A DNA stretch of 64,000 bases, taken from positions 35,015-99,014 of IMG/VR virus record IMGVR_UViG_3300027901_000002; one strand, written 5' to 3'. The DNA comes from a virus. The translations under genes and the position numbers were made by a program. Below, one piece after another: positions 1-64,000 of this stretch (positions are counted from its first letter, which is position 1; the number at the start of each line of letters is the position of its first letter). The notes beneath the pieces were generated by a model that was not told the origin of the DNA, searched no databases, and worked only from the letters and a program-made list of their open reading frames with translations.

Positions 1-774
1 ATCCATTCCAAATGGATAACTTGAAGTATTTGCAGCAAGAAAATCAAATCTAATAACTATGTATTTAATGTCTGTATAATCAACAGTTGCAGTTTCGTCT
101 ACAATTCTCCAATATATAGCTGTTGCTCCAGTAAAATTTGCTCCACTACAAGTTACTTGTGTGTTAGAATCTACGCTAGTTATTGTGTAATGTCCTTCGT
201 CTACTGATGGTCTATCAAGAATTAATGTATCTCCAACAGAAACCGTTGTAAGAAAATTTTGTCCAGCTTCTGTAAAAATTCCACTTGACGCAGTTGTTAC
301 ACCAGCGATTCCAGCGTCAACAGTTTCTCCTTGCATAAAAACGTCATCTTCGTCACCTGAACACAAAAGAACTTCCCAATTACCCATTCTCTCTTGATCT
401 CCGCCAAAACTCCATTCCCCCCATCTACCGCTTGCGGATGTTGGTAAGGCAGTACTATCGTACAATCTAATTCTTGTAGCTTCTCCATTAGCAAGATATT
501 GATTTCCGCCTTTTCCTTTGACTATATAAATCCATATTAAAAAGTCGTTTTGCGTAATATCTATTGTTGAAGGTAAAGTAAAATACATTGAATTCCATAA
601 CGGTTGTCCGCTAGTAGCGTAGAAATTATAACAATCAGTCCCTTGTTTAGGTTCGTAAGAACCGTTTGTTGCCATAGCATAAGTATACGGATCGCCGTAG
701 CAAGGACTCAAAGTCCAGGGGTTTGGCGTCCCTTCACAATCGTCTATCATAGTGTAGTTGGCTGTAACAGTCAC
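1..774 (-). CDS. Beta-rich hypothetical protein, possibly virion or surface-associated; runs off the left edge
   Basis: Manual translation: GTG at 774 overlaps the TGA of the upstream ORF (GTGA) and the frame stays open to position 1 (VTVTANYTMIDDCEG...TTVSVGDTLILD...GHYTITSVDSNTQVT). Missing from the ORF track because it is truncated. Confidence 0.75.
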   Translation of the reverse strand, partial: MTVTANYTMIDDCEGTPNPWTLSPCYGDPYTYAMATNGSYEPKQGTDCYNFYATSGQPLWNSMYFTLPSTIDITQNDFLIWIYIVKGKGGNQYLANGEATRIRLYDSTALPTSASGRWGEWSFGGDQERMGNWEVLLCSGDEDDVFMQGETVDAGIAGVTTASSGIFTEAGQNFLTTVSVGDTLILDRPSVDEGHYTITSVDSNTQVTCSGANFTGATAIYWRIVDETATVDYTDIKYIVIRFDFLAANTSSYPFGMD

Positions 775-1631
775 GTTCCTAACATCATTTGTATTATTTC
801 AGCAATTGTTGGTCTTAATAAAGTTTTTTTACAATTTTCACATAATCTGTCTGGATCAATGGGTCTCATTTTTCCTTCTCCAAATAATGAAGGAGGAGGT
901 GCTAAACAAGAATATTTCTTTTCTAATTTAATAGCTTCTTCTCTCGTAACTCGTGGAATTTGTTCTCTAAATCTCTTTTTGTTTTCGTACAAAATTTCGT
1001 TGCTTCCCAAACAAGCTTTTGCCATATTTAATAAAGAACACGCAGAATCCATCCAACCCATTATATCGTTGCATAAATTTAAGAGACTTTCGTCTGTTTG
1101 ATTTTCAAATCTTAATCTTTGTATTTCTGTAATATAATACATTAATCTTCCGTTCCACAAACAAGTTTCTTCAACGAATAAACTTTGCGTCGGAAATATC
1201 ATATCTTTAATTTCTGACGTAACTTGAACTGCTTGTTCAGTAGAGGCTAATTCGTCTAGTTGTTCTTCTTGTCTACATTGAGCGCAAAATTTTTTCGTGT
1301 CGTAAATATACCATTCCCCGTATAAAGGCGGATGCTCTACAATATTAATAGTTAAACCTAAATCGTAGCGATCGTTTATTTCTTTCGCTTGTTTCGTAGA
1401 TTCTGTGCAAAAATTAGTCAATTGACCTAGAAAAGTTGCGTGTGGCCTTATTTCGTGAATTTTATCTCTTACTTGTGGAGTTTGCTTTCTAAAATTTTTT
1501 TCTGTATCTATAAAAGAAGGATAAATAGTCTCCCTCCACAAACTTTTTCTTCCCATAGAAACTTTTCCTATTAAAAATATGTTGTAAGCACATTTTCTAA
1601 ATATTTCTTTTATATCTTGAAGCGCTCCCAT
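771..1631 (-). CDS. Hypothetical protein with CxxC motifs
   Basis: 286-aa ORF in operon context; CAQC and CENC motifs. Confidence 0.7.
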   Translation of the reverse strand: MGALQDIKEIFRKCAYNIFLIGKVSMGRKSLWRETIYPSFIDTEKNFRKQTPQVRDKIHEIRPHATFLGQLTNFCTESTKQAKEINDRYDLGLTINIVEHPPLYGEWYIYDTKKFCAQCRQEEQLDELASTEQAVQVTSEIKDMIFPTQSLFVEETCLWNGRLMYYITEIQRLRFENQTDESLLNLCNDIMGWMDSACSLLNMAKACLGSNEILYENKKRFREQIPRVTREEAIKLEKKYSCLAPPPSLFGEGKMRPIDPDRLCENCKKTLLRPTIAEIIQMMLGT

Positions 1632-1633
1632 AA

Positions 1634-1831
1634 TTACACCTTTTCAAATAAATTTGCGTCTACCCAAGTTATTCTATTTGAACCTTTTCTCCTTACTAAT
1701 ATTTTATCAGTTGCGGTTGGTTTTGTATCTTGTTCGTCTCCTAAAACAATGTAAATTTTTCCCTTAAAATGAGAATAAACTTCTTCGTATTTTTGTTTTA
1801 ATTTTATTTCGTCGAATAAATTAAACTTCAT
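1634..1831 (-). CDS. Small hypothetical protein (SH3-like composition)
   Basis: 65-aa ORF ending 2 nt before the next gene. Confidence 0.6.
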   Translation of the reverse strand: MKFNLFDEIKLKQKYEEVYSHFKGKIYIVLGDEQDTKPTATDKILVRRKGSNRITWVDANLFEKV

Positions 1832-1921
1832 ATCTCAACATCTGGATTGTTTTTAATAAATTCTTTTAATGATACCCAATTTTTCCAAGTTCTATTATGA
1901 CCAATAACGGTCATTTGTACA

Positions 1922-2095
1922 TAAATTTTACCAGAATAATTAACTTTTTGTAGGTGTGTAACTTCCATTTCAATTCCAGAGGAATCTTTAATTTTTATGG
2001 TTTCAACCAGTTTTTAAAACCCCTTGTTTTCTACCCTGTTTTTATTAGGTACAAAAGTTACCTACACTACAAAAACATTTAACTGGGAAAATTTA
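1922..2095. repeat. Long imperfect inverted repeat in an intergenic gap
   Basis: TAAATTTTACCAG..TTTTTGTAG..TAACTT (1922-1964) versus the reverse complement of 2055-2095, TAAATTTTCCCAG..TTTTTGTAG..TAACTT. Confidence 0.6.
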
Positions 2096-2143
2096 CTTCC
2101 TTTGTTCCTTACTATTTTTATAAATTATTCTAATTTAAAGGTG

Positions 2144-3214
2144 TTATAAAACCATATCACCAGTAAATCTTAATAAGGTCGCTTGTTTTTTTTCTTTCTG
2201 TTTCTTTTGCTCTTTTGTTTCCTTTGGTTTTGTTTTCTTTTTCTTCCCATGTAACCAATCCTCTTTCTCCTCTTTTGGTTTAAACTTAATAGGAGGAAAA
2301 TTCATTTTCGCCCTCTTATCGTGTTTTCCAAAATTAAGAAGAATCCCGTTAAGATATTTTTGTTTGTAGTCGTATTTGTATGTGTCTACAAAAGACAAAT
2401 TTTCGCTTGGTGAGACACTTGAATAAAATTTATGAAGGTTGTTTCCCAACCAATTTAAAATAAAGATGAAAGGATGTTCGCAATTCTCGAAATCTTTTTT
2501 CTCACATTTTCCAGTCAATATTTTGTAAGCAACTTGCTGAGAACTAAGCTTTTCTTCTTCTATTGGTTTAAAGGATTTAATCCCACTCAATATGTTTCTC
2601 AAAGTCACTCGCATGTCGGAGTCGTAAATATCCTCAATGTCTCCCTGCCAATCTGGATATTTTTTCTTAACGAATTGCTCTACGTCCTTTCGAGTAGGAG
2701 CTTGAAGTTTTAGCGGAGTCATTTGTTTTGCGACTGTTGCGTGAACCGTATCTTTTTTATTGACAATTACAATAAAAGGATTTTTGGATTCTTTTACGTA
2801 AAAATTAATGAGAGCATAAGCTCTCCAGTAAAAGGAGTCTCCCTCTACTACGAAGATAGTGTTCCTCGTTTGTAGAGGGAGTTGTGCAAAATCCTTCAGT
2901 AAATCCTCGGTGTTTCTAGGATAAGAGTATTTTATCTGCCACCCAATTTCGCTGGCAATAAGTCTTGGGAGTGAGGATTTTCCAACGCCATGTTCGCCAA
3001 ACAAAAGGATTTTTTCGTTATTAAGGATAAGCTTTCGCAATTGATTTCTTTGTTTTTCGTTTCCCGCGATTAAAAAACTCGCCAAAATTTTTTTGCCTGT
3101 GTAATTTTCGTAAGCTGTTGTGCATTCTTCAACAGTTGAATTACACAGGCAAGCGATTTCAGGTAATGTAAACCTATTCTGATATACTAATTTTTTTACG
3201 CGTTTTCCTAACAT
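2144..3214 (-). CDS. rfcL: Replication factor C large-subunit-like AAA+ clamp loader with C-terminal PIP box
   Basis: Walker A GEHGVGKSS; SKNPFIVIVN and DMRVTLRNI RFC-like segments; lysine-rich tail ending KKQATLLRF (archaeal RFC-L PIP box). The start is more likely ATG 3214 than GTG 3244, which lies inside the upstream RNA structure. Confidence 0.75.
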   Translation of the reverse strand: MLGKRVKKLVYQNRFTLPEIACLCNSTVEECTTAYENYTGKKILASFLIAGNEKQRNQLRKLILNNEKILLFGEHGVGKSSLPRLIASEIGWQIKYSYPRNTEDLLKDFAQLPLQTRNTIFVVEGDSFYWRAYALINFYVKESKNPFIVIVNKKDTVHATVAKQMTPLKLQAPTRKDVEQFVKKKYPDWQGDIEDIYDSDMRVTLRNILSGIKSFKPIEEEKLSSQQVAYKILTGKCEKKDFENCEHPFIFILNWLGNNLHKFYSSVSPSENLSFVDTYKYDYKQKYLNGILLNFGKHDKRAKMNFPPIKFKPKEEKEDWLHGKKKKTKPKETKEQKKQKEKKQATLLRFTGDMVL

Positions 3215-3224
3215 AAATTTAAGT

Positions 3225-3352
3225 AAGGAAGGTCGGATTTGCACCGACGCTTTCTTAGGTGATGGTCTCAGTAAAGAAAGTCTAAAATAGATAAGCGGAC
3301 GTCCTTACCATCATTACCGTCAGTAGGCTTTACGCTATCTATTTTCTTCCTT
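3225..3352 (-). ncRNA. tRNA-like cloverleaf RNA (non-canonical)
   Basis: 7-bp closing stem AAGGAAG/CUUCCUU; T-arm GUCGG-UGCAAAU-CCGAC abutting it; long arm AAAAUAGAUAGCG/CGCUUAUCUAUUUU; arm CUUUCUU/AAGAAAG. Confidence 0.6.
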
Positions 3353-3441
3353 TATTTTATTTTATTTTTAAATTTTCTTAACATAAAAATATTTTAAACA
3401 TTTATAAATGTGTATTCCCAGACGAAGCATTTTTATTATTT

Positions 3442-3741
3442 TCAGATTTTTAAAAATAATAAAATAATCAAAATTGAAGTCGCTACGACGTTTCCAATCG
3501 AGGTATATAAAATAAACCTAAGAGTAGAGTTAATTTTTTGCGTTACGTTTAGTGTGTCTTGTAAAGTATCTAAAAGTTCGAGTATATCTTCTTCCATACT
3601 TAAGAAGAGTCCTAGCTCGTACAAATCTTTTTTCGTGTAAGACGAATTACATTCTTTACAATAAAATCTTTCGTAAACCCAATTCATTTCAATGTTTTTA
3701 TGTATCGGACAATTCATTAGTTGTTCGCCATTATTAAGCAA
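3442..3741 (-). CDS. Zn-ribbon protein with C-terminal membrane anchor
   Basis: CPIH...CKEC and a hydrophobic C-terminus. Confidence 0.55.
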   Translation of the reverse strand: MLNNGEQLMNCPIHKNIEMNWVYERFYCKECNSSYTKKDLYELGLFLSMEEDILELLDTLQDTLNVTQKINSTLRFILYTSIGNVVATSILIILLFLKI

Positions 3742-3970
3742 AGCGTTATAATTACGATAGATACGCCTAAAAACAAGGAAATAACAAAAAGGGCGTATTT
3801 TTTAAGTTGGTTCAATTTTTTCGACCTTAAAAGTAGTTTCGTTATCGATTCTTTCTGGATCTTGATTCCAAATCCTTTTAGTTGCTTTTCTAATCGCTTC
3901 GCACTCGTCTTCCGCTTCTACTTCTACTCTGTAAATATCTATCAAAAATTCTTTTACTTCTACTTTATAT

Positions 3971-4414
3971 TTAACCACTCATATCCACTCTTATTTCCAT
4001 TATTATACCATCTTCGATTTTTGCGTAAACTGGATACAATCCATCTCCAAATCCAGAATCAAAAGATACAGCTAAACCATCGTGTCCAAGGTGGAAAGGT
4101 ATTTGTTTGTAACTTTTTCCTTTTTTGTGAGAGACGTAATTGTAAGAAAATTCAAATTCTGGTTCGTAATGTATTCGAATCCATTGTTTAAGATCGTGTA
4201 TTAAGTTATTAGGTGTTAATCCTAGTTCTTTTATTTCTTGTTCGTAGCTATCAAAATCTTTACCATATTTGTATATTTTACCGCTTTCTTTGTCTCGATA
4301 TTCTCTTATATCTTCGTATTCGCCTTTTTTCCACCATTTAAGATAAGAAGGATCGCATATTATTAACTGTCCAGAATCTACTCCAACTACGCCAATTTTT
4401 TTCCATTCTGTCAT
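3971..4414 (-). CDS. DUF4241-like protein
   Basis: VGVDSGQLIICDP and SGFGDGLYPVYA motifs. Confidence 0.65.
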   Translation of the reverse strand: MTEWKKIGVVGVDSGQLIICDPSYLKWWKKGEYEDIREYRDKESGKIYKYGKDFDSYEQEIKELGLTPNNLIHDLKQWIRIHYEPEFEFSYNYVSHKKGKSYKQIPFHLGHDGLAVSFDSGFGDGLYPVYAKIEDGIIMEIRVDMSG

Positions 4415-4552
4415 TTCGAGTCGGTAGAGTTCGTCAACTCAGTGTTTCACATGCATGTTACGCACACCCCTGATAGCTCCTTGCTGTTGATTGAGGTAAG
4501 TGCAATGAGCACGTCTCTCGCTCCTTAGGAGTCCGTCTTAGGAGGCACCGAT
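4415..4552 (-). ncRNA. BHB-bounded intron/excised RNA element D (138 nt)
   Basis: 5' A-CGAG-AAA-UCGGUG (4559-4546) pairs with 3' UACCGA-CUCG-AAA-U (4426-4413); GC-rich with internal hairpins. Confidence 0.75.
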
Positions 4553-4965
4553 TTCTCGTCTAACTCTTTTAACCATCTATTTATAAAACCATTTATTTCG
4601 TGAGTTGGAACGTTATATCCGCTTGGACTACCTTCAGACCATTTGTTTAAAATTCTTTGCGTTTCTAACAAAACTAGTTCTGCCATAGTTTTTCTTTCTT
4701 TCAGAAGGTGTTGTTTTCTACTTAATTCCGCTTTTTCGTACATTCCATCTCTATAAAGCATTCTTGCAAACTTCATTTTTTGACGCAATTCAAAAATACC
4801 TAAATAATGACGATTAAACATTTCCACCAAAAACCTAGAATTTCGTCCTCTTTTTTCGAGCATTTTAATTGCTTTGTAAGTTCGCAAAAAATTACCAATA
4901 CTTAGTTTAATTGGATTAGTACTTATATTACTACAAATTGATTCTATTTTTTCTCTTTTTGACAT
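4525..4965 (-). CDS. Hypothetical protein; predicted to end ...ELDEK* after splicing
   Basis: 146-aa ORF whose last codons run into BHB element D. Confidence 0.65.
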   Translation of the reverse strand: MSKREKIESICSNISTNPIKLSIGNFLRTYKAIKMLEKRGRNSRFLVEMFNRHYLGIFELRQKMKFARMLYRDGMYEKAELSRKQHLLKERKTMAELVLLETQRILNKWSEGSPSGYNVPTHEINGFINRWLKELDEKSVPPKTDS

Positions 4966-5180
4966 TATTTTTCGTCTAATTTAGATATTGGACAATTTTC
5001 CCAATCTTGTGAATTGTAACAACCGCTAGTACATCCTCCTCCTTTGCCACATATTTCTCCACCACCTCTTAAATCTACAAGATATGGACATGTTGTTTTA
5101 CAAATCCACGTAACATGGTTCCAAGGGCAGTTGTTTATGTATTCACAACCTATACAATAATCTACGCTATAACTTGGCAT
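4965..5180 (-). CDS. Small Cys-rich protein
   Basis: Multiple Cys residues; ATG at 5180 directly follows the BHB 3' site; TAATG overlap with the next gene. Confidence 0.6.
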   Translation of the reverse strand: MPSYSVDYCIGCEYINNCPWNHVTWICKTTCPYLVDLRGGGEICGKGGGCTSGCYNSQDWENCPISKLDEK

Positions 5181-5182
5181 AT

Positions 5183-5327
5183 ATCGAGTCGGCCTCAATT
5201 GAGATTTTTGCTCTGGCTTGGGAAATTTGCATGCTTTCCAAAATAGTTAAAAGCTATAAAGTTTATAATCCAATGGGATCTCTAGTCCCTGTCTACCCCC
5301 CAAGAGGCCGTCGCAGAGCTTACCGAT
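5183..5327 (-). ncRNA. BHB-bounded intron/excised RNA element C (145 nt)
   Basis: 5' A-CGAG-AAA-UCGGU (5334-5322) pairs with 3' GCCGA-CUCG-AUA-U (5193-5181); internal GCUCUG/CAGAGC stem and hairpins. Confidence 0.7.
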
Positions 5328-5413
5328 TTCTCGTTCGGCGGGATGTAGTGACAATACGCACCGTCCCTATGTGACCTTCCTTATTACTCTTACGAGCTAT
5401 GCCCTATACCGAT
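5328..5413 (-). ncRNA. Structured middle segment B (86 nt) between two BHB elements, itself closable by a BHB-like motif
   Basis: CUCG-AAA-UCGGU (5419-5408) can pair with GCCGA-A-CGAG-AAA (5339-5327); hairpins CUC-GUAA-GAG and GGGA...UCCC. Confidence 0.5.
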
Positions 5414-5545
5414 TTCGAGTCAGCTGGAGCTCCCAAAGAACTTTCGGTTAGAGACGATATACGCTTCAACCTCCCCTGCATCCACTCGTGTAGAGTCTTT
5501 CTCTCTACTCAGGATCTACGGCTGTCCCGCTTCGTTCACGCTGAT
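5414..5545 (-). ncRNA. BHB-bounded intron/excised RNA element A (132 nt)
   Basis: 5' A-CGAG-AAA-UCAGC (5552-5540) pairs with 3' GCUGA-CUCG-AAA-U (5424-5412); inner helix shows compensatory changes relative to the other copies; hairpin GUAGAG/CUCUAC. Confidence 0.75.
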
Positions 5546-5863
5546 TTCTCGTATTCTTTCTTGTCTTCTTTTCTTAATTTCTTCTAACTCACTTTTCGGA
5601 ACTGGTTTTAACTTTACGCCTTCCGCAAAAACCAATTTTAATTCTTTTACCAATTCTTGCTTTACGCCGCTAATTTTAGGAGCAAATTTTGGAGGTTTCG
5701 GAGGAGGGTTCCAAGTAGGACGAGAAATAAATCTTTTCGTCCCAACGAACCTAAGAAAACTACTTCTATTTCTCCCTTCCAATTCTGCGTTTTCGTCTAT
5801 TTTCTTTAGCTCCTCTTCATTAACCCAAAAACTAATTTTTATTGCTCTTTTTCGATGCGACAT
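5516..5863 (-). CDS. Ribbon-helix-helix DNA-binding protein with a Pro-rich linker and C-terminal helix
   Basis: ISFWVNEEELKKIDENAELEGRNRSSFLR is a CopG/MobC-type RHH pattern. Confidence 0.7.
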   Translation of the reverse strand: MSHRKRAIKISFWVNEEELKKIDENAELEGRNRSSFLRFVGTKRFISRPTWNPPPKPPKFAPKISGVKQELVKELKLVFAEGVKLKPVPKSELEEIKKRRQERIREISVNEAGQP

Positions 5864-5989
5864 AAGAAACCGATGTGTTAACCTTTAAGAATTGGTAAAT
5901 AAATTGCTGTTAATAATATAAACGCAAGTAAATGTACGACAACCCAAAATATAGCAATTACGATTGCTATTTTTTCGTCTTTATCCATT

Positions 5990-6229
5990 TTAACCCAAAT
6001 TTTTCAAAAAAATTACCAAACAATCTATCGAACAAAAATCAAGCCTACATTCGTAGTAGGTTCCTGTTGTTTTATTGTTTTCGTCTGAAATATTAATATC
6101 AAACGTGCAGTTATCCTTACTAGAAATAGTAATCCAACCAACACATTTTCTAACTTCGTCTAACGTTCCTTCTCTTCCACAACTATCGCATTTATATTTT
6201 GTTATTTTCAAACTTTTCGAACTTCTCAA
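5990..6229 (-). CDS. Small Zn-finger protein
   Basis: CDSC...FCSIDC (TRASH/MYM-like pattern). Confidence 0.55.
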   Translation of the reverse strand: MRSSKSLKITKYKCDSCGREGTLDEVRKCVGWITISSKDNCTFDINISDENNKTTGTYYECRLDFCSIDCLVIFLKNLG

Positions 6230-6575
6230 TTATTTTTTTTACTTCTGGATGAACTTCCATCGAAGCTCCAGCTCTAATTTTAGTTCCAGAAATAACTTTC
6301 ACATCTTCTGGAACTTCTACTAAAGAGTATCCAACTCCTCTTCCAATAGCAACCATTTCTATGTCTGGAATCGTAATAATTTTTACCATTCCAGTTAAAA
6401 TTTCGTCTTGATACACAACAGAAATCATTCTGTATCTAAGCCAAAGAGGATATTTTTCTTCGCTATCTCTTATTGCGATACAAACTGGCTTTCCGTTAAG
6501 TAAGAAAGAGTCTATAATTGTTTTATGTCCTAAATGGAAAGGAGACCACCGACCAATAAACAAATTATATTTCAT
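6192..6575 (-). CDS. Cytidyltransferase-family (HxGH) nucleotidyltransferase, NMNAT-like
   Basis: FIGRWSPFHLGH and ISGTKIR signature motifs. Confidence 0.8.
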   Translation of the reverse strand: MKYNLFIGRWSPFHLGHKTIIDSFLLNGKPVCIAIRDSEEKYPLWLRYRMISVVYQDEILTGMVKIITIPDIEMVAIGRGVGYSLVEVPEDVKVISGTKIRAGASMEVHPEVKKIIEKFEKFENNKI

Positions 6576-8190
6576 TTTGTAAAATCTCTTGTAAATACGT
6601 GTTCGCCGTGAAGTGTTCTTTCTATTGCGTTAAGATAAGTTGTTTCAAAAATAATCCATTTATCACAGTCCACACATTTATCGTTTTCTACTTTTCCTCC
6701 ACAAAAACAACAAACAGCGTCGTGGAAGTCGGCAATAATAATTCTTACATTAACAAGCATTTTTATTAATTCTTGTTTATCCATGTTGAAATATTCAACA
6801 ATTGGTAGATATTTTTCCATTTTAATCCTTGTCTCTATATATTTCAGCATAAGCTCGCATTGGCTTTATAACGTAAAAATAAAACGACAACTTGTTAAAC
6901 TTTGGATGTTTAACGTTTATTAAACATTCAGTAAGAACGTCGGCAAAAGTATCTAAATATATCGCGAGTTCTCCGCGAGACATGTCTTTAAAATTCTCGT
7001 GTCTGCTACCAACGCAAAAATTGTTACTAATTATTTTCATACCCTCCTCCTCAATTTTTATTTTATTTTTCGATTTTGTAAGCTAACTTCGCTTCTCTTA
7101 TTATTTCTTCGAATTTGTCCTTGTCTTCGTACCACCACAATATTGGCTCTGCACCAAAATCAGCAACTATTTGGTAGCCGCATACTGGACACTCCCATAA
7201 ATCAGCGTGAAAAATATAATCGTTTTCTTTGTAAACTATAACTCCGTTTCTTTTACAATCTAAATATACGCCACAATCTACGCAAATTTTTCTCCATTCG
7301 TTCATTTTATTTCCTCTTGTAATTTTTACACGTTCCTAAGTAAAAAGTTATAGGAATAAGGTGCTTTTTGCACCAATGATCTTTACAATGTTTGCAACTA
7401 AGACAAACTTTCTTCATATTTCGCTTTCCCACCGTTCTATAATTGGCGTAAGGTCTGCAAACCTTGCAATTAAGAAAGTAATTCCCACGACTGCATTTAA
7501 TATTGCAAGAAACAAGAAAATACTAAAAAAACTTTTTTCGTCGTTTTTTAATGTTTCCATAGCAAACCAAACACACACGCCACTCATTCCAAACATAAAG
7601 CAAATAGAAACAATTGCTATTATATTTACTATAAGTTCTCCAACTAACATTTATAACACCATATCGCTCGTTATGTTAATTTTTATGAATACTTCGTCGA
7701 AACTCAAATTTTTAGGCTCGTTTATTTCGGCACCTAAAATTTTTTTCGCGTCTTCCTTTTCCTCTTCGTCTAACTCGTAAAGTTGTTGATACACGTAAGA
7801 ATAAGTATCGTCTAATTTGAATTCCAAATAACATTGACCACTTGGTATAGCAATCGCCCTTACTTCAAAAGGTTGATTGCCGTAATAAGCTTCGATAAAT
7901 TTTTTTGTTTCGTAATAAAAAAATCTTATTCCTTTCTCTAAGAATATCACTACGTCGTCTTTTTGTTTATAATCAAAGTTAAAATTAACGAGTTTAAAAT
8001 TTCTTTTAATTATTATACCGTCTGGCGTTTTTGTTCTATCAACAATGTGATCTATTCCACAAAACCAAACTATGTAGTGATTTTTTTCCAGTAAATCTTC
8101 TTTTAAATCTTCTTCTTTGTATCCCCAATAATTCACGAGGACTTTCTTTACGCTTTCAGGGATCATCGTCTTCAGTTTTAACCAAACCAA
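6572..8190 (-). other. Cluster of small hypothetical CDSs (6572-6850, 6822-7040, 7063-7305, 7414-7650 membrane, 7651-8190)
   Basis: Closely spaced minus-strand ORFs, several with CxxC pairs. Confidence 0.6.
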
Positions 8191-8309
8191 ATATATCGTA
8201 TATCAATTCGTCTTCAGAATAGTAAGCGTCGCAAGAAGGACACCAAAAATCCATGTCGTCAGTTAAAAGTAATTCACTACCACATGCTAAATGAATAACA
8301 TTGAACAAT

Positions 8310-9380
8310 TTAGGTTTCATAAAATTCTGCCTTTAAGTTATTTTTTGTTTTTTTTAATTTCATTTCGTATTTTGGATTTATTAACCCTTTTAACAACAAG
8401 CCATCAATATCGTAAATTTTACACGCGTTTTCTATTATTGACGAATATTCGCATTCTTTTAAAGCTTCTTCGAAGATATTGTCTTTAAAACCAAAATAAG
8501 AAAAAATTGTTTTTAAAATTTCTTTTGTTTCGTATATCCTTTTTCTAAGAGTTCGAACGTCGCAACCAACAATTTCACATAAATCCTTTTGCGTTACGCC
8601 GAAATTTTCGCTAGTTAAAATATAAATACAAGCGGCGGCTTTAACAATTGGATTTCTAAATAAAGTAGAGGAACCTATTGCTTCCTCTATTTTTAAAATA
8701 TTTTTTATGAAATTTTTGCTTGCACAACAGACTAAAAACTCTTCTCTTGGAGATAAGCATATTCCGCTCACTATTTTAGTGACAAAAGTTTCTGGTTGTT
8801 GTTGTTCTACTTTTAAGTTTAAAATCGTAATTAATCTCGAATAAAATTGTTTTATTTTCTTTACATCGCATTCTATTTTCTCAAAATCGAATAAAGTGTA
8901 AGGAAGTTTTTGTTTTTTTATTTCTAAATACGCTATTCCTTGCGCTACAATTTCAAGTGAAACCTTACCTCCACCTCTAAAAATGTTGGTTGAGGAAATT
9001 TCATTTAATTTACATATTTTAATGAAGTTATAAAACGCCGAAGCGTAAAAATCTTTACTTAAACCAAGAAGTTCAATTATCCTCTTAAGTTCTTTTTTGA
9101 TTACAGATTCCCTTTTATCCTTCCAATCGTAATAGTATTTTTTTAAAGCTCTTTTTAAATTAGGATTTTTGCATTGTTTAATGTTTATTTTCGTTCTCTT
9201 GTTTATACCTTTTAAAAATGTAGACCTATTTCTTTCTTTTTCTATTGCCGAGTTGTCTTCTAATTGTTGAGGAGGAGTGTAATCAATCGGTTTATCTTCA
9301 AAAACCAAGCCACAGTTAGTACAAACATCTATTCTGTAAGATTTTTCTCCACATTCTGGACACCACGTCATAATCCACAC
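8310..9380 (-). CDS. tfb: Transcription initiation factor IIB (TFB) homologue
   Basis: N-terminal Zn ribbon CPECG...VCTNCGLV; two cyclin-like repeats; AAACIYI and GVTQKDLCEIVGCDVRTLRKR helix-turn-helix. Confidence 0.85.
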   Translation of the reverse strand: MWIMTWCPECGEKSYRIDVCTNCGLVFEDKPIDYTPPQQLEDNSAIEKERNRSTFLKGINKRTKINIKQCKNPNLKRALKKYYYDWKDKRESVIKKELKRIIELLGLSKDFYASAFYNFIKICKLNEISSTNIFRGGGKVSLEIVAQGIAYLEIKKQKLPYTLFDFEKIECDVKKIKQFYSRLITILNLKVEQQQPETFVTKIVSGICLSPREEFLVCCASKNFIKNILKIEEAIGSSTLFRNPIVKAAACIYILTSENFGVTQKDLCEIVGCDVRTLRKRIYETKEILKTIFSYFGFKDNIFEEALKECEYSSIIENACKIYDIDGLLLKGLINPKYEMKLKKTKNNLKAEFYET

Positions 9381-9462
9381 AATTTACCATAAATTATTGC
9401 ACAAATAGAAGTCACAATTAAAAAAAGGACGAAGACGTAAAGAGCCTCTTTCTGGTCTTCGT

Positions 9463-9906
9463 TCATTCCCCTAATTGCGTAATTTTTGTTCGCTTAGTTT
9501 CCATTGCCCTTTTACTAAGGGCGTCTGCAAACCCGTTTTCTTTTCTTGGTATTTTTTCGATCTTTACGTCTTCGAAAAACTCTACTACATCCAAAAGGAC
9601 TTTATAGTAGGGTTTTAAATTGCTACTTCTTATGGTTTTATGTTTTGGATTAGTAACGGGAAGTAAACTCCCATACACTAATTCGCTGTCTACATATACG
9701 TTTACTTCTTTCGGTTTAAAATATTGCTTTGTATAGCAAAGTGCATTGATAAGTGCAGCAAATTCGGCTTCGTTGTTAGTTATATTGTCGCCAAGGTATT
9801 GACTACCTTCCATTAATACTTTATTTTCTCTAAAAACAACAAAGCCTATACCTCCGTGTCCAGGGTTAGTTGGACTTGCACCACCATCACAGAATATTTT
9901 TATCAA
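9463..9906 (-). CDS. rnhA: Ribonuclease HI
   Basis: DGGASPTNPG, TNNEAEF, DSELV and PRKENGFADALS catalytic motifs. Confidence 0.9.
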   Translation of the reverse strand: MIKIFCDGGASPTNPGHGGIGFVVFRENKVLMEGSQYLGDNITNNEAEFAALINALCYTKQYFKPKEVNVYVDSELVYGSLLPVTNPKHKTIRSSNLKPYYKVLLDVVEFFEDVKIEKIPRKENGFADALSKRAMETKRTKITQLGE

Positions 9907-9910
9907 TAAA

Positions 9911-10921
9911 TCACGTCACTTGTGCTAACATTATTTGTCCTGCTATTTCTTCCAATCTTAACCTGTCTTCTAACAATAAATCTCTTGCGACTTCAGCTAT
10001 GCTCTGTCCTACCCAAAACGCGTTGTCTCCGTAATCGTTTGTTTTCATTATTTTTATAGCTTCTCTAGCCTCTGCAATTTTTATATCAAAATTGTCTGGA
10101 AGCCAATTTACTAAACTGGTTTTTTCGTCGATGTAGGATTCAGCAACCTCCACAGCTTCTCTTAATAGTTTTGCGTATTTATCGTAACCGCTAAAGGATT
10201 CTGCCATGCTTCCCACTAACATTCCAAGCATTTTTTTGTCGTTTGCTCCTTTGTGAACTTGTCTAAACGATATATGATCGTCCCAAATTATTACGCCGTT
10301 AGTACACGCAAATCTAAGAAAGCCAGCGTCGTATCCTAGAGATCTATGTCCACAGAAACTGTTAATAACTATTATTCTATAAGAGAGGTTGTCGTTTCTT
10401 CCTATTTCAATTCCTAATTCTGGAAAGTTAATGTCAATTCTCATTTTGTAAATGTTGTGGTCGAAATTCATCGTATACTTTTCTCCTAACATGTCCACGA
10501 ATTTTGTTACAGTGTCGTAAACAACTTTATCTGGAATGAAAGTGTGTTGGTCGCTAACTACGCCGTAAAGAGAATTATTCGTCGAATCTACGTATCCAAA
10601 AAGCGTTCCGTCTCTTCTTAACAATTCCCCTACTCTTATTAAATCGTCTGAAATCTGTGCAGGATAAATTGTTGTTCCGTAATAATCTTCGTCTTGAATA
10701 GGATCTAAGTTTTCTAATTTTTGAATTATTCGTCCCAAACCTATTTTCAAAGGCTGGTTTATACGTCCAATGTACTGACTTCTAACTTCTTGTCCCCAAA
10801 ATTTATAGCCGTTCGATAAAGAATTTTCGTTTTCCCAATGAACTGCTTTAGAAATTGGAACCTTTTTTACGTTGTCGTTTAAATCGTTGATTAATTTCTC
10901 AAATTGATTTTGATTCATCAT
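9911..10921 (-). CDS. DUF932/DUF945-like protein
   Basis: GVVSDQH, INSFCGHRSL and GFLRFACTNG motifs. Confidence 0.7.
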   Translation of the reverse strand: MMNQNQFEKLINDLNDNVKKVPISKAVHWENENSLSNGYKFWGQEVRSQYIGRINQPLKIGLGRIIQKLENLDPIQDEDYYGTTIYPAQISDDLIRVGELLRRDGTLFGYVDSTNNSLYGVVSDQHTFIPDKVVYDTVTKFVDMLGEKYTMNFDHNIYKMRIDINFPELGIEIGRNDNLSYRIIVINSFCGHRSLGYDAGFLRFACTNGVIIWDDHISFRQVHKGANDKKMLGMLVGSMAESFSGYDKYAKLLREAVEVAESYIDEKTSLVNWLPDNFDIKIAEAREAIKIMKTNDYGDNAFWVGQSIAEVARDLLLEDRLRLEEIAGQIMLAQVT

Positions 10922-11075
10922 AATTTTTTATATTATTTTGTTTTCTTAAACATAAATCTAATTTACCATATTGATGGACGTGATATTTACACTTATCACA
11001 ACAAAAATGTTCGTGAACTATATATCCTCTTATAGAACACTTATCCATGTTATCGCAAACGCATTCATTGCACAA

Positions 11076-11712
11076 TTATATTCTACTCTCATCGTAATCT
11101 GGTTCGTAGTTTTCAATTGCTGAGTTTGCGCAATTATCGAAATTTGGACAATCATCAAAATCCCACAAGTCAAAAACCATACTTAAGATTTCTGCGAAAA
11201 AATCAGTATCGTCTCTCATTCGAACGTATATGTCGTCCAAATATTTTCTATCTTCTAAACTAAAAGACATCCTCTAATACTACCCCTTCGTAAATAAGAA
11301 GTTTGTTTATTTCGTGTCGATACACAGACGCTTTTTTTGGATTTAAATCCATTCTTTTAAGCAGACTCTCTATTTGTTTTTTAGCCATCTCCCTTAACAA
11401 ACTAAAATCTGCTTTTAAAATTCTATTGGAAGGAATTAAATCCTCTTTTTTACCATAGTGTTTTGAGTGCTTAAAATAAACTTCGCCTCCACTATGATTT
11501 CGCTTGCATTTCTTACAAAAATAAGGTCTCAATCGAATTTTGTCGTCAAAATCTTCTAAATTGTCGATTGAAAATTTAAATAAAACTACGCTCTTATACC
11601 TACCTCGTGGTTTAAAGTTACCTACTATCTCAATAGTTCCGTTGCCATTATCTACAACGAATTTTACAATATGAAAATTGTATTCTTCACCGCACTTTAA
11701 ACGAACTTTCAT
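11076..11712 (-). other. Two hypothetical CDSs (11076-11270; 11260-11712 with CKKC..H)
   Basis: Overlapping ORFs in an operon. Confidence 0.6.
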
Positions 11713-12116
11713 TTCAAAGTTTTTCTCTTAAAAATAAAGTGTAAACCGTAAAGAAGTGAAACTAGGATTGTATTGATAGTCAACAAAACAAAAAAAGGAA
11801 ACAAAAAAATAATGCTTTCTGAAATCCCACCAATTCCAACCAAAATTATGTCGCTAAGCGAATTTTCTACTGAATCTTTTCGTTTTTCAAATTTTATTTG
11901 TTTAAAAAGAGTGTTTTCAAACATTTCAAATATAATTCCAGTAAATAAACAACACACAACTCCATAAGAGAGGGCGTATTCTATTTGAAACCCACACATC
12001 ATAATAACGACGTAAGATATAAAAAACGCAAGCATCCCCATAATTAAATGGTCAAAACTATAAAAATCAAGCCATGCTCTTCCCACTTGCGTTCTATTTC
12101 TTGCTATTAGTTTCAT
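11709..12116 (-). CDS. Membrane protein, DUF2585-like
   Basis: DFYSFDHLIMG, IFEMFEN and DSVENSLSDI motifs with several hydrophobic helices. Confidence 0.6.
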   Translation of the reverse strand: MKLIARNRTQVGRAWLDFYSFDHLIMGMLAFFISYVVIMMCGFQIEYALSYGVVCCLFTGIIFEMFENTLFKQIKFEKRKDSVENSLSDIILVGIGGISESIIFLFPFFVLLTINTILVSLLYGLHFIFKRKTLK

Positions 12117-12285
12117 TATTGATCGAAAAGTATTGCTCGGTATCCTCTTGCGGACAGTAATACCAACCTTCTTTGTCGCCTTGTATTGCGCAACCGCAAG
12201 ATTGACATATTATTTCCATTCTAACCAATATTTTAAAACTTTTTAAAATATCTTTTATGATTTTTAAAAATATAAAATACATTTC

Positions 12286-12335
12286 AAATTTGTCAAACCC
12301 CTGTAGTACTAGGGTACTTTGACAAATTTAAAACT
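12286..12335. repeat. Palindromic intergenic element, copy 1
   Basis: Perfect 12-bp inverted repeat AAATTTGTCAAA/TTTGACAAATTT; first 23 nt identical to 34271-34293. Confidence 0.8.
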
Positions 12336-12473
12336 TTATTATTTCGATTATATTGATTCTGTTTTGACTTCAATCGTTTTAAATCTGATGTAACGATTTT
12401 AAAATTATTTCACTTTTTTAACAAAAATGTCAAAATCTGATTAGTCAGATTTATTCGTCAAAAAATAAGAAAT

Positions 12474-12905
12474 TCAGATTTTCGATGCGATTTTCGATTG
12501 AATTAATTCGTTGTTTTTTTCCAAAGCCTTTTCTAACCCCCTCTTCAAAACTTTTGAAATTTTTCGAGGAGAAAGAATCCTAGAAAGTCGTAGAATAATA
12601 GTACGATAATCCAGAAACGCCTCCATGTTTGTTTCACGACTCAACAACCTAGAAAAAGTCAGATTTTCAACAAATTTTGCGTCGCAATTGTTAATCCATT
12701 TTCTTAACTGCTTCATTCTAAATTGAGCCCAAGCAATTGGGTTTTCTGGATATTCAAAATTTTCTGCAATATATGGGTTTATGTCATCTTCTAAGACTCC
12801 TTTAACAAACGAAGTAATAGTGTTGAAAATCGCAGTTATCGAAGTACTCGGATTTTCGAGAACTAACAACACTTCCCTTTGTATATCTTTTTCAAAGTCC
12901 TCCAT
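12474..12905 (-). CDS. Hypothetical protein
   Basis: 143-aa ORF. Confidence 0.6.
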   Translation of the reverse strand: MEDFEKDIQREVLLVLENPSTSITAIFNTITSFVKGVLEDDINPYIAENFEYPENPIAWAQFRMKQLRKWINNCDAKFVENLTFSRLLSRETNMEAFLDYRTIILRLSRILSPRKISKVLKRGLEKALEKNNELIQSKIASKI

Positions 12906-13180
12906 TTTATTTTCCTCGTTGCGTTTTTAAATCTCCAATACCTATCGCTACTTTCAAATTCGTCTATAATTGGATGATGGTGTATTGGTTTTAATCCCAT
13001 TTCGTGTAACACTTTATGGTGTAATTCGTGAATAAGTATTTTTAGCCAAATTGAAGGGTCTGCGTTTTTACCACACAAAAATATTTCTTTTGGCTCTGCA
13101 CAATAACCAAGCGCCCATTTATCGCCTAATTTATTCCAATCCACAAACATATCATCGGGCACTTTAGGTAAAATTTTCAT
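12863..13180 (-). CDS. Minimal HExxH zinc-metallopeptidase-like protein
   Basis: ALGYC...EIFL...LKILIHELHH. Confidence 0.55.
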   Translation of the reverse strand: MKILPKVPDDMFVDWNKLGDKWALGYCAEPKEIFLCGKNADPSIWLKILIHELHHKVLHEMGLKPIHHHPIIDEFESSDRYWRFKNATRKIKWRTLKKIYKGKCC

Positions 13181-13431
13181 CTTTTAACATCCATTTTAAA
13201 TATTGTTTAGTTACCTTTACTTGTTGATTACAATGAGGACATATCGTTTCTATTTTCCTCACGTTATAAACGTAAGAATAAGGAGGTTCAAATTCCTTTT
13301 TACAAGCTGGACACTTAAATTTCATTTGTATCGCTTGTCGTCTTTTCTTACAATAAACGGAAAATAAGGTATTTCCTTAAAAAGGTTTGGAAACTGTAGT
13401 TTCCACTTCGAAGCTCTATACTTTCTCGTTC

Positions 13432-13719
13432 TTACTCGTTTTCGTCTGAGGGCCTTTTCGCTCCGTAGTCTGGAATATTTGTGTTTTTTCTTTCGTCCCA
13501 TTTTATAACTACCTCTTTTTTTCTACCGCTACAACAACAAATTAGAATCATTATTATTATAATTCCAATAAATGTTGCGTTGGTTCCGAATTCTATTTCT
13601 GTAAATATTAAAAACCAAACTAACGCTTCTATTAGAACAAATACTAAGAAAAATATTCCGACCAAAATTGCGATAACAATTACAAATGCAATAAAATCGT
13701 GTTTGTTCATATTAGTCAA
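13432..13719 (-). CDS. Two-TM membrane protein
   Basis: Two long hydrophobic stretches. Confidence 0.55.
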   Translation of the reverse strand: MTNMNKHDFIAFVIVIAILVGIFFLVFVLIEALVWFLIFTEIEFGTNATFIGIIIIMILICCCSGRKKEVVIKWDERKNTNIPDYGAKRPSDENE

Positions 13720-13839
13720 TATATCCGCTAATAAATTTTGCCATAGCTATTCGGTGTTCTTCTTCTTCTTTTTCCTTTTTTAGTTTTGCTATTAATAAAT
13801 CAAGCATTTCGTCCAATTTATCTAAACTATCTTTCAAAC

Positions 13840-14115
13840 TCATACATTAAACACGTCTCCGTTTTCTTCTTTCTTTTTGTCTTCGTAATGGGAAATTAGT
13901 CTGCGGTATATTTCTTGTTTTGCCGATTCTAAAATTCCCATAATAGTGTTGTAATCGTTATATCGTGTTGGATCTATTACTTCTGTTAACAACTTACATA
14001 TACAGTAGTTTAGTGCTCCAGTAATTTCTTCCTGTGGAAGTTTACACAAATCAAATATTAAATAATCTAAACAATAAGCCAATATTTTTCTATTTTCTTT
14101 TTTTATGTACGGCAA
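13840..14115 (-). CDS. Conserved virus hypothetical protein (MPYIK...GxLNY...YEDxKxxENGDV family)
   Basis: Motif pattern recognised as common in phage and archaeal virus genomes. Confidence 0.7.
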   Translation of the reverse strand: MPYIKKENRKILAYCLDYLIFDLCKLPQEEITGALNYCICKLLTEVIDPTRYNDYNTIMGILESAKQEIYRRLISHYEDKKKEENGDVFNV

Positions 14116-14276
14116 TTATTTTTTCAACTCTTTTCCAGTTTGTGAATCAAATTTTATAGCGTTTTTATGACATTCTGCGTGGCAGGCGTACCATCTATCC
14201 ATCAACCCTACCAGAAGTCTAGCCAACGAACCGTATCCAGTATTCCCTCCAAAAAACGATGTCCATTTAATTTTTT

Positions 14277-17200
14277 TCATTGTTCAAATAAACCATCCAA
14301 TACTATTTTTGTAGAATAAGAAACACATCCATGTTCGTATGTTTCTTCTAATATTTTCATAGCTAAACCATACCACAACCAAAATTCTCGTTCGTTTCTT
14401 TCTGCTACGCATTTTTTAATCTCTTTTACGAGATAATTATCTCTTCTCTTGTCACAAAATCTTGGTTCTAAGAGACAAAACTCACATTCGTCATTAGAAC
14501 CAGGTCTTTTAAGAACTAAATGAGATATTGCTTCTTCACAAAAAGGACAACCTCCAGCTATTATATCGTTGTAATCTTCGAATTTTTCTAATTTTCCCCA
14601 TCTTTCTGATATTGATTGTATAGCTAATTCTGAAGCTTTTTCTATTACATCACTCATTTTCTATTTTTCCTCCAAATATTTAGTACCAACAACCCCAAAC
14701 ATATTTTTCGAAAGGATAGCGTTTTAAGTGCCAATAATATCGAATAAGAGCCATTATTACTGTGTATTTATTGACTTCCCAACCCCTAGATGGTTGACCG
14801 TGATGGTGTTCTGGTCTTGTCTTCATTTTCCTACTCCAATACTCGTGATTGTATATGTTACCTTTACAATAATACCGTAAAGCGTTTCTCACCGTCTTTA
14901 AAAGGAATTTATGTTCTTCTATTGGAACGAACGGTTTTCTTTTATCCCAATCGTAACAATCCTCTATATGATTGTGGAGCATCCAAAAAGGAAACATTTT
15001 GTTGTAATTACGAGTAATATAGAAGCCATCCCCTTGTGTTGTCCTACAATACCTACATCTTATCGAATAATCGGCACCCATTATTTTTCCTCCTTTCTAT
15101 GTCTTTGACACTCCCAATATTCCGCCTCGATTCCTTTTTTAATGTCGGGAAGGCTTATCTTTCCGAAATACCACCATCGGGACAGTATTCTCCCAAATAA
15201 TATTAAGATTATTCCTCTTCTCCCACAACAAGAACATCGTCTCGACAATATACCCGTGTTTTTTATTATCATTTTCTATTTTTCACCCACATTATTTTTC
15301 CTTCTTTTTTAAGTTTTATACACGTTTCGAAAACTTGTCTCGCGTCCAAATTGTGTTCGAACGCTATATCGCTTGGATAAATAGTTTCGTTTTGATGTTC
15401 GTCTAAATACATTAAAATAAATTTTTCCAAATCTTCCTGATACCATTCTTCTTTTCTTACGTCGTGCCAAATCCAAGCGTGAAAATGAGGTCTCCAAATT
15501 ACGTGAACCTCCCATCTTAAAAATTTAAACCAGAATCCTATTTTTTGGAAATATCCGTTGTACATTTTTCCAAATTCTATAAACTCTTTAATTCTACACA
15601 TTTTTATCCTTTACTTTTTTTATAATAAGTACAATTTTTAGGTTTAAATCCTATTATTATTAAATATTTAAACTGACATTTTTTGTAATGTTCGCAAGTT
15701 TTACAAAACTCGTCGCTCATTTGTTACCACTCGTACTTACAATCAGTACAAAGGTGCTTCTTTTTGTACATTGGTTTTTGACCATAACCAAAATGATATA
15801 ACGGTTTATCTAAATCGTCCCATTCTTGGATGTGCTTTGGATTGTTGTTTCCACACATCGGACAAGTAGTTTTATTTACCATTCTTCACCACACTCGTCA
15901 CAAACATATCCTTTGTTTGCTAATAAATTACTTTCAAACTCTACAAATTTTCCATTTTTATCGTAATAAGCTACTCCGCCTTCCCACCAAAGAATTTTAT
16001 CACTACCACAAACGTAGCAATATTCTCCGCGCTCTCTTAAAACAATTCTTAAATTCTCGATAAAATTGAGAAAATTACAAAACGGATTTAAGTATTTTGT
16101 CGAGTATTTTTTTATGTTCACGATCTTCCCACTTGTTGTAATTTTTATTTATACAGGCAATTTTAACAATAGATTCGCACGGATTATATGCACAAGTTTG
16201 ACAAGGATCGTGCGTACAATCTATATATCCAGTAGCCTCGTATTCTCCTTTAAAATGTTCACACTCTGTTAGTACACAAATGTTTGGAGATACATAACAC
16301 CAATATTTACTACAATAAATTTCTTCTCTTATTATAATTTTTTTCTTCAATTTAACCACTAATTGAAACTATCCCTTTTTTGCGTTTTCTATCTTTCACA
16401 ACCTTTAAAAATTTTCTAATTGTAGCTTCGTTCACGTTTCTAAAAATCGTGTGTTCGAAATCGTACCTAAATTCTTTAATTCCAGTTTGTAAGAAATTTT
16501 CAAGTATATTTACCAATCTACTTTCTTTTTTTATCCCACAATATCTCGTATCTGTTGTTACCCCTATCCACCATTTCATTTCGTGGATTCTTTTCCAAAT
16601 CAAATCGAGAGTTTTTCTTACGTCCCGTTCGTTGTCGTTAATTTCCCAAAACTCTTCTGGAAATATTTGAGTAAAAATTCTTTTTTCTTCTTCGTTAGTA
16701 TAAAACGGATTGTAAGGAATGTTTATCAAATCTCTATCGTATCCTTTCGGATGTAGTATTACTTTATACGAATCTTTTGTTTTTATTATAAACTTTAGAG
16801 AGTTTTCTAGGAATTCTGCTATTTTAAAGTATCTAAACAAAACAACTTCTAACTTTCTATACATTTCAAATTCTTTTGAAACTTCCATTTTTTACATCAA
16901 CCAAATTTTATACAAAAAAAATTAGGTAAAATAAGTTTTACCGTTTGCTCCAAACTTCTTCATTAGATCGTCGTAGTTTTCTTTTACGTGTTCTAGCGCT
17001 TCGTGTGCTTCCTTTTTTACGATTTTTGGAGTAACTTCTTTAATTTTTTCGGTTAAATACTCGAGTGATTTAACCATATATTCTTTTAAGTGTTTGAAAT
17101 TTGTTTTATGGTCGTAGAAATTAGCAAGAGTAGCTTTATGCGCTTTATAAATTTCCACATAAAAATCTGCAAAACAAAAAGTACTTTTTTCTATAAAATC

Positions 17201-18057
17201 GTCCATAATATGTCCAAAATGAATATATCGACCAACTATTTTTTCAGAGTTAAACTTTTTCGAGTATTTTTCGAACTCTTCGTTGCTCATTTAATATCTA
17301 TATCCCATTTCTCTTATTGTTTTAAGAACAGGACAATCCAGACACCAATCGTCCTCGTATAATCCCTCCACTCTTGTTAAGGCACATATAAATTCGTTAA
17401 GAAAAACTCCATTTAAAACTTTAGCAACTGTTAAATAATTACAGTTTTTATAAAAACCTAAATTGCTTAGAAATAGTTTTATTAAGTATTTGTTTTTCCG
17501 TAGCTTCCGATAGTAAGCGCCCGTGTCTGCGCCACTGCACTCATTCTTTATTGGAGTCAATCTAATAACGTGTTTTATTACAACTGAATCCATTTACATC
17601 GCCACAGTAATAAGAAGAATAACAAGGAATATTAAACCACACAACATAGACGATGCGTAGAAAAATATTCCGAGTGCTCCGAGAAATTTTGATAGTTTTG
17701 GTCTTTTATCTTTGTAAAACGAAGAAAATCCTTCGAGTAAAAATATTAAACAAAGAAAAATCCAAACTAACAAAATAAAAAAAGTCAGCATTATACAATA
17801 TCCTTTGGATCTATTTTTTTACCAATCGGGACGGAGTAGCCTTTTTTATTCTTACCAGTTTTGCGAATCTCTTGTCCTCCGCATTCGTCGGAGTCTTTCC
17901 ATTGACAAGTTTCGCATTTTTCTAAACCCCAGAATTGAACATCCCAACATTCGGCTGTTAATTTTGATTGGTCAGCTTGCCTTGCTTCCGTTATTTTTTC
18001 AAATTCTCTTTTCGTTAAATAAAAATTTGTCTTTCCAAAATGAGGCATTTTATTCAA
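14277..18057 (-). other. Dense cluster of small hypothetical CDSs, many Cys-rich; 15269-15601 has a winged-HTH-like C-terminus
   Basis: Abutting or overlapping minus-strand ORFs; IYPSDIAFEHNLDARQVFETCIKLKKEGKI. Confidence 0.6.
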
Positions 18058-18376
18058 CTTCCTTTTCTTTCCATTTTTCTAAAATAGGTTTTACTTTTTC
18101 TTCCAATAATAATTCTAAGTTTCTATCTTTATCTGTAAAATACACTCTTGCGATAATATTACATTCTTTAAAATGATTTTCGTCTATTTCTGTCCCTTCT
18201 TTTATTAAAAGGATTAATTCTTTTCCAATTTTTTTTGCGTGTATTAATTCTTCTACACAAAGAGGGTCTAAAAAATATTCGTCTGAAATTACTAAAATAA
18301 CGCCCTTACATTCTTCCATTTTTTCCTTCCAAGGCCCTCTTCCTACCGTTATATTACTTTCTTTTTTTTCTTTCAA
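18050..18376 (-). CDS. Truncated TIR-like domain protein
   Basis: MEECKGVILVISDEYFLDPLCVEELIHAKKIGKELILLI matches the TIR_2 betaC-alphaC(CxxE)-betaD pattern. Confidence 0.55.
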   Translation of the reverse strand: MKEKKESNITVGRGPWKEKMEECKGVILVISDEYFLDPLCVEELIHAKKIGKELILLIKEGTEIDENHFKECNIIARVYFTDKDRNLELLLEEKVKPILEKWKEKEVE

Positions 18377-19799
18377 AATTCCTTACCACAACCACAACAA
18401 TAAATATAGACTGTTTCGCATTCCATTCCTATGTTAGTTTTGTCTATTTTTCGACAGGGTAACGTGAATTCTGCGTATTCGTGTTGAGTCCTTTCCCATT
18501 CGAAATTCTTAGAGCCGCATTTTGGACAACATTCTATATCCGTTAATCTATCAATAATATATTTTACAAATTCTTCTTCTTCGCATTTATCCATTTAAAT
18601 CAACAATTGTAAGTGTCTTGAAAAATTATTTTGTTACAATTTTTACATTTAATAACAATATAATCGTGATATTCTGGAAAAAAATTGGAGTCCAATTTTT
18701 TAATGTAATCTTCTTCTACTCCAAAACTAAACACGCCTAAATCCATTTCTATGGAACCGTAAAATTCTGTACAACCACATTCACACGATATTCCTTCTTC
18801 GTCTAAAATTTGGAGTAGGTATTCTTTTAATCCTTTCTCAAAATCTGACATCTAAATCAACTTGTCTATTATTTCTTCATTCATCGTACAATACCTTCCC
18901 ACAACAATTACAGTTTATTTTGTGATGTCCATGTGGATAAATTTCGTAAGGATGGTCGCTTATAACTTTACCTTTTTTATCGATATTTATAAAAGTACTA
19001 ATTGTTACGCAGAATTCGTCGTTTCCACAATCTGGACACTCTGGTTCGTCCAATTCTTCAATTAGCCACTCAAATTCACTCATTTTTTTCACTTTTTAAG
19101 TATGATTCTATACTGTTATAAGAGGAAGTGCGTTCTGTGTTACAGCTCGTGCACTTCCACGTGATTTTGACGAGGTTACCTTCTCGTTGTATTTTTATTC
19201 TTTTCCAATTATGATGACAAATTCGATAAGACACCTATCATCACAACAATTATGGCAATTAAGATAAATATTATGCAGACGATACAACCACAATACCAAG
19301 CTTTTTCGTGTGGTTGTTCGCGACTCATTGTTTAATGCCTAAAATTTTATAACTTCCGTCTTCATTTACTTCTATTTCAATTCCAATCTCACATAAACAA
19401 TAAGCGAAATTGCAGCTTATTGCGTCTTCGCTAAGTCCAATTTGTAATCCTTTTTCCCACATACTGTCTTTGTTTGAATGGAGATATATAACAGTTTTGT
19501 AAGGAAAAATTGGCTTTTCTTTCAAATATAATTTTATTCCACAACGAGGACAATATTCGTCCCCATATTTATGTTCGCAATTCATTTTAATCCTTCCTAT
19601 TATAAACAGAAACTTCGTTCCCTTTTATTATAACTCTAAATTTTGAGCCGCAATTTTTGCATTCACAATCACATCCTTTGTAAAGGGGCATTAATTTTAA
19701 CTCAATTTTCGTTTTACAGTCTGGACAATTAAATTCAATCATTTTTTTCCAACTAATCCTTTTAAAATTTCTTCTGTTGTGTGGTCTTCTTGATGCCAC
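18373..19799 (-). other. Array of small Zn-ribbon proteins
   Basis: CPKCG..CGCG, CECGC..CKNC, CPDCG..CNCCG, CPRCG, CPDC..CKNCG. Confidence 0.65.
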
Positions 19800-19933
19800 A
19801 TCATCCTATCAGAGATAGGAGGCACGTTAAAAACGTAATTAATAAGAAATTGTCCGAGTCTCATGTCTGGACAACGCTCCCACGCTTCTTTCAACAGAGA
19901 AGTTATTACTTCTATTCTTTTTTGGTCTCGCAT
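19739..19933 (-). CDS. DUF1040-like small protein (paralogue 1)
   Basis: MRDxxRI...W...PDMRLGQ..IN motif. Confidence 0.65.
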   Translation of the reverse strand: MRDQKRIEVITSLLKEAWERCPDMRLGQFLINYVFNVPPISDRMMWHQEDHTTEEILKGLVGKK

Positions 19934-21083
19934 TTTAATTCGTTTATCGCGTCTTCTATATGTTGTTTAAACAATTCTTTTTTAAACCCAAAATTAGTAT
20001 TATCGAGTTTGTCTTTAAAAGGAATGTAAAGCATACTATCTAATTTGGCACACAGCCAACAAATCATTCGTTCGTGTTCATCCTTTCCTCTATAATAAGA
20101 TTTTGAGTAGTGATATCTTTTTATTTTTTTTATGTAAAAATACCAGAGTAATTCTGTAAAATAGGTTGTTTGTTTTGTGTGTTTAGTAGATTTATCTCTT
20201 ACATCTTTTCCAAAAACTTTCATAGTTTTATCGTATATAAAATCCAATTCTCTATGCGTAATATGTAGATCGAGTCTTCTATCTCTTTTGTTTATTTATA
20301 TCACCTTTTAAATCATTTTGTATAGATTGTACTACATCAAACATGTGAGGATTAAACTCTCCAAAATCTTTTACAAATTCTACTATTTTATTGTGGTGCC
20401 TACGAGCTTTAATTTTGGAATGATATCTTTTCATATATATTTCTTTGCCGTTTTTAAAGATCATTGTTTCATATTTTCCTCCAATGTGTTTAAAAGATTT
20501 TTCCATTATTTTGTACATAGTTGGTGTTACAATATGAAAAGGATCGAAAAAATGTAAACAAACGGTCGAAATGTAATAATCACCAAATTTTCTCCTCAAT
20601 TGCCATTTAATTTTTGGTCTATACATTAGAAACACATTAAGAAAATAAGTCTCATTGGCATCGTAATTAAACAATAACCAATCCAACATAACCCTACAAA
20701 ACCACAAAAATCGTTGTCTTTTTGTACGCCTATTATTATCAAAATAAATCCAGCAAAACCAATTAAACTAGGAACTAATAAAAACCACGCTAATATTTCG
20801 AATGTAATTTCGATCATCTTAATAAATGTAATTTCATTTGTCTTTCGAGACACAACCCTACAAAATATTCTGGAACGATATATAAACCCCAAACGACGAG
20901 CATTAAATTATGTCTTGTGTTTTGATTTAAACTAATCATTTTCGATGTCCTCTTCGTATAAAACATTCAGAATGATTAAATCTACCGAGATATTCTACGA
21001 TGTTGTCTTTTTCTTGGAATCTTTCTCTACATATGTAGCAAAAATTCCAAATCATAAATGTTGTTACCATATCCCACAAACCT

Positions 21084-21347
21084 TTAAGAAACATTTTTAT
21101 CCTTTTTTATAATCCATTTGTAAATTCCTTGAACATCGATACAAATTCCAGGCGCGTAAATAATAAATACCAACGACCAGACTTGTAGTGTGATAAAAAA
21201 TATTAAGAAAAAAGTGTCTGTACAAAGCCAAATAATCCAACACCATTTAATCTTTCTTGAGGCTAAAAAAAAGCCAAATTGAGACCAAATAGCAAAAATC
21301 CAATCAATCATCTTCTTCCCATTTTTTAGCGCATTCGTCGCATCCAA
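21084..21347 (-). CDS. PnuC-like (half-size) nicotinamide riboside transporter family membrane protein
   Basis: GFFLASRKIKWCWIIWLCTD...GIYKW pattern; three TM segments. Confidence 0.6.
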   Translation of the reverse strand: MDATNALKNGKKMIDWIFAIWSQFGFFLASRKIKWCWIIWLCTDTFFLIFFITLQVWSLVFIIYAPGICIDVQGIYKWIIKKDKNVS

Positions 21348-21520
21348 CGCCCCACACTCGTTCTTCTCCGTCTAACTCGTAAAAGAGCAGATTTATTTCT
21401 TCTGTAAGAATTAGAGCGTTGCAAGCGTCGCAAACGATTTGATCGTCTGGAACATTACTTATATTTTCCGAGACAACGAATCCTTTTTCGTTTAAATGAG
21501 TAAAAGTAATTTTTCTATTT

Positions 21521-21838
21521 TTAAACATGGGATGGTGTCTCGATACTTTCTTGGTCGGCATCTTCAATCGCGTCCAATATTTCAAATTTTTCTAAATCTT
21601 TAAATACAGCGTCAATAACAACTTTTCTTATGTATTGACTTTTAGAGCTATACAATTCTGTAAAATATGTATTTATAATATCTACTATTCGTGGAGGCAA
21701 AAACAACGAACAATTTATCATTTTTTTACACTTTGGACAAGTCCATTTCTTTTTATAGGGAATCCAACCGTTTATTTTTGCTTCCACTTTTGAAAAGTAT
21801 TTTTCTTCGACGCCGCATCTTTTACATTTTATTATCAT
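21521..21838 (-). CDS. Zn-ribbon plus RHH protein
   Basis: CKRC..GW..CPKC followed by LYSSKSQYIRKVV. Confidence 0.6.
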   Translation of the reverse strand: MIIKCKRCGVEEKYFSKVEAKINGWIPYKKKWTCPKCKKMINCSLFLPPRIVDIINTYFTELYSSKSQYIRKVVIDAVFKDLEKFEILDAIEDADQESIETPSHV

Positions 21839-21940
21839 TTTTGTTCTTCTTTTTAAATACTTTTAAACAATTTTCACAAATGTAAGCTTTATGATGTGAT
21901 ATTTTTGTGATATTTTTTGACCCACAATAAGGACATTTTT

Positions 21941-23644
21941 TTAAACCAAACAATTTATTAACAACCTTCCAAATTTTAAAAGTGTTCCTATTAACTCTCG
22001 CGGACGATAAGTATATACCGTCGTAAAATTTCCTCGTCCATACATCTCTAATAAATGACGACCGTGTGCATCAATACTAAAAGCATATATTCCTTTAACC
22101 ATTTTTTTTGCTTTGTATATTTCAAAAACCGCCTCTTCCATTCCGTATCCGTTGTGACCAGCAGGTTGTCCATCTGAAAAAACTATTATATAACCGCCTT
22201 TATTTTTGTTTGCCTCGTATAAAACAGAAGTACCGTCTAGGTTTTCATAAATGTTTTTTCTACTACCAAATTTATCAAACAATTCTGGTTTAGTATCTTC
22301 GTCAAAATCTTTCACTACAACATTATTAGCACGAGAGTTTCCACTAAAAAGTACAACTCTTATATTAGCAATGTCTTGAAGAGCTTCATTAAAAACAACC
22401 ACTGCTTTTTTAGCAGTATGTGCTTTTTCATCTGGTTTAGTATGACTTCCAAACATACTTCCAGAAATATCTACTAAGAGAGTTATTTTTCGTTGTATTA
22501 ATTTATCTTTTTTAGAAAAGACTTTTTTGTAATCAGAAATAATTGCTCTTACAAACATGTTGTTTAGTCGCCCCCTTTTTCTAAACTTTTGCGGGTCAGC
22601 TAATTTTTGTTTAAAATAGTGTCGCAAATTGTTTATTACACTAAAAAATTCATTAACTATTTCTTTATATGTTGGATAACTTTCATAATTCTCCATTGGC
22701 GCAAATTTTATTTGTTCTTCTGTACATCTTCTAGTTTTTAAAAAAGAACCAGGATTATAAACCAATTTATTAAAATGATTTTTCAATTTATCGTGGATAT
22801 CTTGAACATCGCCGTTTTTAAATTGTGGGTAATACATACATAATTTTTTAATGATTTTTTGTTTTTCTTCTTCGTCTAATTCTGATAATAATTTTATCAA
22901 TTTTTGTATTAAATCGTCTATATCATCTTTAGTATAAAAATTTGGGTTGTGTTTTCTATCAAAATTAAATTGGGGAAATGTTCCTAGCGAGCCAGGTTTA
23001 GAACGATCACCATCACATGATTGTTGTGATGGAGGTGGAGACTCTTTTTTTGGCAAATCTTCTTTTTCTTTTTGTATTAATTTACCAATCATATCAGCAG
23101 CAAAAACAGTTGCCATCGTAGTTCTATTTTGCTGTATTATTTCTTTTGCTTTATCTATTACTTCGAGTGCGTTTTCGCTAATTTTACCTTGAAAATTTTC
23201 TACCAAATCTTCGTAATACGCAGCTAAATCCATAAAAAATCCGTCTTTTCCTGGTCGATATAATTCCAAAGTTTCTAACAATTTTTTTCTAAAAGGTCTA
23301 TAAAATCCAGGAAACATATACTTGTTTATTGTATTTATCCGCAAATCTTCGATAATATTTACTAAACTTCTTGCGTCTTGATGCGAAAGATTGTATTTGG
23401 CTTCTAAAAATTGCGGTAAATAATAATTTATTTGCTCAGTGAAGCTTCCATGTCCAATATGACCACCCTCGTGAATTACATACCCTTCAGACAAAGGTAA
23501 ATCTTCATTTGGGAGGAAAAGGGAGTGGTTGTCGCAACACGGACTTGTGACGTCTCCTATTACTATTTTAATTTTACGTAAGCCGCTTACCCGTATTGCT
23601 AATCGCTTTAAAGTTTCGAGTTCTACTTCTGTAAATCTTGTCAT
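21941..23644 (-). CDS. vWA (MIDAS) domain protein with N-terminal HExxH, CobT/NorD-like
   Basis: VIHEGGH, NIIEDLRI, LLVDISGSM, VFSDGQP. Confidence 0.85.
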   Translation of the reverse strand: MTRFTEVELETLKRLAIRVSGLRKIKIVIGDVTSPCCDNHSLFLPNEDLPLSEGYVIHEGGHIGHGSFTEQINYYLPQFLEAKYNLSHQDARSLVNIIEDLRINTINKYMFPGFYRPFRKKLLETLELYRPGKDGFFMDLAAYYEDLVENFQGKISENALEVIDKAKEIIQQNRTTMATVFAADMIGKLIQKEKEDLPKKESPPPSQQSCDGDRSKPGSLGTFPQFNFDRKHNPNFYTKDDIDDLIQKLIKLLSELDEEEKQKIIKKLCMYYPQFKNGDVQDIHDKLKNHFNKLVYNPGSFLKTRRCTEEQIKFAPMENYESYPTYKEIVNEFFSVINNLRHYFKQKLADPQKFRKRGRLNNMFVRAIISDYKKVFSKKDKLIQRKITLLVDISGSMFGSHTKPDEKAHTAKKAVVVFNEALQDIANIRVVLFSGNSRANNVVVKDFDEDTKPELFDKFGSRKNIYENLDGTSVLYEANKNKGGYIIVFSDGQPAGHNGYGMEEAVFEIYKAKKMVKGIYAFSIDAHGRHLLEMYGRGNFTTVYTYRPRELIGTLLKFGRLLINCLV

Positions 23645-23646
23645 CT

Positions 23647-24729
23647 TTATAATTGTTCTATAAGACGAGGTTTAAAATCAATACCTTTTAAAAATTCTTC
23701 GACAAATTTTTGTTCTTTTTCGTCTTCAGACAATTTATTAACAATAATCGCTTGTACGCTTTGCTTCAAAAATCTTTTTCCCATTCTGGCTACAATTGAA
23801 GCAAAATTGACACACATTCTCGTTGAAAACAATCTGTTCAACGATTTATCTATTAAGGCGGCTTTTCTTAAATGGTCAGCCGCTTCTACGACGACTGAGG
23901 CAAATCCTTCAGAACAAGGAACATTTCTCGTAATAATTTCTATTTCTTTTCTTTTTTCTGGATAGTCAAATTTCCAACCTATTGGAAACCTATCGTTAAA
24001 AGCTTCTTGTAATTCGTTAATTCCAAGTACATTAAAATTAACTGTCGCGATTACAATTAATTTTGCGTCTGAATTTAAACCGTGTCGTTCGCTAGATTTT
24101 GATATTAAGTTTAAATGTCCCTCGGATAAAATTCCATTAAGAGAAATCTGTTCTGGCGTTTGAATTGTATTTGCTTCGTTTATAATTAAAAAACAAATTC
24201 CGTTTTTGTTTGCTTCTTTAACGGCTAAAACTAAAGGGCCGTAACTAAATCGAGTTTGTCCATTAATTATTTCCCAACAACCCTCTAAATCTCTTCTGTC
24301 TAATTGAGGACTTCCATCTATTATGAAGTATCTTGAATTAAAGTGTTTCGCTAACGAAATTGCGAGTAGAGTTTTACCAGTACCTGGAGGGCCGCTGAGT
24401 AATATACCAAGACTTTTTCCTTGTTCAGCAATTTTTATACATTCCATTAGATAGTCGAGTTCTCTCCCTTGTTGAACATATCGTTGTTCTTCACAATACC
24501 TTCTTCTATTTTGTTTTTTTGCAAAATGTGCTTGTTTTGCAAATTCTATGGCTTTGTCTCTCCTTAAAATAGTTTTTGTATGTTTTTTAGTCCAAAAGAA
24601 AGTTTCGCCACATTCTAAACATTCTATAACATAATCTCCGTCGTCTCTGTTTCTTATTTTAAGACAATTAGTGTGACAATCTTGACATTTCATGTTACGA
24701 AGCGATTGTCCTAATCTTTTATCTACCAT
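23647..24729 (-). CDS. MoxR-family (CbbQ/NirQ/NorQ-like) AAA+ ATPase with N-terminal Zn ribbon
   Basis: GPPGTGKT; LIINEAN (Walker B with N in place of D); QEAFNDRF; FSTR. Confidence 0.85.
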   Translation of the reverse strand: MVDKRLGQSLRNMKCQDCHTNCLKIRNRDDGDYVIECLECGETFFWTKKHTKTILRRDKAIEFAKQAHFAKKQNRRRYCEEQRYVQQGRELDYLMECIKIAEQGKSLGILLSGPPGTGKTLLAISLAKHFNSRYFIIDGSPQLDRRDLEGCWEIINGQTRFSYGPLVLAVKEANKNGICFLIINEANTIQTPEQISLNGILSEGHLNLISKSSERHGLNSDAKLIVIATVNFNVLGINELQEAFNDRFPIGWKFDYPEKRKEIEIITRNVPCSEGFASVVVEAADHLRKAALIDKSLNRLFSTRMCVNFASIVARMGKRFLKQSVQAIIVNKLSEDEKEQKFVEEFLKGIDFKPRLIEQL

Positions 24730-25157
24730 TTACATCAATTCTAATTGTAGTTTCGTTGCTATTATTTTAATTTCTTGTAAGTGTTTAACGAACAATTTTT
24801 TAAATCGTTCTTCGTGAATACCATTAATAATTGATTTTAACCATTCCATTGTGCCTAATAATCCTTTCCAATATTCTTGTATAATCAAGGCAGTTTTTTC
24901 TACTTTTTGAACAAAATAATTACATAAATGTTCTTCTTCGCTTTTTGACATTTTAAACATCTATTATTGCTATTATTGCTATAAGTGCTAAAATTACCAA
25001 AAATATACCTAATTCTATTAGTGCGGCATAAATTCCAAACATTACGAATTCTCCAAACAATATGTCGCCGTATGGAGTCGTCCAAAAATTTATAGACAAT
25101 AAAATTAAATAAATAATCCACCAAATCAAAACTACTAAACTTCCCACGTAATTTTTT

Positions 25158-25469
25158 TCAGTCATATTTTTTTCGCACTTCTTCTATATCTACTTCTGTA
25201 ATTACAAAACCTTCTTTAATAAACTGTTCGATGTCTTTTTTAACAATACTTTCTTTATCCCACCAGCATTCACAACCCCAAACGATCTTGCCGTTGTCAA
25301 GAAGAATTTTTGGATTTAATTGCCCTAACGCTCTCACAATTGGCGCTACACCTCTTGCGTTTTCGTCTGGGGTTTCGTATCCAATTAACTCTCCATACCC
25401 TAAAAATTCTACTTGTTTATTGTCGTCGTCTATTGATAAAAAAGCACCAACTCTTATATTTTCCGACAT
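25158..25469 (-). CDS. Conserved hypothetical protein (NPxIxLDxGxxVWGCECWW)
   Basis: 103-aa ORF in operon context. Confidence 0.65.
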   Translation of the reverse strand: MSENIRVGAFLSIDDDNKQVEFLGYGELIGYETPDENARGVAPIVRALGQLNPKILLDNGKIVWGCECWWDKESIVKKDIEQFIKEGFVITEVDIEEVRKKYD

Positions 25470-25470
25470 T

Positions 25471-26382
25471 TTAAATCTTATTTAACAATAAATTGTTGTC
25501 TTCTAATAACTTTAAAAATTCTTTTGGACGCGTTCTATTTAAATGTTCTTTTCCATTTCCAAAATTTCGCGCCAAAAATCTTAAATAATCCATTATAGTT
25601 CCTCGAGTAAGATAACGCCACTGTTCTTCGTCTCCAGAAAAATCCTTTATGTAAAGTTCGTGGTTAAATTTAACAGCAACAATATGATAGTCTCTATACC
25701 AACTTCTTTGTTTAAAGAAGTAAATTGTTCCTCTGATTCTAAGCCACATTGTAAATGATGTATACCACGTATCGGCTATCTGGCGAAATCCCTCGTCGAT
25801 TCGAGTGTGTATTTCTAACGCTTTTCTTCTTCTTTCCATTTCTTTATCGTACGCTTCTAATTGAGACATTTTATCTCTTAAGTAAGGGGAAGCAGATATT
25901 TCTTCTGGAGTAAAACCAAATTTTTTGTAAAATCTCCAACCGTCGTAAGTCGACGGGCTCGGAATGAAATAATCTATTAATTTTTTGTTTGCAATATATT
26001 TTTCGTCTATTTGTTTTATCAAAAATTCTTTGTATTTTGGATTTGCCAACGACAATTCTTTTAACAAAGGCCACGACAAACTACTATGCAGCAAACGACA
26101 ATCGCAATCGTGCTCTATCCACGCTTGTAAATTAGAACAATGTCCCCAAAATTCGTCTTCTGGAGGAATTTTAAATTGTGTGGCTTGATATTCTGTTTGA
26201 TATGTACTCAAATCGTCTATCGACTCTATTTTATTTATTTTGTCGAAATTGCTTGGAGTGAGAACTACCAATAAATATTTACACATGCTTATGTACTTAT
26301 CGTTTATGTAAATATTTGTTTTTTTGCCTTCTAATTTAACTTCCATTTCTTCAGTAATTTTATAACATAATGATTCTGTCAT
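25471..26382 (-). CDS. Protein with Lokiarchaeia-type N-terminal domain
   Basis: KLEGKKTNIYIND...CKYLL...ESIDD...IPPEDEFWGHCSNLQAWIE...RLLHSSLSWPLLKEL resembles a domain I recall from Lokiarchaeia proteins, often LRR-fused. Confidence 0.7.
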   Translation of the reverse strand: MTESLCYKITEEMEVKLEGKKTNIYINDKYISMCKYLLVVLTPSNFDKINKIESIDDLSTYQTEYQATQFKIPPEDEFWGHCSNLQAWIEHDCDCRLLHSSLSWPLLKELSLANPKYKEFLIKQIDEKYIANKKLIDYFIPSPSTYDGWRFYKKFGFTPEEISASPYLRDKMSQLEAYDKEMERRRKALEIHTRIDEGFRQIADTWYTSFTMWLRIRGTIYFFKQRSWYRDYHIVAVKFNHELYIKDFSGDEEQWRYLTRGTIMDYLRFLARNFGNGKEHLNRTRPKEFLKLLEDNNLLLNKI

Positions 26383-26386
26383 AATC

Positions 26387-26668
26387 TTAAGTTTTTGCGT
26401 CTTTTTTGGATTGATTCGACAACATTTTTTTTAATAAGCGTTCCGTTTCGTGGTCTTCTTGATGCCACATGTTAGAGCTTTGTGGAGGCGGAACAAAAAA
26501 AGTAAAATTAATAAGCAATTGACCTAATCTCATGTCTGGAAAATATTTCCACAATTTTCCAAGAGATTCTAAGATTCTGTCGATCCTCGCTGGATCTCTC
26601 GTAATTTCTTTTTCTTTTTTGTAAATTCTAAACATAATCGTGAAAGGTGAAACTTGGAAGTGGTACAA
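26387..26668 (-). CDS. DUF1040-like small protein (paralogue 2)
   Basis: RDPARIDRIL...W...PDMRLGQLLIN...MWHQEDH. Confidence 0.65.
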   Translation of the reverse strand: MYHFQVSPFTIMFRIYKKEKEITRDPARIDRILESLGKLWKYFPDMRLGQLLINFTFFVPPPQSSNMWHQEDHETERLLKKMLSNQSKKDAKT

Positions 26669-27399
26669 GGAGGAGGGGTTGATTATCCAAAATAGTGATA
26701 CGAACTAAAATTAAAACCACTTCCTAAGTTTCTTGTTTTATAAATTCTCGTAAGTGCCACAACTCGTGTTTTTCTAACCAATTAATGTCCGTTCTACTCG
26801 AACTTAACATTGTTTGTAATATTTGAACCCTATTTCTACGATCGGTGTTGTAAGAAGAACATGTATTTTTAATACACTTGTTTGGCTTGCATTTATAAAG
26901 GATACAATGTTTAACGCATCCCATACAAATAGGCGAGGACTTGTTGGTTTTTACGCTTTTCATTTTAATCGTTTTATTGAATGTATTTTAATTCCCGCGC
27001 GCATTTTTCGCACAAAAATCGAGTAGAGCCTGGAATTGGTTCGGAGTCTTTTATCTCCTCAAAATCTCCGCGTTCGTCCATTTTCCAAACTTTTTCTACA
27101 TCTTCGACGCAATAACGAGCGATAGCTGGACAATGATCGCAGTATTGTTTGTCTCTAATTGTTTCGAGAATGTCGAGTTGAGTTTCCAGCATAAGAAGAG
27201 TTGCTTGTTTTTCGTGAGCGTACGCTTCTTCCATACGCAAATTTAAAACCATATTTTTTAATACTTTGTTGCTCTTTAACAATTCTTCTAATTCGCTTTC
27301 CTTTATAACTTTCATAATTTTAAGTAATGATGTTTTGTAATCGTAAAAATAAAGAAAAAAAAATCAAACAAAAAAAATGTTAGTTTGATGTTAATTGTT

Positions 27400-27840
27400 T
27401 TACTTCGAATTGGATAAATCTAAATCTTGTAGAAATTCGTCTAGGACGCTCCACAAGCCAGAAGGACTGAAATCTCCAGGAGTCGATACTTCTTTGTCTA
27501 ATTGAGACCTTTGCCAAAAGTTGTTTTCTACTAAAAAGGTTTTGTAGTCTTCGTGATCCTTAGCCCAATCTTGTATAATTTTCCATCTTTCTTTAAGAGG
27601 AATTTTTGAGATTGGTCGTTGATCGATCTTTTTGAGGTCTGGTACCTCAGTAAGGGCGTACGCCGTTTCAACTTTGTCGAGAGGTTTCATTGTTTTTTCT
27701 CCGCTAAAACATCTTTTCTGATGTTCTGGAGGAAGTTGGGAAACGATTTTGACGATTTGATTCTTCTTTAAAGTAATATACGAGGAATCTTTAGTCCGTT
27801 CACTGATTTCAGTTTTAGACATTCCTTTTTTACCTGCCAT
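27400..27840 (-). CDS. Hypothetical protein with strong SD
   Basis: AGGAGGT 6 nt upstream of the ATG; followed by T-tracts. Confidence 0.7.
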   Translation of the reverse strand: MAGKKGMSKTEISERTKDSSYITLKKNQIVKIVSQLPPEHQKRCFSGEKTMKPLDKVETAYALTEVPDLKKIDQRPISKIPLKERWKIIQDWAKDHEDYKTFLVENNFWQRSQLDKEVSTPGDFSPSGLWSVLDEFLQDLDLSNSK

Positions 27841-28093
27841 AGCTTTTACCTCCTAATTTTATATTTGGTTAATAATTTTGTTGGTAGATTTTACTGTGAA
27901 ATAAATTCCACTCTATACTATGATATCTCGAATTTGAGATCTTAAAATCTGTGAGAGCTAGGATTATTTCGGTTAATCTAATTGATTGAATAAAGAAAAT
28001 ATTCTCGGATATTCACGATGTAGGGAATACTGGATAAAGAAATTGATTGAAATGAGCCGCTGGTAAAGCGCAAAGTTTATAAATGATGCTACA

Positions 28094-30553
28094 TTGGGAA
28101 TACTTGACAGTTTTGAACTAAAAAAGAGGAGTAAAAAATTGGATTTAAACGCGCTAAAATTAAATACAATCTTCAAGTTGAGGCTTCTTAAATTGGACGA
28201 AAAAGAGTTAGACAAACTCTGCAACCAAGTAATGAGAGGCAACACGAAAACTGTCAAAAAGATTATCTACAAATACATTAGAACTAACACAGAACGAAAG
28301 TCTCAAGACTACTTTTATCAATTTAGGCTCAAAAAAAACAGGCGTTTTCTCAACAAACTATCAATCGAAAACATTCAACGAATGATTAGTATGGAGTTAG
28401 ATCGTTCTCTCAAGCACGATTTTAGAAACAACAAATCTAATTTGAAGTTTCAGAAAGTCGTATCAAACGCTATTGAAACTATTAACAATTGTCCAGACGA
28501 TAGAGTTGTTAATTGCGTCGATTGGATTAAATCTCGTTATCAAATAGTACAAACAGACGAAATTGGTTTGACAAAAATCGAATATTCTTACTCGGATCAC
28601 GCCGCATTGTTTAGAAAGAAGTTAATAAACAAAAAGTTGGAATTCTCTGAAGTAGCAAGAGATGTGTTTGAATTAGTCGATCATCTCGATTACATTCAAA
28701 ATTTAAAGGCTATGATTAATGAGTCCGAATCTAGTACGCCTCCTATCCCTCCTAACGGCACGGTTGATATGTACGAATATACTGACTATTTACAACAAAC
28801 TCAAATTAAAGTAGAAGATTTAAAGCGACAATTAAATAAATACACAATTATTGTCGAACGATTCTTAAAGGAGAGTAGCGTACCAGAGCGTATCAAAGAA
28901 GAAGTTAAGAAAAATAAGTATCAAATTAAAAGTAAGAAAAGTAAATTGTTCGTTTTAGAATTACGCAAACAATTTGAACGATTTATTATAGACGAGAAAT
29001 ATGGCGAAGTAAAGGATACTTTTTGGAAAACTTCTGGAGGTGCTATGAAATTAGTGAGGAGTCCAGCTGTTTGTTTAGATTATGTCGAAGAAAACGCGTC
29101 GTTAGATTTGTCTAAATACCTATTCAATCAGATTAGATACACAACAGACGATAAAGAAGTAAAAGATTACTACGACGCGCTATACAAGCAAATGGTATCG
29201 TCTCAAAACATCAAAATAATAAAGGAAGGTAAAATAAGAGGCGTACATTATATTGTGTACGATTATATTGTGCCTTCTTCGTGGCTCGACGGCAAAGACA
29301 AATGGTTCGACGAAATAGCGAATAAATTGGACGAGAAAGATTTGGCAATAGAGGAATATTGTGATGTGGAATACTCTTTTCCTTATTTTGGATTTTACGA
29401 GAAACAAGGTCATTTTGCAAACAATTTAAAAATGTTTTTAAATAAAATTGGCGTGAAAGGACTTAGCGAAAGGAAGGCAGAGGGAGAAGAGTATCAATAT
29501 GTGGCAATAAATCCTTACCAGATTTATTATCCGTCTCCAAGACATCCAGTTAAAAGAAAGTTTGTAGAAAAAGAAGTCAAGAGACGAGAGTACTACAAAA
29601 TCTACTCTTGTTTTCATCACAGAATAATTTTAAACGACGAAGCTGAATTGTTAAAAGGAGGAAACATTTTTAGGAAATGTTTGTACGAAAGTGGGAGTTT
29701 GGAAATGGATTGTTTTATTTCCGACATAGACGCGAGGAGTGGTTATTTGGAACATTTTGCCAGTATAAACAGCGAAAAATTTAAGCTTTATTTTGAATCG
29801 TTCTTTAAAGATGTACTGACATATTACTCACAATCTAATAGACTTGAAGATTTGTATTTGTACTTGAAGAAGTTGAAATACTTCTACAAGGAAAACATAA
29901 GAACTATTTTAAATCGAGTTCGTGAAATTAGTCGATTAAAAAAACAAATCAAAAAATATCACGGCAATTCGAGAAAACACAAAGTTTTGAAGTCTTTAAT
30001 TCAAAACAAAGAAAATAGATTACCAAACGAGGAGTTCGTGGATTTATTAAAGGAGAACATCAGATTTTGTCGCTTGTTAAGACGAGAATTGATATATGGA
30101 ATCATCACAAACAACAAGTTCGATAAGTCCGAATCAAAAGGATTCTTTAAGCGACTAATGCAAGTTATGGCTAAGAACTACTGTGAAAGTCAGACATATC
30201 GGAGAATTAGAATACAAAGAAGCGTTGTTTCTTATTGTAAAGTGATGGCAAACAATCTTAACATAAAAGGAGTCGTCAAGATTTATAGGAGTCAAAACGA
30301 CGAATTTATTAGGAAGTTTTACCATCAATACAAAAAGAACGAAGTGGCTTTCGACGACATACTACCGAGTCAATTTAAATCAAACGATGTGAAATGGGAG
30401 TCGTGTAAATTATCGAATCTTATTAAGTGTCTTCTTGATGTTGCAGTCAAGAGTAAAGACAGAGAATTGTTTGAGGAGTTATTCGACTTGTTGTATCAAG
30501 CGGAGTTGGAACACAAAGAGAAATTGTTGTTGTCGGAATACAACTCGATTTAA
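28094..30553 (+). CDS. Large hypothetical protein (819 aa), opposite to the surrounding strand
   Basis: Long ORF followed by a T-run; no motif recognised. Confidence 0.8.
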   Translation: MGILDSFELKKRSKKLDLNALKLNTIFKLRLLKLDEKELDKLCNQVMRGNTKTVKKIIYKYIRTNTERKSQDYFYQFRLKKNRRFLNKLSIENIQRMISMELDRSLKHDFRNNKSNLKFQKVVSNAIETINNCPDDRVVNCVDWIKSRYQIVQTDEIGLTKIEYSYSDHAALFRKKLINKKLEFSEVARDVFELVDHLDYIQNLKAMINESESSTPPIPPNGTVDMYEYTDYLQQTQIKVEDLKRQLNKYTIIVERFLKESSVPERIKEEVKKNKYQIKSKKSKLFVLELRKQFERFIIDEKYGEVKDTFWKTSGGAMKLVRSPAVCLDYVEENASLDLSKYLFNQIRYTTDDKEVKDYYDALYKQMVSSQNIKIIKEGKIRGVHYIVYDYIVPSSWLDGKDKWFDEIANKLDEKDLAIEEYCDVEYSFPYFGFYEKQGHFANNLKMFLNKIGVKGLSERKAEGEEYQYVAINPYQIYYPSPRHPVKRKFVEKEVKRREYYKIYSCFHHRIILNDEAELLKGGNIFRKCLYESGSLEMDCFISDIDARSGYLEHFASINSEKFKLYFESFFKDVLTYYSQSNRLEDLYLYLKKLKYFYKENIRTILNRVREISRLKKQIKKYHGNSRKHKVLKSLIQNKENRLPNEEFVDLLKENIRFCRLLRRELIYGIITNNKFDKSESKGFFKRLMQVMAKNYCESQTYRRIRIQRSVVSYCKVMANNLNIKGVVKIYRSQNDEFIRKFYHQYKKNEVAFDDILPSQFKSNDVKWESCKLSNLIKCLLDVAVKSKDRELFEELFDLLYQAELEHKEKLLLSEYNSI

Positions 30554-30636
30554 CTTTTTTTTTCGACCTCGGTAATGCTACAAACGATAAAAAAAGTAGA
30601 AAAAAAAGGATTTGAGGTTGATTGTAGATAATTAGA

Positions 30637-31065
30637 CTATTTTACGAAAGCAAGTCTAATTCCTTGGTATCTTATCATATACACGCCTCCCTCAAACATC
30701 ATAAAAATGTCGGCAGTTTCTTTTGCGATCAATAAAAGTCCTTGTAATTCAACGCACGGATTTTTAAGTATTTCTTTTATTTGTTGGACTTCGCTCGTAA
30801 TTTCCACATCGTTCTTTGCTAATTTGTCTAATTCTTTCAGCCATTCTTCTTCGGAGAAAATCCTGTACGTGTCTTCTTGTACGACTAAATTATTTGTTCG
30901 CGATTCAAAGTCGTGCAATATTGAAATTGGAACATCTAAAGCCACGCCACATTTGTTGTATATATGATCTTTCCAAGAATACAAATCGTTGATTAAAGTG
31001 TCGTCAATCCATTCTGTTGAATGATATTTTTGTGAATAATCGGAGACGCTTTTATACCTTGGCAT
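30637..31065 (-). CDS. Hypothetical protein
   Basis: 142-aa ORF with a GAGGT SD. Confidence 0.65.
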   Translation of the reverse strand: MPRYKSVSDYSQKYHSTEWIDDTLINDLYSWKDHIYNKCGVALDVPISILHDFESRTNNLVVQEDTYRIFSEEEWLKELDKLAKNDVEITSEVQQIKEILKNPCVELQGLLLIAKETADIFMMFEGGVYMIRYQGIRLAFVK

Positions 31066-31445
31066 GATTTTTACCTCTCAAATTAGTTTTGGATATTTTG
31101 ACTGCCGTCGCGCGGTTGGCAGTCCTAAGATTATGTACATAGTTTGGCATTTGTTTTATCCTCCTAATATTGGATAGATTGTAATGTTTGGATTGTCTGC
31201 GTGGAATACTTCTTTCTTTCCACAAGTTTTGCACTTGACTTGATCTGGTAGAAAGTTGAAGACTATTAAGTGATTTATTGACTTACAAATTGGACAAGTA
31301 TAAACTATATCGTGCATTTTACCACTTCCTCTTTTCGTACGGAATTAACTTTTTGCCTTTCTTATCCATTATGTAAATCGGAGCGAACGGATCTGGACAC
31401 TCGTAAGCTTTTATTGGCTTCATTTTTTTGCCGCATCGCGGACAT

Positions 31446-31790
31446 TTAACTTTCTTCGTCATTTTCCTCCAAAACCTCGTCTAGTTCTGCTAAACATTTG
31501 TCCCAAGCGTCCATCATTTTTTTGATTCGTACTTTTAATCGCTTGGTATGAAAAAGACGATGGACTGTTTGATTTGGACAGATAACTAAGTTGTCTGGAT
31601 CGTTGTTTTTCTTGTTGTGATCGAGATGATGGATTATTTCACCATTCACGATCGGTCGTCCGTATTTTTCCTCAGCCACAAGAATGTGTTCGAACACATA
31701 ACCAGCTTTATTGGCTCTATGATGCGTTGGCATCTTGATGGTTGGATAACCTTTTCTAGTCGGTTTTTTTCTTCGTCCCATATATACCAC
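31446..31790 (-). CDS. HNH homing endonuclease-like protein
   Basis: GYVFEHILVAE..GR...IIHHLDHNKKNNDPDNL. Confidence 0.85.
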   Translation of the reverse strand: MVYMGRRKKPTRKGYPTIKMPTHHRANKAGYVFEHILVAEEKYGRPIVNGEIIHHLDHNKKNNDPDNLVICPNQTVHRLFHTKRLKVRIKKMMDAWDKCLAELDEVLEENDEES

Positions 31791-33066
31791 TTAAGTTTGC
31801 TAGTACTCGATAGCCAGCCGCAAATATACTGAAGTCGGCTGGTAATCCAATTCCTTTGAAGTTGTAGTTTCCTTTAGCGACTTCTCGAGCCTCAATTCGT
31901 ACTGCAGTGCTGTAGGAGGGGTGATGGCGTTCTATTTCGTCGCATTCGAGACAGATCATGTCGGTGTTGAATCGAGACATAGTCGTTGGATTGACTTCTT
32001 TTTTACATCTCGCGCAAATCACTTAGGTCGCCTCCATAATTCAATTGCCAATTCTGGGTTTAAGTGGATGTCGGTGTGTTGGTTCATAAAGTCTTCCTCA
32101 GATTGTTCGAGAACGAAGTCTTCGTGAATGTGTCCGCATCGAGACAAAGTTATTTCGTAGTCGCGATATTTTGACACGGTTGCATAGACTATTTTTGAGA
32201 ACTTAACTAGCGAGAACATGTAGCCGAGACGGTTGTATTCCTCTCTGACTTTCTCAAGCTTGTCGTATTCTTCTTGACTAATCCTTATCATCGTTTTTTT
32301 GCCTCCGTAGGTCGATTACTATTACATCCTTTGGATTTATTTGATTGGCGTCGAATTTCAACGCAGTCATAGCGTACATAAATCTTTCGTTGTCTCCTAC
32401 TCTCCACAATCTATATAACTCGGAATCTGCATACATATCCCATAGTTTTGGATCGAGAATTTTACGAAGTTCTCTTGGATGTAGATTTCCTCCAATTAAA
32501 ACCCACTTCTTAAACTCTTGTTTTATGTCTAACTCTTTCATAAAATCCTCAAACATTTTCATCCATTTTTCCATTAAAAGTCGCCTCTCAAAATTGTTGT
32601 TAATGTGCCATCGCATCGAAAACATTTAAATTCGAGGACAGCTTCGCCGTCTTTACAAGACCCTCCTACGCAAACCATTTCACTCATTGAATTGACAATT
32701 CCTTTCATCATACAAATAGGACAGGCAGGATTGGTTGAAATGTAGTGTTTTTCTGGTCTATCGTTTAGACTCATTTTTTTTACTCACTTTTTTCATTAAG
32801 TCGATAAATTTCTGAGCGTATTTGTCGTTTGGATTTACGAATTGTAGCATAACTAAATCGTCGAACATATCATTTGGATGCTGTGGAAGTTCGTCTATGA
32901 TGTTGCGTTTAACTACGGCTTTCATCAATTTGTAGAAATATTTCGAAGGATGTTTATGGAACTTGTTCCACTCTCGCTCGGTAGAGTCGGTTAAAACGTT
33001 TGTATTTTTTGTTTGTTTTTTTGACATTCGTATCAACTCAGACTTATTAAATCGAAGGTTTTTCAC
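31756..33066 (-). other. First genes of the leftward early operon (31756-32022 with CARC..CLEC..GNYNFxGIG; 32019-32291; 32278-32625; 32574-32774; 32758-33066)
   Basis: Overlapping ORFs downstream of the promoter at ~33100. Confidence 0.65.
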
Positions 33067-33096
33067 AGACCTTCAATATAGTATAAGAAGCGATCG

Positions 33097-33111
33097 TTTA
33101 TAAATATTTCG
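33097..33111 (-). promoter_or_regulatory. Archaeal BRE-TATA promoter (leftward)
   Basis: CGAAATA-TTTATAAA about 30 nt upstream of GTG 33066. Confidence 0.65.
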
Positions 33112-33253
33112 CTTTTGAGGACAAATTAGAATTAGAGTCGTTCGTAGGCAGGAGTCGGTATTATATACGTTTAACTACTTTGTAGTCAAAAAATTCGTAG
33201 TGATGTGGTGGAGCTTATGCGCCCAATTGCCGCTTCCAAGTACCAGCTCGAGG

Positions 33254-33293
33254 AGTAAAAATTTCGGAGACACCAGAAGTAAAAATTTCGGAG
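33254..33293. repeat. Direct repeat AGTAAAAATTTCGGAG x2
   Basis: Exact 16-mers at 33254-33269 and 33278-33293. Confidence 0.8.
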
Positions 33294-33501
33294 TGTTTTT
33301 TTTACGACGTACTCGTTTGGACAAAACAAAGCGTGGCATGGATTGTTTTTATTTGAGTTTTGTCCGCATTTAGGCCAAACTAAGAGAAATTGTCCAGTTT
33401 GGAGTCTTTGGAGTCGGAGTTTGGAATCCATCCGTCCGTCGTTATTTAGTTTGGACTAAATAGATGATCTGTAGCGCTAGCGCGTAATATGATCTCAAAT
33501 A

Positions 33502-33515
33502 GAAAGATTTAAATA
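33502..33515 (+). promoter_or_regulatory. Archaeal BRE-TATA promoter (rightward)
   Basis: GAAAGA-TTTAAATA upstream of ORF 33608. Confidence 0.6.
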
Positions 33516-33607
33516 AACTCGATGATTTTATATCTACAAGCCGTAATCATTGAGATATGAAATGATCAATGATTAAATTAAGGCTGAATCAATAGAAGTG
33601 AATAAAA

Positions 33608-34087
33608 ATGACTGATAAGAAAAACTCTCTGATTAAATTCTCTGAAATGAATGATACTGATATAGAGAACTTCACTGATAAGATATTCATTTATCGCGAC
33701 TCTGATCGATTCTGGACTAGTTTAAATCGAGATCAAATACTTGAATTATTCAAATACTTAAGAGATTCTAAAGTTTCAGATGATAAGATTAATTCTTTAC
33801 TAGCTTTCAGCGACTCTAAAGAAGTATCTAAGATATATCTAGTAGGAGCTTTATATGAGGCTGAAATAGAGAAAGTAGGAACTAAACTAGTCAAAAATAT
33901 GAATGAGGCTGAAATAAGAGCTCATTTATATAAAATCGTCAAATCTAAGAAAGTTCCTAAGAAACTGGCTGAAATTCTTAAAGAGAATAATATAGGACTC
34001 GAGAATATTAAATCAGAAGCTAAAATCGACTTCAAATTAAAGAATCTAGTCAATCTAGGAATCGTAGCTTTAAAGAACTCGAAATAG
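33608..34087 (+). CDS. Stand-alone hypothetical protein with anomalous trinucleotide usage
   Basis: 159-aa ORF with its own promoter and downstream T-tract. Confidence 0.75.
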   Translation: MTDKKNSLIKFSEMNDTDIENFTDKIFIYRDSDRFWTSLNRDQILELFKYLRDSKVSDDKINSLLAFSDSKEVSKIYLVGALYEAEIEKVGTKLVKNMNEAEIRAHLYKIVKSKKVPKKLAEILKENNIGLENIKSEAKIDFKLKNLVNLGIVALKNSK

Positions 34088-34270
34088 ATTGACTGAATCT
34101 TAAAACTCTTAAATTTAATTACTCTTTTTTTTCTTTTCTTGATTTTTCTTGAAGTATTGAAATTTTGTAGATAAGAATTCTTATTTTTTAGACTTCTTTG
34201 GGCGAGTCGCGTTCCAGCCCCCCGCAAAAAATATTTTTTTTATTGTTTTTAAATACTTAAAATGAATCAT

Positions 34271-34320
34271 AAATTTGTCAAACCCCTGTAGTATTATAGG
34301 GGTTTCGCAAATTTAAAACT
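34271..34320. repeat. Palindromic intergenic element, copy 2
   Basis: AAATTTGTCAAACCCCTGTAGTA...CAAATTTAAAACT shared with 12286-12335; hairpin AAACCCCTGTA/TATAGGGGTTT. Confidence 0.8.
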
Positions 34321-34441
34321 AAACCAGTTCGAACTTTAACTACTTCTACTCCTTTTTTATCGAACCAGCTTGAATTTGATCTAAAAATTTGACTTTTTTG
34401 TCAGGGGGGCCGCCTAACGATTTTTTCTACTTTTTTTCGAT

Positions 34442-34642
34442 TTAGAGCGACTTTTTGACGAAATTAGCAAACCCTTTACCACTTTTCTCTGAATTTTTAT
34501 TAACTAGCTCGACAAAAAGGAGTTGTTCTTTCACAAGTTTGCGAATTTGAGCTGCCATCGATCTCTCTTGTTCTTTACAATATTGCTTGAATTTCCTGTA
34601 CGTCTCTTCGTCGAAACGAACGTTCAAAATTTTTTTAGTCAT
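34442..34642 (-). CDS. Arc/CopG-family RHH regulator
   Basis: LNVRFDEETYRKFKQYCKEQERSMAAQIRKLV. Confidence 0.8.
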   Translation of the reverse strand: MTKKILNVRFDEETYRKFKQYCKEQERSMAAQIRKLVKEQLLFVELVNKNSEKSGKGFANFVKKSL

Positions 34643-34743
34643 ACCATTACGGTATTGTAAAGGTTTAAAAATGTTACTTTTAATATTTTTAAAAACCTAA
34701 AACTCTTGATTTATAAAGGAATAAGTTATATTGTTAAGTAGAT

Positions 34744-35160
34744 ATGGAAGAAAATACCTCGCTTGCAAAAAAAGAGGACGCGCAAGCCCTTGCAAAGACA
34801 GAAGAGGAGGGCACTCTTGCCTTCGAAGTTGCGGTGGAAATGGCAAAGAACCACAACAAAATCATGGAGGTCGTTGAAAAACTCTTCAATGATATTCGCG
34901 TAGAAGTTATAGAAGACGACGAAGGCAACAAGATCGGACAAAGGACTCACGTTCCGCCTCAACTTATCAAATGGCTAAGAGAAGCTCGTATGTACGAGAA
35001 CGACATGTGGAAACTGGGAGGAGGAGAAATCGAACAGGAACACGAAAAGAGAAAACTCGAAGTTAAAGCCAAACTAATTATGACGTTAATCGGAACTGAC
35101 CCAGAAGAAAGAGAGAAGTTGATGGAACAATGGAAAGAAACAGTGAGCTTCAAGAAATAA
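34744..35160 (+). CDS. Putative terminase small subunit
   Basis: Position immediately upstream of and overlapping terL; TTTATAAA at 34710-34717 upstream. Confidence 0.5.
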   Translation: MEENTSLAKKEDAQALAKTEEEGTLAFEVAVEMAKNHNKIMEVVEKLFNDIRVEVIEDDEGNKIGQRTHVPPQLIKWLREARMYENDMWKLGGGEIEQEHEKRKLEVKAKLIMTLIGTDPEEREKLMEQWKETVSFKK

Positions 35161-36785
35161 AACAACAAGAATTTGAAAGTATTCAAAATACTATTTTTAG
35201 GGCAGTCGACTTCATCGAAACTTTTTTGCCCGACGAAAACAACTTTAATAAAATCGTAAAGCTCACCCAGCCGCAAAGAGACGCAATCGACAGCATACAA
35301 TTTGGATTCCCTCTTAGTCAATTCGATTTTAGCGAAATAGAAAAACCTTCTCGAGGAATAGTAATGGTCTGGCCCCGTCAAACGGGAAAAACTACAGGTT
35401 GCGGTTACGCAGCAGACGGTATCTTAATAATGAACCCAAACACGAAGATAGGAATTATTGCTGCAACCGAAAAACAAGCAAAAAAGCTTTTCAACAAAAT
35501 TAAAAAAATCCTTCGTCATTCTATGTTTAAAGACATGATAATTCAAAAAACGATGAGAGTTGACTTCCTCGAACTAACAAACGGTAGCTTCGTAGAATGT
35601 TGGCCTTGTACGGAAGGAATTGAAGGAAGCACGTACGATTACCTTTTTGTAGACGAAGCCGCGATTATGGACGAAAAAGTTATTTTCGTTTCAGCTCTAC
35701 CAACAGTTACTCACGGTAAAAGGTGGATAATGCTCTCGACTCCAAAAGGCCCTAAAGGAAAATTCATAGATTATTATTTCGAAGGATTAGACACGAGACC
35801 AATAATTTGCAAGGCTTGCGGAGAACAATTACCTCAAGCAGCATTTAACGTTGATAGATTTCCAATTGGCGTAATGCCAACAGAAGAAATGCACCCTTGT
35901 CCTATTTGCGGTGGATTCGACTACAAATACGGAATCGGCAAATATACAGTTCCTTGGGTTGACCCTTGGAACGATGGTATAAGGTCTAAACAACTTGTTA
36001 AAGCTTTATTAGACGAAAATAATTGGTCAGCAGAAGCAAGACAAGAATATTTAGGAGAAGTCATTTCTGACGCATCAATGGTGTTTCTAGGAGAATGGCT
36101 TAAAAATTGTACCAGAAATAAACTTACTAACCAATTAATTTCTAAAGGAGAAGCGTACGTGGTAGGAATAGATTACGGTAGAAAACACGACGCTTCTTGC
36201 TTTTACGTCACGCATAGAGACAAAAAAACTGGACATATTGTTCTTGATTTTGGAATGACAGTAGCGGGAGAATTCGACAGCCAACGCACTTACCGCTACA
36301 TCAGAAAAAAACTACAAAGAATTTTAGTCACGTTCGACCCTATATGGGTTGTTCCAGATGCAACAGGTTTGGGAGACCCGCTTGTAGAAGAACTAGAAGA
36401 AGACTTAAAAATGTGGCGTTCGAGAGGAATGCCGTTAAAAACGCAAATTTTCAACAACAAGCCAAACAATAAAGGATTTATAATTTCAAGAACGACCAAA
36501 CCAGAGTTAATTGGAAACCTTATCAAAGCTTTTGCAAAAGGATTAATAGAAATACCACCTGCCTCTGAACCAGAAATAGGAAAATTGAGAGAAGAATTAC
36601 TCCGCTACGAGTGCGACAATTTACCTGGAACTGATTACATTAAATACGGAACGCAATCATTCCACGACGACAGAGTAATTGCTCTTGCTTTGTCTGTTTG
36701 GGCTCATAGACAAAGGCCTTTCTATTTAGACCAAATAAAAATTAGAGGATTTAATTTCAACATTCTTGGTAGCGAGGAAATATGA
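35130..36785 (+). CDS. terL: Terminase large subunit
   Basis: PRQTGKT Walker A, LFVDEAA Walker B, LSTP motif III, GIDYGRKHD and HDDRVIALAL nuclease motifs. Confidence 0.95.
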   Translation: MERNSELQEIKQQEFESIQNTIFRAVDFIETFLPDENNFNKIVKLTQPQRDAIDSIQFGFPLSQFDFSEIEKPSRGIVMVWPRQTGKTTGCGYAADGILIMNPNTKIGIIAATEKQAKKLFNKIKKILRHSMFKDMIIQKTMRVDFLELTNGSFVECWPCTEGIEGSTYDYLFVDEAAIMDEKVIFVSALPTVTHGKRWIMLSTPKGPKGKFIDYYFEGLDTRPIICKACGEQLPQAAFNVDRFPIGVMPTEEMHPCPICGGFDYKYGIGKYTVPWVDPWNDGIRSKQLVKALLDENNWSAEARQEYLGEVISDASMVFLGEWLKNCTRNKLTNQLISKGEAYVVGIDYGRKHDASCFYVTHRDKKTGHIVLDFGMTVAGEFDSQRTYRYIRKKLQRILVTFDPIWVVPDATGLGDPLVEELEEDLKMWRSRGMPLKTQIFNNKPNNKGFIISRTTKPELIGNLIKAFAKGLIEIPPASEPEIGKLREELLRYECDNLPGTDYIKYGTQSFHDDRVIALALSVWAHRQRPFYLDQIKIRGFNFNILGSEEI

Positions 36786-36980
36786 AAAAGAAAAAGAAAG
36801 AACCAGAAATAGTTATGGTAGATGGAATTCCTTGTATAGTCGCAGAAGTAGAAAAACCACCTCCAAGAGTGATCATTAGGTTTTTCCCATTTTCTGAACT
36901 ACAAAAAAACAAGGAAGACAATTACTTAGAAAAAGTATTAAAAGATTTAGAAAAAATGTTTAAAGATTGGGACTTTTCAG

Positions 36981-38405
36981 ATGCCTATTAGAAGAACAGA
37001 ACAAAGAAAACCAGATTTTTTACCTAGTAGAAGATCCATTATTGCTGATTTAGACCAAAGCGATTACGCGCTAGACAAAGACCTAAAGGCTCTAAAGAAA
37101 GTTATGATAGAACCTACTTACATAAACCTTGAAGAAGGGTTTTGGAACGATTCTATCGCAGTTAGTTTTACCGACATAACAGCACACGTGATTATAGGAG
37201 ATGGCCCTAGAATTAGGTGCGACAAAAGTCAAGAAGCAGTAGAAGTAATAAAAAGATGGTGTCGTTCAATAAACGTAAGAAGACAAACTTACGAAGATTG
37301 GATAAGAGAATCTTGGTTTGATTCAATGGTTTATGGAAAATTCTTTTGGCGCGTTGAGGAAAGAGCACCTTACGAAAACGTCGATATTCAAAGATTAGAT
37401 CCAAAAACAATAGAAACCAGAATAGACCCAGTAATGGGTTATAGAAAGTTTATTCAACACACGAACAAATATAGATACCATAAAAGCAAAAAACAGTTTT
37501 ATAGAGCAAAAGACGAAGATGGATTATTTTATAGGACTAATTGGGAAAAAAATCCTATGAAAATAAACTATGGTACGAAACAAACTAACTATACTTTAAA
37601 AGAAGTTCAAATTTCTTTAGCCGACGAACCACACGTTATTCTTTACGGAGATTTTTTTAGAAAACCACCTATCGCAAACGCTTTACATTACATAGTTTAC
37701 AAAAGATGGATATTGTGGTTTATGCGTAAATATTCGCAAAAGCATTGGGCTCCTTTTGTTGTTTTATCAGTTGGCGATCCTCGTTCTCCAAACTATCCAA
37801 CAGATAGACATAAAATGCAAGCCGCAATAGACAACGGTAAGCAATTTATAAGACAAATAACAAATTTTGGAGGAGTTTCTTTGCCTGGAGAAATGGATCT
37901 CAAGACTTTAGAAACTCAAACGGCTAGGAGCTCAGAAATCTACGTTTTATACATTCAAGAACTCGACAAACAAATAATGTATACAATTTTCGGTTCGATG
38001 GGACAAAGAGAAGCGAGAGGAACTGAGCTAGCCACTTCAAGAATTTTACAAGAAGGATGGCTTAGGTTTATAAAAGGTATAAGGAGATTGTACGAACTTA
38101 TATCAACGACTTTTTGGGCTTATTGTCTACTTCCTTACCACGGGATAAACGACGTGGAACCAAGTGATTTAGACATGGAATGGAGTCCTTTAAGGTTCGA
38201 AACTATTTTAGAATTATTGCAATCAATCGCAATTGGAGCTAACGTTGGAGTGTTCGAAACTAAAAACGAACTAAGAAAAGCTGCTCAGTCTGCCTTTTCT
38301 TTCTTAGACGAACTACCCGACGGAGACAACAAAAAGGTTGAAGATATTGTCAAAAAACAGCAAGCTGGCGTTGGAACATCGTCTCAAAAAAGCCCTCAAG
38401 GATGA
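36981..38405 (+). CDS. Portal protein
   Basis: Position after terL, size, and DSMVYGKFFW...LDPKTI motif typical of portals. Confidence 0.8.
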   Translation: MPIRRTEQRKPDFLPSRRSIIADLDQSDYALDKDLKALKKVMIEPTYINLEEGFWNDSIAVSFTDITAHVIIGDGPRIRCDKSQEAVEVIKRWCRSINVRRQTYEDWIRESWFDSMVYGKFFWRVEERAPYENVDIQRLDPKTIETRIDPVMGYRKFIQHTNKYRYHKSKKQFYRAKDEDGLFYRTNWEKNPMKINYGTKQTNYTLKEVQISLADEPHVILYGDFFRKPPIANALHYIVYKRWILWFMRKYSQKHWAPFVVLSVGDPRSPNYPTDRHKMQAAIDNGKQFIRQITNFGGVSLPGEMDLKTLETQTARSSEIYVLYIQELDKQIMYTIFGSMGQREARGTELATSRILQEGWLRFIKGIRRLYELISTTFWAYCLLPYHGINDVEPSDLDMEWSPLRFETILELLQSIAIGANVGVFETKNELRKAAQSAFSFLDELPDGDNKKVEDIVKKQQAGVGTSSQKSPQG

Positions 38406-39001
38406 TCTCTGGAACATCATAAATAGGGAAAAAATTGAGAAAATAGATTTCCAACAAGGCGTAATGGAAGAACTATTAGATTGTAAAACTATAAATCTTG
38501 GGTTAGTAAATGGTTTAGCAAATTCATTGGAATACGAGTACGATTTCGTTCTTTCTTACTTTTACGACGAAATGGAGAAAAATTACAACGGCGATATTTT
38601 AATCGCAATAAAAAAAACCATAAGTTTATTGTGTAAAAGGATAAAATTAACTTTACAATTAATACAAAAAATAAAGGAAGAAAACAATGGCGGACGAACC
38701 TGAAGAGTATATGGATTTACCGTCAGCGATAAAAGACACTCAAAGAGCCGTTGATTTATTACAATTAAAATGCGATCCAGACGAAAATTGCGCAGAGTGC
38801 GATAAATTTTCTAAGTGCATACATGGAATACACATGGCGATAGGAGATGCCTTTTGGTACATAAACCAAATAGTGAGAATTTTAGAGGTTTTTTATCGAA
38901 ACGTTGGTGTCGTAACTGACGTGACTTCTGAGATACTTGATGGAATAAAAAAAAGCGAAATAAGAAAAAACGAACCTCCAAGTGAGAGGTATATAACATA
39001 A
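38338..39001 (+). other. Two hypothetical CDSs (38338-38703, 38687-39001)
   Basis: Operon-contiguous ORFs. Confidence 0.6.
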
Positions 39002-39495
39002 TGGTAACAATAGATAGAGTTATAAGATTTCTTGAAGACGTGATAAGAGGAGGAGTTAAGGCACGTGCAACCTCTGGAATAGAAAAGATTTTAAAATCAA
39101 ACATGAAATATAAAGTCTTCACTAGTGTTTTAGAAGACGTGTGGAATATACAAGACGCAGAAGAATTGCGTTCTCTTATTAAAACTGGTTCTGAACCTAC
39201 AATTAGAGGTACTTACAACGAACAGTATAAAAAATGGAAGAAAAGATACGCACCATTTCCTCACGTTGTAAGTGGAAAGTTAAAAAGAGGAACGAACGTT
39301 TCAATTGTTGGTGATAAGGTAGTTCTTTCTATACCTGCTTCTGCAAGTACAGCCACTAGAAAATCTCACGTCTACAATTTTGGCCCGATTCACGAGGCGC
39401 GTAAATCTATTTTAAAATCTACCGTTGCTTTTTCGTGGCAAGAAATAAGGAATAGAATTAGAAACACATATAAAAGAGCGTTAGAAAGAGCATGA
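39001..39495 (+). CDS. Virion morphogenesis/tail completion-like protein
   Basis: Basic; YKKWKKR...SGKLKRG pattern. Confidence 0.5.
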   Translation: MVTIDRVIRFLEDVIRGGVKARATSGIEKILKSNMKYKVFTSVLEDVWNIQDAEELRSLIKTGSEPTIRGTYNEQYKKWKKRYAPFPHVVSGKLKRGTNVSIVGDKVVLSIPASASTATRKSHVYNFGPIHEARKSILKSTVAFSWQEIRNRIRNTYKRALERA

Positions 39496-39821
39496 AAAGA
39501 ACTTTTCACTTTAAAAATGCGGCTAAATTTCTTAAATATAGAGAAGATTTAGTTAAAAAGAAAAGGTTAGGATGGGAAGACAGTTGGGCGACTGACAAGA
39601 ATTGGCAACGCAAAACTTTAAACGATGTTTTTGTTTGTAAATGGTGTGCTGGTAAAATGTACGCCGCTGAATTTAGAAATGGTTCTCTTATAATGTCTTG
39701 TCGAACGCCATTGTGTCCTGGTAATATAGATCACGAAGCAAAAAACATACACGAGTTGTCAAAAGTTGACGTTAGAAAGTTAACTAATCAATATTTTTTC
39801 AACTCGATGTTGCGCTTTTAA
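39492..39821 (+). CDS. Zn-finger hypothetical protein
   Basis: CKWC...CRTPLC. Confidence 0.6.
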   Translation: MKRTFHFKNAAKFLKYREDLVKKKRLGWEDSWATDKNWQRKTLNDVFVCKWCAGKMYAAEFRNGSLIMSCRTPLCPGNIDHEAKNIHELSKVDVRKLTNQYFFNSMLRF

Positions 39822-39830
39822 TATCACACA

Positions 39831-39871
39831 TTTATAAACTATAAAAATATACCTAAAGTAAGTAAAGGTGA
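39831..39871 (+). promoter_or_regulatory. TATA box and GGTGA SD for the head module
   Basis: TTTATAAA 39831-39838; GGTGA 39867-39871; GTG 39879. Confidence 0.55.
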
Positions 39872-39878
39872 TAATAGA

Positions 39879-40907
39879 GTGGAAGATTTTCAAATTGATT
39901 TTTCATTGGAAAACTTTGAAGAAACAGAAGATAAGTTTATTTTCACAGCAAAATCAATAACAAAAGACTTTGTTTGTGAAAAGGGATTGAAAAGATTGGC
40001 TAGTGATTCTCCAGGTAAACACCTTGTTTGGAGACATGAACATCCAATAATTCCAAAATATAAATCCACTCACATATTTGGACGTGTGTTGGAATCTAAT
40101 GTAGAGGATGGTTATATCGTTAGTAGATACGAAGCGTATAAACATACCACAGACCATAAAAAAGCGATAGAAGACATTAAGCTACGAAAAAAAATCGAAA
40201 AACCTCTTTCGATTTCGATGCGATACAGACAATATGGAAAGGAAAACCCAACGCATTTTGATGTATTAGAACATTCGTTAACTCCTACACCCGCATGTAA
40301 AGAATGTGTAGTAATAGATATTCAAAACGAGAGGGACAAAATGGATAAAGAACAAATTGAAAAAAGAATTAAGGAGTTAGAAGATGAGCTGACTAAAAAA
40401 GACAAAACACTAGAGGAACTTGAATCGAAGATTGTTACTCTTGAGAAAGAATCGGAAACAAAAGACGAAGACATAAAAGCAAAAGACAAAGAACTCGAAG
40501 ATTCAAAATCTGAAAACGATAAAATTGTCGAACAATTACTTGAGTTTAAAGACAAGCTAAACGAACAAAAAGACATGATCGATAAATTAAATTCTGATTT
40601 AAAATTCAAAGAAGTTGAACCTTTAATCAATCAATTGGTTGAATTAGATGGCAACGAAATGAGAGATCTTTACTTAATGAAAGTCAAACAAGACTTTGAG
40701 AAAGGAAAAGAATTTCTTATGGAAAGAATCGATGAATTAGAAAAGAGAGGAGACGTTCATGCTGTAACAGAAGATTTAGCTGAAACTGCAAATAAGGCAA
40801 TTGGAGACGAATCGTTAGAAGAAGACGAAAAGACGAGGAAGAAACGAGACAAATCAGCTTTTGCAAATATGCCAATAGAATTTTTCAAAAAAAGAGATGG
40901 TGAATAA
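39879..40907 (+). CDS. Prohead protease fused to coiled-coil scaffold
   Basis: WRHEH..FGRV, LSISM and EHSLTPTPAC protease-like motifs, followed by an acidic coiled coil. Confidence 0.75.
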   Translation: MEDFQIDFSLENFEETEDKFIFTAKSITKDFVCEKGLKRLASDSPGKHLVWRHEHPIIPKYKSTHIFGRVLESNVEDGYIVSRYEAYKHTTDHKKAIEDIKLRKKIEKPLSISMRYRQYGKENPTHFDVLEHSLTPTPACKECVVIDIQNERDKMDKEQIEKRIKELEDELTKKDKTLEELESKIVTLEKESETKDEDIKAKDKELEDSKSENDKIVEQLLEFKDKLNEQKDMIDKLNSDLKFKEVEPLINQLVELDGNEMRDLYLMKVKQDFEKGKEFLMERIDELEKRGDVHAVTEDLAETANKAIGDESLEEDEKTRKKRDKSAFANMPIEFFKKRDGE

Positions 40908-40911
40908 ATAA

Positions 40912-41430
40912 ATGCCACAATATGATGCGTATACAACCTTTTTTAAGGAACATACTCAAGCTTTAAGCAAGGGCAGGTTTTGGCTTGACGAACAATCAAG
41001 CTGCACGCTAGGCGAATCAATGAAGCTTCACCCGACTTTAACTGGATACATTCAAACTCCGATTAAGAAAAGAAGAATAACTCGATACAGTAATGCAACC
41101 CCTGGTGCTGAAGAAGTTATTGGCGTTTCTCTTGATATAAGACACGTCAGTTCTGGTATTACAAATGACGAACGTATAATGAGACCTGATTATTATTTTC
41201 CACGGGAGATTACCGTTATGCAAATTGGAATTTGTCCTATTGTAAACACGGCGACTGGTTACGTTGCTCAAATTAATGATAAAGCAGTTTCTGCTTTGTT
41301 AGGAGCTCAATCAATAAACGCTCCAGGAGTAGCAACTGGTGCTGGTTACACATTAGGAAAATGGTTGCAAAGAACTCCTGCGCAAGAACCAGGTTTAGTT
41401 TACGTTAATCCACAGTTGGAGGTGTTGTAA
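40912..41430 (+). CDS. Putative head decoration/cement protein
   Basis: Position between scaffold and MCP; VIGVS..ITVMQIG. Confidence 0.55.
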   Translation: MPQYDAYTTFFKEHTQALSKGRFWLDEQSSCTLGESMKLHPTLTGYIQTPIKKRRITRYSNATPGAEEVIGVSLDIRHVSSGITNDERIMRPDYYFPREITVMQIGICPIVNTATGYVAQINDKAVSALLGAQSINAPGVATGAGYTLGKWLQRTPAQEPGLVYVNPQLEVL

Positions 41431-41432
41431 AT

Positions 41433-42554
41433 ATGTCGTTCAATTGGAATAACTTACAAGACCCAGCATTAATACCTACTTGGTTGTATCAGAGATATAT
41501 CGAAGCTATTGACTTTTTCGATGAAGAATGGAAACCTATGATGACACGCTTTATGCCAAAAAGACCAGCTCCAGGCCCTGGTTCTAAGAAACACTTTAGT
41601 CTACCATGGTTAGCAGATCCACAAGGCATGGCTAGATTCCACGACGCTCGAGAACGAGTCGAAATGATGGGGCCTCCTCACATTGAAGGAATATCCTATA
41701 GTGCGAGAACCATTAAAAATGGATACCCTGAAGACCTTGAGGAATTCGAGGAAGACTTTTCTCACGGCGTAATTCAATCTAAGCGCCTAATGATGGATAG
41801 AAACTTAGTGAGATTCATAAATAGAACGATCGAATTTACTTTAACTCGTTATGTCTATGGAGATCCTACCGTGATGGCTACTTTCTCTAACCAAACTTTG
41901 GACAGGCAAGCTTACGCTAACATTAGAACTGGTACTTTTAGAGGTGCCGCAGATGCCCACTTAGGTGGAGTTTCTTGGGACAACGCTTCTGCAAACATCT
42001 TTAAAGATTTAAACTATCTAAAAGACCGATACGAACTAATGGCTGGCGAAGAGCCTACTTTCTTAGCAATAGGTCGTGTAACTACAAGATCGATGGAAGA
42101 CAACAATGGATTGTTAAACCGATTAATTCAAATTAAAGACACCACACAAGGAGTCTTAGGTGCCGCAATTCAAGGTCTTACAATCACTAGAGTAGTTGGA
42201 CAAACCTACAAAGAAATTCCTGGAATAAGCACAGATAGAGAAGGATATCCTGGTCGCGGTGATTACCTAAGACAAACCTGGAATAGATTAAATAAAATCG
42301 ATATGATGACCACGGTTTATGCTTCTGGTAGATGGGAATGGGGATTAATTTCTGATGGCAATTTAGGTTATACTGCTTGTGCATGGGTACACAAACTTCA
42401 TCAACAGCAAAGGGCAAGCCCAACAGAAATGTTTGTTAGGCAATTTACGGAGCACGATCCTTTAGAAGTCAAAAATACTGCAGCTATATCTGTAACTCCT
42501 GTCGTGACAGACTTTGCTCACGCATTGAGACTTGACCAATTAGCAAAGCAATAA
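41433..42554 (+). CDS. Major capsid protein (HK97 fold)
   Basis: Position, 373-aa size, SWDNASANIFKDL..GEEPTFLAIG similar to gpE-type MCPs. Confidence 0.75.
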   Translation: MSFNWNNLQDPALIPTWLYQRYIEAIDFFDEEWKPMMTRFMPKRPAPGPGSKKHFSLPWLADPQGMARFHDARERVEMMGPPHIEGISYSARTIKNGYPEDLEEFEEDFSHGVIQSKRLMMDRNLVRFINRTIEFTLTRYVYGDPTVMATFSNQTLDRQAYANIRTGTFRGAADAHLGGVSWDNASANIFKDLNYLKDRYELMAGEEPTFLAIGRVTTRSMEDNNGLLNRLIQIKDTTQGVLGAAIQGLTITRVVGQTYKEIPGISTDREGYPGRGDYLRQTWNRLNKIDMMTTVYASGRWEWGLISDGNLGYTACAWVHKLHQQQRASPTEMFVRQFTEHDPLEVKNTAAISVTPVVTDFAHALRLDQLAKQ

Positions 42555-42562
42555 GTAGAATT

Positions 42563-43177
42563 GTGATGTCGTCAGTAGAAAAATATGCCACAAAAGAGGA
42601 TATAATCTACTTTGTAAAAATGTTCGATGATGGATTCGACGAAGAAAAAGTAGACGATAGACTCTTAAAAATGACCAACTCTAAAATAGACTCATGGATA
42701 ATAGAGCACTCTAAAAGACCAGTTAACATTCAAGACCGCTTCAACCTTTTATGGTCTGCGGCTGTTTGTTTTTGTTTAGAATTGCTTTGTTATAGTGGAG
42801 ATCTTGCTTGGTCAACAGGAGACGTGGCTTTACAACGAATGAATCGAGCCACCTACGCTTTTCAGAGGTGGCAACCAATGTTTTTCTTTGCTACGGGCGC
42901 TTCAGACCCGTTCAAAGGATTACTGCCACACGAAAGTTATCGTATGATGGCTTACGCCTACGTAGAAGCATATTGCCGTGACGATTTTTTTAAGGAATAC
43001 GGCACTCCATATCCACTTCCAAGAGTTACATTTGACAACACTTCAAGAGGTTTTAATTGGAATCTCGAACATGATTACAAGAAAATTGCGGATTACGAAA
43101 GTCAATACGCTGGATTAACTGGTGGTGTTGGCTTGGCAGATATAACAGAATACGATTTTGATGAAGGGCCTTTGTAA
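42563..43177 (+). CDS. Head-tail adaptor
   Basis: Follows the MCP; YATKEDI N-terminal motif. Confidence 0.6.
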   Translation: MMSSVEKYATKEDIIYFVKMFDDGFDEEKVDDRLLKMTNSKIDSWIIEHSKRPVNIQDRFNLLWSAAVCFCLELLCYSGDLAWSTGDVALQRMNRATYAFQRWQPMFFFATGASDPFKGLLPHESYRMMAYAYVEAYCRDDFFKEYGTPYPLPRVTFDNTSRGFNWNLEHDYKKIADYESQYAGLTGGVGLADITEYDFDEGPL

Positions 43178-43536
43178 TGTTTAAAACACAAAAAATGTTT
43201 GAAGAAAACATAACGATTATAAACGAAAGTTCTCCAGCAAGAGCAAGCGGGGGAATAGCGGTTATAACGGAAGGATCTTCAACAACTATAAAAGCAGTTG
43301 TTATGCCAGATTTAGATTCTTACGCAGAACCTCGAAAAGAAGGTCAATACAATTACGAGCGTTTGTTCGCTCAAGTAAGAAAAAGCGAAATGGATAGGGT
43401 TAATTTAGTAAAAGGAAAAACCAAACTAATTTGGAACGGTTTGGAATATAAAATAGTGAACATCATAGATTACACGAGCAAAAAATTGTTTCAAAACGCA
43501 GAAATAGAGGCAAGAAGAAAAATTGACGTTGACTGA
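43177..43536 (+). CDS. Head closure protein
   Basis: Synteny; LIWNGLEYKIVNI motif. Confidence 0.6.
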   Translation: MFKTQKMFEENITIINESSPARASGGIAVITEGSSTTIKAVVMPDLDSYAEPRKEGQYNYERLFAQVRKSEMDRVNLVKGKTKLIWNGLEYKIVNIIDYTSKKLFQNAEIEARRKIDVD

Positions 43537-44122
43537 ATCGCAAAAAGGACAATTAATAGAAGATCTGCAAAATAAAGTCGATTACGAATACAATTCTTGG
43601 TCTCCAAGTATAAATATTTGGAGAGCTGGAGAAGGATACGAAAGAGAACTTCCTTGCGTTGTTGTTGATTTTATAGGTAGCGAAGGCGCTATGTTTCGCT
43701 CGTTTGCAGATTGGGTAGGTTTAATTGACGATTTAAGGCACGAACATGCCTTTTGTGAGAGAGAGTTAGTCAATATTACCGTATATGCTGGAAAATATCA
43801 CAATAGCGGTGCTATAAGAGGAAGAGATTACGCTTCAGAAATAATTCACCGTATAAGAACTAGGATATTAGCGTATTGGAACGATCTCTTATATAATTTT
43901 AACGCTTCAATAGATAGGTCTTTTGACATGCCTATTAGAGATCTAACGATGTTCCAAGAAGACGTAGCAACAAAAGTGCATGAATTTGATTTAAACGTTC
44001 GTTTAAGAACGGACGTAAGGTGGTACAAAACATTACCACAAGGAGCAGATGCAGAAGAAAGAGCTGAAAAGGCTTATATAATTATGAATAATAAAAACAA
44101 CATTAGAATAAACACGAGTTGA
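43523..44122 (+). CDS. Tail terminator-like protein
   Basis: Synteny; LPCVVV motif. Confidence 0.5.
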   Translation: MTLTESQKGQLIEDLQNKVDYEYNSWSPSINIWRAGEGYERELPCVVVDFIGSEGAMFRSFADWVGLIDDLRHEHAFCERELVNITVYAGKYHNSGAIRGRDYASEIIHRIRTRILAYWNDLLYNFNASIDRSFDMPIRDLTMFQEDVATKVHEFDLNVRLRTDVRWYKTLPQGADAEERAEKAYIIMNNKNNIRINTS

Positions 44123-44127
44123 ATTAA

Positions 44128-45561
44128 ATGGGTGAATATTTAACAATAATTTGGGACGCAGAAACACCATCTGCCGCAACTGTCCCCTGGGATAATTGTA
44201 TGTTAGTAGTTCACGGAAGCGAAGCTAGTCTCTCTTCAACAAAAGTTATTGCTTGTACTGCAGACGATTGGAGTACAATTCTAGCGAACGAAGGCTTTGG
44301 CGCTTCTTCACAAGCATATAAATCGACCGCAAATTTCTTTTCTGCAAGTCCAACTCCTGGCTCTACATTATACGTTTTAGCGTTAGTTAGTGGAACAGTA
44401 GATATTTATCAAGACACTCCAATGGAGAAAATAACAGAAAGTCTTTACGAGACGCCAGTTAAACCTCCTTTAGGATTTTATGGAACTCAGCAAGTTAAAT
44501 ATTTTCCAGTAGCAGAAAATACAGGTTATTGGATTAATAAACAAGATGGTTCTCAAGGACTTGGTTTCACTTTACAAACAGATGGAGCAGGAAACTGGAA
44601 CGGTAGAATAAATTTCAATAATGGTTTATCTGGAACTGTGATAGACAATCCACCAAGAACTGGTTCTAAAATAACTTGTTCTTTTAGGGTTGGAAGCGCA
44701 ACGGCTGAAGTTAGCCAAAATATAGAACTGTACAATATAAACATGTTGGCTACAGCTTACCAAAATAGTAAATCAATGACTAATTTCACTGGTTCTAACA
44801 CTTTTTACGGTAGTCAAGCAGAAGACCTAATGAGGTTTACAAATGCTATTGCTGGTAAAAATTGTTTATTTTTCTGGAATTTACCAGGAAATGCAGCAGT
44901 TGGGTCTAGTGGAGTTGGAATAAGCGTTAATTGGGAAAATCTTCGTAATTTCATCGGTGCTAGGGAAGATGTTGCTTTAATTAAAGCCAAGCCAAGCTCT
45001 TCAAATCACGATATGGCAGCAGGATATTTAGGAATGACGGCTGGAACTCATCCTCACAAAACAATGAGTTTTGCACAGCCACACATGGGAATTCAAGAAG
45101 AAGAAAGTAAAATTAAAAGAACTTTCTGGAACGCTGGACAGATTGCTTCTCCAATGGAGAGAAGAGAATTATCTGGAAATCCTTTCTTAATCAGTCACGG
45201 ATTTACTCTTGGTGCTGGTTATTCTTCGAGAATTAACTACGTTCGATGTAAATATATTATCAGTCAAAATCTCGTAAATGGACTTTGGGCGCTACTTGCG
45301 TCTAGGGATGTTAGAATGTCTTACGCTGGTATGCAATTAGTAAGAAATAAAATAGCAGGAATATTCAAAACTTTACAAGACCAAGGAATACATGATGGTC
45401 TTGCGTATATTAATATTCCAGTAGAAAACGATTTACTGAACAATACAGCCGCAGGACAAGCCGCAAGAGCAGCGAGAGAAATTCCATCAATTGAGATTGG
45501 GTTTTACTGGTATAGTAGTTTAGAAAAAATTACAATAACGGGAATTAGAAACGAGGCGTAA
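44128..45561 (+). CDS. Contractile tail sheath protein
   Basis: YKSTANFFSASPTP; C-terminal YAGMQLV...AARAAREIPSIEI..SSLEKITITG (DUF3383-type sheath). Confidence 0.75.
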   Translation: MGEYLTIIWDAETPSAATVPWDNCMLVVHGSEASLSSTKVIACTADDWSTILANEGFGASSQAYKSTANFFSASPTPGSTLYVLALVSGTVDIYQDTPMEKITESLYETPVKPPLGFYGTQQVKYFPVAENTGYWINKQDGSQGLGFTLQTDGAGNWNGRINFNNGLSGTVIDNPPRTGSKITCSFRVGSATAEVSQNIELYNINMLATAYQNSKSMTNFTGSNTFYGSQAEDLMRFTNAIAGKNCLFFWNLPGNAAVGSSGVGISVNWENLRNFIGAREDVALIKAKPSSSNHDMAAGYLGMTAGTHPHKTMSFAQPHMGIQEEESKIKRTFWNAGQIASPMERRELSGNPFLISHGFTLGAGYSSRINYVRCKYIISQNLVNGLWALLASRDVRMSYAGMQLVRNKIAGIFKTLQDQGIHDGLAYINIPVENDLLNNTAAGQAARAAREIPSIEIGFYWYSSLEKITITGIRNEA

Positions 45562-45566
45562 TTAAA

Positions 45567-46127
45567 ATGGTAGAACCTGTGTTATCTGACAATTACAAAA
45601 CTTGGGACGTTAGGTTATCTTGGCTTGTTACTTACCCTTCAAGGTTGTTTAGTCCTGGTACTGTTGAAACTGCAAATTTTGAGATTTACGGAACAGATAG
45701 AAGTTCCTTAACTATCAACAGACCATTAACTAGAATAAGTTCTCTTGAACAATACAACCAAGGTTATCAAGATGGCGTACCAGATATAAGAGTAAGCATA
45801 TTTACTAAAGAATCTGGTGAAAACTTCGAAAAGATGAGACGACTCGCCGCGAGTAAAATTCCTTTTGATGTTACTCTTAATTTAGCTTCAGATCCAGTGG
45901 ATGGAAACGACTTTGGTAACAATCCACACGAAGGGATTTGGATTGAGGGCTACGAAGAATTTTTAGGGTGTAGAGTAACAACTGAAAGAACAAACTACAA
46001 TATAGCTGAATTTCCAGTTCGTGAATTTGAGTGTATGGCTTTGAGACACATTATTAAAGAAACTGACGACTTTTACTCGATGATTGAAGGAGATGGAACT
46101 TACGCAACAAGCTGGCCAAGCAAGTAG
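45567..46127 (+). CDS. Tail tube protein
   Basis: Follows the sheath; size. Confidence 0.6.
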   Translation: MVEPVLSDNYKTWDVRLSWLVTYPSRLFSPGTVETANFEIYGTDRSSLTINRPLTRISSLEQYNQGYQDGVPDIRVSIFTKESGENFEKMRRLAASKIPFDVTLNLASDPVDGNDFGNNPHEGIWIEGYEEFLGCRVTTERTNYNIAEFPVREFECMALRHIIKETDDFYSMIEGDGTYATSWPSK

Positions 46128-46136
46128 TGAATAAAA

Positions 46137-46757
46137 ATGCTGAAGCATATAACTTTGGGGACTAAAGAAGTATTCTATTATAACTACAATGGGGAGAGCT
46201 TACCTCTCCGACCTATTTCTAGTTTTGAACTAGACCAGTGTTTTTATAATAGTCTAGTGTTCGCCGAAGAAGAAGTAAGTGAACTTGTAGTTAAGCTCAA
46301 ACTGAGTTTAATCGATCCTAAATCGAAAATCGACATAAATAATAAAAAATACGCAGACTTAAAAAAGTTCTACGACTTAATTGATTATTGGATAGTTTAT
46401 TATTCTATGAAAGATTTTCAAGACGAGGATTTCTCTAAACCTAAGAACGGAATTCCTTCAGGATTTCTTCTTGTTAAAAAAATGAATGATATACACAAAA
46501 TAGCAAAAACTATTTTGCACTCTTCTTATCAACCAAAAGAAGTTATAGAAGAAATTATTAAGGATGGTAGTGGAAAGTTAATTGCAAAAATTGTTTTTAA
46601 TTTAAACGTTCCGCTTGCTGAATTTTCAAAAATTACAAAACTTCAAAGAGATTTTCTTGTCTTGTCGAAAATAGATTTAGAAAAACCAATACCGCATATA
46701 ATTTCCAAAACTGGAGATAAAGTTTCGTTTAGAGACGTGTTGAGGGGAATGGTATAA
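46137..46757 (+). CDS. Putative tail assembly chaperone
   Basis: Lies between tube and tape measure; LRPIS motif. Confidence 0.5.
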   Translation: MLKHITLGTKEVFYYNYNGESLPLRPISSFELDQCFYNSLVFAEEEVSELVVKLKLSLIDPKSKIDINNKKYADLKKFYDLIDYWIVYYSMKDFQDEDFSKPKNGIPSGFLLVKKMNDIHKIAKTILHSSYQPKEVIEEIIKDGSGKLIAKIVFNLNVPLAEFSKITKLQRDFLVLSKIDLEKPIPHIISKTGDKVSFRDVLRGMV

Positions 46758-48616
46758 TGTCCCAACCAATAGATGAATTAATGATATCTGTTGCGATCCA
46801 AGAAGGATCGAACTTAGAAGAATTGTACGAAATGTTGAAAGAAATTCAACAAACTGGTAAAATTAAGATAGAAATGCCAGACGTACCTACTAAACAACAA
46901 ATTACGAGAATACAAGCGAGAATTACAGAAACAACTAATAACATAATTAAATTGTTAAAAACTTTTCCAAATTTATGGGAAAGTATAAAAGACATTCTCT
47001 TAAAAAACATAGAGTCTTTAACTAAACTAGTAGAAGTAATCGACATAACAACGGAAGACATTAAAGATAAGATTGTTGATATTAAATATTTATCAGAAAC
47101 GACACACGATAACGTTCTTAATTTAATTTCAGAAGTAGCAAAATTAGAACCTATACCAGACGACGTAAAACAAATTCTTATTAAGTTAAACGACACTTTG
47201 AAAATTTTAAGTACTCCAAGAGCCGATGTTGATTTATCTGACATTACAGAAAGATTAGATGATATAAAAGATCAGTGTGTGGTAGAACCAATCAATAAAA
47301 TAATTGATTTGATTAAAAATATAATAGAACGCAAGCTACCAGGAATTGCAAGAAGAATCACTAATCAGACTAAACAAATTGAAACTAAAATCGACGAAAT
47401 GATGGATCACGTCACAAAAATAAAAGACGATGCGTTCGAACAAGTCGATCTTTTACACCAAGCGCTTCAATCTGTAATAGTTGGTATTGTAGACAAAAAT
47501 CAATCTATGTTTGATGAATTAAAGGAAAACTTAGACGAATTAACTACGCAATTAAGAGGTACAGATAATTTAATTGTAAACGAATTCACTCTTCTTATCG
47601 ATAATTTACAAGATTTGTTAGATTCAGCGATAATGACTTACGCAGACGAGTTAGTGAGAATAGAAAACGAACTCCTTACTACCGTAGAGGAACAAATGCA
47701 AGAAATAGGAGGTTTATACAACCAAAATTTAAATCTTCAATTAGAAAATTTACACGAAACATTAAAATTACACGAAAAACTACAAGAAAAAATAATAAAA
47801 GAAGCGGACGAATTTGCTAGTGTAACGGAAGCTTTACTTGAAATTTCTAACGCAATTAATACTGATTTGTCGTTTGCTATTAACGAAGTTAAAAACACAA
47901 TAGAACAAATTTTAACAGACATGTGGCTTATTCAAACAACTGGTGGAGAAGCAAAGGAACGTATAATAACTAAATTAATAAATATAGAAAGAGAAGAACC
48001 TACTATTTTAACTAGACCGTTTGAAGCACCAGAAGAAGAAATACCTGATATTATGAGACCAACTACTGAAGTAGTAGAAAAAACTACAGTTTTAACTAAA
48101 CCAGTAGAAAGAGCAGAATTAGGGCCAATGTTTGACGTCGTGAGGTCTCTTATTAGAATTTTATCAACAACTGGTACAGCAGAAGAAGCCAAAGAAAAGT
48201 TTATACAAGACCCAAGAGTTGTTGCTGGAATAAGAGAAAGAGATATAACGCATACTCAAGAAATTATAAAATTATTAGAATTAACAGAAGTGAGCATAGC
48301 TTCTGATTCTCAAGATATTTTGAGAGCAATTATAGACGAAGTTATAGAGCCTTACTTCGAGAATCAAGATAATATTTCACAAAATGTTTCTGAAGGATTA
48401 GCAGAACAATTTAATAAAATTAGAGAAACTAAAGAAGAACTTTCTAGTGTAAGTGAAGATATAAGATATGTTGTTTCTAGGACGAAGGAAGTTCTTGAAA
48501 TTTTAAAGGAAGTTAAGGAAAAAACCGATACTATTAATAGGAAAACCGAAGACAAAACTTTAGAAGAAAAAAACATGGAAAAAGATAGTGGAAGAAAGAG
48601 AGTGTTGACTAAATAA
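46757..48616 (+). CDS. Tape-measure-like helical protein
   Basis: Position; long amphipathic acidic helices; IDELMISVAI N-terminus. Confidence 0.55.
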   Translation: MSQPIDELMISVAIQEGSNLEELYEMLKEIQQTGKIKIEMPDVPTKQQITRIQARITETTNNIIKLLKTFPNLWESIKDILLKNIESLTKLVEVIDITTEDIKDKIVDIKYLSETTHDNVLNLISEVAKLEPIPDDVKQILIKLNDTLKILSTPRADVDLSDITERLDDIKDQCVVEPINKIIDLIKNIIERKLPGIARRITNQTKQIETKIDEMMDHVTKIKDDAFEQVDLLHQALQSVIVGIVDKNQSMFDELKENLDELTTQLRGTDNLIVNEFTLLIDNLQDLLDSAIMTYADELVRIENELLTTVEEQMQEIGGLYNQNLNLQLENLHETLKLHEKLQEKIIKEADEFASVTEALLEISNAINTDLSFAINEVKNTIEQILTDMWLIQTTGGEAKERIITKLINIEREEPTILTRPFEAPEEEIPDIMRPTTEVVEKTTVLTKPVERAELGPMFDVVRSLIRILSTTGTAEEAKEKFIQDPRVVAGIRERDITHTQEIIKLLELTEVSIASDSQDILRAIIDEVIEPYFENQDNISQNVSEGLAEQFNKIRETKEELSSVSEDIRYVVSRTKEVLEILKEVKEKTDTINRKTEDKTLEEKNMEKDSGRKRVLTK

Positions 48617-49929
48617 TGCCAATAAGCGAAGAATACGATACTTGGAGAACTAGAATAGCAAATAGGTTATTTTATCAATACGGATTTAGTATGGCAAAAG
48701 CAGAACAAATTGCAAACAAAGTAGTTGATAGAGTTGCCGCAACTAGTGGTGGTGGTCTATGGACTGAATATTTTAATTACGGAGAACATCTTGCTAGTAA
48801 ATATACAACTTTAAGAGATTTTTATGGAGCTTTAAATAGTTATAGTTTTAAAATTGGAAAAAACGATTTAAGAAATTTAGTAAAGAAATTTAAGACACAA
48901 GGAGCAATAGAAGCAGTAAATAGTTTTGTTAAGCAATACACGCACCCCCAAGTTACAAGTTTAAGAGATTCTTTCAAAAAGATATATACTGGTGTAAAAA
49001 ATTCAAAAATTGCATTACAACTACAGTTGAAACAAAACTATCAACAATTAAAACAAAGAAAAACAGTTGGATTAGCAGTTTTAAGAACTAAAATGGCGGC
49101 TTTAGCAGCTCCACACGCAATTCTTAAAGTTTTATTTGGGTTATTTGGAGCGGTTTCAACTCTTACGGTTGGAAACGAAGTAACAATTGGTGTAATTCCT
49201 CTTGGTGGAATGGGTATTGATTCACCAGTTTCAGTTCAAAATATTGAAGTTGCACATTCAAACAAAATAGTAAAATTTAGAGCAGTTGGTTCTATTTTTT
49301 TAGCAAGCCAAATAGGCGGTAGAGACGCTATAAAAATAAGTGGAAAATTTACTGGCGAATTTAGGATGTATTGGTTAACTGCTTTATGGTTTTTAACGCT
49401 TGCTAGTCAAGGATATTTAGAGGCGTTTGATTTTGATTCTGAACTTGTTAATCAAATTGGTTCAAACGCAGATATGGCTCAAGGAATGTTTAGGGATGGA
49501 GCTGGACAATTAAAAGTGTTAGGAAAAATAAACAACGTTGTAACACAAAAACCAGCGTACGAAAAACACATGACTTATCCAGTTGTTACCAGTCACGAAA
49601 TACTTCCTAATTGTTACATAGAAACTTTTAGTTTTGAAGAAACTGTTGAAGGAAACAAAGACGTTATAACTTACGATTTGTTATTAAGAACTTACGAAGA
49701 GCCAGAAGAATTTTTAGCAGACAACGAACACACGATGTTTAGAGCTAAAAAAAGAACAAAAACCGAACAAGTTATAAACTTTGCTTTAAATTTTGGTTAT
49801 AGAATGTTGAAATACGTGAAAGAATCGTTGTTTGTTGACACTAATTCTTGGAAAGTAGAAAATTATTACAATGTAGACGCTTTAGATATAGGATTTACGT
49901 TTGGATTAGCTTTAATGGGTGGTTTGTAA
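48616..49929 (+). CDS. Tail tube initiator/baseplate hub-like protein A
   Basis: Position; C-terminal domain paralogous to the next gene. Confidence 0.5.
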   Translation: MPISEEYDTWRTRIANRLFYQYGFSMAKAEQIANKVVDRVAATSGGGLWTEYFNYGEHLASKYTTLRDFYGALNSYSFKIGKNDLRNLVKKFKTQGAIEAVNSFVKQYTHPQVTSLRDSFKKIYTGVKNSKIALQLQLKQNYQQLKQRKTVGLAVLRTKMAALAAPHAILKVLFGLFGAVSTLTVGNEVTIGVIPLGGMGIDSPVSVQNIEVAHSNKIVKFRAVGSIFLASQIGGRDAIKISGKFTGEFRMYWLTALWFLTLASQGYLEAFDFDSELVNQIGSNADMAQGMFRDGAGQLKVLGKINNVVTQKPAYEKHMTYPVVTSHEILPNCYIETFSFEETVEGNKDVITYDLLLRTYEEPEEFLADNEHTMFRAKKRTKTEQVINFALNFGYRMLKYVKESLFVDTNSWKVENYYNVDALDIGFTFGLALMGGL

Positions 49930-50954
49930 TGTCGTCTTTTATACCAAAAGGGATAGGAGAAGTTGCAACTGGAGCATTAGGCGCTATGGGCGTTGCTTTA
50001 AGTATAGGCATTGGAGCTACAATTTTTCCTATAATGACACAAGCGTTAGCATTTAGTCCTAACCAAGCATTCGTTAATGCAGTTTCTCTTAGTTACATGT
50101 TGGCTAGGTATTATTTAGGAAACGTTCAACCAATACAACCTGCTGCAGTTATTGCTGGAATTCCACTAGGAAGCGTAGAAGAACTAAGTCACGGTATTTC
50201 AGACAGACAAGTAAAATATCGTGCAAACGGTGGAATTTTCTTAGCGCATCAACACGGCGGAAACGAATCGTTAAGAATTGTTGGGAAGGCTTGGGGGCCT
50301 AACAGATTTTTGTTTTTAAACATGCTTGATTTTTTGTTTTTATGGGGGTCTTCTAATATTATAGACGTTTTCGCTCAAACGCTAACTAGTGGTTTTTGGG
50401 GTCAACAAAACGTACCAACTTTAGCAGACACACCTCCTTTAGTTAATCCAAAACTATTAGAAACTAAAGTTGACCCTTGGAAGGAGATAGAATTAACAAG
50501 TTTTGACGAAGGTTATAGAGATAACAGAATGACTTTTCCAGTCATAACAAGAAATCGTATTTACGTTTCTATGTATATTGAAACTTATACTTGGAGACAA
50601 GACCTGGATAGAGATAAGAGAAAAGTTGTAACTTATACAATTTTCTTTAGGAAATACGAACCAGAACAAGAATACGAATTTGGGAACATTATAATTCCAG
50701 CAAAAGAAGAAGGAGAAGAAGAATATTATATGAAAGCTTATAGAAAACCAGAAAAGGCAGATAAGCCATTAGCTACTTCTTATCTTAAAGCTGGTTTAGA
50801 AATTTTTCCAACTCTTTTTATAAACGCTGGACAAGTTTTTAATCCAAATAATTGGGTGAAATTTGCTGGACAAATGCTTAGAAATTATTTTGGCGTAGAT
50901 AGTTTTGAAAAAGGAAGAATACCAGGAATAATAGAGCAGAGAGGATTTTTTTGA
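49929..50954 (+). CDS. Tail tube initiator/baseplate hub-like protein B
   Basis: ATG at 49929 (TAATG overlap); paralogous motifs. Confidence 0.5.
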   Translation: MSSFIPKGIGEVATGALGAMGVALSIGIGATIFPIMTQALAFSPNQAFVNAVSLSYMLARYYLGNVQPIQPAAVIAGIPLGSVEELSHGISDRQVKYRANGGIFLAHQHGGNESLRIVGKAWGPNRFLFLNMLDFLFLWGSSNIIDVFAQTLTSGFWGQQNVPTLADTPPLVNPKLLETKVDPWKEIELTSFDEGYRDNRMTFPVITRNRIYVSMYIETYTWRQDLDRDKRKVVTYTIFFRKYEPEQEYEFGNIIIPAKEEGEEEYYMKAYRKPEKADKPLATSYLKAGLEIFPTLFINAGQVFNPNNWVKFAGQMLRNYFGVDSFEKGRIPGIIEQRGFF

Positions 50955-52759
50955 GTAACGCACTTTGGATTCTTAGATTTTACACAGCATTTGACGAAAC
51001 GAATACAATAAATTTTGTTGGAAATATAGAATCCGCAGGAAAAAGATATTTAGACGATATTGTAGTCTTTTCTGGAATGTATGGCGTAGAAGATTATATG
51101 TTGTGGTACGTTCATAAAGATTTAGTTAGTTATAATTTTGCTGGTTATTCTGTTGAATTAAAATTATATTTAAATGGAGATCCTAAAAGTTGTTATTTTA
51201 GAGATAGATATAGAATAGTTGATGTTTCCGACGATTTTGGCGTAGAAACTGATAGAAAATTAGTTTACGCAATACAAGAAGATTACGCAAAATTAAAAAC
51301 TCTTTTAATCGACGCAGGTGTTACAACTTTAGAATATAAAGAAACAAGAACGCCAGAAGACGTTTTAAGAGAAGTTTTAGAAAAAAATGGAATATTTCCA
51401 GTTATATTTTGCGAACACGATGATCCAAACTATAAAAGTTTTAAGTTTGAATATTGTAATTTGAGCTTAGATCCAAGTTGGACGGTTGGAGATTTTATAA
51501 AATATATTGCAGAAGAAAACAATTTTGAGTGGACTATAAAATTTGGTATATTGTTTATAGGGCCAGAACTTAAAACTTACAAACTTTTAAATGCAACAAA
51601 GGATTTTATTAATAGAAACGTAGACAACATATCTAAAAATTATTTTACTGTTAAATTAGGATTTGCGGCTACTCCTCTTAATGTGCTTTATTATCAAGAA
51701 TTAAAAGAATCGGATAAACTAACAGATATGAGATGTGTTTGGGCTAAGCATTGGGTTGGTACTGGAGGAGATTTAACGAAAGGATGTTTTGTTCCAGTTG
51801 GAACAAAAATAGGTAGAGAATTCTACGAAAGGTGTTTAGAAGGAGAAATAGAAAAATTAAACGCAAAATTCTTGTTTTCAAAAGAAGTTAAATACAAGCC
51901 AATACAAATAGGAAGAATTGTTGAAGACGAAGGAGAAAGCGAAACTGCTGATTTTGTGAGTATTACTAAGAAAATAGAAAACTATGCCACAAAAACTCCT
52001 AGAAACATTCAAATAGAAACAGAGGAACCTGTTTATGGATTATTTAAAGTAGGAAGAACAACTCCGTATTTAGATGATATGTTTGGGATTTTTTTCCCAA
52101 TAGCTAACGATTTAACTAAAACTGCTAATCAATTATTATTTTCTCCTTATAATAGGATAGAACAATCTATTTTAGGCCCTTACGTAATGGGGAATGGTGA
52201 TACAGGATTTATTATTCCAGCAAAAAATCCAAAAGATTTTAGATTACAACTTCCACTTAAAAGTAGTTCTGGTAGCGAAATGGGTTGGTGTTTGTACCAT
52301 AATTACGAAGAAGAACAAACATATTTAATACCACACGACGCAGATCCAACAGAAATTATAGGTGATGGAGGAAGCGACCCTCCGTCTGACAAATTCTGGA
52401 TAAAAATAGGCTCTTCGCCAAAGATATTAATAAACATATCAGAAGATACATATATATCCATTTCAAACGACGAACATGTTTCTATCGTAAATAAAGGAGA
52501 TTTTTTTGTTAATTCACAAGGAACTAGTGATTTAAGAGCCGATGGAGATATTACGATTAACTCGAGTGGTGGAAAATTAGACGTTGACGCAGATGGAGAT
52601 ATTACATTAGATACAGCTAATGGAAAAGTTACTATAACTAGTTCAAGCGAAGTAAAAATAACAGTTGGAAGTTCAACAATTACGATAACTTCAAGTTCAA
52701 TTACTATGACGGCTGGTAGCACAGCCACATTAAATTCAAGCGGGTTAGATGTAACATGA
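50951..52759 (+). CDS. Baseplate hub/central spike (VgrG/gp27-gp5-like fusion)
   Basis: Hub-like N-terminus; C-terminal ADGDIT beta-strand repeats. Confidence 0.7.
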   Translation: MSNALWILRFYTAFDETNTINFVGNIESAGKRYLDDIVVFSGMYGVEDYMLWYVHKDLVSYNFAGYSVELKLYLNGDPKSCYFRDRYRIVDVSDDFGVETDRKLVYAIQEDYAKLKTLLIDAGVTTLEYKETRTPEDVLREVLEKNGIFPVIFCEHDDPNYKSFKFEYCNLSLDPSWTVGDFIKYIAEENNFEWTIKFGILFIGPELKTYKLLNATKDFINRNVDNISKNYFTVKLGFAATPLNVLYYQELKESDKLTDMRCVWAKHWVGTGGDLTKGCFVPVGTKIGREFYERCLEGEIEKLNAKFLFSKEVKYKPIQIGRIVEDEGESETADFVSITKKIENYATKTPRNIQIETEEPVYGLFKVGRTTPYLDDMFGIFFPIANDLTKTANQLLFSPYNRIEQSILGPYVMGNGDTGFIIPAKNPKDFRLQLPLKSSSGSEMGWCLYHNYEEEQTYLIPHDADPTEIIGDGGSDPPSDKFWIKIGSSPKILINISEDTYISISNDEHVSIVNKGDFFVNSQGTSDLRADGDITINSSGGKLDVDADGDITLDTANGKVTITSSSEVKITVGSSTITITSSSITMTAGSTATLNSSGLDVT

Positions 52760-53112
52760 GTAAACCAGTAGCGCTTTCTGGAGATATTATAGCAACTCCT
52801 GGAGGAGTACCACCAGCACCTTGTACAGCTGGTAGTTGGAGTGCTGGCCCTGTTATAGAAACATTAGGTGCTAAAGTGTCTCAAGGAGGAACAAAAGTAG
52901 TTTTACAAGCTGAATGTACTTTTACGTTTACTGGAACACAAACTCCACCAGGAATACCTTGTAGTGGTAGTTCAAAGGTTACTTTGTCAGCTAATCCAAC
53001 TAAATTAACAGATAATGGAAGCGATATATTAGTGTTAGGAGATACAAATTCGGATTCGTATGGAAATACTTTAACGGCATCTCCTTCACAGACTAAATTA
53101 AAGACGTCTTAA
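52756..53112 (+). CDS. PAAR-like spike tip protein
   Basis: MSKPVALSGD; Pro/Gly/Thr-rich; LVLGD; follows the spike gene. Confidence 0.6.
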   Translation: MSKPVALSGDIIATPGGVPPAPCTAGSWSAGPVIETLGAKVSQGGTKVVLQAECTFTFTGTQTPPGIPCSGSSKVTLSANPTKLTDNGSDILVLGDTNSDSYGNTLTASPSQTKLKTS

Positions 53113-53152
53113 AAAAGTAAAAAAATATTAAAATATTAGAAGTGAAAAACAA

Positions 53153-53542
53153 ATGCCTGGTGTTTTATTAGATTTACGTACAGGAGACCCGATATTAAGT
53201 GAAGAGGGAGACTACGTACAAGTTGACAATAATTACGCGTTTTATCAAATAATAAATAATTTATTAAATTGTCAAGTTGAGTCTGAAATTTGGAATAAAT
53301 ATTACGGTTTTGATTTACAAGAAGCTGTGAGAATGAATTCTGAAGGAGCTCCTGGTCAAGTTATAGAAAGTCTTTTAGCGCAAGCTTTAAGTTCTCAAAA
53401 AGAAAGATTAATTTTTATGGTAGATTATATACACGCAGAAAGAGATGGACAACAAATGAAAGTTAAGTTTTCAGTTCAAAGTAGGTTAGGAACTATTGTA
53501 ACAGCAGAACAAATTTTAGGTGAGAGCGTTGAATCATTGTGA
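53153..53542 (+). CDS. Baseplate wedge gp25/gpW-like protein
   Basis: WNKYYGFD motif; position. Confidence 0.6.
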   Translation: MPGVLLDLRTGDPILSEEGDYVQVDNNYAFYQIINNLLNCQVESEIWNKYYGFDLQEAVRMNSEGAPGQVIESLLAQALSSQKERLIFMVDYIHAERDGQQMKVKFSVQSRLGTIVTAEQILGESVESL

Positions 53543-53987
53543 TATAACAAAAGAGATATTAAATAATCTTTATTGGAATAAAAACATGAGCCAAAGAAAA
53601 ATAGCTAAAAAATTAAATATTGGCTCTACAACAGTCTTTTCTTATATGAGAAAATTTAATATACCAACTAGATTTAAAAACAGTGGTAGAATAATAGGTG
53701 GTCATGGTTATATTAGGATAAGGAAAGGAAATAAATATTTATTCGAACATAGGTTAGTAATAGAAAAACACCTTGGTAGAAAACTAGAAAAGAATGAATT
53801 TGTACACCATATTGATTTTGATAAGAAAAACAACAACATCAATAATTTAACTTTGTATAAAGGACATGGAAAACATAGAGACATAGAAACTAGTTTATAT
53901 AATTGTGTTAAGGATTTAATAAAAATGAAAGTTTTAACATTTGATAAAGAAAAAAACCAATATGAGGTGAGCGTAGATGCCTTATGA
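53520..53987 (+). CDS. HNH homing endonuclease with N-terminal HTH
   Basis: MSQRKIAKKLNI; GYIRI..EHRLVIEKHLGRKL...VHHIDFDKKNNNINNL. Confidence 0.85.
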   Translation: MRALNHCDITKEILNNLYWNKNMSQRKIAKKLNIGSTTVFSYMRKFNIPTRFKNSGRIIGGHGYIRIRKGNKYLFEHRLVIEKHLGRKLEKNEFVHHIDFDKKNNNINNLTLYKGHGKHRDIETSLYNCVKDLIKMKVLTFDKEKNQYEVSVDAL

Positions 53988-55818
53988 TGATGATGGATTC
54001 ACGCCAAGAACGGCACAAGAAATTTTAGAAGATTACGAAGAAAAAGCAACTGACCTTTTTGACGTTGTGAATTTTAGTTTAGGTTCTTTGCTTTATCAAC
54101 AAATGAAAATACACGTTTTAGACGAATATTATTACGAAACTCTTTTAGAAACATGTTCAGAACAAATGTCTATATTAAACGCTGTTGGGGAATGGTTAGA
54201 CAAACACGGCGTTGAATGTGGGATATTAAGAAGAGGAGCAAGTCACGCTCAAGGATACGTTGACGTTTCAGCAACTATTGCTGGAATTTCAATACCAGTA
54301 CCAGCTGGAACCGAATTTAAATCATCACTTAATTCTTACCTAACCGACGAAAACGACACTATACAATATCGTATCAGTAATACAAAAGCTAAAACAGGGG
54401 AATCTTACGATTACTTTTCAAGTGATTATCCTTACGCAGAAAATGTGGTTAAAATCTTAGACGAAAACTTAAACGTTATTCCACCAAGCGTTTACGAGTT
54501 CGATCAAACTTATCACAACAACATTCATTGGTTAGCAGGTAGTTCTGGATATTTAACAGAAAACGAAACTTATTTAGTAGAAGTTGGTGGAACGGTTACT
54601 AAAAGAATTGAAGTAACGTCTGTTGCTTCTGGAGTGATAAGTAACGCTAAAATTGGAGAAATTACAACTTCAGTAACATATCCTTATCTTAGTGTTAACA
54701 ATTCAAGGGGAGTTTCTGGTGGTATAGATAAAGAGTCAAACGACAAGTTTAGGACGAGATTGCTCTCAGCTCAAAGGAGAAATTTTACTCTTGGAAAAGT
54801 TCACGATATTGCGGCTGGAATTAACGGTGTGAGAGCAGCAAAAGTGTTTCAAGATAAAGGCGTAGACCAAACTAGTATTGCTGATTGGGATAATCCAACT
54901 TGTGGTTCTGGTATTAAAATGGATAAATATGCTATAAGTTGGAGTCAAAGGTTTGTGCCTGGTGATTTGGTTCTTTCTTTAGGAAAAATTACATTAAGTG
55001 GAAAAGCTATTAATAGTCCGCCACCTATAAGATTAGGTCTTAGATTAAGTACTGCTGGAACTGGTGTTGTTGATTATTTTGATTTTGCAACTTTTGCAGA
55101 AGAAGATTTAAAACCAGGAGTTGGTGGTTATCAAGATTTAGATTTGGTTTTAAAATATAACGGTTTAGACAAAACTAAAACTTATCAATTTGATTTGTGG
55201 TTAAAACAATCTGAAGATGGAATAACTGGTATAGATTTTAGTACTAATTATTGGGAATTAAGGACTAGTACAGAAGGATATGGGATTGGAAACAGATATA
55301 AATTTTACGAAGTCAGCGGTGGAGTTTTCATAGACCGAGGCGATAGTTTAGATTTAATGTTTAAAACTTGGTATAATGGTGCTGGATATACAGTTATGTT
55401 AGCGCCAGAAGACGGATTTGGGTTTGATAATATAGCTGAAGAATTAGAAGGAATGTTAGATTACGTTGATGGTGGAGGGTTAAGTCCAATAGGAATTCAA
55501 TATCAAATTTTGGAAGCGACAGAAATTGATATTGATATAAGAGGGATTATTTATATAAACGAGTTAGCCGATTTTGCGACAGTTAGAGAAGATATTATTA
55601 GTAATATTGAAAATTACTTAGAATCTCTACAAACAGGAGATGACGTAATTTACGCAGAAATCGAACACCAAATTATGAGACATCCACAAGTTATAAACCA
55701 AAAAGAATTATACATTAAAAGATCTGACGTATCTACTTGGGGGCAAGCAGATATAGCAATTTTTGACGACGAGATAGCGGATTTAGGAACTAGAAACTTA
55801 CAACGTGGAGTAGGATAA
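53977..55818 (+). CDS. Baseplate J-like protein
   Basis: AVGEWLDKHG...R..A..A.G; GGIDKESNDKFRTR; INGVRAAKV; PIGI. Confidence 0.9.
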   Translation: MPYDDDGFTPRTAQEILEDYEEKATDLFDVVNFSLGSLLYQQMKIHVLDEYYYETLLETCSEQMSILNAVGEWLDKHGVECGILRRGASHAQGYVDVSATIAGISIPVPAGTEFKSSLNSYLTDENDTIQYRISNTKAKTGESYDYFSSDYPYAENVVKILDENLNVIPPSVYEFDQTYHNNIHWLAGSSGYLTENETYLVEVGGTVTKRIEVTSVASGVISNAKIGEITTSVTYPYLSVNNSRGVSGGIDKESNDKFRTRLLSAQRRNFTLGKVHDIAAGINGVRAAKVFQDKGVDQTSIADWDNPTCGSGIKMDKYAISWSQRFVPGDLVLSLGKITLSGKAINSPPPIRLGLRLSTAGTGVVDYFDFATFAEEDLKPGVGGYQDLDLVLKYNGLDKTKTYQFDLWLKQSEDGITGIDFSTNYWELRTSTEGYGIGNRYKFYEVSGGVFIDRGDSLDLMFKTWYNGAGYTVMLAPEDGFGFDNIAEELEGMLDYVDGGGLSPIGIQYQILEATEIDIDIRGIIYINELADFATVREDIISNIENYLESLQTGDDVIYAEIEHQIMRHPQVINQKELYIKRSDVSTWGQADIAIFDDEIADLGTRNLQRGVG

Positions 55819-57672
55819 ATGGATTTTAGAGACCAAATAAGATATTACTTAAACACTGCGTTTAAACAGACTATTGAAGATAGTCCTTACAGTGGTCATA
55901 GTTTAGTAAAATTTGGAGAATGGAGTAGAGAAGAAGGATTTGTAAAAGACGATTCTGCTTCTTACAACGATGTTGCTGTTCCTTGTCCAGTTATTGCAAT
56001 TGTTGACGAAAAAATAAGAGAAAATCATTTAATACTAACTATAACTGGAACTGAGGCAGTATACGACCAAGATGAATCATTTCAACAAATAGGCGTTACA
56101 ATAACGAAAAAAACATATAAAAAAGGAACAAATACAGTTCAAACAACTCTTGAAATTCCTAGATTTACTAGAGAACTAGCAACCTTCTTAATTTCTGGTT
56201 TAGGAAACAAAATATTTGAAATAACTAGCGTAACTTCAAACATTCCAATTGCAGAACAAGTAGGTGGTGGTAAAGTAAGTTTTTACGGTTTAGCAAGCGA
56301 AGGGAGCAAAGTTCTTTATTATTTAGGAATGTTTAAGATACATAACATGATTAAAGAAATTATAAATTCAATTTGGATAGCTCCAGAAAAGTGTCCTCTT
56401 TGCGATGGAACTGGAACTTACGGAACTGGTGGTGGTACTTGTCCTCAATGTAATGGTTATGGATATAGTGGACAAAACGCGGCAAAAGGAATAGCTCTCG
56501 CAAAAGGGTACGACGTAAAATTAACAAGAGAAAAGTTTGCTGAATATCCTCTTACTGACGCTCAATTTGAAAAAGTATGGAAATTTATAAACCAAGCATG
56601 GACTCAAAAATGGTGGGTGACACCAACTGTTTCAGAAATAAAAAGATTGTTTGCTCATTTTTACAACGTTTCACAAGACGATATAATAATTACAGAAAGA
56701 TATCACTTTTCAATGCCGCATTGGGATATTTCTCTTCCTTTAGAAGCGCAAACAGGAAGCCCTTTTGACGTAGGAGATACAGATTTAATGAAGTATATAG
56801 CAAGATCTGTAACTCCAGCAGGGGTGAATGTTTTTGTTGGGTTTTATAGATATATTAATATAGGAGATTTAGACGATTTACAGTGTATAAAAGCAGAATT
56901 ACAAGTTGGAAATTCTCTTATAACAAGAGCGATAATGATAAGCTCAATAGAAGCGGCTTACGATCATTGGTTTAGTAGATATAGATGTTGGAACGGATGG
57001 AATAGATGTGTAGACAATTTTGAAGGAGGATTTGGATTAAATTGGAACACGAGCGGAAACGTTGATATATTCAACGCAAACGATATAGGTAGAAATTGGT
57101 GTAGGTTAAAAGGAAATTCTTACGCTCAAACTCCTACTGGATACGCTATTACTAACGCGACTGGTGTTGTTGAAGCATGGGTTCATCCAAGAGACAACGA
57201 ATTAAGGGTAGGTGCTTTTCTTACTGGTGTTGAAGATTGGGCTTTTTACTTAGATTTTAAAAGTAGTGGTTTTTACGATCATAATAATAATTTAATAAGA
57301 GCAGCAAAACCAGATTGTGATTATCATATTAGAATGGATTTTATAAGCGATAAATATTTATCTGGTGTTCTTGGTTATGTAGATAAAGTGTATATAAATA
57401 GAGAACAAGTAGCAACTGGAATATGTTTTAAAAATGGTTTGCTCCCTAATAGACCTATAAGAATAAGTAGTAATGGAGTTGGAACTGGATTTTTTGATAA
57501 CTTTGGTGCTAATTGGGTTAGTGGATATACTGAAAACGATAATTGGCAAAGACTATATCAATGGGGTTGGGGTGAAAATCATCTAAACTGTTTGAGTGGC
57601 GTTACTAATTTGTTCGAAAAATACTTTCACAAAGATAAGTTTTTTAACATAAACGTATCTGGTGTGTGTTAA
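55819..57672 (+). CDS. Baseplate wedge (gpI-like) protein with CxxCxGxG finger and C-terminal beta-sandwich
   Basis: Follows baseplate J; PTVSEIKRL, SVTPAGV; VEAWV LamG-like motif. Confidence 0.6.
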   Translation: MDFRDQIRYYLNTAFKQTIEDSPYSGHSLVKFGEWSREEGFVKDDSASYNDVAVPCPVIAIVDEKIRENHLILTITGTEAVYDQDESFQQIGVTITKKTYKKGTNTVQTTLEIPRFTRELATFLISGLGNKIFEITSVTSNIPIAEQVGGGKVSFYGLASEGSKVLYYLGMFKIHNMIKEIINSIWIAPEKCPLCDGTGTYGTGGGTCPQCNGYGYSGQNAAKGIALAKGYDVKLTREKFAEYPLTDAQFEKVWKFINQAWTQKWWVTPTVSEIKRLFAHFYNVSQDDIIITERYHFSMPHWDISLPLEAQTGSPFDVGDTDLMKYIARSVTPAGVNVFVGFYRYINIGDLDDLQCIKAELQVGNSLITRAIMISSIEAAYDHWFSRYRCWNGWNRCVDNFEGGFGLNWNTSGNVDIFNANDIGRNWCRLKGNSYAQTPTGYAITNATGVVEAWVHPRDNELRVGAFLTGVEDWAFYLDFKSSGFYDHNNNLIRAAKPDCDYHIRMDFISDKYLSGVLGYVDKVYINREQVATGICFKNGLLPNRPIRISSNGVGTGFFDNFGANWVSGYTENDNWQRLYQWGWGENHLNCLSGVTNLFEKYFHKDKFFNINVSGVC

Positions 57673-58316
57673 ACATGTTTGCATTAAAAGGAATGGTAGA
57701 ATCAAATAAAATAAGAAAAGACGGGACGAGGTACGATTTTAGAAAGCATCGTAATCTCTTAGTTGACGATGGTAAGGAATACATATTAGACGGGTTCGCT
57801 GGGATAAAAACTTGGCACAAACCTCAAGAAACTTATTCTTCTGGAACAATTGATTTATGGGCTTGGAAAAGGTTTGGTGGTGCTGGAGCTTGTATGTTTA
57901 GCAACGCTTCTGTTGAAAGAGCTAATGGAATTAATGGAATACCTAGTGGGAGTTGCGATTATCCAATTTTAAGTACTCAACTAGTTAGTCCCGAAGATTC
58001 TACTCTTTCTAAACAAGTTGGAACAAGAATTCAATTAACAAAAACGCGAAGAGATCAAACAGTTGAATTTGTAGGGAGATTTGAAGTACCAGGTAATATT
58101 CCAAGCGGAACACAAATAAGAGAATTTGGATTATTTTTAAAGCCGACTGGGCCTAGCGCAGACCCTTCTTTTCTTGAATCCGCTAAACCATATACAATGT
58201 TATGTAGAACTGTTTTATGGGGTAGTGGTGTTTGCGGAGTAACAGGGGTGTATAGAGACGAACCTCTGATAGCAAACGACGACGTAGAAATAAGATGGAA
58301 ATTTGGTGAGATATAA
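57666..58316 (+). CDS. Tail fibre attachment/baseplate protein
   Basis: NLLVDDGKEY...IREFGLF...W pattern. Confidence 0.6.
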   Translation: MLNMFALKGMVESNKIRKDGTRYDFRKHRNLLVDDGKEYILDGFAGIKTWHKPQETYSSGTIDLWAWKRFGGAGACMFSNASVERANGINGIPSGSCDYPILSTQLVSPEDSTLSKQVGTRIQLTKTRRDQTVEFVGRFEVPGNIPSGTQIREFGLFLKPTGPSADPSFLESAKPYTMLCRTVLWGSGVCGVTGVYRDEPLIANDDVEIRWKFGEI

Positions 58317-58720
58317 TGCCTTTTGCAGGATTTAAAGATTGGGCTGATTGTATGGCCAAAATGGCCAAGAGGTATAAAAAAATAGAAATTAGAAGGAAGG
58401 TGTGTGGGAAATTGCAAGCTCAACACGAAAAAAAATTAGAGATAGAAGAGATTAAGAAAAGAGTGCAACAAGAAAGGAAGGAAATTGCTATAATTAGAAA
58501 AGAGTTACAAGAGAAAAAGAAAAAGTGGATTCAAAAGGCGGTAAAAGGAATGAAAGTTGGAAGTTTTACTGCTTGGTGTAAGAGGCACGGTTTTGGTGGA
58601 GTAAATCAAGCGTGTATAAACGCGGCAGCAAGAGCAGGAGGTAAGATTGCTCAGAAAGCTTTATTCGCAGCAAACGCGTCGAAGGGGAAATACTCATATC
58701 CGAAAAAGAAGAAAAAGTAG
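58316..58720 (+). CDS. Small, highly basic protein
   Basis: Lys/Arg-rich; KKWIQKA..G. Confidence 0.65.
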   Translation: MPFAGFKDWADCMAKMAKRYKKIEIRRKVCGKLQAQHEKKLEIEEIKKRVQQERKEIAIIRKELQEKKKKWIQKAVKGMKVGSFTAWCKRHGFGGVNQACINAAARAGGKIAQKALFAANASKGKYSYPKKKKK

Positions 58721-58783
58721 AGGAACAAATCGTAAAGGATTACGAAGAATTAATAAAAGAAAAAATAAAAAGGAAGAAAGAAA

Positions 58784-61783
58784 ATGACGACTAACGACGA
58801 AGAAAGAGATTTTAGTCAAGTTGGTAAACAAAGATTCCCTGGTCGGTTCGATCCTAAGTTGTTGCAAAACGTAGACGACGCTGGGGACGGTTATCCTGGT
58901 TTACAAAAAGCTATTAGAAATTGGCACGACGCAAATAAATTCGACGTCAACAACGATTCTAATTGGTATTTTGTAGAAACAGAAGCAGAATTGAACGCAG
59001 CTATAACTTCAATAGGTTCAGACGCTGGAGTTATAATCTTAAAAACTGGAACTATAACTCTTACAGGAAGTATAAATATTAATGGAGGAGGTAGTTATAT
59101 CATTATGGGGATGGGACAAAACTCTATCATACAAACTGCCGCTGGAGCTAATCATGGTTTTAGCGTTACTAATTGTACTTCTTGCGTTTTTAAAGATTTT
59201 AAAATTAATGCAACTGGACAAACTGGAACAACGGGAGCTATCTATATTAACGATTATTGGGTTTTAGTAGACAACGTGTTTATAGAAAATTCTCGTAATG
59301 GTATTTATGGTTATAATACTGGAGGAATCGTAATAAGAAGTTGTAACATAGATAATCATAATAGAGGAATATTTTTCGATAATGTAATCTATTCTGAGAT
59401 AACTGGTTGTTTAGTACAATCGGCTAACGACGCAAACATTTTATTAGAGAATTGTGCAATTGCAAATATAATAATATCAAACAATCGTCTTGTTGGTGGG
59501 AACAACAGTGATATTACTATTGGACAAACTTCATACCAGATTGTCATTACTGGAAATACTTTTTTTGGTTCTGCAAGTAGCCCTATTGGTGTAGCAGTTG
59601 TTCAAACAAGTAGACACGTTCTTATAAACGATAATTCGTTTTATAACTATGTTGTTGGTAATGTGGGAGTTTCTATTAGTAATAGTGAATATGTAATGGT
59701 TGATGGAAACTTTTTTGAAGCTTGTGCGTATCCAGTATTTATTAACGACATTGGAGGTTCTGCCGATCATTGTTCTGTAACGAATAATAATATGAAGCAA
59801 GGGGTTAGAGCAATAATAACAAACGCAGCAGGCGGAACTATACAACATTGCAACTTCAGCAATAACACTATATCTAACTTTGAAAGGGGAATTCAGATAA
59901 CATCCACTGCAGATTACTGTACGATTTCTGGAAACTACATATCCAACATCGACAAATACGAAGCAATTACCGTGTCTGGAGGGAGACACACAATAATTGG
60001 AAACACGATAAGAGACGTTGATCGAAACAACTCAGATATTTATCCAGCAATTGAAAATAGTGCAGCTGGTACAGCAATAGTTGGAAATTCAATTTCAAGT
60101 TGTAGGAATGCTGGTTCTGGATATATTACTGGAATATATAACAGTGCAGATTATTGTACTATTTCTGGAAATTTAGTTCACAATAATAATACAGGGATAG
60201 TGAATACTGGTGATTACGTTTCTATAACTGGAAACACGTGTACGAACAATACACACACAACAGATAACTGCTATGGAATATATTTAAACGTTGGAAGTTA
60301 CAACACTATTGTTGGAAACAATATGTATAACAACGGTCACGATGGTATTTACGTGCTTAATTCAATAGGCGTTACAGTAAGTGGAAATCAACTTTACTAT
60401 AATCAAGGAGTTGGTATTAGAACTTCTGGAGGACAATCTCTTACTATTAATAATAACGTATTAAGAGCCAACACAGAAGAAGGAATAATAGTTAGCAACA
60501 CTCCATATTCTACTGTAATAGGTAATAGTGTTGTTGGAAACGAGTTAGATGGTATTCACGTCAAAACAAACGCAAACGGAACAGCAATAATTGGAAACAA
60601 TTGTAGTGCTCCTGGAACCCTTAGTGGTTCTGGCCCTCTTGCTGGAATCAAATTAAGCGATACTGTATCATATTGTAGGGTTGTTGATAATTATTGCAAT
60701 AATTACCAAAACAATGGAGCTGGAACAGGATACGGAATTTACGTTGGTTCTGGATGTACACAAAATTCTATAATAAATAACCTTCTTCCAACAACTAACG
60801 ATCAAACATTCTACAACGTTGGAAACTTTACTAGAATAGAATTACTATGTAATACTCAAGCGGAAATACAACAAGGACTTGATGGAATAGGGTCTACTAG
60901 TGGCGTTATAAAAATAGGACATGGAGCAATAAGTGCAACTTCAGTGATAACTATAAGCGGTGGTGGTTCTTACGTAATAGAAGGACAAGGAGACGCAACA
61001 GTTCTTACTTCAGGAAACAATAGTGTTTTTAGCGTTACTAGCGTTGCTTCTTGTGTGTTTAGAGACTTCAAAATAAACGCGTCTGGTCTTACTACATCGA
61101 CTTTAGAAGTTATAAACGTTACAGACGGCCCAGTTACAATCGACAACGTTACAATAGAAGGAGACGGAACGAATGGATATGGAATAGAAATTAATTCTAC
61201 GGAGTGTCAAATTAAAAACTGTCGAATAGCAAATGTAAATTATGGAATAAGAGTTGTTGGTGGAACAGGGAACGAATGTAGAATTGTTGGAAATTATGTA
61301 GGTGGCTGTACTAGAGGAATTGAATTAGCTTCAAGTCAAGATAACGTCGTTAATTCTAATCACGTAGACACGAACGATTACGGAATTTACGTAGGAGGAG
61401 CTTCTGACAACAACACTATTACAGGAAATCATTGCTTCGACAATACTATAAGAGGAATAGAAATAAATGGAAGCGATTATAACACAATTACTGGTAACAC
61501 TTGTAATGGAAATAATGCAGATAGTGCGACAGATGGAGGAGGTATTTGGATCGACGCAGATTCTAACGAAAACACGATTAATGGTAACACTTGTAATGGA
61601 AATTCCAATATTGGTTCTGGAACAGGGTATGGAATAATAATAAACAACTCAAATTGTGATAATAATACAGTTGTTGGAAACACAGCGTTAAACAACGACA
61701 CTCAATATTCTGATAGTGGAACTGGCACTGTTGACGATTCTTCAGATGGAACAACTAACTCTAATTTAAATAATTTTGGATAA
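58784..61783 (+). CDS. Right-handed parallel beta-helix tail fibre/spike (pectin-lyase-like fold)
   Basis: Many I-x-GN repeats; two tandem beta-helix modules. Confidence 0.85.
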   Translation: MTTNDEERDFSQVGKQRFPGRFDPKLLQNVDDAGDGYPGLQKAIRNWHDANKFDVNNDSNWYFVETEAELNAAITSIGSDAGVIILKTGTITLTGSININGGGSYIIMGMGQNSIIQTAAGANHGFSVTNCTSCVFKDFKINATGQTGTTGAIYINDYWVLVDNVFIENSRNGIYGYNTGGIVIRSCNIDNHNRGIFFDNVIYSEITGCLVQSANDANILLENCAIANIIISNNRLVGGNNSDITIGQTSYQIVITGNTFFGSASSPIGVAVVQTSRHVLINDNSFYNYVVGNVGVSISNSEYVMVDGNFFEACAYPVFINDIGGSADHCSVTNNNMKQGVRAIITNAAGGTIQHCNFSNNTISNFERGIQITSTADYCTISGNYISNIDKYEAITVSGGRHTIIGNTIRDVDRNNSDIYPAIENSAAGTAIVGNSISSCRNAGSGYITGIYNSADYCTISGNLVHNNNTGIVNTGDYVSITGNTCTNNTHTTDNCYGIYLNVGSYNTIVGNNMYNNGHDGIYVLNSIGVTVSGNQLYYNQGVGIRTSGGQSLTINNNVLRANTEEGIIVSNTPYSTVIGNSVVGNELDGIHVKTNANGTAIIGNNCSAPGTLSGSGPLAGIKLSDTVSYCRVVDNYCNNYQNNGAGTGYGIYVGSGCTQNSIINNLLPTTNDQTFYNVGNFTRIELLCNTQAEIQQGLDGIGSTSGVIKIGHGAISATSVITISGGGSYVIEGQGDATVLTSGNNSVFSVTSVASCVFRDFKINASGLTTSTLEVINVTDGPVTIDNVTIEGDGTNGYGIEINSTECQIKNCRIANVNYGIRVVGGTGNECRIVGNYVGGCTRGIELASSQDNVVNSNHVDTNDYGIYVGGASDNNTITGNHCFDNTIRGIEINGSDYNTITGNTCNGNNADSATDGGGIWIDADSNENTINGNTCNGNSNIGSGTGYGIIINNSNCDNNTVVGNTALNNDTQYSDSGTGTVDDSSDGTTNSNLNNFG

Positions 61784-62018
61784 AAAAATAAAGAAGGTGG
61801 TATTTATAACAGAAGCGGAAAAAGTTTCAAAGTTAAAAAGTATTTTTAAACAATATAGACCTTCTCTTAAGAGAACGAGAACTATATTAATACAACTCGC
61901 AGGTCAAATTATTTTGACCATAATGTTGTTACATTCGTATGGGTTTGAAGTAACAATGTTTGCGATTTTGCCTCAGCTTTTGGAACTATTACAAATTATA
62001 GAAAAAAAAGAAGAATAA
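61776..62018 (+). CDS. Small membrane protein (possible holin-like)
   Basis: Hydrophobic segments; last gene of the late operon. Confidence 0.4.
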   Translation: MDKKIKKVVFITEAEKVSKLKSIFKQYRPSLKRTRTILIQLAGQIILTIMLLHSYGFEVTMFAILPQLLELLQIIEKKEE

Positions 62019-62026
62019 ATCAATAT

Positions 62027-62133
62027 AGGTTCGACGTAAAAGGAGGTCAAAAAATTCCACAGAACGCTATTTTTGTCTTCTGTGGGAATCGTTTTTGATC
62101 GAAAATGTAGTTGATATCACGTCGAACTTTTTT
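62027..62133 (+). terminator. Large nested stem-loop plus T-tract at the end of the late operon
   Basis: GTTCGACGT/ACGTCGAAC, TCAAAAA/TTTTTGA and CCACAGAA/TTCTGTGG pairs, then TTTTTT. Confidence 0.55.
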
Positions 62134-62486
62134 CACTTATTTTTGATATTTTAAAATCGATCTCTCCTAAAATCAAACCAGTCGAGAGATAGATTCGTAA
62201 AAAACGGACAAAAGAGATTTAAAAGAGTTTTAAACTCTTTAAATTAAGATCTACTTCTCCTATTAAAATTGTCGCAGGACACTCCAAATTTGTCTAGTAC
62301 AATCCCAATAAGAATATCTATTTTGTCAAAGTCTTTATATTTCTCTAAAAGAAAGGTAAGCTCTTTTACCTCTTCGTTCTGCAATTTTGAAATGTCGTAA
62401 ATCATACCATAACCATATCTTGATCCTTTTTAAAGGTAATTTTTAAAATAAAAAAAGAATTAAAAAAAGTTTTATGGTTTATTTAC

Positions 62487-63461
62487 TTAGAGGGAAACAG
62501 AGATCCTGTGTGTATCAAGATGTAATTTTATTTTTGGAGCTCCTAAATCTCCAGAAAGAGGATAACCAGCTCTCTGAGCGTAAGTTCCCCAATATCCTAA
62601 AAACGAACCAGACAAGACAAAATGTCTTGGAACTGATTCTACTGTTTTCGTTATAACATTTGGTCTATATCTATCCATCTTAGTTGCGTCGAGAGAATGT
62701 ACGTGACCCATAATGTACAATTCTGCTTCTACTATTCTATCTAATTCTATACACGCTTTTATCTTAGTGTGCGGATATCTTGCTCCGCTACGCCCGTGAG
62801 TTGTATACGCTGTGTAAACTTCCTTTCTTTCTCCATCTGTTATTTCAAAAGCGTGAATCATTCCATCCTGGAAGTAAGGAACTCCTAATAATTTTGCCAT
62901 TAACTTTGCCAGGTCAAAACCAGTTTTCTTGTGAACTCTTAACTCGTGGTTTCCTCTTAATAATCCAAGTATTTTGTCTTGTTTTACTAAAGGCTCAAAC
63001 TTTTCAACAATTTCGTAAACTTGAGAATCTAGGAATTTTGTTTGGTCGAATAATCCAGGACTATCAACAATACTCGATTCTACTAAATCTCCCATAAGAA
63101 TTATTTTAATGTCTGGAGTTATTTTGCACCAATCTAACACGAAGTCTAAAAACCCTTCGTCGCAATCTTCGTTTCCCCAATGTATATCACCAACAGGAAC
63201 TAATCTCATAAAGTCCCAAGAAGGATCGATTACTATTTTAACGTAATTAAGAAGAGGAACTCTCTTTACTGCTTTATAATCTCTTGTTTGTTTAAATTCC
63301 TCAAACCTCTCTTGATACTCTTCTTGTTTTATTCTTTTTCTTTCTCTTCTGTAAACGTCTTCGCTTACTCCCAAATACTCGGCTTGCTTGTTTCTCGTAT
63401 CAAACTTTAATTCTGCTTTTGTGATTTGCTCTAAAGTTAATCTAATAGCTTTTCTCGGCAT
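62487..63461 (-). CDS. Calcineurin-like metallophosphoesterase with N-terminal HTH
   Basis: GDIHWG, GDLVE, GNHE, THG and GHVH motifs. Confidence 0.9.
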   Translation of the reverse strand: MPRKAIRLTLEQITKAELKFDTRNKQAEYLGVSEDVYRRERKRIKQEEYQERFEEFKQTRDYKAVKRVPLLNYVKIVIDPSWDFMRLVPVGDIHWGNEDCDEGFLDFVLDWCKITPDIKIILMGDLVESSIVDSPGLFDQTKFLDSQVYEIVEKFEPLVKQDKILGLLRGNHELRVHKKTGFDLAKLMAKLLGVPYFQDGMIHAFEITDGERKEVYTAYTTHGRSGARYPHTKIKACIELDRIVEAELYIMGHVHSLDATKMDRYRPNVITKTVESVPRHFVLSGSFLGYWGTYAQRAGYPLSGDLGAPKIKLHLDTHRISVSL

Positions 63462-63565
63462 TTTTTAACATCTTTTTTAATAATTTTTTAACATCTTTTA
63501 ACCTTTGCTTTACAGTTCTTTTATCATTGATCCATGCGTTATACACTTCTCGATTAATATGTGCT

Positions 63566-64000
63566 TTATCTATATTCATTTTCGTACCAGTCCAACGCTG
63601 ATTTTAATTGGTCGCCAACGTGTTCTTGGCTTACTATTTCTTGGACTTTTAAAGCGTTTTGAATCATATTATCTTCTATTACTTCGTCTCTACTCATATC
63701 TTTATACTTTTCGTAGCACATTCTTATTTTCTTTTTTACGTCTTCGTATTTCGGAACTTTCCATTCCAATTGAGGTTGAAGAAGATCTTGATAAAGATTG
63801 TCTTTTCTAAATCCTATGTTTTCCCAATCTCCAACGTCTATTAAGAAAGAATTATCATCGTTCATGTAATCTAAATGTCCGCTATGTCTCGGAGCAATAG
63901 CTGGGATTCCACAAAGCATTGCTTCAGTTGTTGGAGCACCCCACCCTTCACCACAATCAGTTGCTATGTAAGCGTTAACTGCTCTATAAACCATTGAAGT
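63566..64000 (-). CDS. GT-B (family 4) glycosyltransferase, C-terminal part; starts beyond the window
   Basis: EGWGAPTTEAMLCGIPAIAP (Ex7E motif). Confidence 0.85.
   Translation of the reverse strand, partial: TSMVYRAVNAYIATDCGEGWGAPTTEAMLCGIPAIAPRHSGHLDYMNDDNSFLIDVGDWENIGFRKDNLYQDLLQPQLEWKVPKYEDVKKKIRMCYEKYKDMSRDEVIEDNMIQNALKVQEIVSQEHVGDQLKSALDWYENEYR

Follow-up and report, generated by a model that had tools for sequence, protein, structure and literature searches.

A tRNA-like four-way-junction element in the predicted leader of a clamp-loader-like gene of a probable archaeal tailed virus as a candidate processing module

Introduction

RNase P and tRNase Z mainly read the acceptor/T-arm half of a tRNA. 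In mascRNA/MALAT1-type modules, a small RNA is split off the main transcript through cleavage by RNase P and RNase Z. Folds that resemble a tRNA and are cleaved by RNase P and tRNase Z are known as t-elements; in Haloferax, one such fold sets the 5′ end of the 5S rRNA, and engineered RNAs have been released there by t-elements that flank them (PMC4326828). In plant mitochondria, t-elements shape the ends of mRNAs (PMC1920247). The K-loop and the D′/C′ box arrangement recognised by L7Ae have also been defined (PMC6009581).

Here, we describe a 128-nt element that lies just upstream of a gene for a clamp-loader-like protein in an uncultured virus. Like the t-elements of the Haloferax volcanii 5S rRNA and of plant mitochondrial mRNAs (PMC4326828; PMC1920247), it is a non-decoding tRNA-like fold with an acceptor stem and a T-arm, and it adjoins the RNA whose end it would define, ending 10 nt before the ATG. 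Unlike these t-elements, it is 128 nt long, carries two oversized arms at the D and anticodon positions together with a K-loop motif and a possible loop–loop contact, and is viral and restricted to a single lineage with its cleavage being predicted. It resembles the mascRNA/MALAT1 modules in being a tRNA-like fold embedded in a longer transcript, whereas those modules are eukaryotic and lie at 3′ ends and the present element would be located 5′ on the mRNA of a virus, in an archaeal context. The sequence data partly support the description of this element as a variant of tRNA-like processing modules that is found in one lineage only.

Results

The virus and the gene downstream of the element

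The window, which is the whole stretch of 64,000 nucleotides analysed, covers the bases 35015–99014 of the record IMGVR_UViG_3300027901_000002, a genome of 99,014 bp with direct terminal repeats. The window has a GC content of 33.5%, contains no tRNA gene detectable with ARAGORN, and codes for a large terminase, a portal protein and tail proteins. It also encodes a TFIIB-like protein, the Pfam matches of which are below threshold. The TFIIB-like protein and the terminase, portal and tail genes together suggested a tailed archaeal virus, and the source is probably an uncultured tailed virus of archaea. The identical sequence was found in DNA runs from marine sediment and seawater. Contigs from four DNA runs spanning 2144–5600 matched the window exactly, showing neither variants nor joints (3340–3376 was skipped as repeat). 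In the first 27 kb of the window the genes are on the minus strand, and thus the finding concerns the minus strand. The parts of the locus, read 5′ to 3′ on that strand, are as follows.

3388–3412, minus strand: promoter-like block CACATTTATAAATGTTTAAAATATT, aligned with the related loci L003, L005 and L002 and repeated in the genome
3369–3375, minus strand: 5′ copy of the direct repeat AAATTTA, from sequence
3353–3371, minus strand: predicted 5′ leader of ~18 nt, A/U-rich, ahead of the element, with the start placed near 3370 from the promoter–ATG spacing in L003
3225–3352, minus strand: whole four-way-junction element of 128 nt, from fold and composition
3346–3352, minus strand: 5′ strand AAGGAAG of the acceptor-like closing stem, perfect 7-bp pairing with 3225–3231
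3284–3345, minus strand: arm 1 (62 nt), a 13-bp lower stem with one bulge, a 5x5 internal loop, a ~6-bp upper stem and an apical K-loop, from the fold
3308–3323, minus strand: K-loop-like CUGA-CGGUA-AUGAUGG (D′-box, 5-nt spacer, C′-box) at the tip of arm 1, by pattern match
3307–3313, minus strand: kissing candidate UGAUGGU in arm 1, from sequence, overlapping the C′-box of the K-loop
3281–3283, minus strand: linker AGA between arms 1 and 2, from fold and sequence
3250–3280, minus strand: arm 2, a 7-bp stem CUUUCUU/AAGAAAG with a 17-nt loop, from fold and sequence
3260–3266, minus strand: kissing candidate ACCAUCA in the loop of arm 2, from sequence
3232–3248, minus strand: T-arm mimic GUCGG-UGCAAAU-CCGAC with closing pair G53-C61, U54, C56, A57, A58, U60 and G at position 55, from the hairpin scan
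3225–3231, minus strand: 3′ strand CUUCCUU of the acceptor-like closing stem, abutting the T-arm with no linker
3224, minus strand: A at the discriminator position, with the predicted tRNase Z cut just 3′ of it, from sequence and analogy to t-elements (PMC4326828)
3215–3223, minus strand: 9-nt spacer CUUAAAUUU from element to ATG, with no Shine-Dalgarno motif
3214–3220, minus strand: 3′ copy of AAATTTA, which includes the A of the ATG
2144–3214, minus strand: downstream gene for a clamp-loader-like AAA+ ATPase of 356 aa, from PHROGs, fold matches and 11 homologues

The protein encoded at 2144–3214 matched the clamp loader family phrog_168 in PHROGs with an E value of 6e-4; the Pfam search assigned no name to it, and a profile search of PDB sequences returned a generic AAA match only. 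Its AlphaFold model (pLDDT 68.6) had RFC1 chains as best fold matches, followed by the T4 clamp loader, RuvB and Cdc6/Orc1, with TM scores of ~0.36–0.39. The gene had earlier been labelled rfcL. As a clamp-loader-like AAA+ ATPase the label is acceptable, but it is soft because the best RFC1 matches reach only TM ~0.36–0.39; judged on the model, clamp-loader-like would be a fair name and rfcL is unproven. The protein has 11 homologues with an identity of 48–66%, and three other contigs were seen to encode a protein identical to it. The ATG at 3214 gives the consensus N-terminus of the AAA+ protein, and no Shine-Dalgarno motif was found upstream of it; a clear motif of this kind occurs in only 14 of the 47 larger ORFs of the window.

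The element forms a stable and modular four-way junction

The GC content of the element is 42%, as compared with 15% in the adjoining spacer. Its minimum free energy was −38.5 kcal/mol against −24.65 ± 3.29 for 200 dinucleotide shuffles (z −4.21), and none of the 200 shuffles was as good. With this, the 128-nt cloverleaf of the original prediction was found on the minus strand between 3225 and 3352 with all of its described features: the 7-bp acceptor-like stem stacked on a 5-bp T-arm with a UGCAAAU loop is borne out by the fold, as are the stem of ~13 bp at the D position and the arm of 7 bp with a 17-nt loop at the anticodon position. A single C separates arm 2 from the T-arm-like hairpin. 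The four-way junction remained unchanged when folded in a 211-nt context, and the remaining intergenic sequence as well as the leaders of two relatives were unstructured (z +0.35 to +0.71). The distance of about 10 nt to the ATG that had been predicted also agrees with the coordinates, as the element ends at 3225 and the ATG begins at 3214, and neither the start codon nor the nine bases upstream of it are sequestered in the fold. An equally good fold is obtained for the plus strand (−38.6 kcal/mol, z −3.4). The fold contains 43 pairs, of which two are G.U, both in the weak apical part, and the four main stems are purely Watson-Crick. Since the main stems are Watson-Crick throughout and the plus strand folds as well, the fold alone tells neither the strand nor RNA from DNA.

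The top half of the fold mimics a tRNA

The window was scanned for T-arm hairpins having five Watson-Crick pairs closed by G-C and a loop of U-N-C-R-A-N-Y, and a single one, that of the element, was found against 0.13 expected. A T-arm hairpin with an abutting 7-bp acceptor partner occurs once in the window and in none of 100 shuffles. Two marks of a t-element, namely an acceptor-like stem made from the ends of the element and a T-arm continuous with it, are present. Furthermore, the 17-mer GTCGGTGCAAATCCGAC that makes up the T-arm was found in 32 IMG/VR stretches, and in 14 of the 16 loci tested it was the T-arm of an ARAGORN-called phage tRNA, mostly tRNA-Met(CAU); one further occurrence (L017) is inside a cobalamin riboswitch. 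The covariance model of the element aligned arm for arm, albeit weakly (E 0.26), to the tRNA-Ala of a related virus. The T-loop and K-loop motifs read correctly on the minus (sense) strand only. The mimicry of the tRNA half is real, and by the statistics it is unusual for this genome.

The element is not a tRNA or a member of a known RNA family

The element is similar to a canonical tRNA (RF00005) in its four-way junction, the 7-bp acceptor stem continuous with a 5-bp T-stem, the 7-nt T-loop and the discriminator A. It differs from a tRNA in the junction linkers, which are 0/3/1/0 nt as compared with 2/1/4–5/0 in tRNA, in having neither a D-arm nor a 7-nt anticodon loop, and in going undetected by ARAGORN and Rfam. 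A canonical tRNA was rejected on the shape of the arms: arm 2 has 7 bp with a 17-nt loop and arm 1 is 62 nt long, and there is neither an anticodon arm of 5 bp with a 7-nt loop nor a D-arm of 3–4 bp. ARAGORN at its default threshold called no tRNA in the window or in the genome, with or without the intron options, and at a relaxed threshold it made one weak call with ends different from those of the described fold. Rfam gave nothing on the element at the gathering score, and nothing as tRNA, ribozyme or riboswitch at E up to 10. The original prediction had anticipated that tRNA finders and Rfam would be negative, and ARAGORN and Rfam indeed were. A cobalamin riboswitch was also rejected, there being no match to RF00174 at E up to 10, whereas the true member L017 scores 66.5 bits.

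When single segments were removed as hypothetical introns, none of the 7,315 variants was called a tRNA. Removal of two segments gave 572 calls among 332,921 variants, and 12 controls with shuffled interiors gave 2 to 3242. The double-deletion calls are thus within the range of the controls, which shows that they arise from the acceptor stem and T-arm alone. An intron-containing archaeal tRNA was rejected because the deletions did no better than the controls and no BHB was found at the junctions; on inspection, the flanks AAAAUAAA and ACUUAAAU are unable to form the 4-bp helix with two 3-nt bulges of a BHB intron. A 19-mer across the T-loop and the acceptor stem had no tRNA match in 185,579 GTDB species genomes, the one match being a chance match in a bacterial coding sequence, and a tRNA fragment of a known host was ruled out by this search.

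A K-loop-like motif and a kissing candidate overlap in arm 1

The sequence at the tip of arm 1 could form a K-loop with sheared G32.A42 and A33.G41 pairs followed by U31.U43 and C30-G44. As in the archaeal K-loop and box C′/D′ motifs (PMC6009581), the arrangement CUGA-5 nt-AUGAUGG at the hairpin tip permits tandem G.A, U.U and G-C pairs; unlike them, the element has no terminal C/D boxes and no guide spacing, and the predicted motif occurs here at the chance rate. The bare pattern was found twice in the window against 0.91 expected, the second copy being in coding sequence, and the only notable point of the match is its position at a hairpin tip. From its sequence, this K-loop is a possible L7Ae site.

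The proposed kissing loop held in part. The complementarity of UGAUGGU in arm 1 to ACCAUCA in the loop of arm 2 is present; however, a complementary run of at least 7 between the loops has a chance probability of 0.021, so that it is weakly above chance, and UGAUGGU overlaps the competing K-loop motif. Because of this overlap, the two interactions would compete.

The element is inserted between a shared promoter-like block and the start codon

The promoter-like block CA-ATTTA-AA-TGTTTAAAATATT is also present at L003, the closest related locus (66%), and related promoter-like blocks precede other genes in this genome. In L003 the ATG follows 16 nt after the block, a distance that would be expected if the mRNA is leaderless. 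The window has the end of the block at 3388 and the ATG at 3214, and its intergenic region is 137 nt longer than that of L003. Since the promoter block is shared with the leaderless L003, the element is placed in the predicted 5′ leader of the downstream gene, and from this alignment it is taken as a lineage-specific insert of ~140–150 nt. The predicted RNA would have the order of an 18-nt A/U leader, the element, A, CUUAAAUUU and AUG.

Structural conservation in related viruses, on which the original prediction had in part made its own standing depend, was not found. The element was absent at all four related loci examined (L002–L005) and in the whole of the 99.5-kb related virus G001. BLAST of the genome with the element returned only itself, and its covariance model found itself in this genome and only weak architecture-level matches in G001 and at other loci. 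The 19-mer of arm 1 had no match in IMG/VR, where the combined K-loop and T-loop pattern gave 17 matches, all of them chance matches in coding DNA. There was no blastn match in GenBank phages, and a short-word blast of this genome and G001 gave A-rich low-complexity matches only. With no second copy in the genome, IMG/VR, the GTDB species genomes, GenBank phages or the relatives, there is no covariation and no sign of selection.

Deletion of one AAATTTA copy together with the 148 nt between the copies would bring the ATG to 18 nt past the promoter block. Although the repeat exists, it does not reach significance at 15% GC, and a target-site duplication was rejected. Two other ideas on the start of the gene were set aside. 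The first was a mini-ORF with an ATG at 3384 (MLRKFKNKIK, stop at 3354–3352) and a gene-60-like bypass of 134 nt from the AAA at 3357–3355 to the in-frame AAA at 3220–3218; since AAA codons abound in this sequence and the consensus N-terminus is already obtained from the ATG at 3214, the idea was dropped. The second was SD/anti-SD sequestration by the closing stem; AAAGGAAGAAAA also occurs before the ATGs at 38687 and 58784, and no start codon follows the copy in the element.

G001 has a tRNA-Ala(UGC) and, 7 nt further on, a tRNA look-alike with a 6-nt anticodon loop that ends 16 nt before an ORF having a GGTGA ribosome-binding site. This unit is not homologous to the element. The presence of the tRNA-Ala and an anticodon-defective look-alike before an ORF indicates that tRNA-shaped units ahead of coding sequence occur in this virus group.

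Discussion

A t-element-like signal as the leading explanation

Of the tRNA, the element keeps only the part that is read by the processing enzymes (acceptor stem, T-arm and discriminator A), which makes a t-element-like signal, to be cleaved by RNase P and tRNase Z, its most likely identity, although this assignment, made by analogy, is tentative and our confidence in it falls clearly short of even. It is preferred because the fold is significant and modular, the mimicry is unique and the 17-mer is used by real tRNAs, and because the T-loop and K-loop are on the sense strand, the closest relative is leaderless, the ATG has no Shine-Dalgarno motif and G001 offers a precedent. The position between the conserved promoter block and the ATG fits a signal inside a longer transcript that begins at the predicted start site. 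In such a transcript, transcription would start ~18 nt upstream of the element, the host RNase P would cut between 3353 and 3352, where the closing stem begins, and tRNase Z would cut after A3224. A stable RNA of ~129 nt would be released, the K-loop of which L7Ae may bind at arm 1, and the mRNA would be left with a 9-nt leader near the leaderless form of the relatives.

The original prediction of a tRNA-like ncRNA or processing signal thus stands as regards the acceptor/T-arm mimicry and the leader position, and suffers from the absence of the element in the relatives. The Watson-Crick main stems and the equally good folding of both strands fit a young DNA palindrome as well as they fit a selected RNA. 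Over the ~250,000 windows scanned, chance alone should also produce a few arrangements of this kind. Position 55 of the T-loop is G and not U, and a 9-nt leader is still not leaderless. Since the linkers 0/3/1/0 differ from those of a tRNA, the acceptor stem could stack on arm 1 and not on the T-arm.

Should the two cuts take place, an archaeal virus would here, in nature, be shaping the 5′ end of an mRNA with the tRNA end-processing enzymes of its host. This principle has so far been described for the leader of a cellular rRNA in Haloferax and for mRNAs of plant mitochondria, and it serves as a laboratory tool. The element would, in addition, illustrate how an insertion at the start of a leaderless gene can be tolerated, and the K-loop adds a candidate link to L7Ae. 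As a single-genome orphan without conservation, the element has its value as a precisely defined candidate rather than as a finding.

A young palindromic insert as a possible alternative

The element could instead be a neutral or nearly neutral young palindromic DNA insert at the start of a leaderless gene, with no selected RNA function. It would then be a relic of a mobile element or of recombination, or a hairpin acting at the DNA level, and its tRNA look would come from nested inverted repeats. We regard this as doubtful but a serious contender. Its occurrence in this lineage only, the perfect Watson-Crick stems of equal stability on both strands, the flanking AAATTTA repeat whose removal restores the promoter–ATG spacing of the relative, and the other GC-richer inserts in the same gene block (4415–5551) are all in keeping with such an origin, and the identity of the sequence across DNA runs leaves no record of purifying selection. 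However, it is very improbable that this genome would by chance contain a T-loop hairpin of the consensus type directly next to a 7-bp stem, and the T-loop and K-loop, both strand-specific, are on the sense strand. The element is single copy everywhere searched, which is unusual for a mobile element, and the repeat that flanks it has the low significance noted above for 15% GC sequence.

A possible leader that is not cut

An uncut cis-regulatory leader, in which the folded domain would remain part of the mRNA and control how stable it is or how it is translated, is unlikely. It could work, for example, through L7Ae at the K-loop, or through a switch between the cloverleaf and an alternative pairing in which the near-repeats AAGGAAG/AAGAAAG and CUUUCUU/CUUCCUU could swap partners. 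L7Ae has been reported on k-turns in the 5′ leaders of archaeal mRNAs, where it regulates translation (PMC5539422, PMC6298567); as with those k-turns, the K-loop motif of the element, at the tip of arm 1, is in a predicted 5′ leader. The element lies 10 nt from an ATG without a Shine-Dalgarno motif, and an in-frame GTG at 3244 is inside the T-arm, with the purine-rich AAGAAAG 5 nt upstream of it sequestered in arm 2. On the other hand, the start codon at 3214 and its nine upstream bases are free, the K-loop pattern is at the chance rate (2 versus 0.91 expected), relatives express the gene without such a leader, and Rfam gave no match to a ligand-binding or known regulatory family.

Minor possibilities and the neighbouring inserts

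Returning to the t-element-like signal, an extended form of it would give the element a dual role, in which excision from the nascent message by the host RNase P and tRNase Z restores a near-leaderless mRNA of a replication gene with an insertion at its start and the released RNA, CCA-tailed and bound by L7Ae, acts in trans. As a trans role, it may be a decoy for tRNA-directed host factors or a guide-like RNP. We consider this dual role improbable; if true, it would represent a viral small-RNA class not described in archaea.

A guide-type small RNA, either with arm 1 as an H/ACA-like unit and AGA as ANA box or as a C/D-like RNA in a tRNA-like scaffold, is very improbable. The order of arm 1 (stem, internal loop, ~6-bp stem, K-loop and then single-stranded AGA) fits an H/ACA hairpin, and cmscan aligned a C/D snoRNA of Rfam to the AUGAUGG box, albeit weakly and at the chance level (E 0.91). 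In H/ACA guides, the ANA box typically lies 14–16 nt from the pocket top. In the element, however, AGA is ~19–20 nt from the pocket top and no Rfam family matched, and an H/ACA sRNA was rejected. A box C/D sRNA was likewise rejected, as the element has only a D′/C′-like K-loop, there is no terminal C box and the C′-to-D spacing is 36 nt against the 10–12 nt expected.

Equally remote is a real but disguised or decayed tRNA gene, or a tRNA 3′-half kept as attP: the acceptor stem, T-arm and discriminator are present, the relative G001 has tRNA genes and some double deletions yield ARAGORN calls, but ARAGORN and Rfam are negative, single deletions give no call, the double-deletion count is in the control range, no BHB is present, the 19-mer lacks a tRNA match in the 185,579 species genomes, and, as regards attP, direct terminal repeats are present in the genome and the ~25 larger window ORFs scanned included no integrase.

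The GC-richer BHB inserts at 4415–5551 are on the same strand and in the same early-gene block, 1.1–2.3 kb away, and are like the element in being GC-richer structured inserts. Homology between them and the element was rejected, as the termini of the inserts (CGAG-AAA-UCGG...CCGA-CUCG-AAA) occur only at 4415–5551 and the covariance model of the element had no match to the inserts. The folds of the BHB inserts were found to be no more stable than those of their shuffles, with z between −0.85 and +0.5.

T-arm copies outside tRNAs in phage tRNA arrays

The T-arm of the tRNA-like element (window 3225–3352, minus strand; 128 nt) was also found outside tRNAs in other IMG/VR stretches:

L029 4986–5110 (IMGVR_UViG_3300028832_000467), minus strand: unannotated element of ~125 nt, noted for the likeness of its T-arm and closing stem
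L025 2260–2400: non-tRNA occurrence of the same T-arm in a phage tRNA array
L010 10176–10247: non-tRNA occurrence of the same T-arm in a phage tRNA array

The L029 element lies inside a bacteriophage tRNA array and adjoins a ROOL RNA; its T-arm is identical to that of the window element and its closing stem, AAGGGAAG/CUUUCCUU, is very similar. It matched no Rfam family and gave an E value of 0.2 with the covariance model built from the window element itself. This may be a further tRNA-like RNA with expanded arms, analogous to the window element. The L010 copy has a tRNA just downstream and the closing stem GUUCCCU/AGGGAAC. A GOLLD RNA is also present in L025.

Units of tRNA shape are also present in the related 99.5-kb virus G001:

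L061 16551–16700 (G001 56551–56700), plus strand: tRNA-Ala(UGC) and a tRNA look-alike

The look-alike, reported by ARAGORN as “tRNA-?(ga)” and having a 6-nt anticodon loop, starts 7 nt after the tRNA-Ala(UGC), and an ORF with a GGTGA ribosome-binding site is located 16 nt downstream of its end.

Sequences at or near the 5′ end of the element, and copies elsewhere

Window 3388–3456; genome 2025, 47262–47284 and 69700: AT-rich blocks resembling promoters, present in several copies (TTTTTAAAAATCTGAAAAT and ATTTATAAATGTTTAAAATATT)
Window 3352–3384, minus strand: mini-ORF (ATG...TAA, product MLRKFKNKIK) between promoter block and element
Window 38668–38684 and about 58765–58780: AAAGGAAGAAAA, the same as the 5′ end of the element

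Related viruses share the promoter-like blocks, also at places with a different gene upstream. The stop codon of the mini-ORF reaches into the start of the element, and the frame of the mini-ORF corresponds to the N-terminus (MKNDTE...) at L003, the closest related locus of the downstream gene. The two distant copies of AAAGGAAGAAAA stand 2–4 nt upstream of the ATGs of genes at 38687 and 58784, and this sequence may be a local form of ribosome-binding site.

GC-richer inserts and a hint of the host

Window 4415–5551, minus strand: cluster of GC-richer inserts (47–58% GC vs 33%)
Window 8310–9380, minus strand: TFIIB-like protein with zinc ribbon and cyclin repeat

The inserts are bounded by CGAG-AAA-UC(G/A)G ... 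C(C/U)GA-CUCG-A(A/U)A, laid out as in a bulge-helix-bulge splice motif. These motifs (three 5′ and three 3′) were absent elsewhere in the 99-kb genome and in G001, and the inserts did not fold better than shuffled sequence. Both domains of the TFIIB-like protein scored slightly below the Pfam thresholds; this protein is the main hint of an archaeal host.

Follow-up and report, generated by a model that had tools for sequence, protein, structure and literature searches.

The window, the whole stretch of 64,000 nucleotides that was analysed, is part of the complete 99-kb genome of an archaeal tailed virus, which encodes a TFB/TFIIB-like gene and has a GC content of 0.335. The virus occurs in marine sediments and possibly infects an Asgard archaeon, and Promethearchaeota are among its nearest protein-atlas clusters, which serves as a lead only; we only infer the host, and hence the type of tRNA-splicing endonuclease (EndA) that it carries. 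A search of the virus genome found no gene for either EndA or the ligase RtcB, and profile scans of viral contigs for TFB and RFC-like proteins yielded no new relatives.

The cassette locus

In this genome, an operon that runs leftward and is made up of small regulatory-type genes contains a series of short, GC-rich segments, of which the sequence-only reading had described three on the minus (coding) strand. These three, named E1, E2 and E3 here, are present at exactly the positions that had been given, and each is bordered by the claimed end pattern A-CGAG-AAA-UC(A/G)G ... C(U/C)GA-CUCG-A(A/U)A-U (Table 1). The segment between E1 and E2, either a spacer or a third cassette, is referred to as Emid. 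The coordinates of the cassettes are those of the predicted introns, each of which begins with nucleotide 3 of its 5' bulge and ends with nucleotide 2 of its 3' bulge.

Table 1. Genes, cassettes, half-sites and predicted junctions of the locus (window coordinates; in the junction rows, a slash marks the point of joining).
Feature	Position	Strand	Length and GC	Details
Upstream ORF, ribbon-helix-helix (NikA-like)	5516..5863	minus	115 aa	last 10 codons extend into E1
Cassette E1	5545..5414	minus	132 nt, GC 0.52	predicted intron; CGAG/CUCG, AAA bulges, inner UCAGC/GCUGA; ends A-CGAG-AAA-UCAGC ... GCUGA-CUCG-AAA-U
E1 5' half-site, A CGAG AAA UCAGC	5540..5552	minus		predicted cut 5546/5545
Shared half-site, E1 3' end and Emid 5' end, GCUGA CUCG AAA U	5412..5424	minus		predicted cut 5414/5413
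Emid, spacer or third cassette	5413..5328	minus	86 nt, GC 0.49	inverse closure CUCG-AAA-UCGGU ... GCCGA-A-CGAG-AAA; AAA bulges, one extra A on 3' strand
Shared half-site, Emid 3' end and E2 5' end, A CGAG AAA UCGGU	5322..5334	minus		predicted cut 5328/5327
Cassette E2	5327..5183	minus	145 nt, GC 0.44	CGAG/CUCG, bulges AAA and AUA, inner UCGGU/GCCGA with one U-G pair; ends A-CGAG-AAA-UCGGU ... GCCGA-CUCG-AUA-U
E2 3' half-site, GCCGA CUCG AUA U	5181..5193	minus		predicted cut 5183/5182, 2 nt before the ATG at 5180
Small Cys-rich ORF	4965..5180	minus	71 aa	from the ATG at 5180, directly 3' of E2
Orphan ORF	4525..4965	minus	146 aa	last 4 codons and stop inside E3
Cassette E3	4552..4415	minus	138 nt, GC 0.51	CGAG/CUCG, AAA bulges, inner UCGGUG/UACCGA; ends A-CGAG-AAA-UCGGUG ... 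UACCGA-CUCG-AAA-U
E3 5' half-site, A CGAG AAA UCGGUG	4546..4559	minus		predicted cut 4553/4552
E3 3' half-site, UACCGA CUCG AAA U	4413..4426	minus		predicted cut 4415/4414; 4414 is the A of the downstream ATG
DUF4241-like ORF	3971..4414	minus		ATG begins at the third nt of the E3 3' bulge
Predicted exon junction, E3				GACGAGAA/AUGACAGAAUGG
Predicted exon junction, E1 only				AUACGAGAA/AUCGGUAUAGGG
Predicted exon junction, E2 only				CCGAACGAGAA/AUAUAUGCCAAG
Predicted exon junction, whole cluster				AUACGAGAA/AUAUAUGCCAAG
Predicted exon junctions, short form				ACGAGAA/AUGACAG, ACGAGAA/AUAUAUGCC, ACGAGAA/AUCGGUAUAGG
Predicted circle junctions, long form				ACCGACUCGAA/AUCGGUGCCUCC, GCUGACUCGAA/AUCAGCGUGAAC, GCCGACUCGAU/AUCGGUAAGCUC, GCCGAACGAGAA/AUCGGUAUAGGG
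Predicted circle junctions, short form				CUCGAA/AUCGGUG, CUCGAA/AUCAGCG, CUCGAU/AUCGGUA

The cassettes and Emid have a GC content of 0.44-0.52, versus 0.335 for the genome. The 12-nt ends are identical in E1, E2 and E3, the three copies have the 9-nt flank ACGAGAAAT in common, and the 11-12-nt end motifs occur nowhere else in the whole 99-kb genome. Conservation is confined to these ends, as the interiors have no detectable similarity to one another (all z below 1), and no similarity was found between them and the rest of the six virus genomes.

The contigs of four DNA sequencing runs carry DNA identical to the locus, with no joints, and identical DNA that includes E3 is present in other samples, where there are no empty-site variants. 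One 82-nt contig departs from the locus at position 5558 into a sequence ending in ...TAAAATGCCATG, which was not found among the viral contigs, and this contig may represent a cassette-free relative. Single-protein locus searches with the two flanking ORFs found nothing, homologue searches with the 146-aa ORF and the ribbon-helix-helix protein recovered only the queries themselves, and the protein at 7651-8190 of the window has three relatives, all on short contigs. BLAST of the locus produced nothing significant against the related viruses (best E 0.004, in short low-complexity stretches) and no match among GenBank phages.

Gene context and the predicted effect of removal

The elements lie on the strand of all the neighbouring genes, both here and in the related virus described below. 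E1 begins 10 codons, and E3 5 codons (stop included), before the stop of the respective upstream ORF, while E2 is intercistronic, as are the two cassettes of the related virus (G3a and G3b). Were E3 to be excised, the orphan ORF would end in ...ELDEK and the joined sequence would read GAC GAG AA/A TGA, with the TGA overlapping the next ATG, that is, in the ATGA stop/start overlap that is found at other junctions of this genome. Cutting without joining would, for its part, leave a leaderless downstream mRNA that starts at the A of the AUG, which is possible in archaea.

Splicing is needed by no gene, given that all of the flanking ORFs are complete in the unspliced sequence, and the arrangement of the cbf5 type, in which the intron splits a coding sequence and its removal restores the protein, is not what is found at this locus. 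The description of the segments as viral mRNA introns was borne out as regards the BHB (bulge-helix-bulge) geometry, but not as regards the interruption of genes, as the cassettes are located at the ends of ORFs or in spacers, and the ORFs that flank them are intact. For this reason, "intercistronic BHB cassettes" is a more accurate name.

Motif geometry and folding

The resemblance to the archaeal BHB motif, which had been proposed from the ends of the segments, is genuine: on the 5' strand, the order is outer helix, central helix, bulge and inner helix, and on the 3' strand, it is inner helix, central helix, 3-nt bulge and outer helix. [quoted passage not shown] A central helix of exactly 4 bp is present in six of the six units (E1, E2, E3, Emid, G3a and G3b), and two 3-nt bulges on opposite strands, with the handedness of the pre-tRNA, are found in all of these except Emid, which deviates through an additional unpaired A where the inner helix meets the central one.

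Of the two flanking helices, at least one of which should have 2 or more contiguous pairs, the intron-derived h' has 5-7 bp in all of the units, and the exon-derived outer helix h measures 5 and 3 bp in G3a and G3b respectively, 5+5 bp in Emid, where it is built from the ends of E1 and E2, and only 1 bp in E1-E3, as had been anticipated in the sequence-only reading. By the rule of a recent preprint (10.64898/2026.10.13.758758), E1-E3 belong to class HBh' and the pair from the related virus to class hBHBh'. The motif is valid only on the mRNA-sense strand because of its G-U pairs, those of E2, E3, Emid, G3a and G3b all fitting this strand, and because of its handedness, as the bulge order is right on the mRNA strand alone, and the opposite strand has the mirror form.

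In folds of the single sequences, a check that had been suggested, every element is closed by its central and inner helices with a 3-nt bulge between them. When 150-nt flanks are included, the probability of closure is 0.96-0.98 for E3, 0.95 for G3a and 0.97 for G3b. The ensemble of the whole cluster favours the Emid pairing (0.58), and the closures of E1 and E2 drop to 0.02 or less. The stability that had been attributed to the putative circular RNAs, on the other hand, finds no support, as the folding energies of the elements are no better than those of shuffled sequences (z from +0.1 to -1.5).

Covariation and the cassettes of a related virus

Two further cassettes, G3a and G3b, were found at the syntenic place in a related virus (G003), downstream of its TFB gene and of a homologue of window positions 7063-7305, between small Cys-rich ORFs, which gives the family a size range of 72-145 nt. 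Their central helices are GCUG/CAGC and GUGG/CCAU (the latter with one G-U pair), and their outer helices have 5 and 3 bp. Compensatory changes in homologues had been proposed as a test of the structure, and the outcome is favourable, as these central helices differ from those of the window on both strands and are still complementary.

Four central helices are available for comparison, i.e., CGAG/CUCG (three times), CUCG/CGAG, GCUG/CAGC and GUGG/CCAU. Cognate ends form four of the four central pairs, pairings across the four helix classes form one to three, and double changes are seen at three of the four central positions. The covariation claimed for the inner helix was also recovered, in the form of a double change from A-U to G-C. 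As MAFFT failed to align the full set of six units at their 3' ends, the pairs were counted by script. The elements are carried by only two genomes, and the covariation thus rests on four helix variants.

Selectivity of the motif

The bare BHB shape is common, being formed by approximately 2.2e-4 of random boundary pairs, of which there are thousands per genome, and when the G-C content of the helices is ignored, matches to the signature are no commoner than chance (46, versus 36-49 in shuffled sequences). When the bulges must be A-rich and the central and inner helices must together contain 6 or more G-C pairs, just E1, E2, E3, G3a and G3b are left in the five virus genomes (approximately 400 kb, both strands), and six dinucleotide-shuffled sets give 0 matches under the same filter, which was picked after the elements had been seen. 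All the other GC-rich look-alikes lie inside long ORFs. Some candidates were rejected for their location within coding sequence, namely the AAATCGGT sites in the related virus G004 and the BHB-like matches in G001 and G002. Matches to the exact-end pattern in viral, genome and metagenome contigs were confined to high-GC or bacterial DNA and were judged to be unrelated, and in the genome contigs their number was about that expected by chance.

Known RNA classes were also searched for. Rfam gave no match at the gathering score in the whole window, and only junk matches, with E up to 10, at 3800-6200 and at the G003 locus; it recognised neither a C/D box nor any other known RNA in the cargo. ARAGORN found no tRNA.

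Proposed mechanism and alternative explanations

The reading that we favour, with a probability of roughly 60%, is that the elements are BHB cassettes located at gene junctions, which would be excised from the polycistronic mRNA of the virus by the EndA and RtcB of the host and circularised. In the polycistronic transcript, four exon nucleotides (CGAG) would pair with the last four paired nucleotides of the intron (CUCG), leaving two offset, A-rich bulges of 3 nt, and the host EndA would cut after the second nucleotide of each bulge. RtcB would then join the exons, restoring, for example, the ATGA overlap before the DUF4241-like gene, and would also close each cassette into a circle, so that the host probably excises the cassettes as small RNA rings. 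We infer cleavage, ligation and circles from the arrangement of the ends, from which the junctions predicted in Table 1 were derived.

In the E1-Emid-E2 cluster, each cut would leave identical ends (...NNNN-AA and A-UCGG...) and a usable site would therefore be regenerated whatever the order of removal, with the whole 363 nt being removable. Given that no ORF needs the splicing and that the cargoes are unrelated, the cassettes would be either selfish introns that are tolerated or exchangeable vehicles for small RNAs, and their removal may also tune the translational coupling of the downstream gene. Several observations weigh against the splicing model. With an outer helix of only 1 bp, E1-E3 might escape cleavage by a strict EndA, strict enzymes being those of the alpha4 or alpha'2 type and broad-specificity ones those of the alpha2beta2 or epsilon2 type. 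In the whole cluster, the ensemble prefers the Emid pairing, with its extra A, to the closures of E1 and E2, and the folding energies of the elements do not surpass those of shuffled sequences. The bare shape is not enriched in these AT-rich genomes, the selective filter was set afterwards, and the covariation comes from only two genomes. The virus has no EndA or RtcB gene, and no gene depends on the splicing, which leaves any selection for the removal of the cassettes hypothetical.

A related possibility is that the structures are real and cut by EndA, but serve only for the processing of the transcript into separate mRNAs or for its decay, with no productive ligation of the exons, in which case the released pieces would be by-products. 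The elements are positioned exactly at gene boundaries, no ORF requires rejoining, and rRNA precursors use BHB sites for pure processing (PMC7714728), all of which would suit this explanation, which is nevertheless rather unlikely, as EndA cleavage is followed by RtcB-type ligation of exons and introns alike in the known cases, and precise joining gives an ATGA overlap that resembles a functional operon junction. It is similarly improbable that the elements are structured RNA or DNA that EndA leaves untouched, such as protein-binding sites, RNA stabilisers or attenuators, whose closing stem is merely BHB-like. While AT-rich DNA often yields BHB-like shapes by chance, and E1-E3 have the 1-bp outer helices noted above, six units with unrelated interiors keep the offset 3-nt/4-bp/3-nt arrangement with the correct handedness and compensatory changes. 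Two offset A-rich bulges are more than an ordinary hairpin would require, and no Rfam family is matched.

The cassettes might also be mobile at the level of the DNA, as MITEs, palindromic elements derived from IS200/IS605 or GC clusters inserted in intergenic DNA, with the complementarity of their ends acting as a transposition signal. They are GC-rich inserts in a hypervariable region that is entirely absent from a relative (G002), the 9-nt flank is common to three copies, the related virus G004 has a TnpB-like gene over the family cut-off, and, to judge from a small contig of another sample, there may be a relative whose ribbon-helix-helix gene is followed directly by an ORF starting with ATGCCA. 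This explanation is quite improbable, however, when set against the absence of common interior sequence, unlike any transposon family, and of terminal inverted repeats, the ends being offset and partly composed of flank sequence, as well as the strand-specific G-U pairs and handedness. No Y1 transposase was found in the five genomes G000-G004, no TnpB match passes the family cut-off in G000 or G003, and the identical DNA in other samples, E3 included, comes with no empty-site variants; the defining features of MITEs and IS200/IS605 elements (several copies of similar sequence, ends with terminal inverted repeats or with hairpins close to them, and a matching transposase) are not what the cassettes display. 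Finally, a chance resemblance among unrelated GC-rich spacers would draw on the rate of approximately 2e-4 at which random boundary pairs form the shape and on the thousands of pairs in each genome, but it is scarcely credible in view of the identity of the 12-nt ends in three elements, the recurrence of the same shape, with different complementary helices, at the syntenic spot of a second virus, and the zero matches of the shuffled sets under the G-C filter.

Comparison with known BHB systems

The known targets of BHB splicing are tRNA, rRNA and two cellular mRNAs. The claim that no viral system of this type had been described agrees with our literature searches, which turned up no publication describing elements of this kind in a viral mRNA. 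A close likeness to the predicted excision of intercistronic cassettes is offered by the 5' UTR of HVO_1309 in Haloferax volcanii, where a BHB intron in a non-coding part of the mRNA, interrupting no ORF, is removed by EndA and found as a circle, as established by circRNA-seq and in vitro EndA cleavage, with its removal being thought to affect the expression of the downstream gene (PMC7714728). That case is a single, experimentally shown cellular intron of 46 nt, whereas the viral cassettes are predicted and measure 72-145 nt, and each virus has several of them in a polycistronic message, some arranged in tandem and sharing half-sites. The cbf5 pre-mRNA of crenarchaea (Watanabe 2002; Yokobori 2009, PMC2738675) likewise has an EndA-type intron in a protein-coding transcript, but this intron splits the coding sequence and its removal is obligatory, whereas the viral elements are found at the ends of ORFs or between them and their removal is needed by none of the flanking ORFs.

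The introns of archaeal tRNAs have the same motif and predicted cut positions, and their cargo is released as circular RNA, with the tRNA-Trp intron, which contains a C/D box sRNA, as a long, cargo-carrying example; their lengths of 11-129 nt overlap with those of the viral cassettes at the upper range (PMC4090602). There is, by contrast, no tRNA around the viral cassettes according to ARAGORN, and no C/D box was recognised in their cargo. In the processing stems of the rRNA operons, the consecutive units of a single long transcript are bordered by BHB sites and released as circles, whereas the viral units are short, unrelated RNAs between protein genes, and their closing helices have 9-11 bp rather than forming long stems. 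The mobile mini-introns in the tRNA and 16S rRNA genes of the Thermoproteales are also BHB introns without a homing endonuclease gene and appear at new sites, but they form families of similar sequence, while the viral cassettes are alike only at their ends.

Biological significance

If BHB splicing does act on viral polycistronic messages, archaeal viruses would depend on, or exploit, the tRNA-splicing enzymes of their hosts, and they would make virus-encoded circular RNAs, a class that is not described for archaeal viruses in the searchable literature. A tandem cluster that regenerates a half-site at every cut would, in addition, amount to a compact form of recursive, protein-catalysed splicing.

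The combination of a constant frame and dissimilar cargo is also relevant to an open question posed for Asgard archaea in the preprint cited above (10.64898/2026.10.13.758758), namely by what route they acquire new BHB introns. It is conceivable, if doubtful, that Asgard-type tailed viruses use host tRNA splicing as a delivery platform, in which interchangeable cargoes (e.g., decoys for host defence, or regulators) in a fixed BHB frame would be released as circles and the cassettes would move between viral and host transcription units. If this were true, the movement of the cassettes would provide a route for BHB introns into Asgard genes.

BHB-bounded cassettes on the strand of the genes

[quoted passage not shown] Each begins with 5' A·CGAG·AAA·UC(A/G)G and ends with C(U/C)GA·CUCG·A(A/U)A·U 3', and these end motifs have no further occurrence in the 99-kb genome. 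The folding check proposed for each element agreed, with minimum-energy folds closing every unit through a 4-bp helix, a 3-nt bulge and an inner helix.

Positions of the cassettes, of the two related elements in contig G003, and of the viral TFB gene
Feature	Genome	Position	Strand	Length	Ends
E1	window	5545..5414	minus	132 nt	
Emid (between E1 and E2)	window	5413..5328	minus	86 nt	
E2	window	5327..5183	minus	145 nt	
E3	window	4552..4415	minus	138 nt	
TFIIB/TFB-like protein	window	8310-9380	minus		
G3a	G003		gene strand	87 nt	UUAAU·GCUG·AAA·U-CGGUUG ... CGACCG-U·CAGC·AAA·AUUAA
G3b	G003		gene strand	72 nt	AAU·GUGG·AAA·UUGGUGG ... CCACCAA·CCAU·AAG·AUU

[quoted passage not shown] The 3' strand runs inner, central, bulge, outer, with the cut falling after the second bulge nucleotide. 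All the units considered here show this order, which upholds the geometry claimed for them. The opposite strand of the same DNA presents a mirror image of this order, which is not that of the substrate, and the G-U pairs of E2, E3, Emid, G3a and G3b become A-C mismatches if read on it; only the strand of the genes therefore carries a valid motif. E1-E3 belong to class HBh' (classes of preprint 10.64898/2026.10.13.758758), with four central pairs and flanking helices of 5-6 bp on the intron side and 1 bp on the exon side, and the earlier caveat of outer helices of about 1 bp holds for these three.

The lengths of E1, E3, G3a, G3b and the whole E1-Emid-E2 block (363 nt) are divisible by three (window 4415-5545; L042 14959-15131), those of E2 and Emid are not, and in-frame open cassettes number 0 among these elements; the multiples of three may be a coincidence of roughly 1 in 20.

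Comparison with related viruses

The flanking proteins are orphans, and searches with them for homologues or for the locus found none, while scans for the exact ends in three big collections (viral, genome and metagenome contigs) gave only chance-type matches, in DNA that was bacterial or high in GC. The terminase led to five related virus contigs (G001-G005), which were read whole. The gene order near the TFB gene is kept in G002 and G003, G002 being without the entire segment that matches window 3244-6192 and G003 having two tandem GC-rich elements about 0.7 kb downstream of its homologue of window 7063-7305, on the gene strand and flanked by two small Cys-rich ORFs. These elements retain the AAA 5' bulge, the U that follows it and the BHB geometry, with outer helices of 5 bp in G3a and 3 bp in G3b; both strands of their central helices are unlike CGAG/CUCG, and complementarity is kept. 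When each 5' end is set against each 3' end, cognate combinations give 4/4 central pairs and combinations across helix classes 1-3. Compensatory change in the closing helix of homologues, a test set beforehand, was borne out in G003, within the limit of 2 genomes and 4 helix variants.

The segment missing from the complete virus G002 (at 69303-69472) comprises the ribbon-helix-helix (RHH) gene, the cassettes, the Cys-rich ORF, the orphan ORF, the DUF4241-like gene and a tRNA-like RNA, the homologue of 6192-6575 being followed there by 170 nt and then the RFC-like gene. On this comparison of gene content, window 3244-6192 is a hypervariable accessory region. Identical sequence, E3 included, is present in contigs of four other DNA runs, and no empty site was found among them. 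An 82-nt contig from run X5, a different sediment sample, matches the RHH gene at its end (window 5558-5590) and then reads, on the minus strand, TTAAGAAAGGAGGTGAAATAAAATGCCATG, giving a stop codon and then an ATGCCA start resembling that of the Cys-rich ORF; it may come from a relative that lacks the E1-E2 cluster and has the ATGCCA ORF immediately after the RHH gene.

Directly 5' of the RFC-like gene (2144-3244) lies a strongly structured RNA (window 3224-3352, minus strand), with a fold of -39.5 kcal/mol vs -25.4 for shuffles (z = -3.9, 0/200 shuffles as good). Its terminal stem is 7 bp long, and an arm of 5 bp with a 7-nt loop, GUCGG-UGCAAAU-CCGAC, looks like a tRNA T-arm. Neither ARAGORN nor Rfam recognised the RNA, and the matching 170-nt gap in G002 is AT-rich and lacks the structured RNA.

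Chance resemblance and other identities

The bare BHB shape with 8 pairs yields about 3,500 matches per strand per 99 kb and is found in about 2.2e-4 of random boundary pairs, and the AAA-U signature of the family, with G-C content ignored, gives 46 matches in five genomes vs 36-49 in shuffles. Given how common the bare shape is, shape alone proves nothing. A stricter scan of about 400 kb on both strands, in which the bulges had to be A-rich and the central and inner helices together had to contain at least 6 G-C pairs, returned exactly five matches, namely E1, E2, E3 and the two G003 elements, and 0 in six dinucleotide-shuffled sets, which shows selectivity and not a clean P value, since the filter was set after the elements were seen. 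The other GC-rich BHB-like matches are all within long ORFs.

A transposon or MITE family is excluded because the interiors of the cassettes share nothing: no similarity was found among them (all z <1), nor in the rest of the six virus genomes or in GenBank phages. Terminal inverted repeats are absent from the cassettes, a Y1 transposase was found in none of G000 (the virus under study) to G004, and a TnpB-like gene above the family cut-off is present in G004 only. No Rfam family, ribozyme or tRNA matched the cassettes. The gene in G004, a virus of 65.8 kb, is a 411-aa open frame (G004:C1:13637-13852) matching the TnpB/Cas12f-type zinc-ribbon domain PF07282 at 47 bits, which points to an IS200/IS605-type element in this related virus.

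The tandem cluster

Emid, GC-rich like its neighbours, has the inverse pair as its closure, CUCG·AAA·UCGGU ... GCCGA-A-·CGAG·AAA, its extra A being a departure from the canonical motif, and the E1-Emid-E2 cluster consists of three units with four identical-looking half-sites between and around them. With 150-nt flanks, the closure probability is 0.95-0.98 for E3, G3a and G3b. The ensemble of the whole cluster favours the closure of Emid (0.58), and those of E1 and E2 drop to <=0.02 within it. Emid is preferred because two pairings give it an outer helix of 5+5 bp: GCUGA, the 3' inner strand of E1, with UCGGU, the 5' inner strand of E2, and GAGCU with AGCUC. The E1/E2 and Emid structures are mutually exclusive, and the four cut sites are common to all. 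Each ligation would regenerate NNNN-AA/A-UCGG, so that any order of removal would leave a usable site and the block could be removed stepwise.

Predicted consequences for the genes and their host

The cut in E3 after the second bulge nucleotide would join GAC GAG AA to A TGA, and the upstream orphan ORF would then end ...ELDEK, its TGA overlapping the ATG of the DUF4241-like gene; several other junctions of the genome have 4-nt stop/start overlaps too, e.g. 771/774, 1828/1831 and 6572/6575. Unspliced, the orphan ORF ends four codons later. The loss of E1 alone, E2 alone or all 363 nt would alter no more than the final few residues of the RHH protein. On removal of the full cluster this protein would end ...RIREIYAKL-stop, in overlap with the beginning of the Cys-rich ORF. 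Both G003 elements lie 3' of a stop codon. No gene is split, and "intercistronic cassette" is for this reason preferable to "mRNA intron" as a name.

The full IMG/VR record is a complete 99,014-bp virus genome with direct terminal repeats (the window covers bases 35015-99014), obtained from marine sediment and with a GC content of 0.335; as far as 26,382, every long ORF neighbouring the cassettes is on the minus strand. The large terminase, Mu-type portal, baseplate J protein and TFB-like protein together mark it, by gene content, as a tailed virus whose host is probably an archaeon. Protein-atlas clusters nearest to the viral TFB include Promethearchaeota, which is a lead only, and a published Asgard head-tailed virus has a TFB and many zinc-ribbon proteins (PMC13700489). 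Many small Cys-rich (zinc-ribbon-like) ORFs surround the viral TFB gene, whose product is conserved in G002 and G003 at 38-53% identity. The virus encodes neither the tRNA-splicing endonuclease EndA nor the ligase RtcB, and thus any processing would fall to host enzymes.

In the literature searched, the only mRNAs with BHB introns were those of cbf5 (PMC2738675) and of HVO_1309, in its 5' UTR (PMC7714728), and nothing turned up on such introns in archaeal virus transcripts. As a reading of sequence, the BHB interpretation passes the available comparative test and the observation is real; that selection maintains the cassette ends as an RNA structure of BHB type is probable (about 0.8). The full model of excision by EndA and RtcB is somewhat more likely than not, splicing and circular RNA being a well-founded prediction and not a result. 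On the exon side, excision would plausibly restore tight translational coupling or remove a structured block before the next start. The enzyme-substrate motif is a known one, whereas its setting is new, with units arranged in tandem and a cargo that is interchangeable.

Follow-up and report, generated by a model that had tools for sequence, protein, structure and literature searches.

The locus lies in a window of 64,000 nucleotides (the whole stretch of DNA analysed) belonging to a 99-kb virus genome whose source is marine sediment, and all its features described here are read on the minus strand. The genes appear to be arranged as an operon in the order RHH gene, elements A to C, Cys-rich gene, orphan ORF, element D, DUF4241 gene, small ORF and T-rich terminator. 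The cistron downstream of D codes for a DUF4241-family protein of 147 residues (3971..4414; Pfam PF14025, E 6.4e-8) that is matched by 51 proteins at E <= 0.001, the query itself included. Ten homologues begin with M-x(0-5)-WKKIGVVGVDSGQ at the same column, in one case behind a longer N-terminal extension, and on this alignment ATG 4414 is confirmed as the true start of the gene. The orphan ORF upstream of D was annotated from 4965 to 4525 as a protein of 146 residues ending in ELDEKSVPPKTDS*. Its exon part (4553..4965) runs from the ATG at 4965..4963 to GAG AA at 4553, and the remainder is a read-through tail, SVPPKTDS followed by TAA (4525..4551), located inside element D. No homologue of this ORF turned up among 5.8 billion clustered proteins, nor among 1.84 billion cluster representatives. 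It was considered as the missing N-terminal half of the DUF4241 protein and rejected, since the frames differ and short stand-alone homologues are usual, and since the orphan ORF is not similar to the N-terminal extension of P0023, the sole long homologue compared. PHROGs and Pfam added no function for the small neighbouring genes.

Element D is a 138-nt intervening sequence (4415..4552) with a GC content of 0.51, against 0.335 for the genome. Read directly on the minus strand, it is bounded by CGAG-AAA-UCGGU ... ACCGA-CUCG-AAA, its left end being ...AAA GAG TTA GAC GAG AAA TCG GTG CCT CCT AAG ACG GAC TCC TAA and its right end ...CTACCGACTCGAA|ATGACAGAATGG. A 5-nt direct repeat, GAAAT, stands on either side (4555..4551 and 4417..4413). 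Small hairpins lie near both ends, and the termini are partly inverted repeats. The GC3 of the 8-codon read-through tail is 6/8, compared with 0.22 for the orphan ORF, and the codon usage of the tail is foreign. D contains no ORF, no Rfam family and no tRNA: Rfam gave nothing at gathering thresholds over the 64 kb and only noise (E > 5) for 4300-5700, and ARAGORN found no tRNA. The interior of D has a fold z-score of -0.85 relative to shuffles, the interiors of the elements as a group (z from -0.85 to +0.5) are not stabler than shuffled sequences, and a selected fold in them is not supported (z from -0.95 to +0.5). Contigs of four DNA runs were examined; the D site was covered in two, both other sediment/seawater runs, and the insert was unchanged in these DNA contigs. 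Among RNA runs, none was found to contain the locus.

The boundaries of D are predicted to fold into a bulge-helix-bulge (BHB). The central helix H associates CGAG (4555..4558) with CUCG (4417..4420) at a pair probability of 0.95-0.97; as expected of a BHB, it is exactly 4 bp long and entirely Watson-Crick. Each strand of H is followed on its 3' side by an AAA bulge, so that two 3-nt bulges lie on opposite strands of the predicted fold as the motif requires (4552..4554 at the 5' site and 4414..4416 at the 3' site, unpaired probability 0.99-1.0). BHBs are cut between the second and third bulge nucleotides (PMC2738675), which places the predicted cuts at 4553/4552 and 4415/4414; the third A of the 3' bulge is the A of the DUF4241 start codon. 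On the intron side, helix h' is formed by UCGGUG (4546..4551) and UACCGA (4421..4426), 4546..4551 pairing with 4426..4421 at a probability of 0.95-0.97, and comprises 6 bp, five Watson-Crick and one G-U, where at least two Watson-Crick pairs are called for. The BHB of D reaches a probability of 0.95-0.97 in the thermodynamic ensemble and is already present in the unconstrained MFE structure. The exon side departs from the strict hBHBh' motif, in which the exon-side helix h has at least two Watson-Crick pairs directly closing the 3' bulge (PMC7714728). In D, the only pair directly stacked on the 3' bulge is A4559-U4413, beyond which come G-G, A-A and U-C mismatches, and the 3' site lies within a 2x3 internal loop. 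An outer helix h appears in the MFE structures between GUUA (4561..4564) and UGAC (4413..4410), split from the central helix by two unpaired nucleotides, GA (4560..4559). Because its exon-side helix is non-canonical, D carries a relaxed HBh'-like motif that would need a broad-specificity (alpha-beta)2 or epsilon2 enzyme.

A BHB of equal quality at the boundaries of D was obtained in 92 of 20,000 shuffles (about 0.5%). One strong BHB-like motif occurs anywhere in about 8% of shuffled 240-nt regions, and loose BHB-like hits number about 2,750 in the real genome and about 2,550 in shuffled ones. AT-rich DNA readily yields such motifs by chance, and generic whole-genome BHB scans are swamped by chance hits.

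Two further elements, located 0.6-1 kb upstream, have the same termini as D: element A (5414..5545, 132 nt), bounded by CGAG-AAA-UCAGC ... GCUGA-CUCG-AAA, and element C (5183..5327, 145 nt), bounded by CGAG-AAA-UCGG ... CCGA-CUCG-AUA. The sequence CGAGAAATC is present only three times in the 99 kb, on the same strand and within 1.1 kb, each time marking a GC-rich insert on its 5' side, with GACTCGAWAT as its counterpart at the 3' edge. The helix h' covaries between copies: A has UCAGC/GCUGA, and both C and D have UCGG/CCGA. The BHB of A and C reaches a probability of about 0.07 only if the flanks are included in the fold. The predicted 3' cut of C falls 2 nt before the ATG at 5180. The three copies share their termini only, mean column identity being 56% in an alignment that includes the chance hit L001. 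A search of public collections for CGAGAAATCRG-N(110-140)-GACTCGAWAT returned one viral, 27 metagenome and 18 genome hits, the last all bacterial. These hits, L001 included, were rejected as family members and attributed to chance, their h' being mostly of 2-3 bp (at most 5) and GC contrast being absent.

The same geometry was encountered in a related virus, G003, whose TerL is 71% identical. It carries a pair of neighbouring GC-rich elements between genes, whose hBHBh' motifs are complete and built from different helices (GCUG/CAGC and GUGG/CCAU), with outer helices of 5 and 3 bp. The motifs were matched in 6 and 10 of 20,000 shuffles, respectively, and both together never. They are situated just downstream of a block syntenic to window positions 12788-7072, hence in the same neighbourhood, and sit after a stop codon. 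In all, five elements from two viruses show BHB geometry, with covariation. No convincing BHB was seen in further GC-rich noncoding islands of the relatives.

Removal of D (4552..4415, 138 nt) joins GAC GAG AA|A TGA CAG, as read directly on the minus strand and as the first-pass annotation had proposed. The orphan ORF is then reduced to 138 residues ending in ELDEK*, and its stop codon (TGA 4413..4411) overlaps the ATG of the DUF4241 gene (4414..4412) in a junction at 4410..4414; a script retrieved the ATGA at this place, preceded by 143 open codons and followed by 147. The earlier statement that the 3' cut falls exactly before the A of ATG 4414 was borne out by the sequence reading. The Cys-rich neighbour does end in ...ISKLDEK*, with a TAATG stop/start overlap (4967..4963) where TTAGACGAAAAAT, at the boundary of the Cys-rich gene and the orphan ORF (4963..4967), resembles TTAGACGAGAAAT at the D junction. 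Likewise, the coupling is indeed used elsewhere: 24 ATGA and 16 TAATG/TGATG junctions were counted between ORFs of at least 50 residues in the whole 99-kb genome. The restored junction has a native look and resembles the 24 ATGA junctions: A, T and purines abound in it, as they do at the other coupled junctions, whereas the upstream sequence before splicing is rich in C.

The first-pass annotation took this junction as independent support for an intron. Its arithmetic, the 3' cut position and the LDEK/TAATG neighbour were all correct; the junction does not, however, independently prove splicing of the RNA, because D is flanked by the GAAAT repeat and any precise DNA insertion or deletion would yield the same junction. 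Excision would give an mRNA with an ATGA overlap, i.e. a sensible mature RNA, a point of limited weight since a DNA insertion predicts it too. With GAAAT at both ends, six cut registers lead to an identical product, and the junction is therefore no test of the register. The probability of a fitting junction by chance was roughly estimated at about 1 in 8 (0.1-0.15) since, once the 3' cut is placed ahead of ATGA, a fit takes no more than the right upstream frame (1 in 3) and a matching fourth base. On this reading of the sequence, the junction is weaker evidence for an intron than was first held. An ancestral arrangement was looked for in several ways. Searches for related loci with each flanking protein found nothing, both flanking genes are absent from five TerL-related viruses, none of the best 80 of 312 viral loci has the orphan ORF upstream of DUF4241, and IMG/VR does not contain the exact junction without the insert. 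The intron call gains support instead from the fold ensemble, the covariation, the second virus and the host assignment.

The latter was inferred from the gene content of the virus, which includes a TFB-like gene. The N-terminal domain of the protein encoded at 25471-26382 has 324 matches at E <= 0.001, the query's own record included; those named after an organism are all from Promethearchaeota, Lokiarchaeota or Thorarchaeota, and the remaining named matches are labelled only marine sediment metagenome. The TFB-like gene and this Asgard-restricted domain suggest an archaeal, probably Asgard, host for this tailed virus. Asgard EndA is reported to be an (alpha-beta)2 enzyme with an L1 loop giving broad specificity (PMC5829648), and the tRNA genes of the proposed host lineage were reported to be unusually intron-rich (bioRxiv 10.64898/2026.10.13.758758). 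Neither EndA nor RtcB is encoded by the virus genome.

The best explanation of these observations, to which we give about even odds, is that D would be an intercistronic BHB intron excised from a polycistronic transcript by host enzymes. In the transcript, CGAG (4558..4555) would pair with CUCG (4420..4417), leaving the AAA bulges and closed on the intron side by UCGGUG/UACCGA. The host splicing endonuclease would cut after the second A of each bulge, and a host RNA ligase of RtcB type would join the exons and circularise the 138-nt piece. The predicted linear junction is ...GTTAGACGAGAA|ATGACAGAATGG and the predicted circle junction CTACCGACTCGAA|ATCGGTGCCTCC. With the orphan ORF shortened to ...ELDEK and its TGA lying over the DUF4241 ATG, ribosomes finishing the first gene could restart on the second. 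When unspliced, the DUF4241 start has no promoter, SD or purine-rich leader of its own, and the upstream stop is 111 structured nucleotides away. Given these two features, it is mechanistically coherent that splicing would switch on translation of DUF4241, as suggested earlier. The model has a weak point in the ligation step: after cleavage, the 4-bp GUUA/UGAC helix alone would hold the exons together.

In an unlikely variant, cleavage would occur and exon ligation would not. The BHBs would then serve as punctuation, the GC-rich piece being released, maybe circularised, and maybe the real product. The upstream mRNA would end in ...GAGAA>p, a leaderless DUF4241 mRNA would start at its AUG and the ATGA overlap would never be formed. 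Such a role is consistent with the position of the 3' cuts in three of the five elements, 0, 2 and 8 nt before the next ATG (D, C and the second G003 element, respectively), with a weak exon-exon helix of only 4 bp behind a GA loop and with the location of the G003 elements after a stop codon, where nothing is 'restored'. BHB cleavage followed by circularisation is moreover normal for archaeal rRNA intermediates and tRNA introns (PMC7714728, PMC12558985). Nevertheless, the upstream ORF would end in GAG AA without a stop, so that ribosomes would stall unless ligation followed, and the 5'-OH end produced by EndA is not usual for a leaderless mRNA. The element interiors, moreover, have neither a selected fold nor a match to a known RNA family.

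That D, A and C would be inserted at the DNA level and never processed, as a small non-autonomous mobile element or a recombination scar, seems distinctly unlikely. The insert would have landed in an ancestral ATGA junction with duplication of GAAAT; the orphan ORF would read eight codons into it, and DUF4241 would be translated inefficiently or by internal initiation. GAAAT indeed flanks D and A, GAAAT/GATAT flanks C, and the partly inverted termini and small hairpins of D would suit a mobile element. Besides, the whole block from roughly 3250 to 6190 is inserted accessory DNA: the two conserved genes on either side of it are neighbours in relative G002, where about 180 nt of AT-rich spacer separates them. 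D is also fixed and identical in the other metagenome contigs spanning the site. The apparent inverted repeat, however, is offset by exactly 3 nt per strand around a 4-bp helix, which corresponds to a BHB and not to a transposon TIR. Furthermore, the ends are conserved across the three copies and the interiors free, the helix changes are compensatory, and the G003 elements have the same shape with a different sequence, the second being devoid of the GAAAT repeat. Neither a Y1 transposase nor a tyrosine integrase was detected in the virus, no TnpB passed the cut-off, and the pattern matches from public collections are all chance-like. Among particular identities, a MITE or IS200-IS605 PATE was rejected since the termini pair in no register but that of a BHB, at offsets of 3 nt, nothing beyond the ends is common to the copies, no Y1 transposase, TnpB or integrase was found and no copies exist elsewhere, the presence of the GAAAT repeat notwithstanding. 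Integron attC sites were rejected as well, no GTTRRRY/RYYYAAC core being present at the ends of A, C and D on either strand and no tyrosine recombinase being found; geometry and missing enzymes also led to the rejection of a CRISPR-like array.

A cis-regulatory RNA (a stabiliser, a protein-binding site or an attenuator hiding the AUG) with an incidental BHB-like shape is very unlikely: GC-rich structured spacers are common in AT-rich genomes, the UG of the DUF4241 start codon is paired in the predicted fold and shuffled regions do yield BHB-like motifs at the rate given above, but the chance at the actual boundaries is far lower, the geometry is repeated in five elements of two viruses and its helices covary, no Rfam family matches and the fold is not stabler than shuffles. 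A ribozyme, a group I or II intron, a tRNA and a known sRNA were dismissed on the lack of any Rfam or tRNA-model match.

BHB introns in mRNA are very rare in the searchable literature, the examples being cbf5 (PMC2738675) and the 5' UTR of HVO_1309 (PMC7714728). The intron of the crenarchaeal cbf5 pre-mRNA (Watanabe 2002; Yokobori 2009, PMC2738675) resembles the putative D intron in that a tRNA-type BHB is located in an mRNA, cuts fall between the second and third bulge nucleotides, a hetero-oligomeric endonuclease accepts relaxed motifs and splicing alters the translation product. It interrupts a conserved coding sequence, is about 14-40 nt long and its splicing was shown by cDNA, whereas D is viral, lies at a cistron boundary, is 138 nt long, would restore a stop/start overlap rather than an ORF and is predicted from sequence. 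The 46-nt BHB intron of Haloferax volcanii HVO_1309 (Schwarz 2020, PMC7714728) resembles D in its untranslated location shortly ahead of a coding region; it leaves the mRNA as a circle, and efficient expression of the gene downstream appears to require its removal. That intron is cellular, belongs to a monocistronic mRNA and has a strict hBHBh', and circRNA-seq together with in vitro cleavage proved it; D belongs to a virus, lies between cistrons, has a relaxed exon side and, as predicted, would also trim the upstream protein. In archaeal rRNA operons, BHB stems act as punctuation, as they would at D, excising GC-rich structured RNA from a polycistronic precursor before circularisation (16S/23S circles). 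There, it is the excised RNA that functions, and spacers flank it; at D, genes form the flanks and no function can be recognised for the piece. PMC2738675 also attributes to Peng et al. untested 12-bp inserts in the genome of an archaeal virus. No published intercistronic BHB intron, nor any BHB intron in an Asgard-archaeal virus, was found in the searchable literature, and the new feature here is the intercistronic position of the putative BHB intron.

If D is spliced, the host tRNA-splicing machinery would determine whether an accessory gene is translated and which C-terminus the neighbouring protein has. It would provide a testable case of mRNA splicing by protein enzymes controlling translational coupling, as well as a natural source of viral circular RNA. 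A comparable logic operates in HAC1/XBP1, where a short intron is removed without the spliceosome by the IRE1 endonuclease and tRNA ligase/RtcB, altering the reading frame or terminus and switching translation output. This is an analogy of logic only, HAC1/XBP1 being eukaryotic, cut by IRE1 at stem-loop sites that are not BHBs and regulated by stress. If D is not spliced, the elements would constitute an unexplained family of structure-conserved intergenic inserts.

More tentatively, BHB-bounded GC-rich spacers might punctuate early or accessory operons of Asgard viruses as a gene-expression device relying on the host tRNA-splicing endonuclease and ligase. Spacer removal would give coupled cistrons (through ATGA at D) or leaderless messages, together with viral circular RNAs. 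With such a device, translation in a virus of the prokaryotes most closely related to eukaryotes would be switched by splicing, perhaps under regulation. Since all the sites in this virus share the CGAG/CUCG core, the 5' site of one element could also pair with the 3' site of another and give rise to alternative mRNAs; the 5' site of C and the 3' site of D, for example, offer 6 Watson-Crick bp in h'. Separately, the core of the predicted circle junction of D, GACTCGAAATCGGT, is also colinear at the A/B boundary near 5421-5408.

Element D, a 138-nt GC-rich insert (4552..4415, minus strand), is best read as a variant of the bulge-helix-bulge (BHB) intron, a reading drawn wholly from its sequence and predicted structure. 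The window covers the final 64 kb of a 99,014-bp record that is complete and carries direct terminal repeats; the GC content of this AT-rich genome is 0.335. Genes for a terminase, a portal and a baseplate J protein mark it as that of a tailed virus. Another gene encodes a TFB-like protein, in which a cyclin repeat follows a zinc ribbon; this protein has structural matches as well. D is surrounded by small, closely packed minus-strand genes: an RHH/NikA-like gene (5863..5516), a GC-rich stretch (5545..5183) holding the inserts A and C, a 71-aa Cys-rich gene (5180..4965), an orphan ORF (4965..4525), then D itself, a DUF4241-family gene (4414..3971) and a 58-aa ORF (3978..3802) followed by T-runs near 3790-3765. 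Because neither a T-run nor a TATA-like box was seen on reading 4552..4415, the genes on both sides of D are probably co-transcribed. By synteny, the block ~3250-6190 is accessory. It is absent from the related virus G002 (L012 9900-10086), where an AT-rich spacer of ~180 nt is all that lies between the neighbouring nucleotidyltransferase and RFC-like genes; A, C and D therefore lie in a hypervariable accessory island. Directly upstream of the RFC-like gene, a GC-richer stretch (3224-3352, minus strand) ends in a T-arm-like hairpin (GUCGG-UGCAAAU-CCGAC) and a GGAAGG/CCUUCC closing stem; ARAGORN called no tRNA there. Viral contigs very often carry short stand-alone DUF4241-like genes (phrog_5209), IMG/VR alone having 312 such loci.

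The first-pass annotation had proposed that excision of D restores a stop/start overlap, and all its sequence statements hold on re-reading. Unexcised, the orphan ORF ends ...K E L D E K S V P P K T D S *. Cuts after 4553 and before 4414 take out 138 nt and give GAC GAG AA|A TGA CAG, in which the ORF ends ELDEK* and its TGA overlaps the ATG at 4414; the placement of the cut between the second and third bulge nucleotides agrees with the published rule (PMC2738675). The gene upstream of the orphan ORF ends KLDEK* with a TAATG overlap, and ATGA coupling is the commonest type elsewhere in the genome (n = 24, with 16 cases of TAATG/TGATG). Homologues confirm the ATG at 4414 as the true start: in ten of them M-x(0-5)-WKKIGVVGVDSGQ begins at one shared alignment column, preceded in one case by a longer N-terminal extension. 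The spliced junction has an AT- and purine-rich context matching other coupled junctions, whereas the unspliced context is C-rich, and GC3 is 6/8 in the eight read-through codons versus 0.22 in the orphan ORF. The junction thereby shows the 138 nt to behave like an insert in a gene boundary of native appearance. That boundary had also been put forward as independent support for an intron, and here it adds less than was claimed, because a 5-nt direct repeat, GAAAT, flanks D (4555..4551 and 4417..4413). Such a repeat is intrinsic to any BHB with identical bulges, and the same product results from six cut registers or from any event at the DNA level that precisely inserts or deletes the stretch between the two repeats. 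If the 3' boundary is taken to lie just ahead of ATGA, the upstream frame would stop at that TGA by chance in, on a rough estimate, 1 of 8 cases. The LDEK* ending closes two adjacent unrelated genes (4963-4980 and 4553-4566, minus strand) in near-identical DNA (TTAGACGAAAAAT versus TTAGACGAGAAAT), which could mark a target site, either unoccupied or decayed, or else a cassette boundary that both genes share.

Insert-less relatives were searched for. No homologue of the orphan ORF was found among 5.8 billion clustered proteins or among 1.84 billion cluster representatives, and both D-flanking genes are absent from the five related viruses examined. Other viral DUF4241 genes (best 80 of the 312 IMG/VR loci) have different neighbours and no orphan ORF upstream, and the exact insert-less junction was not found in IMG/VR DNA. 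Site-spanning contigs from two other samples carry D unchanged.

The boundaries of D read GUUA-GA-CGAG-AAA-UCGGUG ... UACCGA-CUCG-AAA-UGAC. CGAG pairs with CUCG over 4 bp, an AAA bulge of 3 nt comes after each strand of this helix, and the intron side is closed by UCGGUG/UACCGA. This predicted geometry is that of the BHB, the substrate of the splicing endonuclease of archaea. Without constraints, ViennaRNA predicted the BHB; pair probabilities in the ensemble are 0.95-0.97 for the helix, and the bulge bases have a probability of at least 0.99 of being unpaired. The exon-side helix is non-canonical, with a single A-U pair stacked on the 3' bulge and the 4-bp GUUA/UGAC helix set off by a 2-nt GA, which places the 3' site in a 2x3 internal loop. 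With the helix, bulge and intron-side helix (h') of a BHB and without its strict exon-side helix, D is, as modelled, a relaxed BHB motif. D matched no Rfam family and no tRNA, and no ORF fits it; its interior fold is not more stable than composition-matched shuffles (z -0.85). One of the closest known cases is the intron of the cbf5 pre-mRNA (PMC2738675); another BHB intron, of 46 nt, lies in the HVO_1309 5' UTR, where its removal is apparently needed for expression (PMC7714728). A literature search found no published intron of the BHB type that lies between cistrons, and none from a virus of Asgard archaea; D is set apart by its place between two cistrons and by the stop/start overlap that its excision would restore.

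AT-rich DNA is full of loose BHB-like motifs (~2,750 per real genome versus ~2,550 per shuffled one), so that by itself the motif proves little. Among 20,000 shuffles, 92 gave a BHB as good as that of D within +/-10 and +/-8 nt of its actual boundaries. Only three copies of CGAGAAATC exist in the genome, all on D's strand within 1.1 kb, each marking the 5' edge of a GC-rich insert and having GACTCGAWAT as its partner at the 3' edge. These inserts, A (5414..5545, 132 nt), C (5183..5327, 145 nt) and D, have their ends alone in common, with the CGAG/CUCG core of D present in A and C as well. The inner helix shows covariation, being UCAGC/GCUGA in A and UCGG/CCGA in both C and D. When A and C are folded together with their flanks, each forms its own BHB at p ~0.07 only. 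The related virus G003 (TerL 71% identical) has two adjoining GC-rich intergenic elements of 87 and 72 nt between two small Cys-rich genes (L018 15553-15732, plus strand, corresponding to G003 74953-75132), directly downstream of a block syntenic to window 12788-7072, the same neighbourhood as the cluster under study. The first starts after a TAA stop and the second stops 8 nt before the next ATG. Both have complete hBHBh' motifs of different sequence (UUAAU-GCUG-AAA-U.CGGU ... ACCG.U-CAGC-AAA-AUUAA and AAU-GUGG-AAA-UUGGUGG ... CCACCAA-CCAU-AAG-AUU); neither turned up in more than 10 of 20,000 shuffles, and no shuffle gave the two together. Recurrence in the two viruses with differing helices indicates that shape is conserved, not sequence. 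With these observations combined, a chance origin is unlikely.

Virus DNA is present in marine sediment and seawater metagenomes. The N-terminal ~35-55% of the protein encoded at 25471-26382 (minus strand) is a domain with 324 matches at E <= 0.001, its own record counted, and best homologues at E 1e-20 to 1e-26. All organism-named matches are Promethearchaeota, Promethearchaeia, Lokiarchaeota or Thorarchaeota, the remaining named ones being labelled marine sediment metagenome only. The domain is expanded in Promethearchaeota (Asgard) proteins, fused there to LRR, TPR or Ras domains, and makes a good host marker. Asgard archaea reportedly have an (alpha-beta)2 endonuclease with an L1 loop giving a broad substrate range (PMC5829648), and heavy interruption of their tRNA genes is likewise reported (bioRxiv 10.64898/2026.10.13.758758). 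The virus genome encodes neither the splicing endonuclease EndA nor the RNA ligase RtcB. Given the broad range of the Asgard enzyme, the relaxed motif of D would be a plausible substrate in the putative Asgard host.

The likeliest course, held with about as much reserve as conviction, is splicing by host enzymes: the operon would be transcribed as a single RNA, a host endonuclease would cut both bulges of D, a host ligase would join the exons and circularise the intron, and ribosomes finishing the orphan ORF would reinitiate on the DUF4241 gene via the ATGA overlap. Without splicing, this gene has neither a promoter nor a leader rich in purines, the predicted fold pairs the UG of its AUG, and the upstream stop codon lies 111 structured nt from its start; splicing could therefore act as a translation switch. 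The observation of the first-pass annotation is confirmed, and its interpretation borne out in part only. Cleavage without ligation, yielding a leaderless downstream message, is the main rival and a clearly less probable one: three predicted 3' cuts fall at 0, 2 and 8 nt from the next ATG, in keeping with it, but the orphan ORF would be left without a stop codon. That D is a DNA insertion never processed is a little more doubtful still, since its terminal complementarity has a BHB-specific offset, the helices covary and transposase or integrase genes were not found in the virus genome. A regulatory structure unrelated to splicing is improbable, given that the exact BHB geometry recurs.

Pairings across the elements were also noted. 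The 5' exon of A ends at a codon boundary (…RIRE|), and excision of A recreates AUA-CGAG-AAA-UCGGU, which, together with the 3' site of C, makes a more complete motif whose outer helix is 3 bp long (AUA/UAU). The 5' site of C (5327) pairs better with the 3' site of D (4415-4426; UCGGUA/UACCGA, six Watson-Crick bp) than with its own (four Watson-Crick plus one G-U), a predicted cross-pairing that would leave out the Cys-rich gene and the orphan ORF. Joining the 5' site of A to the 3' site of D would fuse the RHH protein in frame with the DUF4241 protein; h' in this pairing has 2 bp only. In an unrelated viral contig, a chance hit (L001 3881-4100, minus strand), an intein-like block (VYNLHVDEYHEYFVEGILVANS) forms the end of a large ORF, after which the intergenic region holds a degenerate second copy of this motif.

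Follow-up and report, generated by a model that had tools for sequence, protein, structure and literature searches.

Stacked inserts resembling archaeal tRNA-type introns at a gene junction of a tailed virus from marine sediment

Bulge-helix-bulge (BHB) introns are known in archaea from several contexts. In multi-intron pre-tRNAs, such introns can be nested and order-dependent (Sugahara 2007 and Tocchini-Valentini 2009, both as cited in PMC3978253). In messenger RNAs, the cbf5 pre-mRNA of Crenarchaeota carries a BHB intron (PMC2738675), and the 5′ UTR of Haloferax HVO_1309 contains an intron cut by EndA that also yields a circle (PMC7714728). Moreover, families of transposed tRNA introns have been described in Thermoproteales (Fujishima 2010, as summarised in PMC4090602, where the mechanism of insertion is called unknown). 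In some Asgard genomes 92-95% of the tRNA genes have introns, frequently several of them and in non-canonical places (PMC11291895), which makes a permissive endonuclease plausible in this lineage. In the literature searched, no virus had been reported to carry BHB introns.

The locus described here belongs to a virus and consists of a 363-nt block of splice-like segments at the junction of two genes, to which a solitary relative is added further downstream. We give about even chances to the reading that this block is a stack of archaeal tRNA-type BHB introns of one small family, which would have arisen by serial insertion at the target ACGAGAA^AT and would be spliced by EndA. An original prediction had proposed for this locus a recursive and combinatorial splicing, in which removal of the first element regenerates a splice site. 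All of its coordinates, strings and lengths on the minus strand were reproduced from the sequence and by in-silico splicing, which confirmed the sequence observation, and its interpretation was partly supported.

The virus and its minus-strand operon

The window, as we call the whole stretch of DNA analysed, comprises 64,000 nt (positions 35,015 to 99,014 of the IMG/VR record IMGVR_UViG_3300027901_000002, numbered here from its first letter). The record is a complete virus genome of 99,014 bp with terminal repeats, and the virus is tailed, with genes for a terminase, a portal, a baseplate J protein and a VgrG-like spike. A TFIIB-like protein is also encoded by the virus, the look-alikes of two virus proteins (by feature and structure, and to be taken as leads only) are mostly Promethearchaeota (Asgard), and the sequencing runs containing the virus are from marine sediment, with no RNA run among those listed. 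On these grounds the host is probably archaeal, and the virus probably infects Asgard archaea of marine sediment. Among GenBank phages, TerL has only distant relatives (<30% identity), and protein searches found no relatives of the 146-aa, TFIIB-like and 366-aa proteins in viral_contigs. No EndA, RtcB, reverse transcriptase, TnpB, LAGLIDADG/homing endonuclease or transposase was found among the virus genes, so that any splicing or mobility would rely on the host. A separate candidate, a BHB joining a split PolB gene, was discarded, since one strong motif is present but its removal does not rejoin the polymerase.

Four genes surround the inserts:

3971..4414, minus strand: DUF4241-like gene (Pfam DUF4241, E 6e-8), whose ATG starts exactly at the predicted 3′ cut of insert C
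4525..4965, minus strand: ORFan gene of 146 aa, with its final 9 codons within insert C
4965..5180, minus strand: Cys-rich gene of 71 aa, the next one after the A-M-B block, with its ATG at 5180-5178
5516..5863, minus strand: RHH / NikA-like gene, 115 aa as written (Pfam NikA-like, E 2e-7; RHH_1, E 5e-4)

Searches with the RHH, Cys-rich and 146-aa proteins returned only themselves, in the case of the 146-aa protein among 1.84 billion representatives. All the inserts lie in the sense of the operon, a tightly packed minus-strand array of small genes in which neighbours overlap or are ≤14 nt apart except at two places, gaps of 335 and 110 nt, and it is these two that the inserts occupy. The insert regions have a GC content of ~50%, compared with a genome mean of 33.5%, and throughout the 99-kb genome they are the only stretches outside structural genes where the 120-nt GC is ≥0.5.

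The inserts also reach into the neighbouring reading frames, since the final 8 codons of the RHH gene (SVNEAGQP) fall within insert A. When C was excised in silico, the resulting GAG AA|A TGA gave an ATGA stop/start overlap with the DUF4241-like gene. Full in-silico excision of A-M-B gave a 19-nt gene overlap and no neat RHH stop, at a place where the flanking genes are ORFans with no conserved product for comparison. The 3′ half of B is AT-rich, with TATA-like runs, and a GAGG stands 12 nt ahead of the next ATG; the unspliced RNA may therefore be translatable, with the downstream gene expressed without splicing.

An insert family with splice-like ends

The block occupies positions 5545-5183 of the minus strand, between the RHH and Cys-rich genes, and is made of three head-to-tail segments, A, M and B, whose ends can each form a 4-bp helix CGAG:CUCG, two 3-nt bulges and a 5-bp inner helix. 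With the solitary fourth member, C, the segments are:

5414..5545, minus strand: insert A, 132 nt, ~50% GC; centre 4 bp, inner helix 5 bp, outer helix 1 bp (relaxed HBh′ type)
5328..5413, minus strand: segment M, 86 nt, 52% GC; outer helix 5 bp (two G-U), centre 4 bp, inner helix 5 bp, one extra A
5183..5327, minus strand: insert B, 145 nt, with a GC-rich 5′ half and 65 AT-rich nt at the 3′ side
4415..4552, minus strand: insert C, 138 nt, 0.8 kb downstream, between the 146-aa and DUF4241-like genes

The splice-like sites of the block, all of them on the minus strand, are as follows:

5540..5554, minus strand: 5′ site S1, AUA-CGAG-AAA-UCAGC, predicted cut 5546/5545 (CGAG 5551-5548, AAA 5547-5545, UCAGC 5544-5540); pairs with 5424-5413 and with 5193-5179
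5408..5424, minus strand: shared site GCUGA-CUCG-AAA-UCGGU, 3′ site of A and 5′ site of M (GCUGA 5424-5420, CUCG 5419-5416, AAA 5415-5413, UCGGU 5412-5408)
5322..5339, minus strand: shared site GCCGA-A-CGAG-AAA-UCGGU, 3′ site of M and 5′ site of B (GCCGA 5339-5335, an extra A, CGAG 5333-5330, AAA 5329-5327, UCGGU 5326-5322)
5179..5193, minus strand: last 3′ site GCCGA-CUCG-AUA-UAU, predicted cut 5183/5182 (GCCGA 5193-5189, CUCG 5188-5185, AUA 5184-5182, UAU 5181-5179, the latter being the outer-helix strand, which overlaps the ATG at 5180-5178)

The archaeal BHB core, with a 4-bp centre and a 3-nt bulge 3′ of the helix on each strand, is perfect in A, B, C and the composite site formed by the two extremes of the block, and M departs from it by one extra A opposite the 5′ bulge. 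The inner helix has 5 bp in all of them, and the outer helix 3 bp in the composite site (5551/5188), 5 bp in M and 1 bp in A, B and C taken alone. Such a short outer helix implies that A, B and C would need an endonuclease of broad specificity, and that a strict one might leave them uncut and act on the composite site and M alone.

The boundaries follow the consensus CGAG-AAA-UCGGU on the 5′ side (UCAGC in A) and RCCGA-CUCG-AWA on the 3′ side (GCUGA in A). Homology between the 5′ ends of the inserts extends over 31 nt, with identities of 74% (B versus C) and 65%, and their 3′ ends are alike over 12-14 nt; the interiors do not align. Judged by these conserved ends, A, B and C are one family. 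The helix of M has the reversed polarity with respect to the other members (CUCG...CGAG), and M contains a stop codon that would serve once A is removed.

In an AT-rich genome the generic BHB pattern alone is not specific, as a scan of the whole genome gave 778 Watson-Crick hits versus ~630 in shuffles. The window contains two exact copies of the 12-mer CGAGAAATCGGT, and two variants of it with 2 mismatches are found among the site matches. These four CGAGAAATCGGT-type sites all lie inside 1.1 kb and on one strand, with the matching 3′ motif present 3 times and interleaved with them, and nowhere else in the 99-kb genome are the 12-mer and its variants correctly interleaved with the partner 3′ motif. 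As for folding, forcing the BHB of A or C in its local context had a cost of 1.0 kcal/mol, compared with 1.3-17.1 kcal/mol (median 8.2) for a control set of 60 random BHB-like hits from the same genome, and both BHBs belong to the predicted minimum-energy folds (C: z -1.84). The insert interiors showed no extra folding stability with respect to shuffled sequence (z 0.5, 0.3, 0.0 and -0.85).

No Rfam match was obtained in 3100-5700 even at E 5 or below, nor at the gathering score over the whole window, and no tRNAs or ribozymes were found. A self-splicing intron or small ribozyme (group I, group II, hammerhead, twister or HDV-like) was discarded as well, with no match to the covariance models. 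Further copies of the inserts were found neither in viral_contigs (two patterns) nor in GenBank phages (blastn). The ~90 hits of the insert pattern obtained in each of the metagenome and genome contigs were dismissed as chance, since almost all come from GC-rich bacteria and have dissimilar interiors, and there was no Asgard genome among them.

The insert-bearing DNA itself is real, as C, M and portions of A and B recur without a changed letter in contigs from four further runs, of marine sediment and seawater. Where these contigs cover the window, no joint without an insert was found.

Competing pairings and the origin of the rebuilt site

The possible routes were laid out as a splicing graph, combining in-silico splicing with the free-energy cost of forcing each pairing:

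A in the precursor: outer 1, centre 4, inner 5 bp; cost 2.9 kcal/mol
M in the precursor, with one extra A: outer 5, centre 4, inner 5 bp; cost 2.4 kcal/mol
B in the precursor: outer 1, centre 4, inner 5 bp; cost 3.2 kcal/mol
Whole block (5551 with 5188) in the precursor: outer 3, centre 4, inner 4/5 bp; cost 5.2 kcal/mol
Rebuilt site with 5193-5179 after removal of A: outer 3, centre 4, inner 5 bp (one G-U); cost 2.8 kcal/mol

The CUCG at 5419-5416 can take as its partner either 5551-5548 or 5333-5330, not both, and M and B share the CGAG at 5333-5330, which is the 3′ strand of the former and the 5′ strand of the latter. Because these strands are shared, the block has two exclusive states, either A and B or else M and the outer pair. 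The original prediction was thus right in that a CGAG/CUCG core common to all sites allows several mutually exclusive pairings, and also in that 5424-5408 and 5339-5322 can pair with each other around the 86-nt middle segment, which they do with 5 outer, 4 central and 5 inner pairs and the one extra A.

Its central claim, that excision of A regenerates a splice site, was reproduced on paper. Removing 5545-5414 (132 nt) in silico leaves AAUA-CGAG-AAA-UCGGU, with the joint at CGAG-AA|A-UCGGU, which forms a full BHB with 5193-5179 (outer 3, centre 4, inner 5) and whose pairing with this last 3′ site would drop a further 231 nt. However, removal of A improves the outer splice-like site and does not create it, since the 5551/5188 pairing pre-exists in the precursor with 4/5 inner pairs and a 3-bp outer helix. 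With A gone, the inner pairs of this outer motif rise from 4/5 to 5/5 and its cost falls from 5.2 to 2.8 kcal/mol, and M is no longer excisable. The 5′ helix strand of M, the CUCG at 5419-5416, belongs to A and departs with it, after which only 2/4 pairs of the centre helix of M are left, so that excision of M has to precede that of A or else take in B as well.

Full removal, with the junction 5546|5182, is predicted to be reached in one step (363 nt), or by cutting A and then M plus B, or by cutting M, then A and then B. M would be kept when A and B are cut independently, a route that is on paper a dead end in which M is retained for good. The three C-termini anticipated for the RHH protein were likewise recovered in silico, and they are predicted to be ...REISVNEAGQP in the unspliced RNA, ...REIGIGHSS when M is kept and ...REICQVIA after full removal. 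A further proposal, that a long-range pairing (5333/4420) could loop out two genes, likewise holds on paper. The pairing has 4 central and 5 inner pairs and would remove 913 nt with both genes, but only 1 outer pair.

The insertion points are GACGAGAA|AUGACA for C, AACGAGAA|AUAUGCC for B and UACGAGAA|AUCGGU for A, and ACGAGAA^AT is common to all three of them. Four other ACGAGAAAT strings of the genome are unoccupied, so insertion is not saturating. In the proposed mechanism, the 5′ exon would supply the CGAG, and the insert would bring its own 3′ CUCG together with its own inner helix (UCGGU/RCCGA). The EndA of the host would recognise the 4-bp helix with two 3-nt bulges and cut there, with exon joining and circularisation of the insert left to the RtcB ligase. 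Since each insert has AU as its first two letters, the target reappears at the 5′ junction of the insert, and a later copy can land exactly ahead of an older one; in this manner A could have inserted later, in front of an older M plus B.

Tandem insertion into one target yields a regenerated splice site automatically, and for this reason the recursive site is most likely a by-product of repeated insertion rather than independent evidence of a designed programme of recursive or alternative splicing. The proposal of recursive splicing thus stands as far as the complete 5′ site rebuilt after removal of A is concerned. Stepwise re-splicing in cells would be structurally sound and has precedent, and we take it as a doubtful but real possibility, whereas actual use of the alternative outcomes by the virus seems improbable to us.

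The only comparative hint, a weak one, comes from two short contigs of relatives. In one of them, the match to the RHH gene breaks off at 5553, 2 nt short of the CGAG, and AT-rich coding sequence follows. The other, of 82 nt, matches 5590-5558 and continues with a stop, the ribosome-binding site GGAGGUG and AUGCCA, the start of the Cys-rich gene. Both lose similarity within 2-7 nt of S1, go on in AT-rich sequence and, very short as they are, would be consistent with relatives without the A-M-B block.

Rival readings and comparison with known systems

Unlikely in our view is that the segments are MITE-like DNA insertion elements with imperfect terminal inverted repeats, never removed from RNA, so that the downstream genes would be translated from unspliced polycistronic RNA or from a promoter internal to B. 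The conserved ends with unrelated interiors, a GC content foreign to the genome and the intergenic placement are all as expected of such elements, as are interiors without special structure and a possible 4-nt GAAA duplication at A, C and M, and the TATA-like runs and the GAGG of B could provide for the downstream expression. However, the presumed repeats are out of register by exactly 3 nt on both strands in all four copies, with a 4-bp helix between 3-nt bulges, and a transposon would have no reason to keep a bulge-helix-bulge geometry. Moreover, at three separate sites the CGAG half of the helix lies outside the inserted unit. B lacks a clean target duplication, and the GAAA repeat is ambiguous and does not adjoin the inverted ends, so that the arrangement which defines a MITE, terminal inverted repeats directly flanked by a target-site duplication, was not found. 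The missing virus genes for a transposase, TnpB, a reverse transcriptase or a homing endonuclease likewise argue against this alternative.

A second alternative, which we judge improbable, keeps the splicing and dispenses with the stack, the whole 363-nt block being a single intron cut at 5546|5545 and 5183|5182, with its internal sites as unused relics of insertions or duplications. The outer pair is credited here with the only proper outer helix (3 bp) and is present in the precursor with 4/5 inner pairs, compared with the 1-bp outer helices of the internal A and B motifs, and a host enzyme with stricter demands would pass over anything but full motifs. Against this stand the cost of the outer pairing in the precursor (5.2 kcal/mol versus 2.4-3.2 for the local ones) and its span of 363 nt, as well as the motif of A, which would be the first to form during transcription and lies within the minimum-energy fold; M likewise has a full motif.

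Lower still we place the possibility that the sites exist for the sake of their products, either stable circular RNAs made by the splicing enzymes of the host or a switch between competing helices that decides which tail the RHH protein receives and how the downstream genes are coupled. The four helix strands do lead to exclusive states (A and B, or M plus the outer pair) with different end products, the inserts are identical in contigs from several samples, and the production by EndA of circles from an mRNA leader is known in Haloferax (PMC7714728). On the other hand, there is no conservation indicating selection, the interiors are no more structured than shuffles and have no Rfam match even at E 5, and the alternative tails are short, unremarkable peptides; serial insertion explains the arrangement fully. 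A bolder version of this idea, to which we give an equally small likelihood, is alternative splicing in an Asgard virus by the tRNA-splicing enzymes of its host, in which the succession CGAG, CUCG, CGAG, CUCG would pair in two exclusive ways to give a fully spliced or an M-keeping RNA. If true, each outcome would give the RHH regulator a tail of its own, couple the downstream genes differently and release another set of circular RNAs.

Lastly, chance resemblance or an assembly artefact is barely credible, for generic BHB patterns are indeed common in AT-rich DNA, but outside this cluster the exact 12-mer does not recur in alternation with its partner motif, the motifs coincide with GC islands and gene junctions, and independent runs carry the identical sequence.

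The significance of the locus depends on the cuts. If they occur, a viral mRNA would be spliced by the tRNA machinery, and its stacked introns would yield different products according to the sequence in which they are cut out. This would amount to a simple, prokaryote-style alternative splicing, found in a lineage that stands near the origin of eukaryotes. If they do not, the inserts would be an ordinary small family of insertion elements. With the shared 9-nt target, which each insert rebuilds, one can picture in concrete and testable terms how protein-spliced introns may spread and pile up.

The closest parallel is found in the nested introns of archaeal pre-tRNAs, as far as they are covered in PMC3978253. 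In both cases introns, putative ones in the virus, lie at or inside the junctions of one another, and the same endonuclease and ligase would be expected to act. In the pre-tRNAs described there, however, the last motif becomes complete only after the others are removed, whereas here the outer motif is nearly complete before the first cut. Here the introns would also sit at a gene junction of a viral polycistronic mRNA and measure 86-145 nt instead of tens of nt, and one order of cutting would be a dead end that leaves a segment behind.

The cbf5 and HVO_1309 introns share with the viral inserts a tRNA-type motif in a messenger RNA, for which exon ligation and a circular intron would be expected. 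In contrast, those are single introns of cellular genes with proof from RNA or in vitro, and here there are four putative viral ones, three of them stacked. In addition, the viral inserts are located at gene ends and not inside a conserved domain.

With the Thermoproteales families, in the account given by PMC4090602, the likeness is that similar introns at different sites imply mobility, and the requirement for a BHB is thought there to define the targets. In the virus, only the ends are alike (12-31 nt), a 9-nt target string is common to the insertion points and the sites are junctions of viral protein genes. Altogether, what is new in this locus is the stacking at a gene junction, the shared helix strands that compete for partners and the common 9-nt target.

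Surroundings of the first splice-like site and insert B

Among contigs of related strains from three sequencing runs (X3, X4 and X5), similarity to the window ends a few bases from the first splice-like site, at 5553 and 5558. Past this break point, one of the contigs carries a stop, then GGAGGTG and then ATGCCA, as if the Cys-rich gene directly followed the RHH gene. In the window, the block of stacked candidate BHB (bulge-helix-bulge) introns A, M and B lies between these two genes, and the 3′ part of insert B (5183-5250, minus strand) is AT-rich, whereas the rest of the block is not. The ATG at 5180 is preceded in this part by TATA-like runs at a distance of ~45-55 nt and by a GAGG at 12 nt, and the part may represent an internal promoter and ribosome-binding site.

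Other features of the operon and the split polymerase

Three further features were noted:

Window 3215-3360, minus strand: RNA-like stretch with strong structure, within the operon that carries the inserts
Window 2144-3244, minus strand: 366-aa ORF
Genome 18496 and 17602 (L184 2797 and 1903), minus strand: family B polymerase in two genes

The RNA-like stretch reached a minimum free energy of −39.5 kcal/mol compared to −25.4 in shuffles (z −3.9), none of the 200 shuffles being equally stable, in a fold that combines a closing stem of 7 bp with a T-arm-like hairpin. It received no ARAGORN or Rfam call, and a Pfam search with the 366-aa ORF yielded no hit at E ≤ 0.001.

The polymerase is split into genes of 424 and 554 aa, with ~0.9 kb between them containing five small Zn-ribbon ORFs. 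Most of this gap is spanned by a strong BHB-like pairing (outer helix of 3 bp, centre AGUU:AACU, inner helix of 10 bp), which was rejected as a means of rejoining the two halves, since it would bring the N-terminal part in frame with a 69-aa ORF and not with the C-terminal polymerase part.

A candidate second member and insert-free sites

A string match with the insert ends was found outside this virus:

Ga0114925_10093818 (L057), 729-884, minus strand: end strings as in the inserts

In this AT-rich, virus-like metagenome contig, which showed no protein similarity to the virus studied here, the same end strings (CGAGAAAUCGGUAAAG ... GCCGACUCG) enclose 150 nt with a GC content of 44%. The stretch falls within an HNH-like ORF whose frame is kept with or without it, and may be either a second member of the insert family or a chance match.

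The 9-nt string common to the insertion points, ACGAGAAAT, also occurs without an insert at window positions 23931 (minus), 28992 (plus) and 5720 (plus), and at genome position 25656 (plus). If this string is indeed the target, these four insert-free copies would be unoccupied sites.
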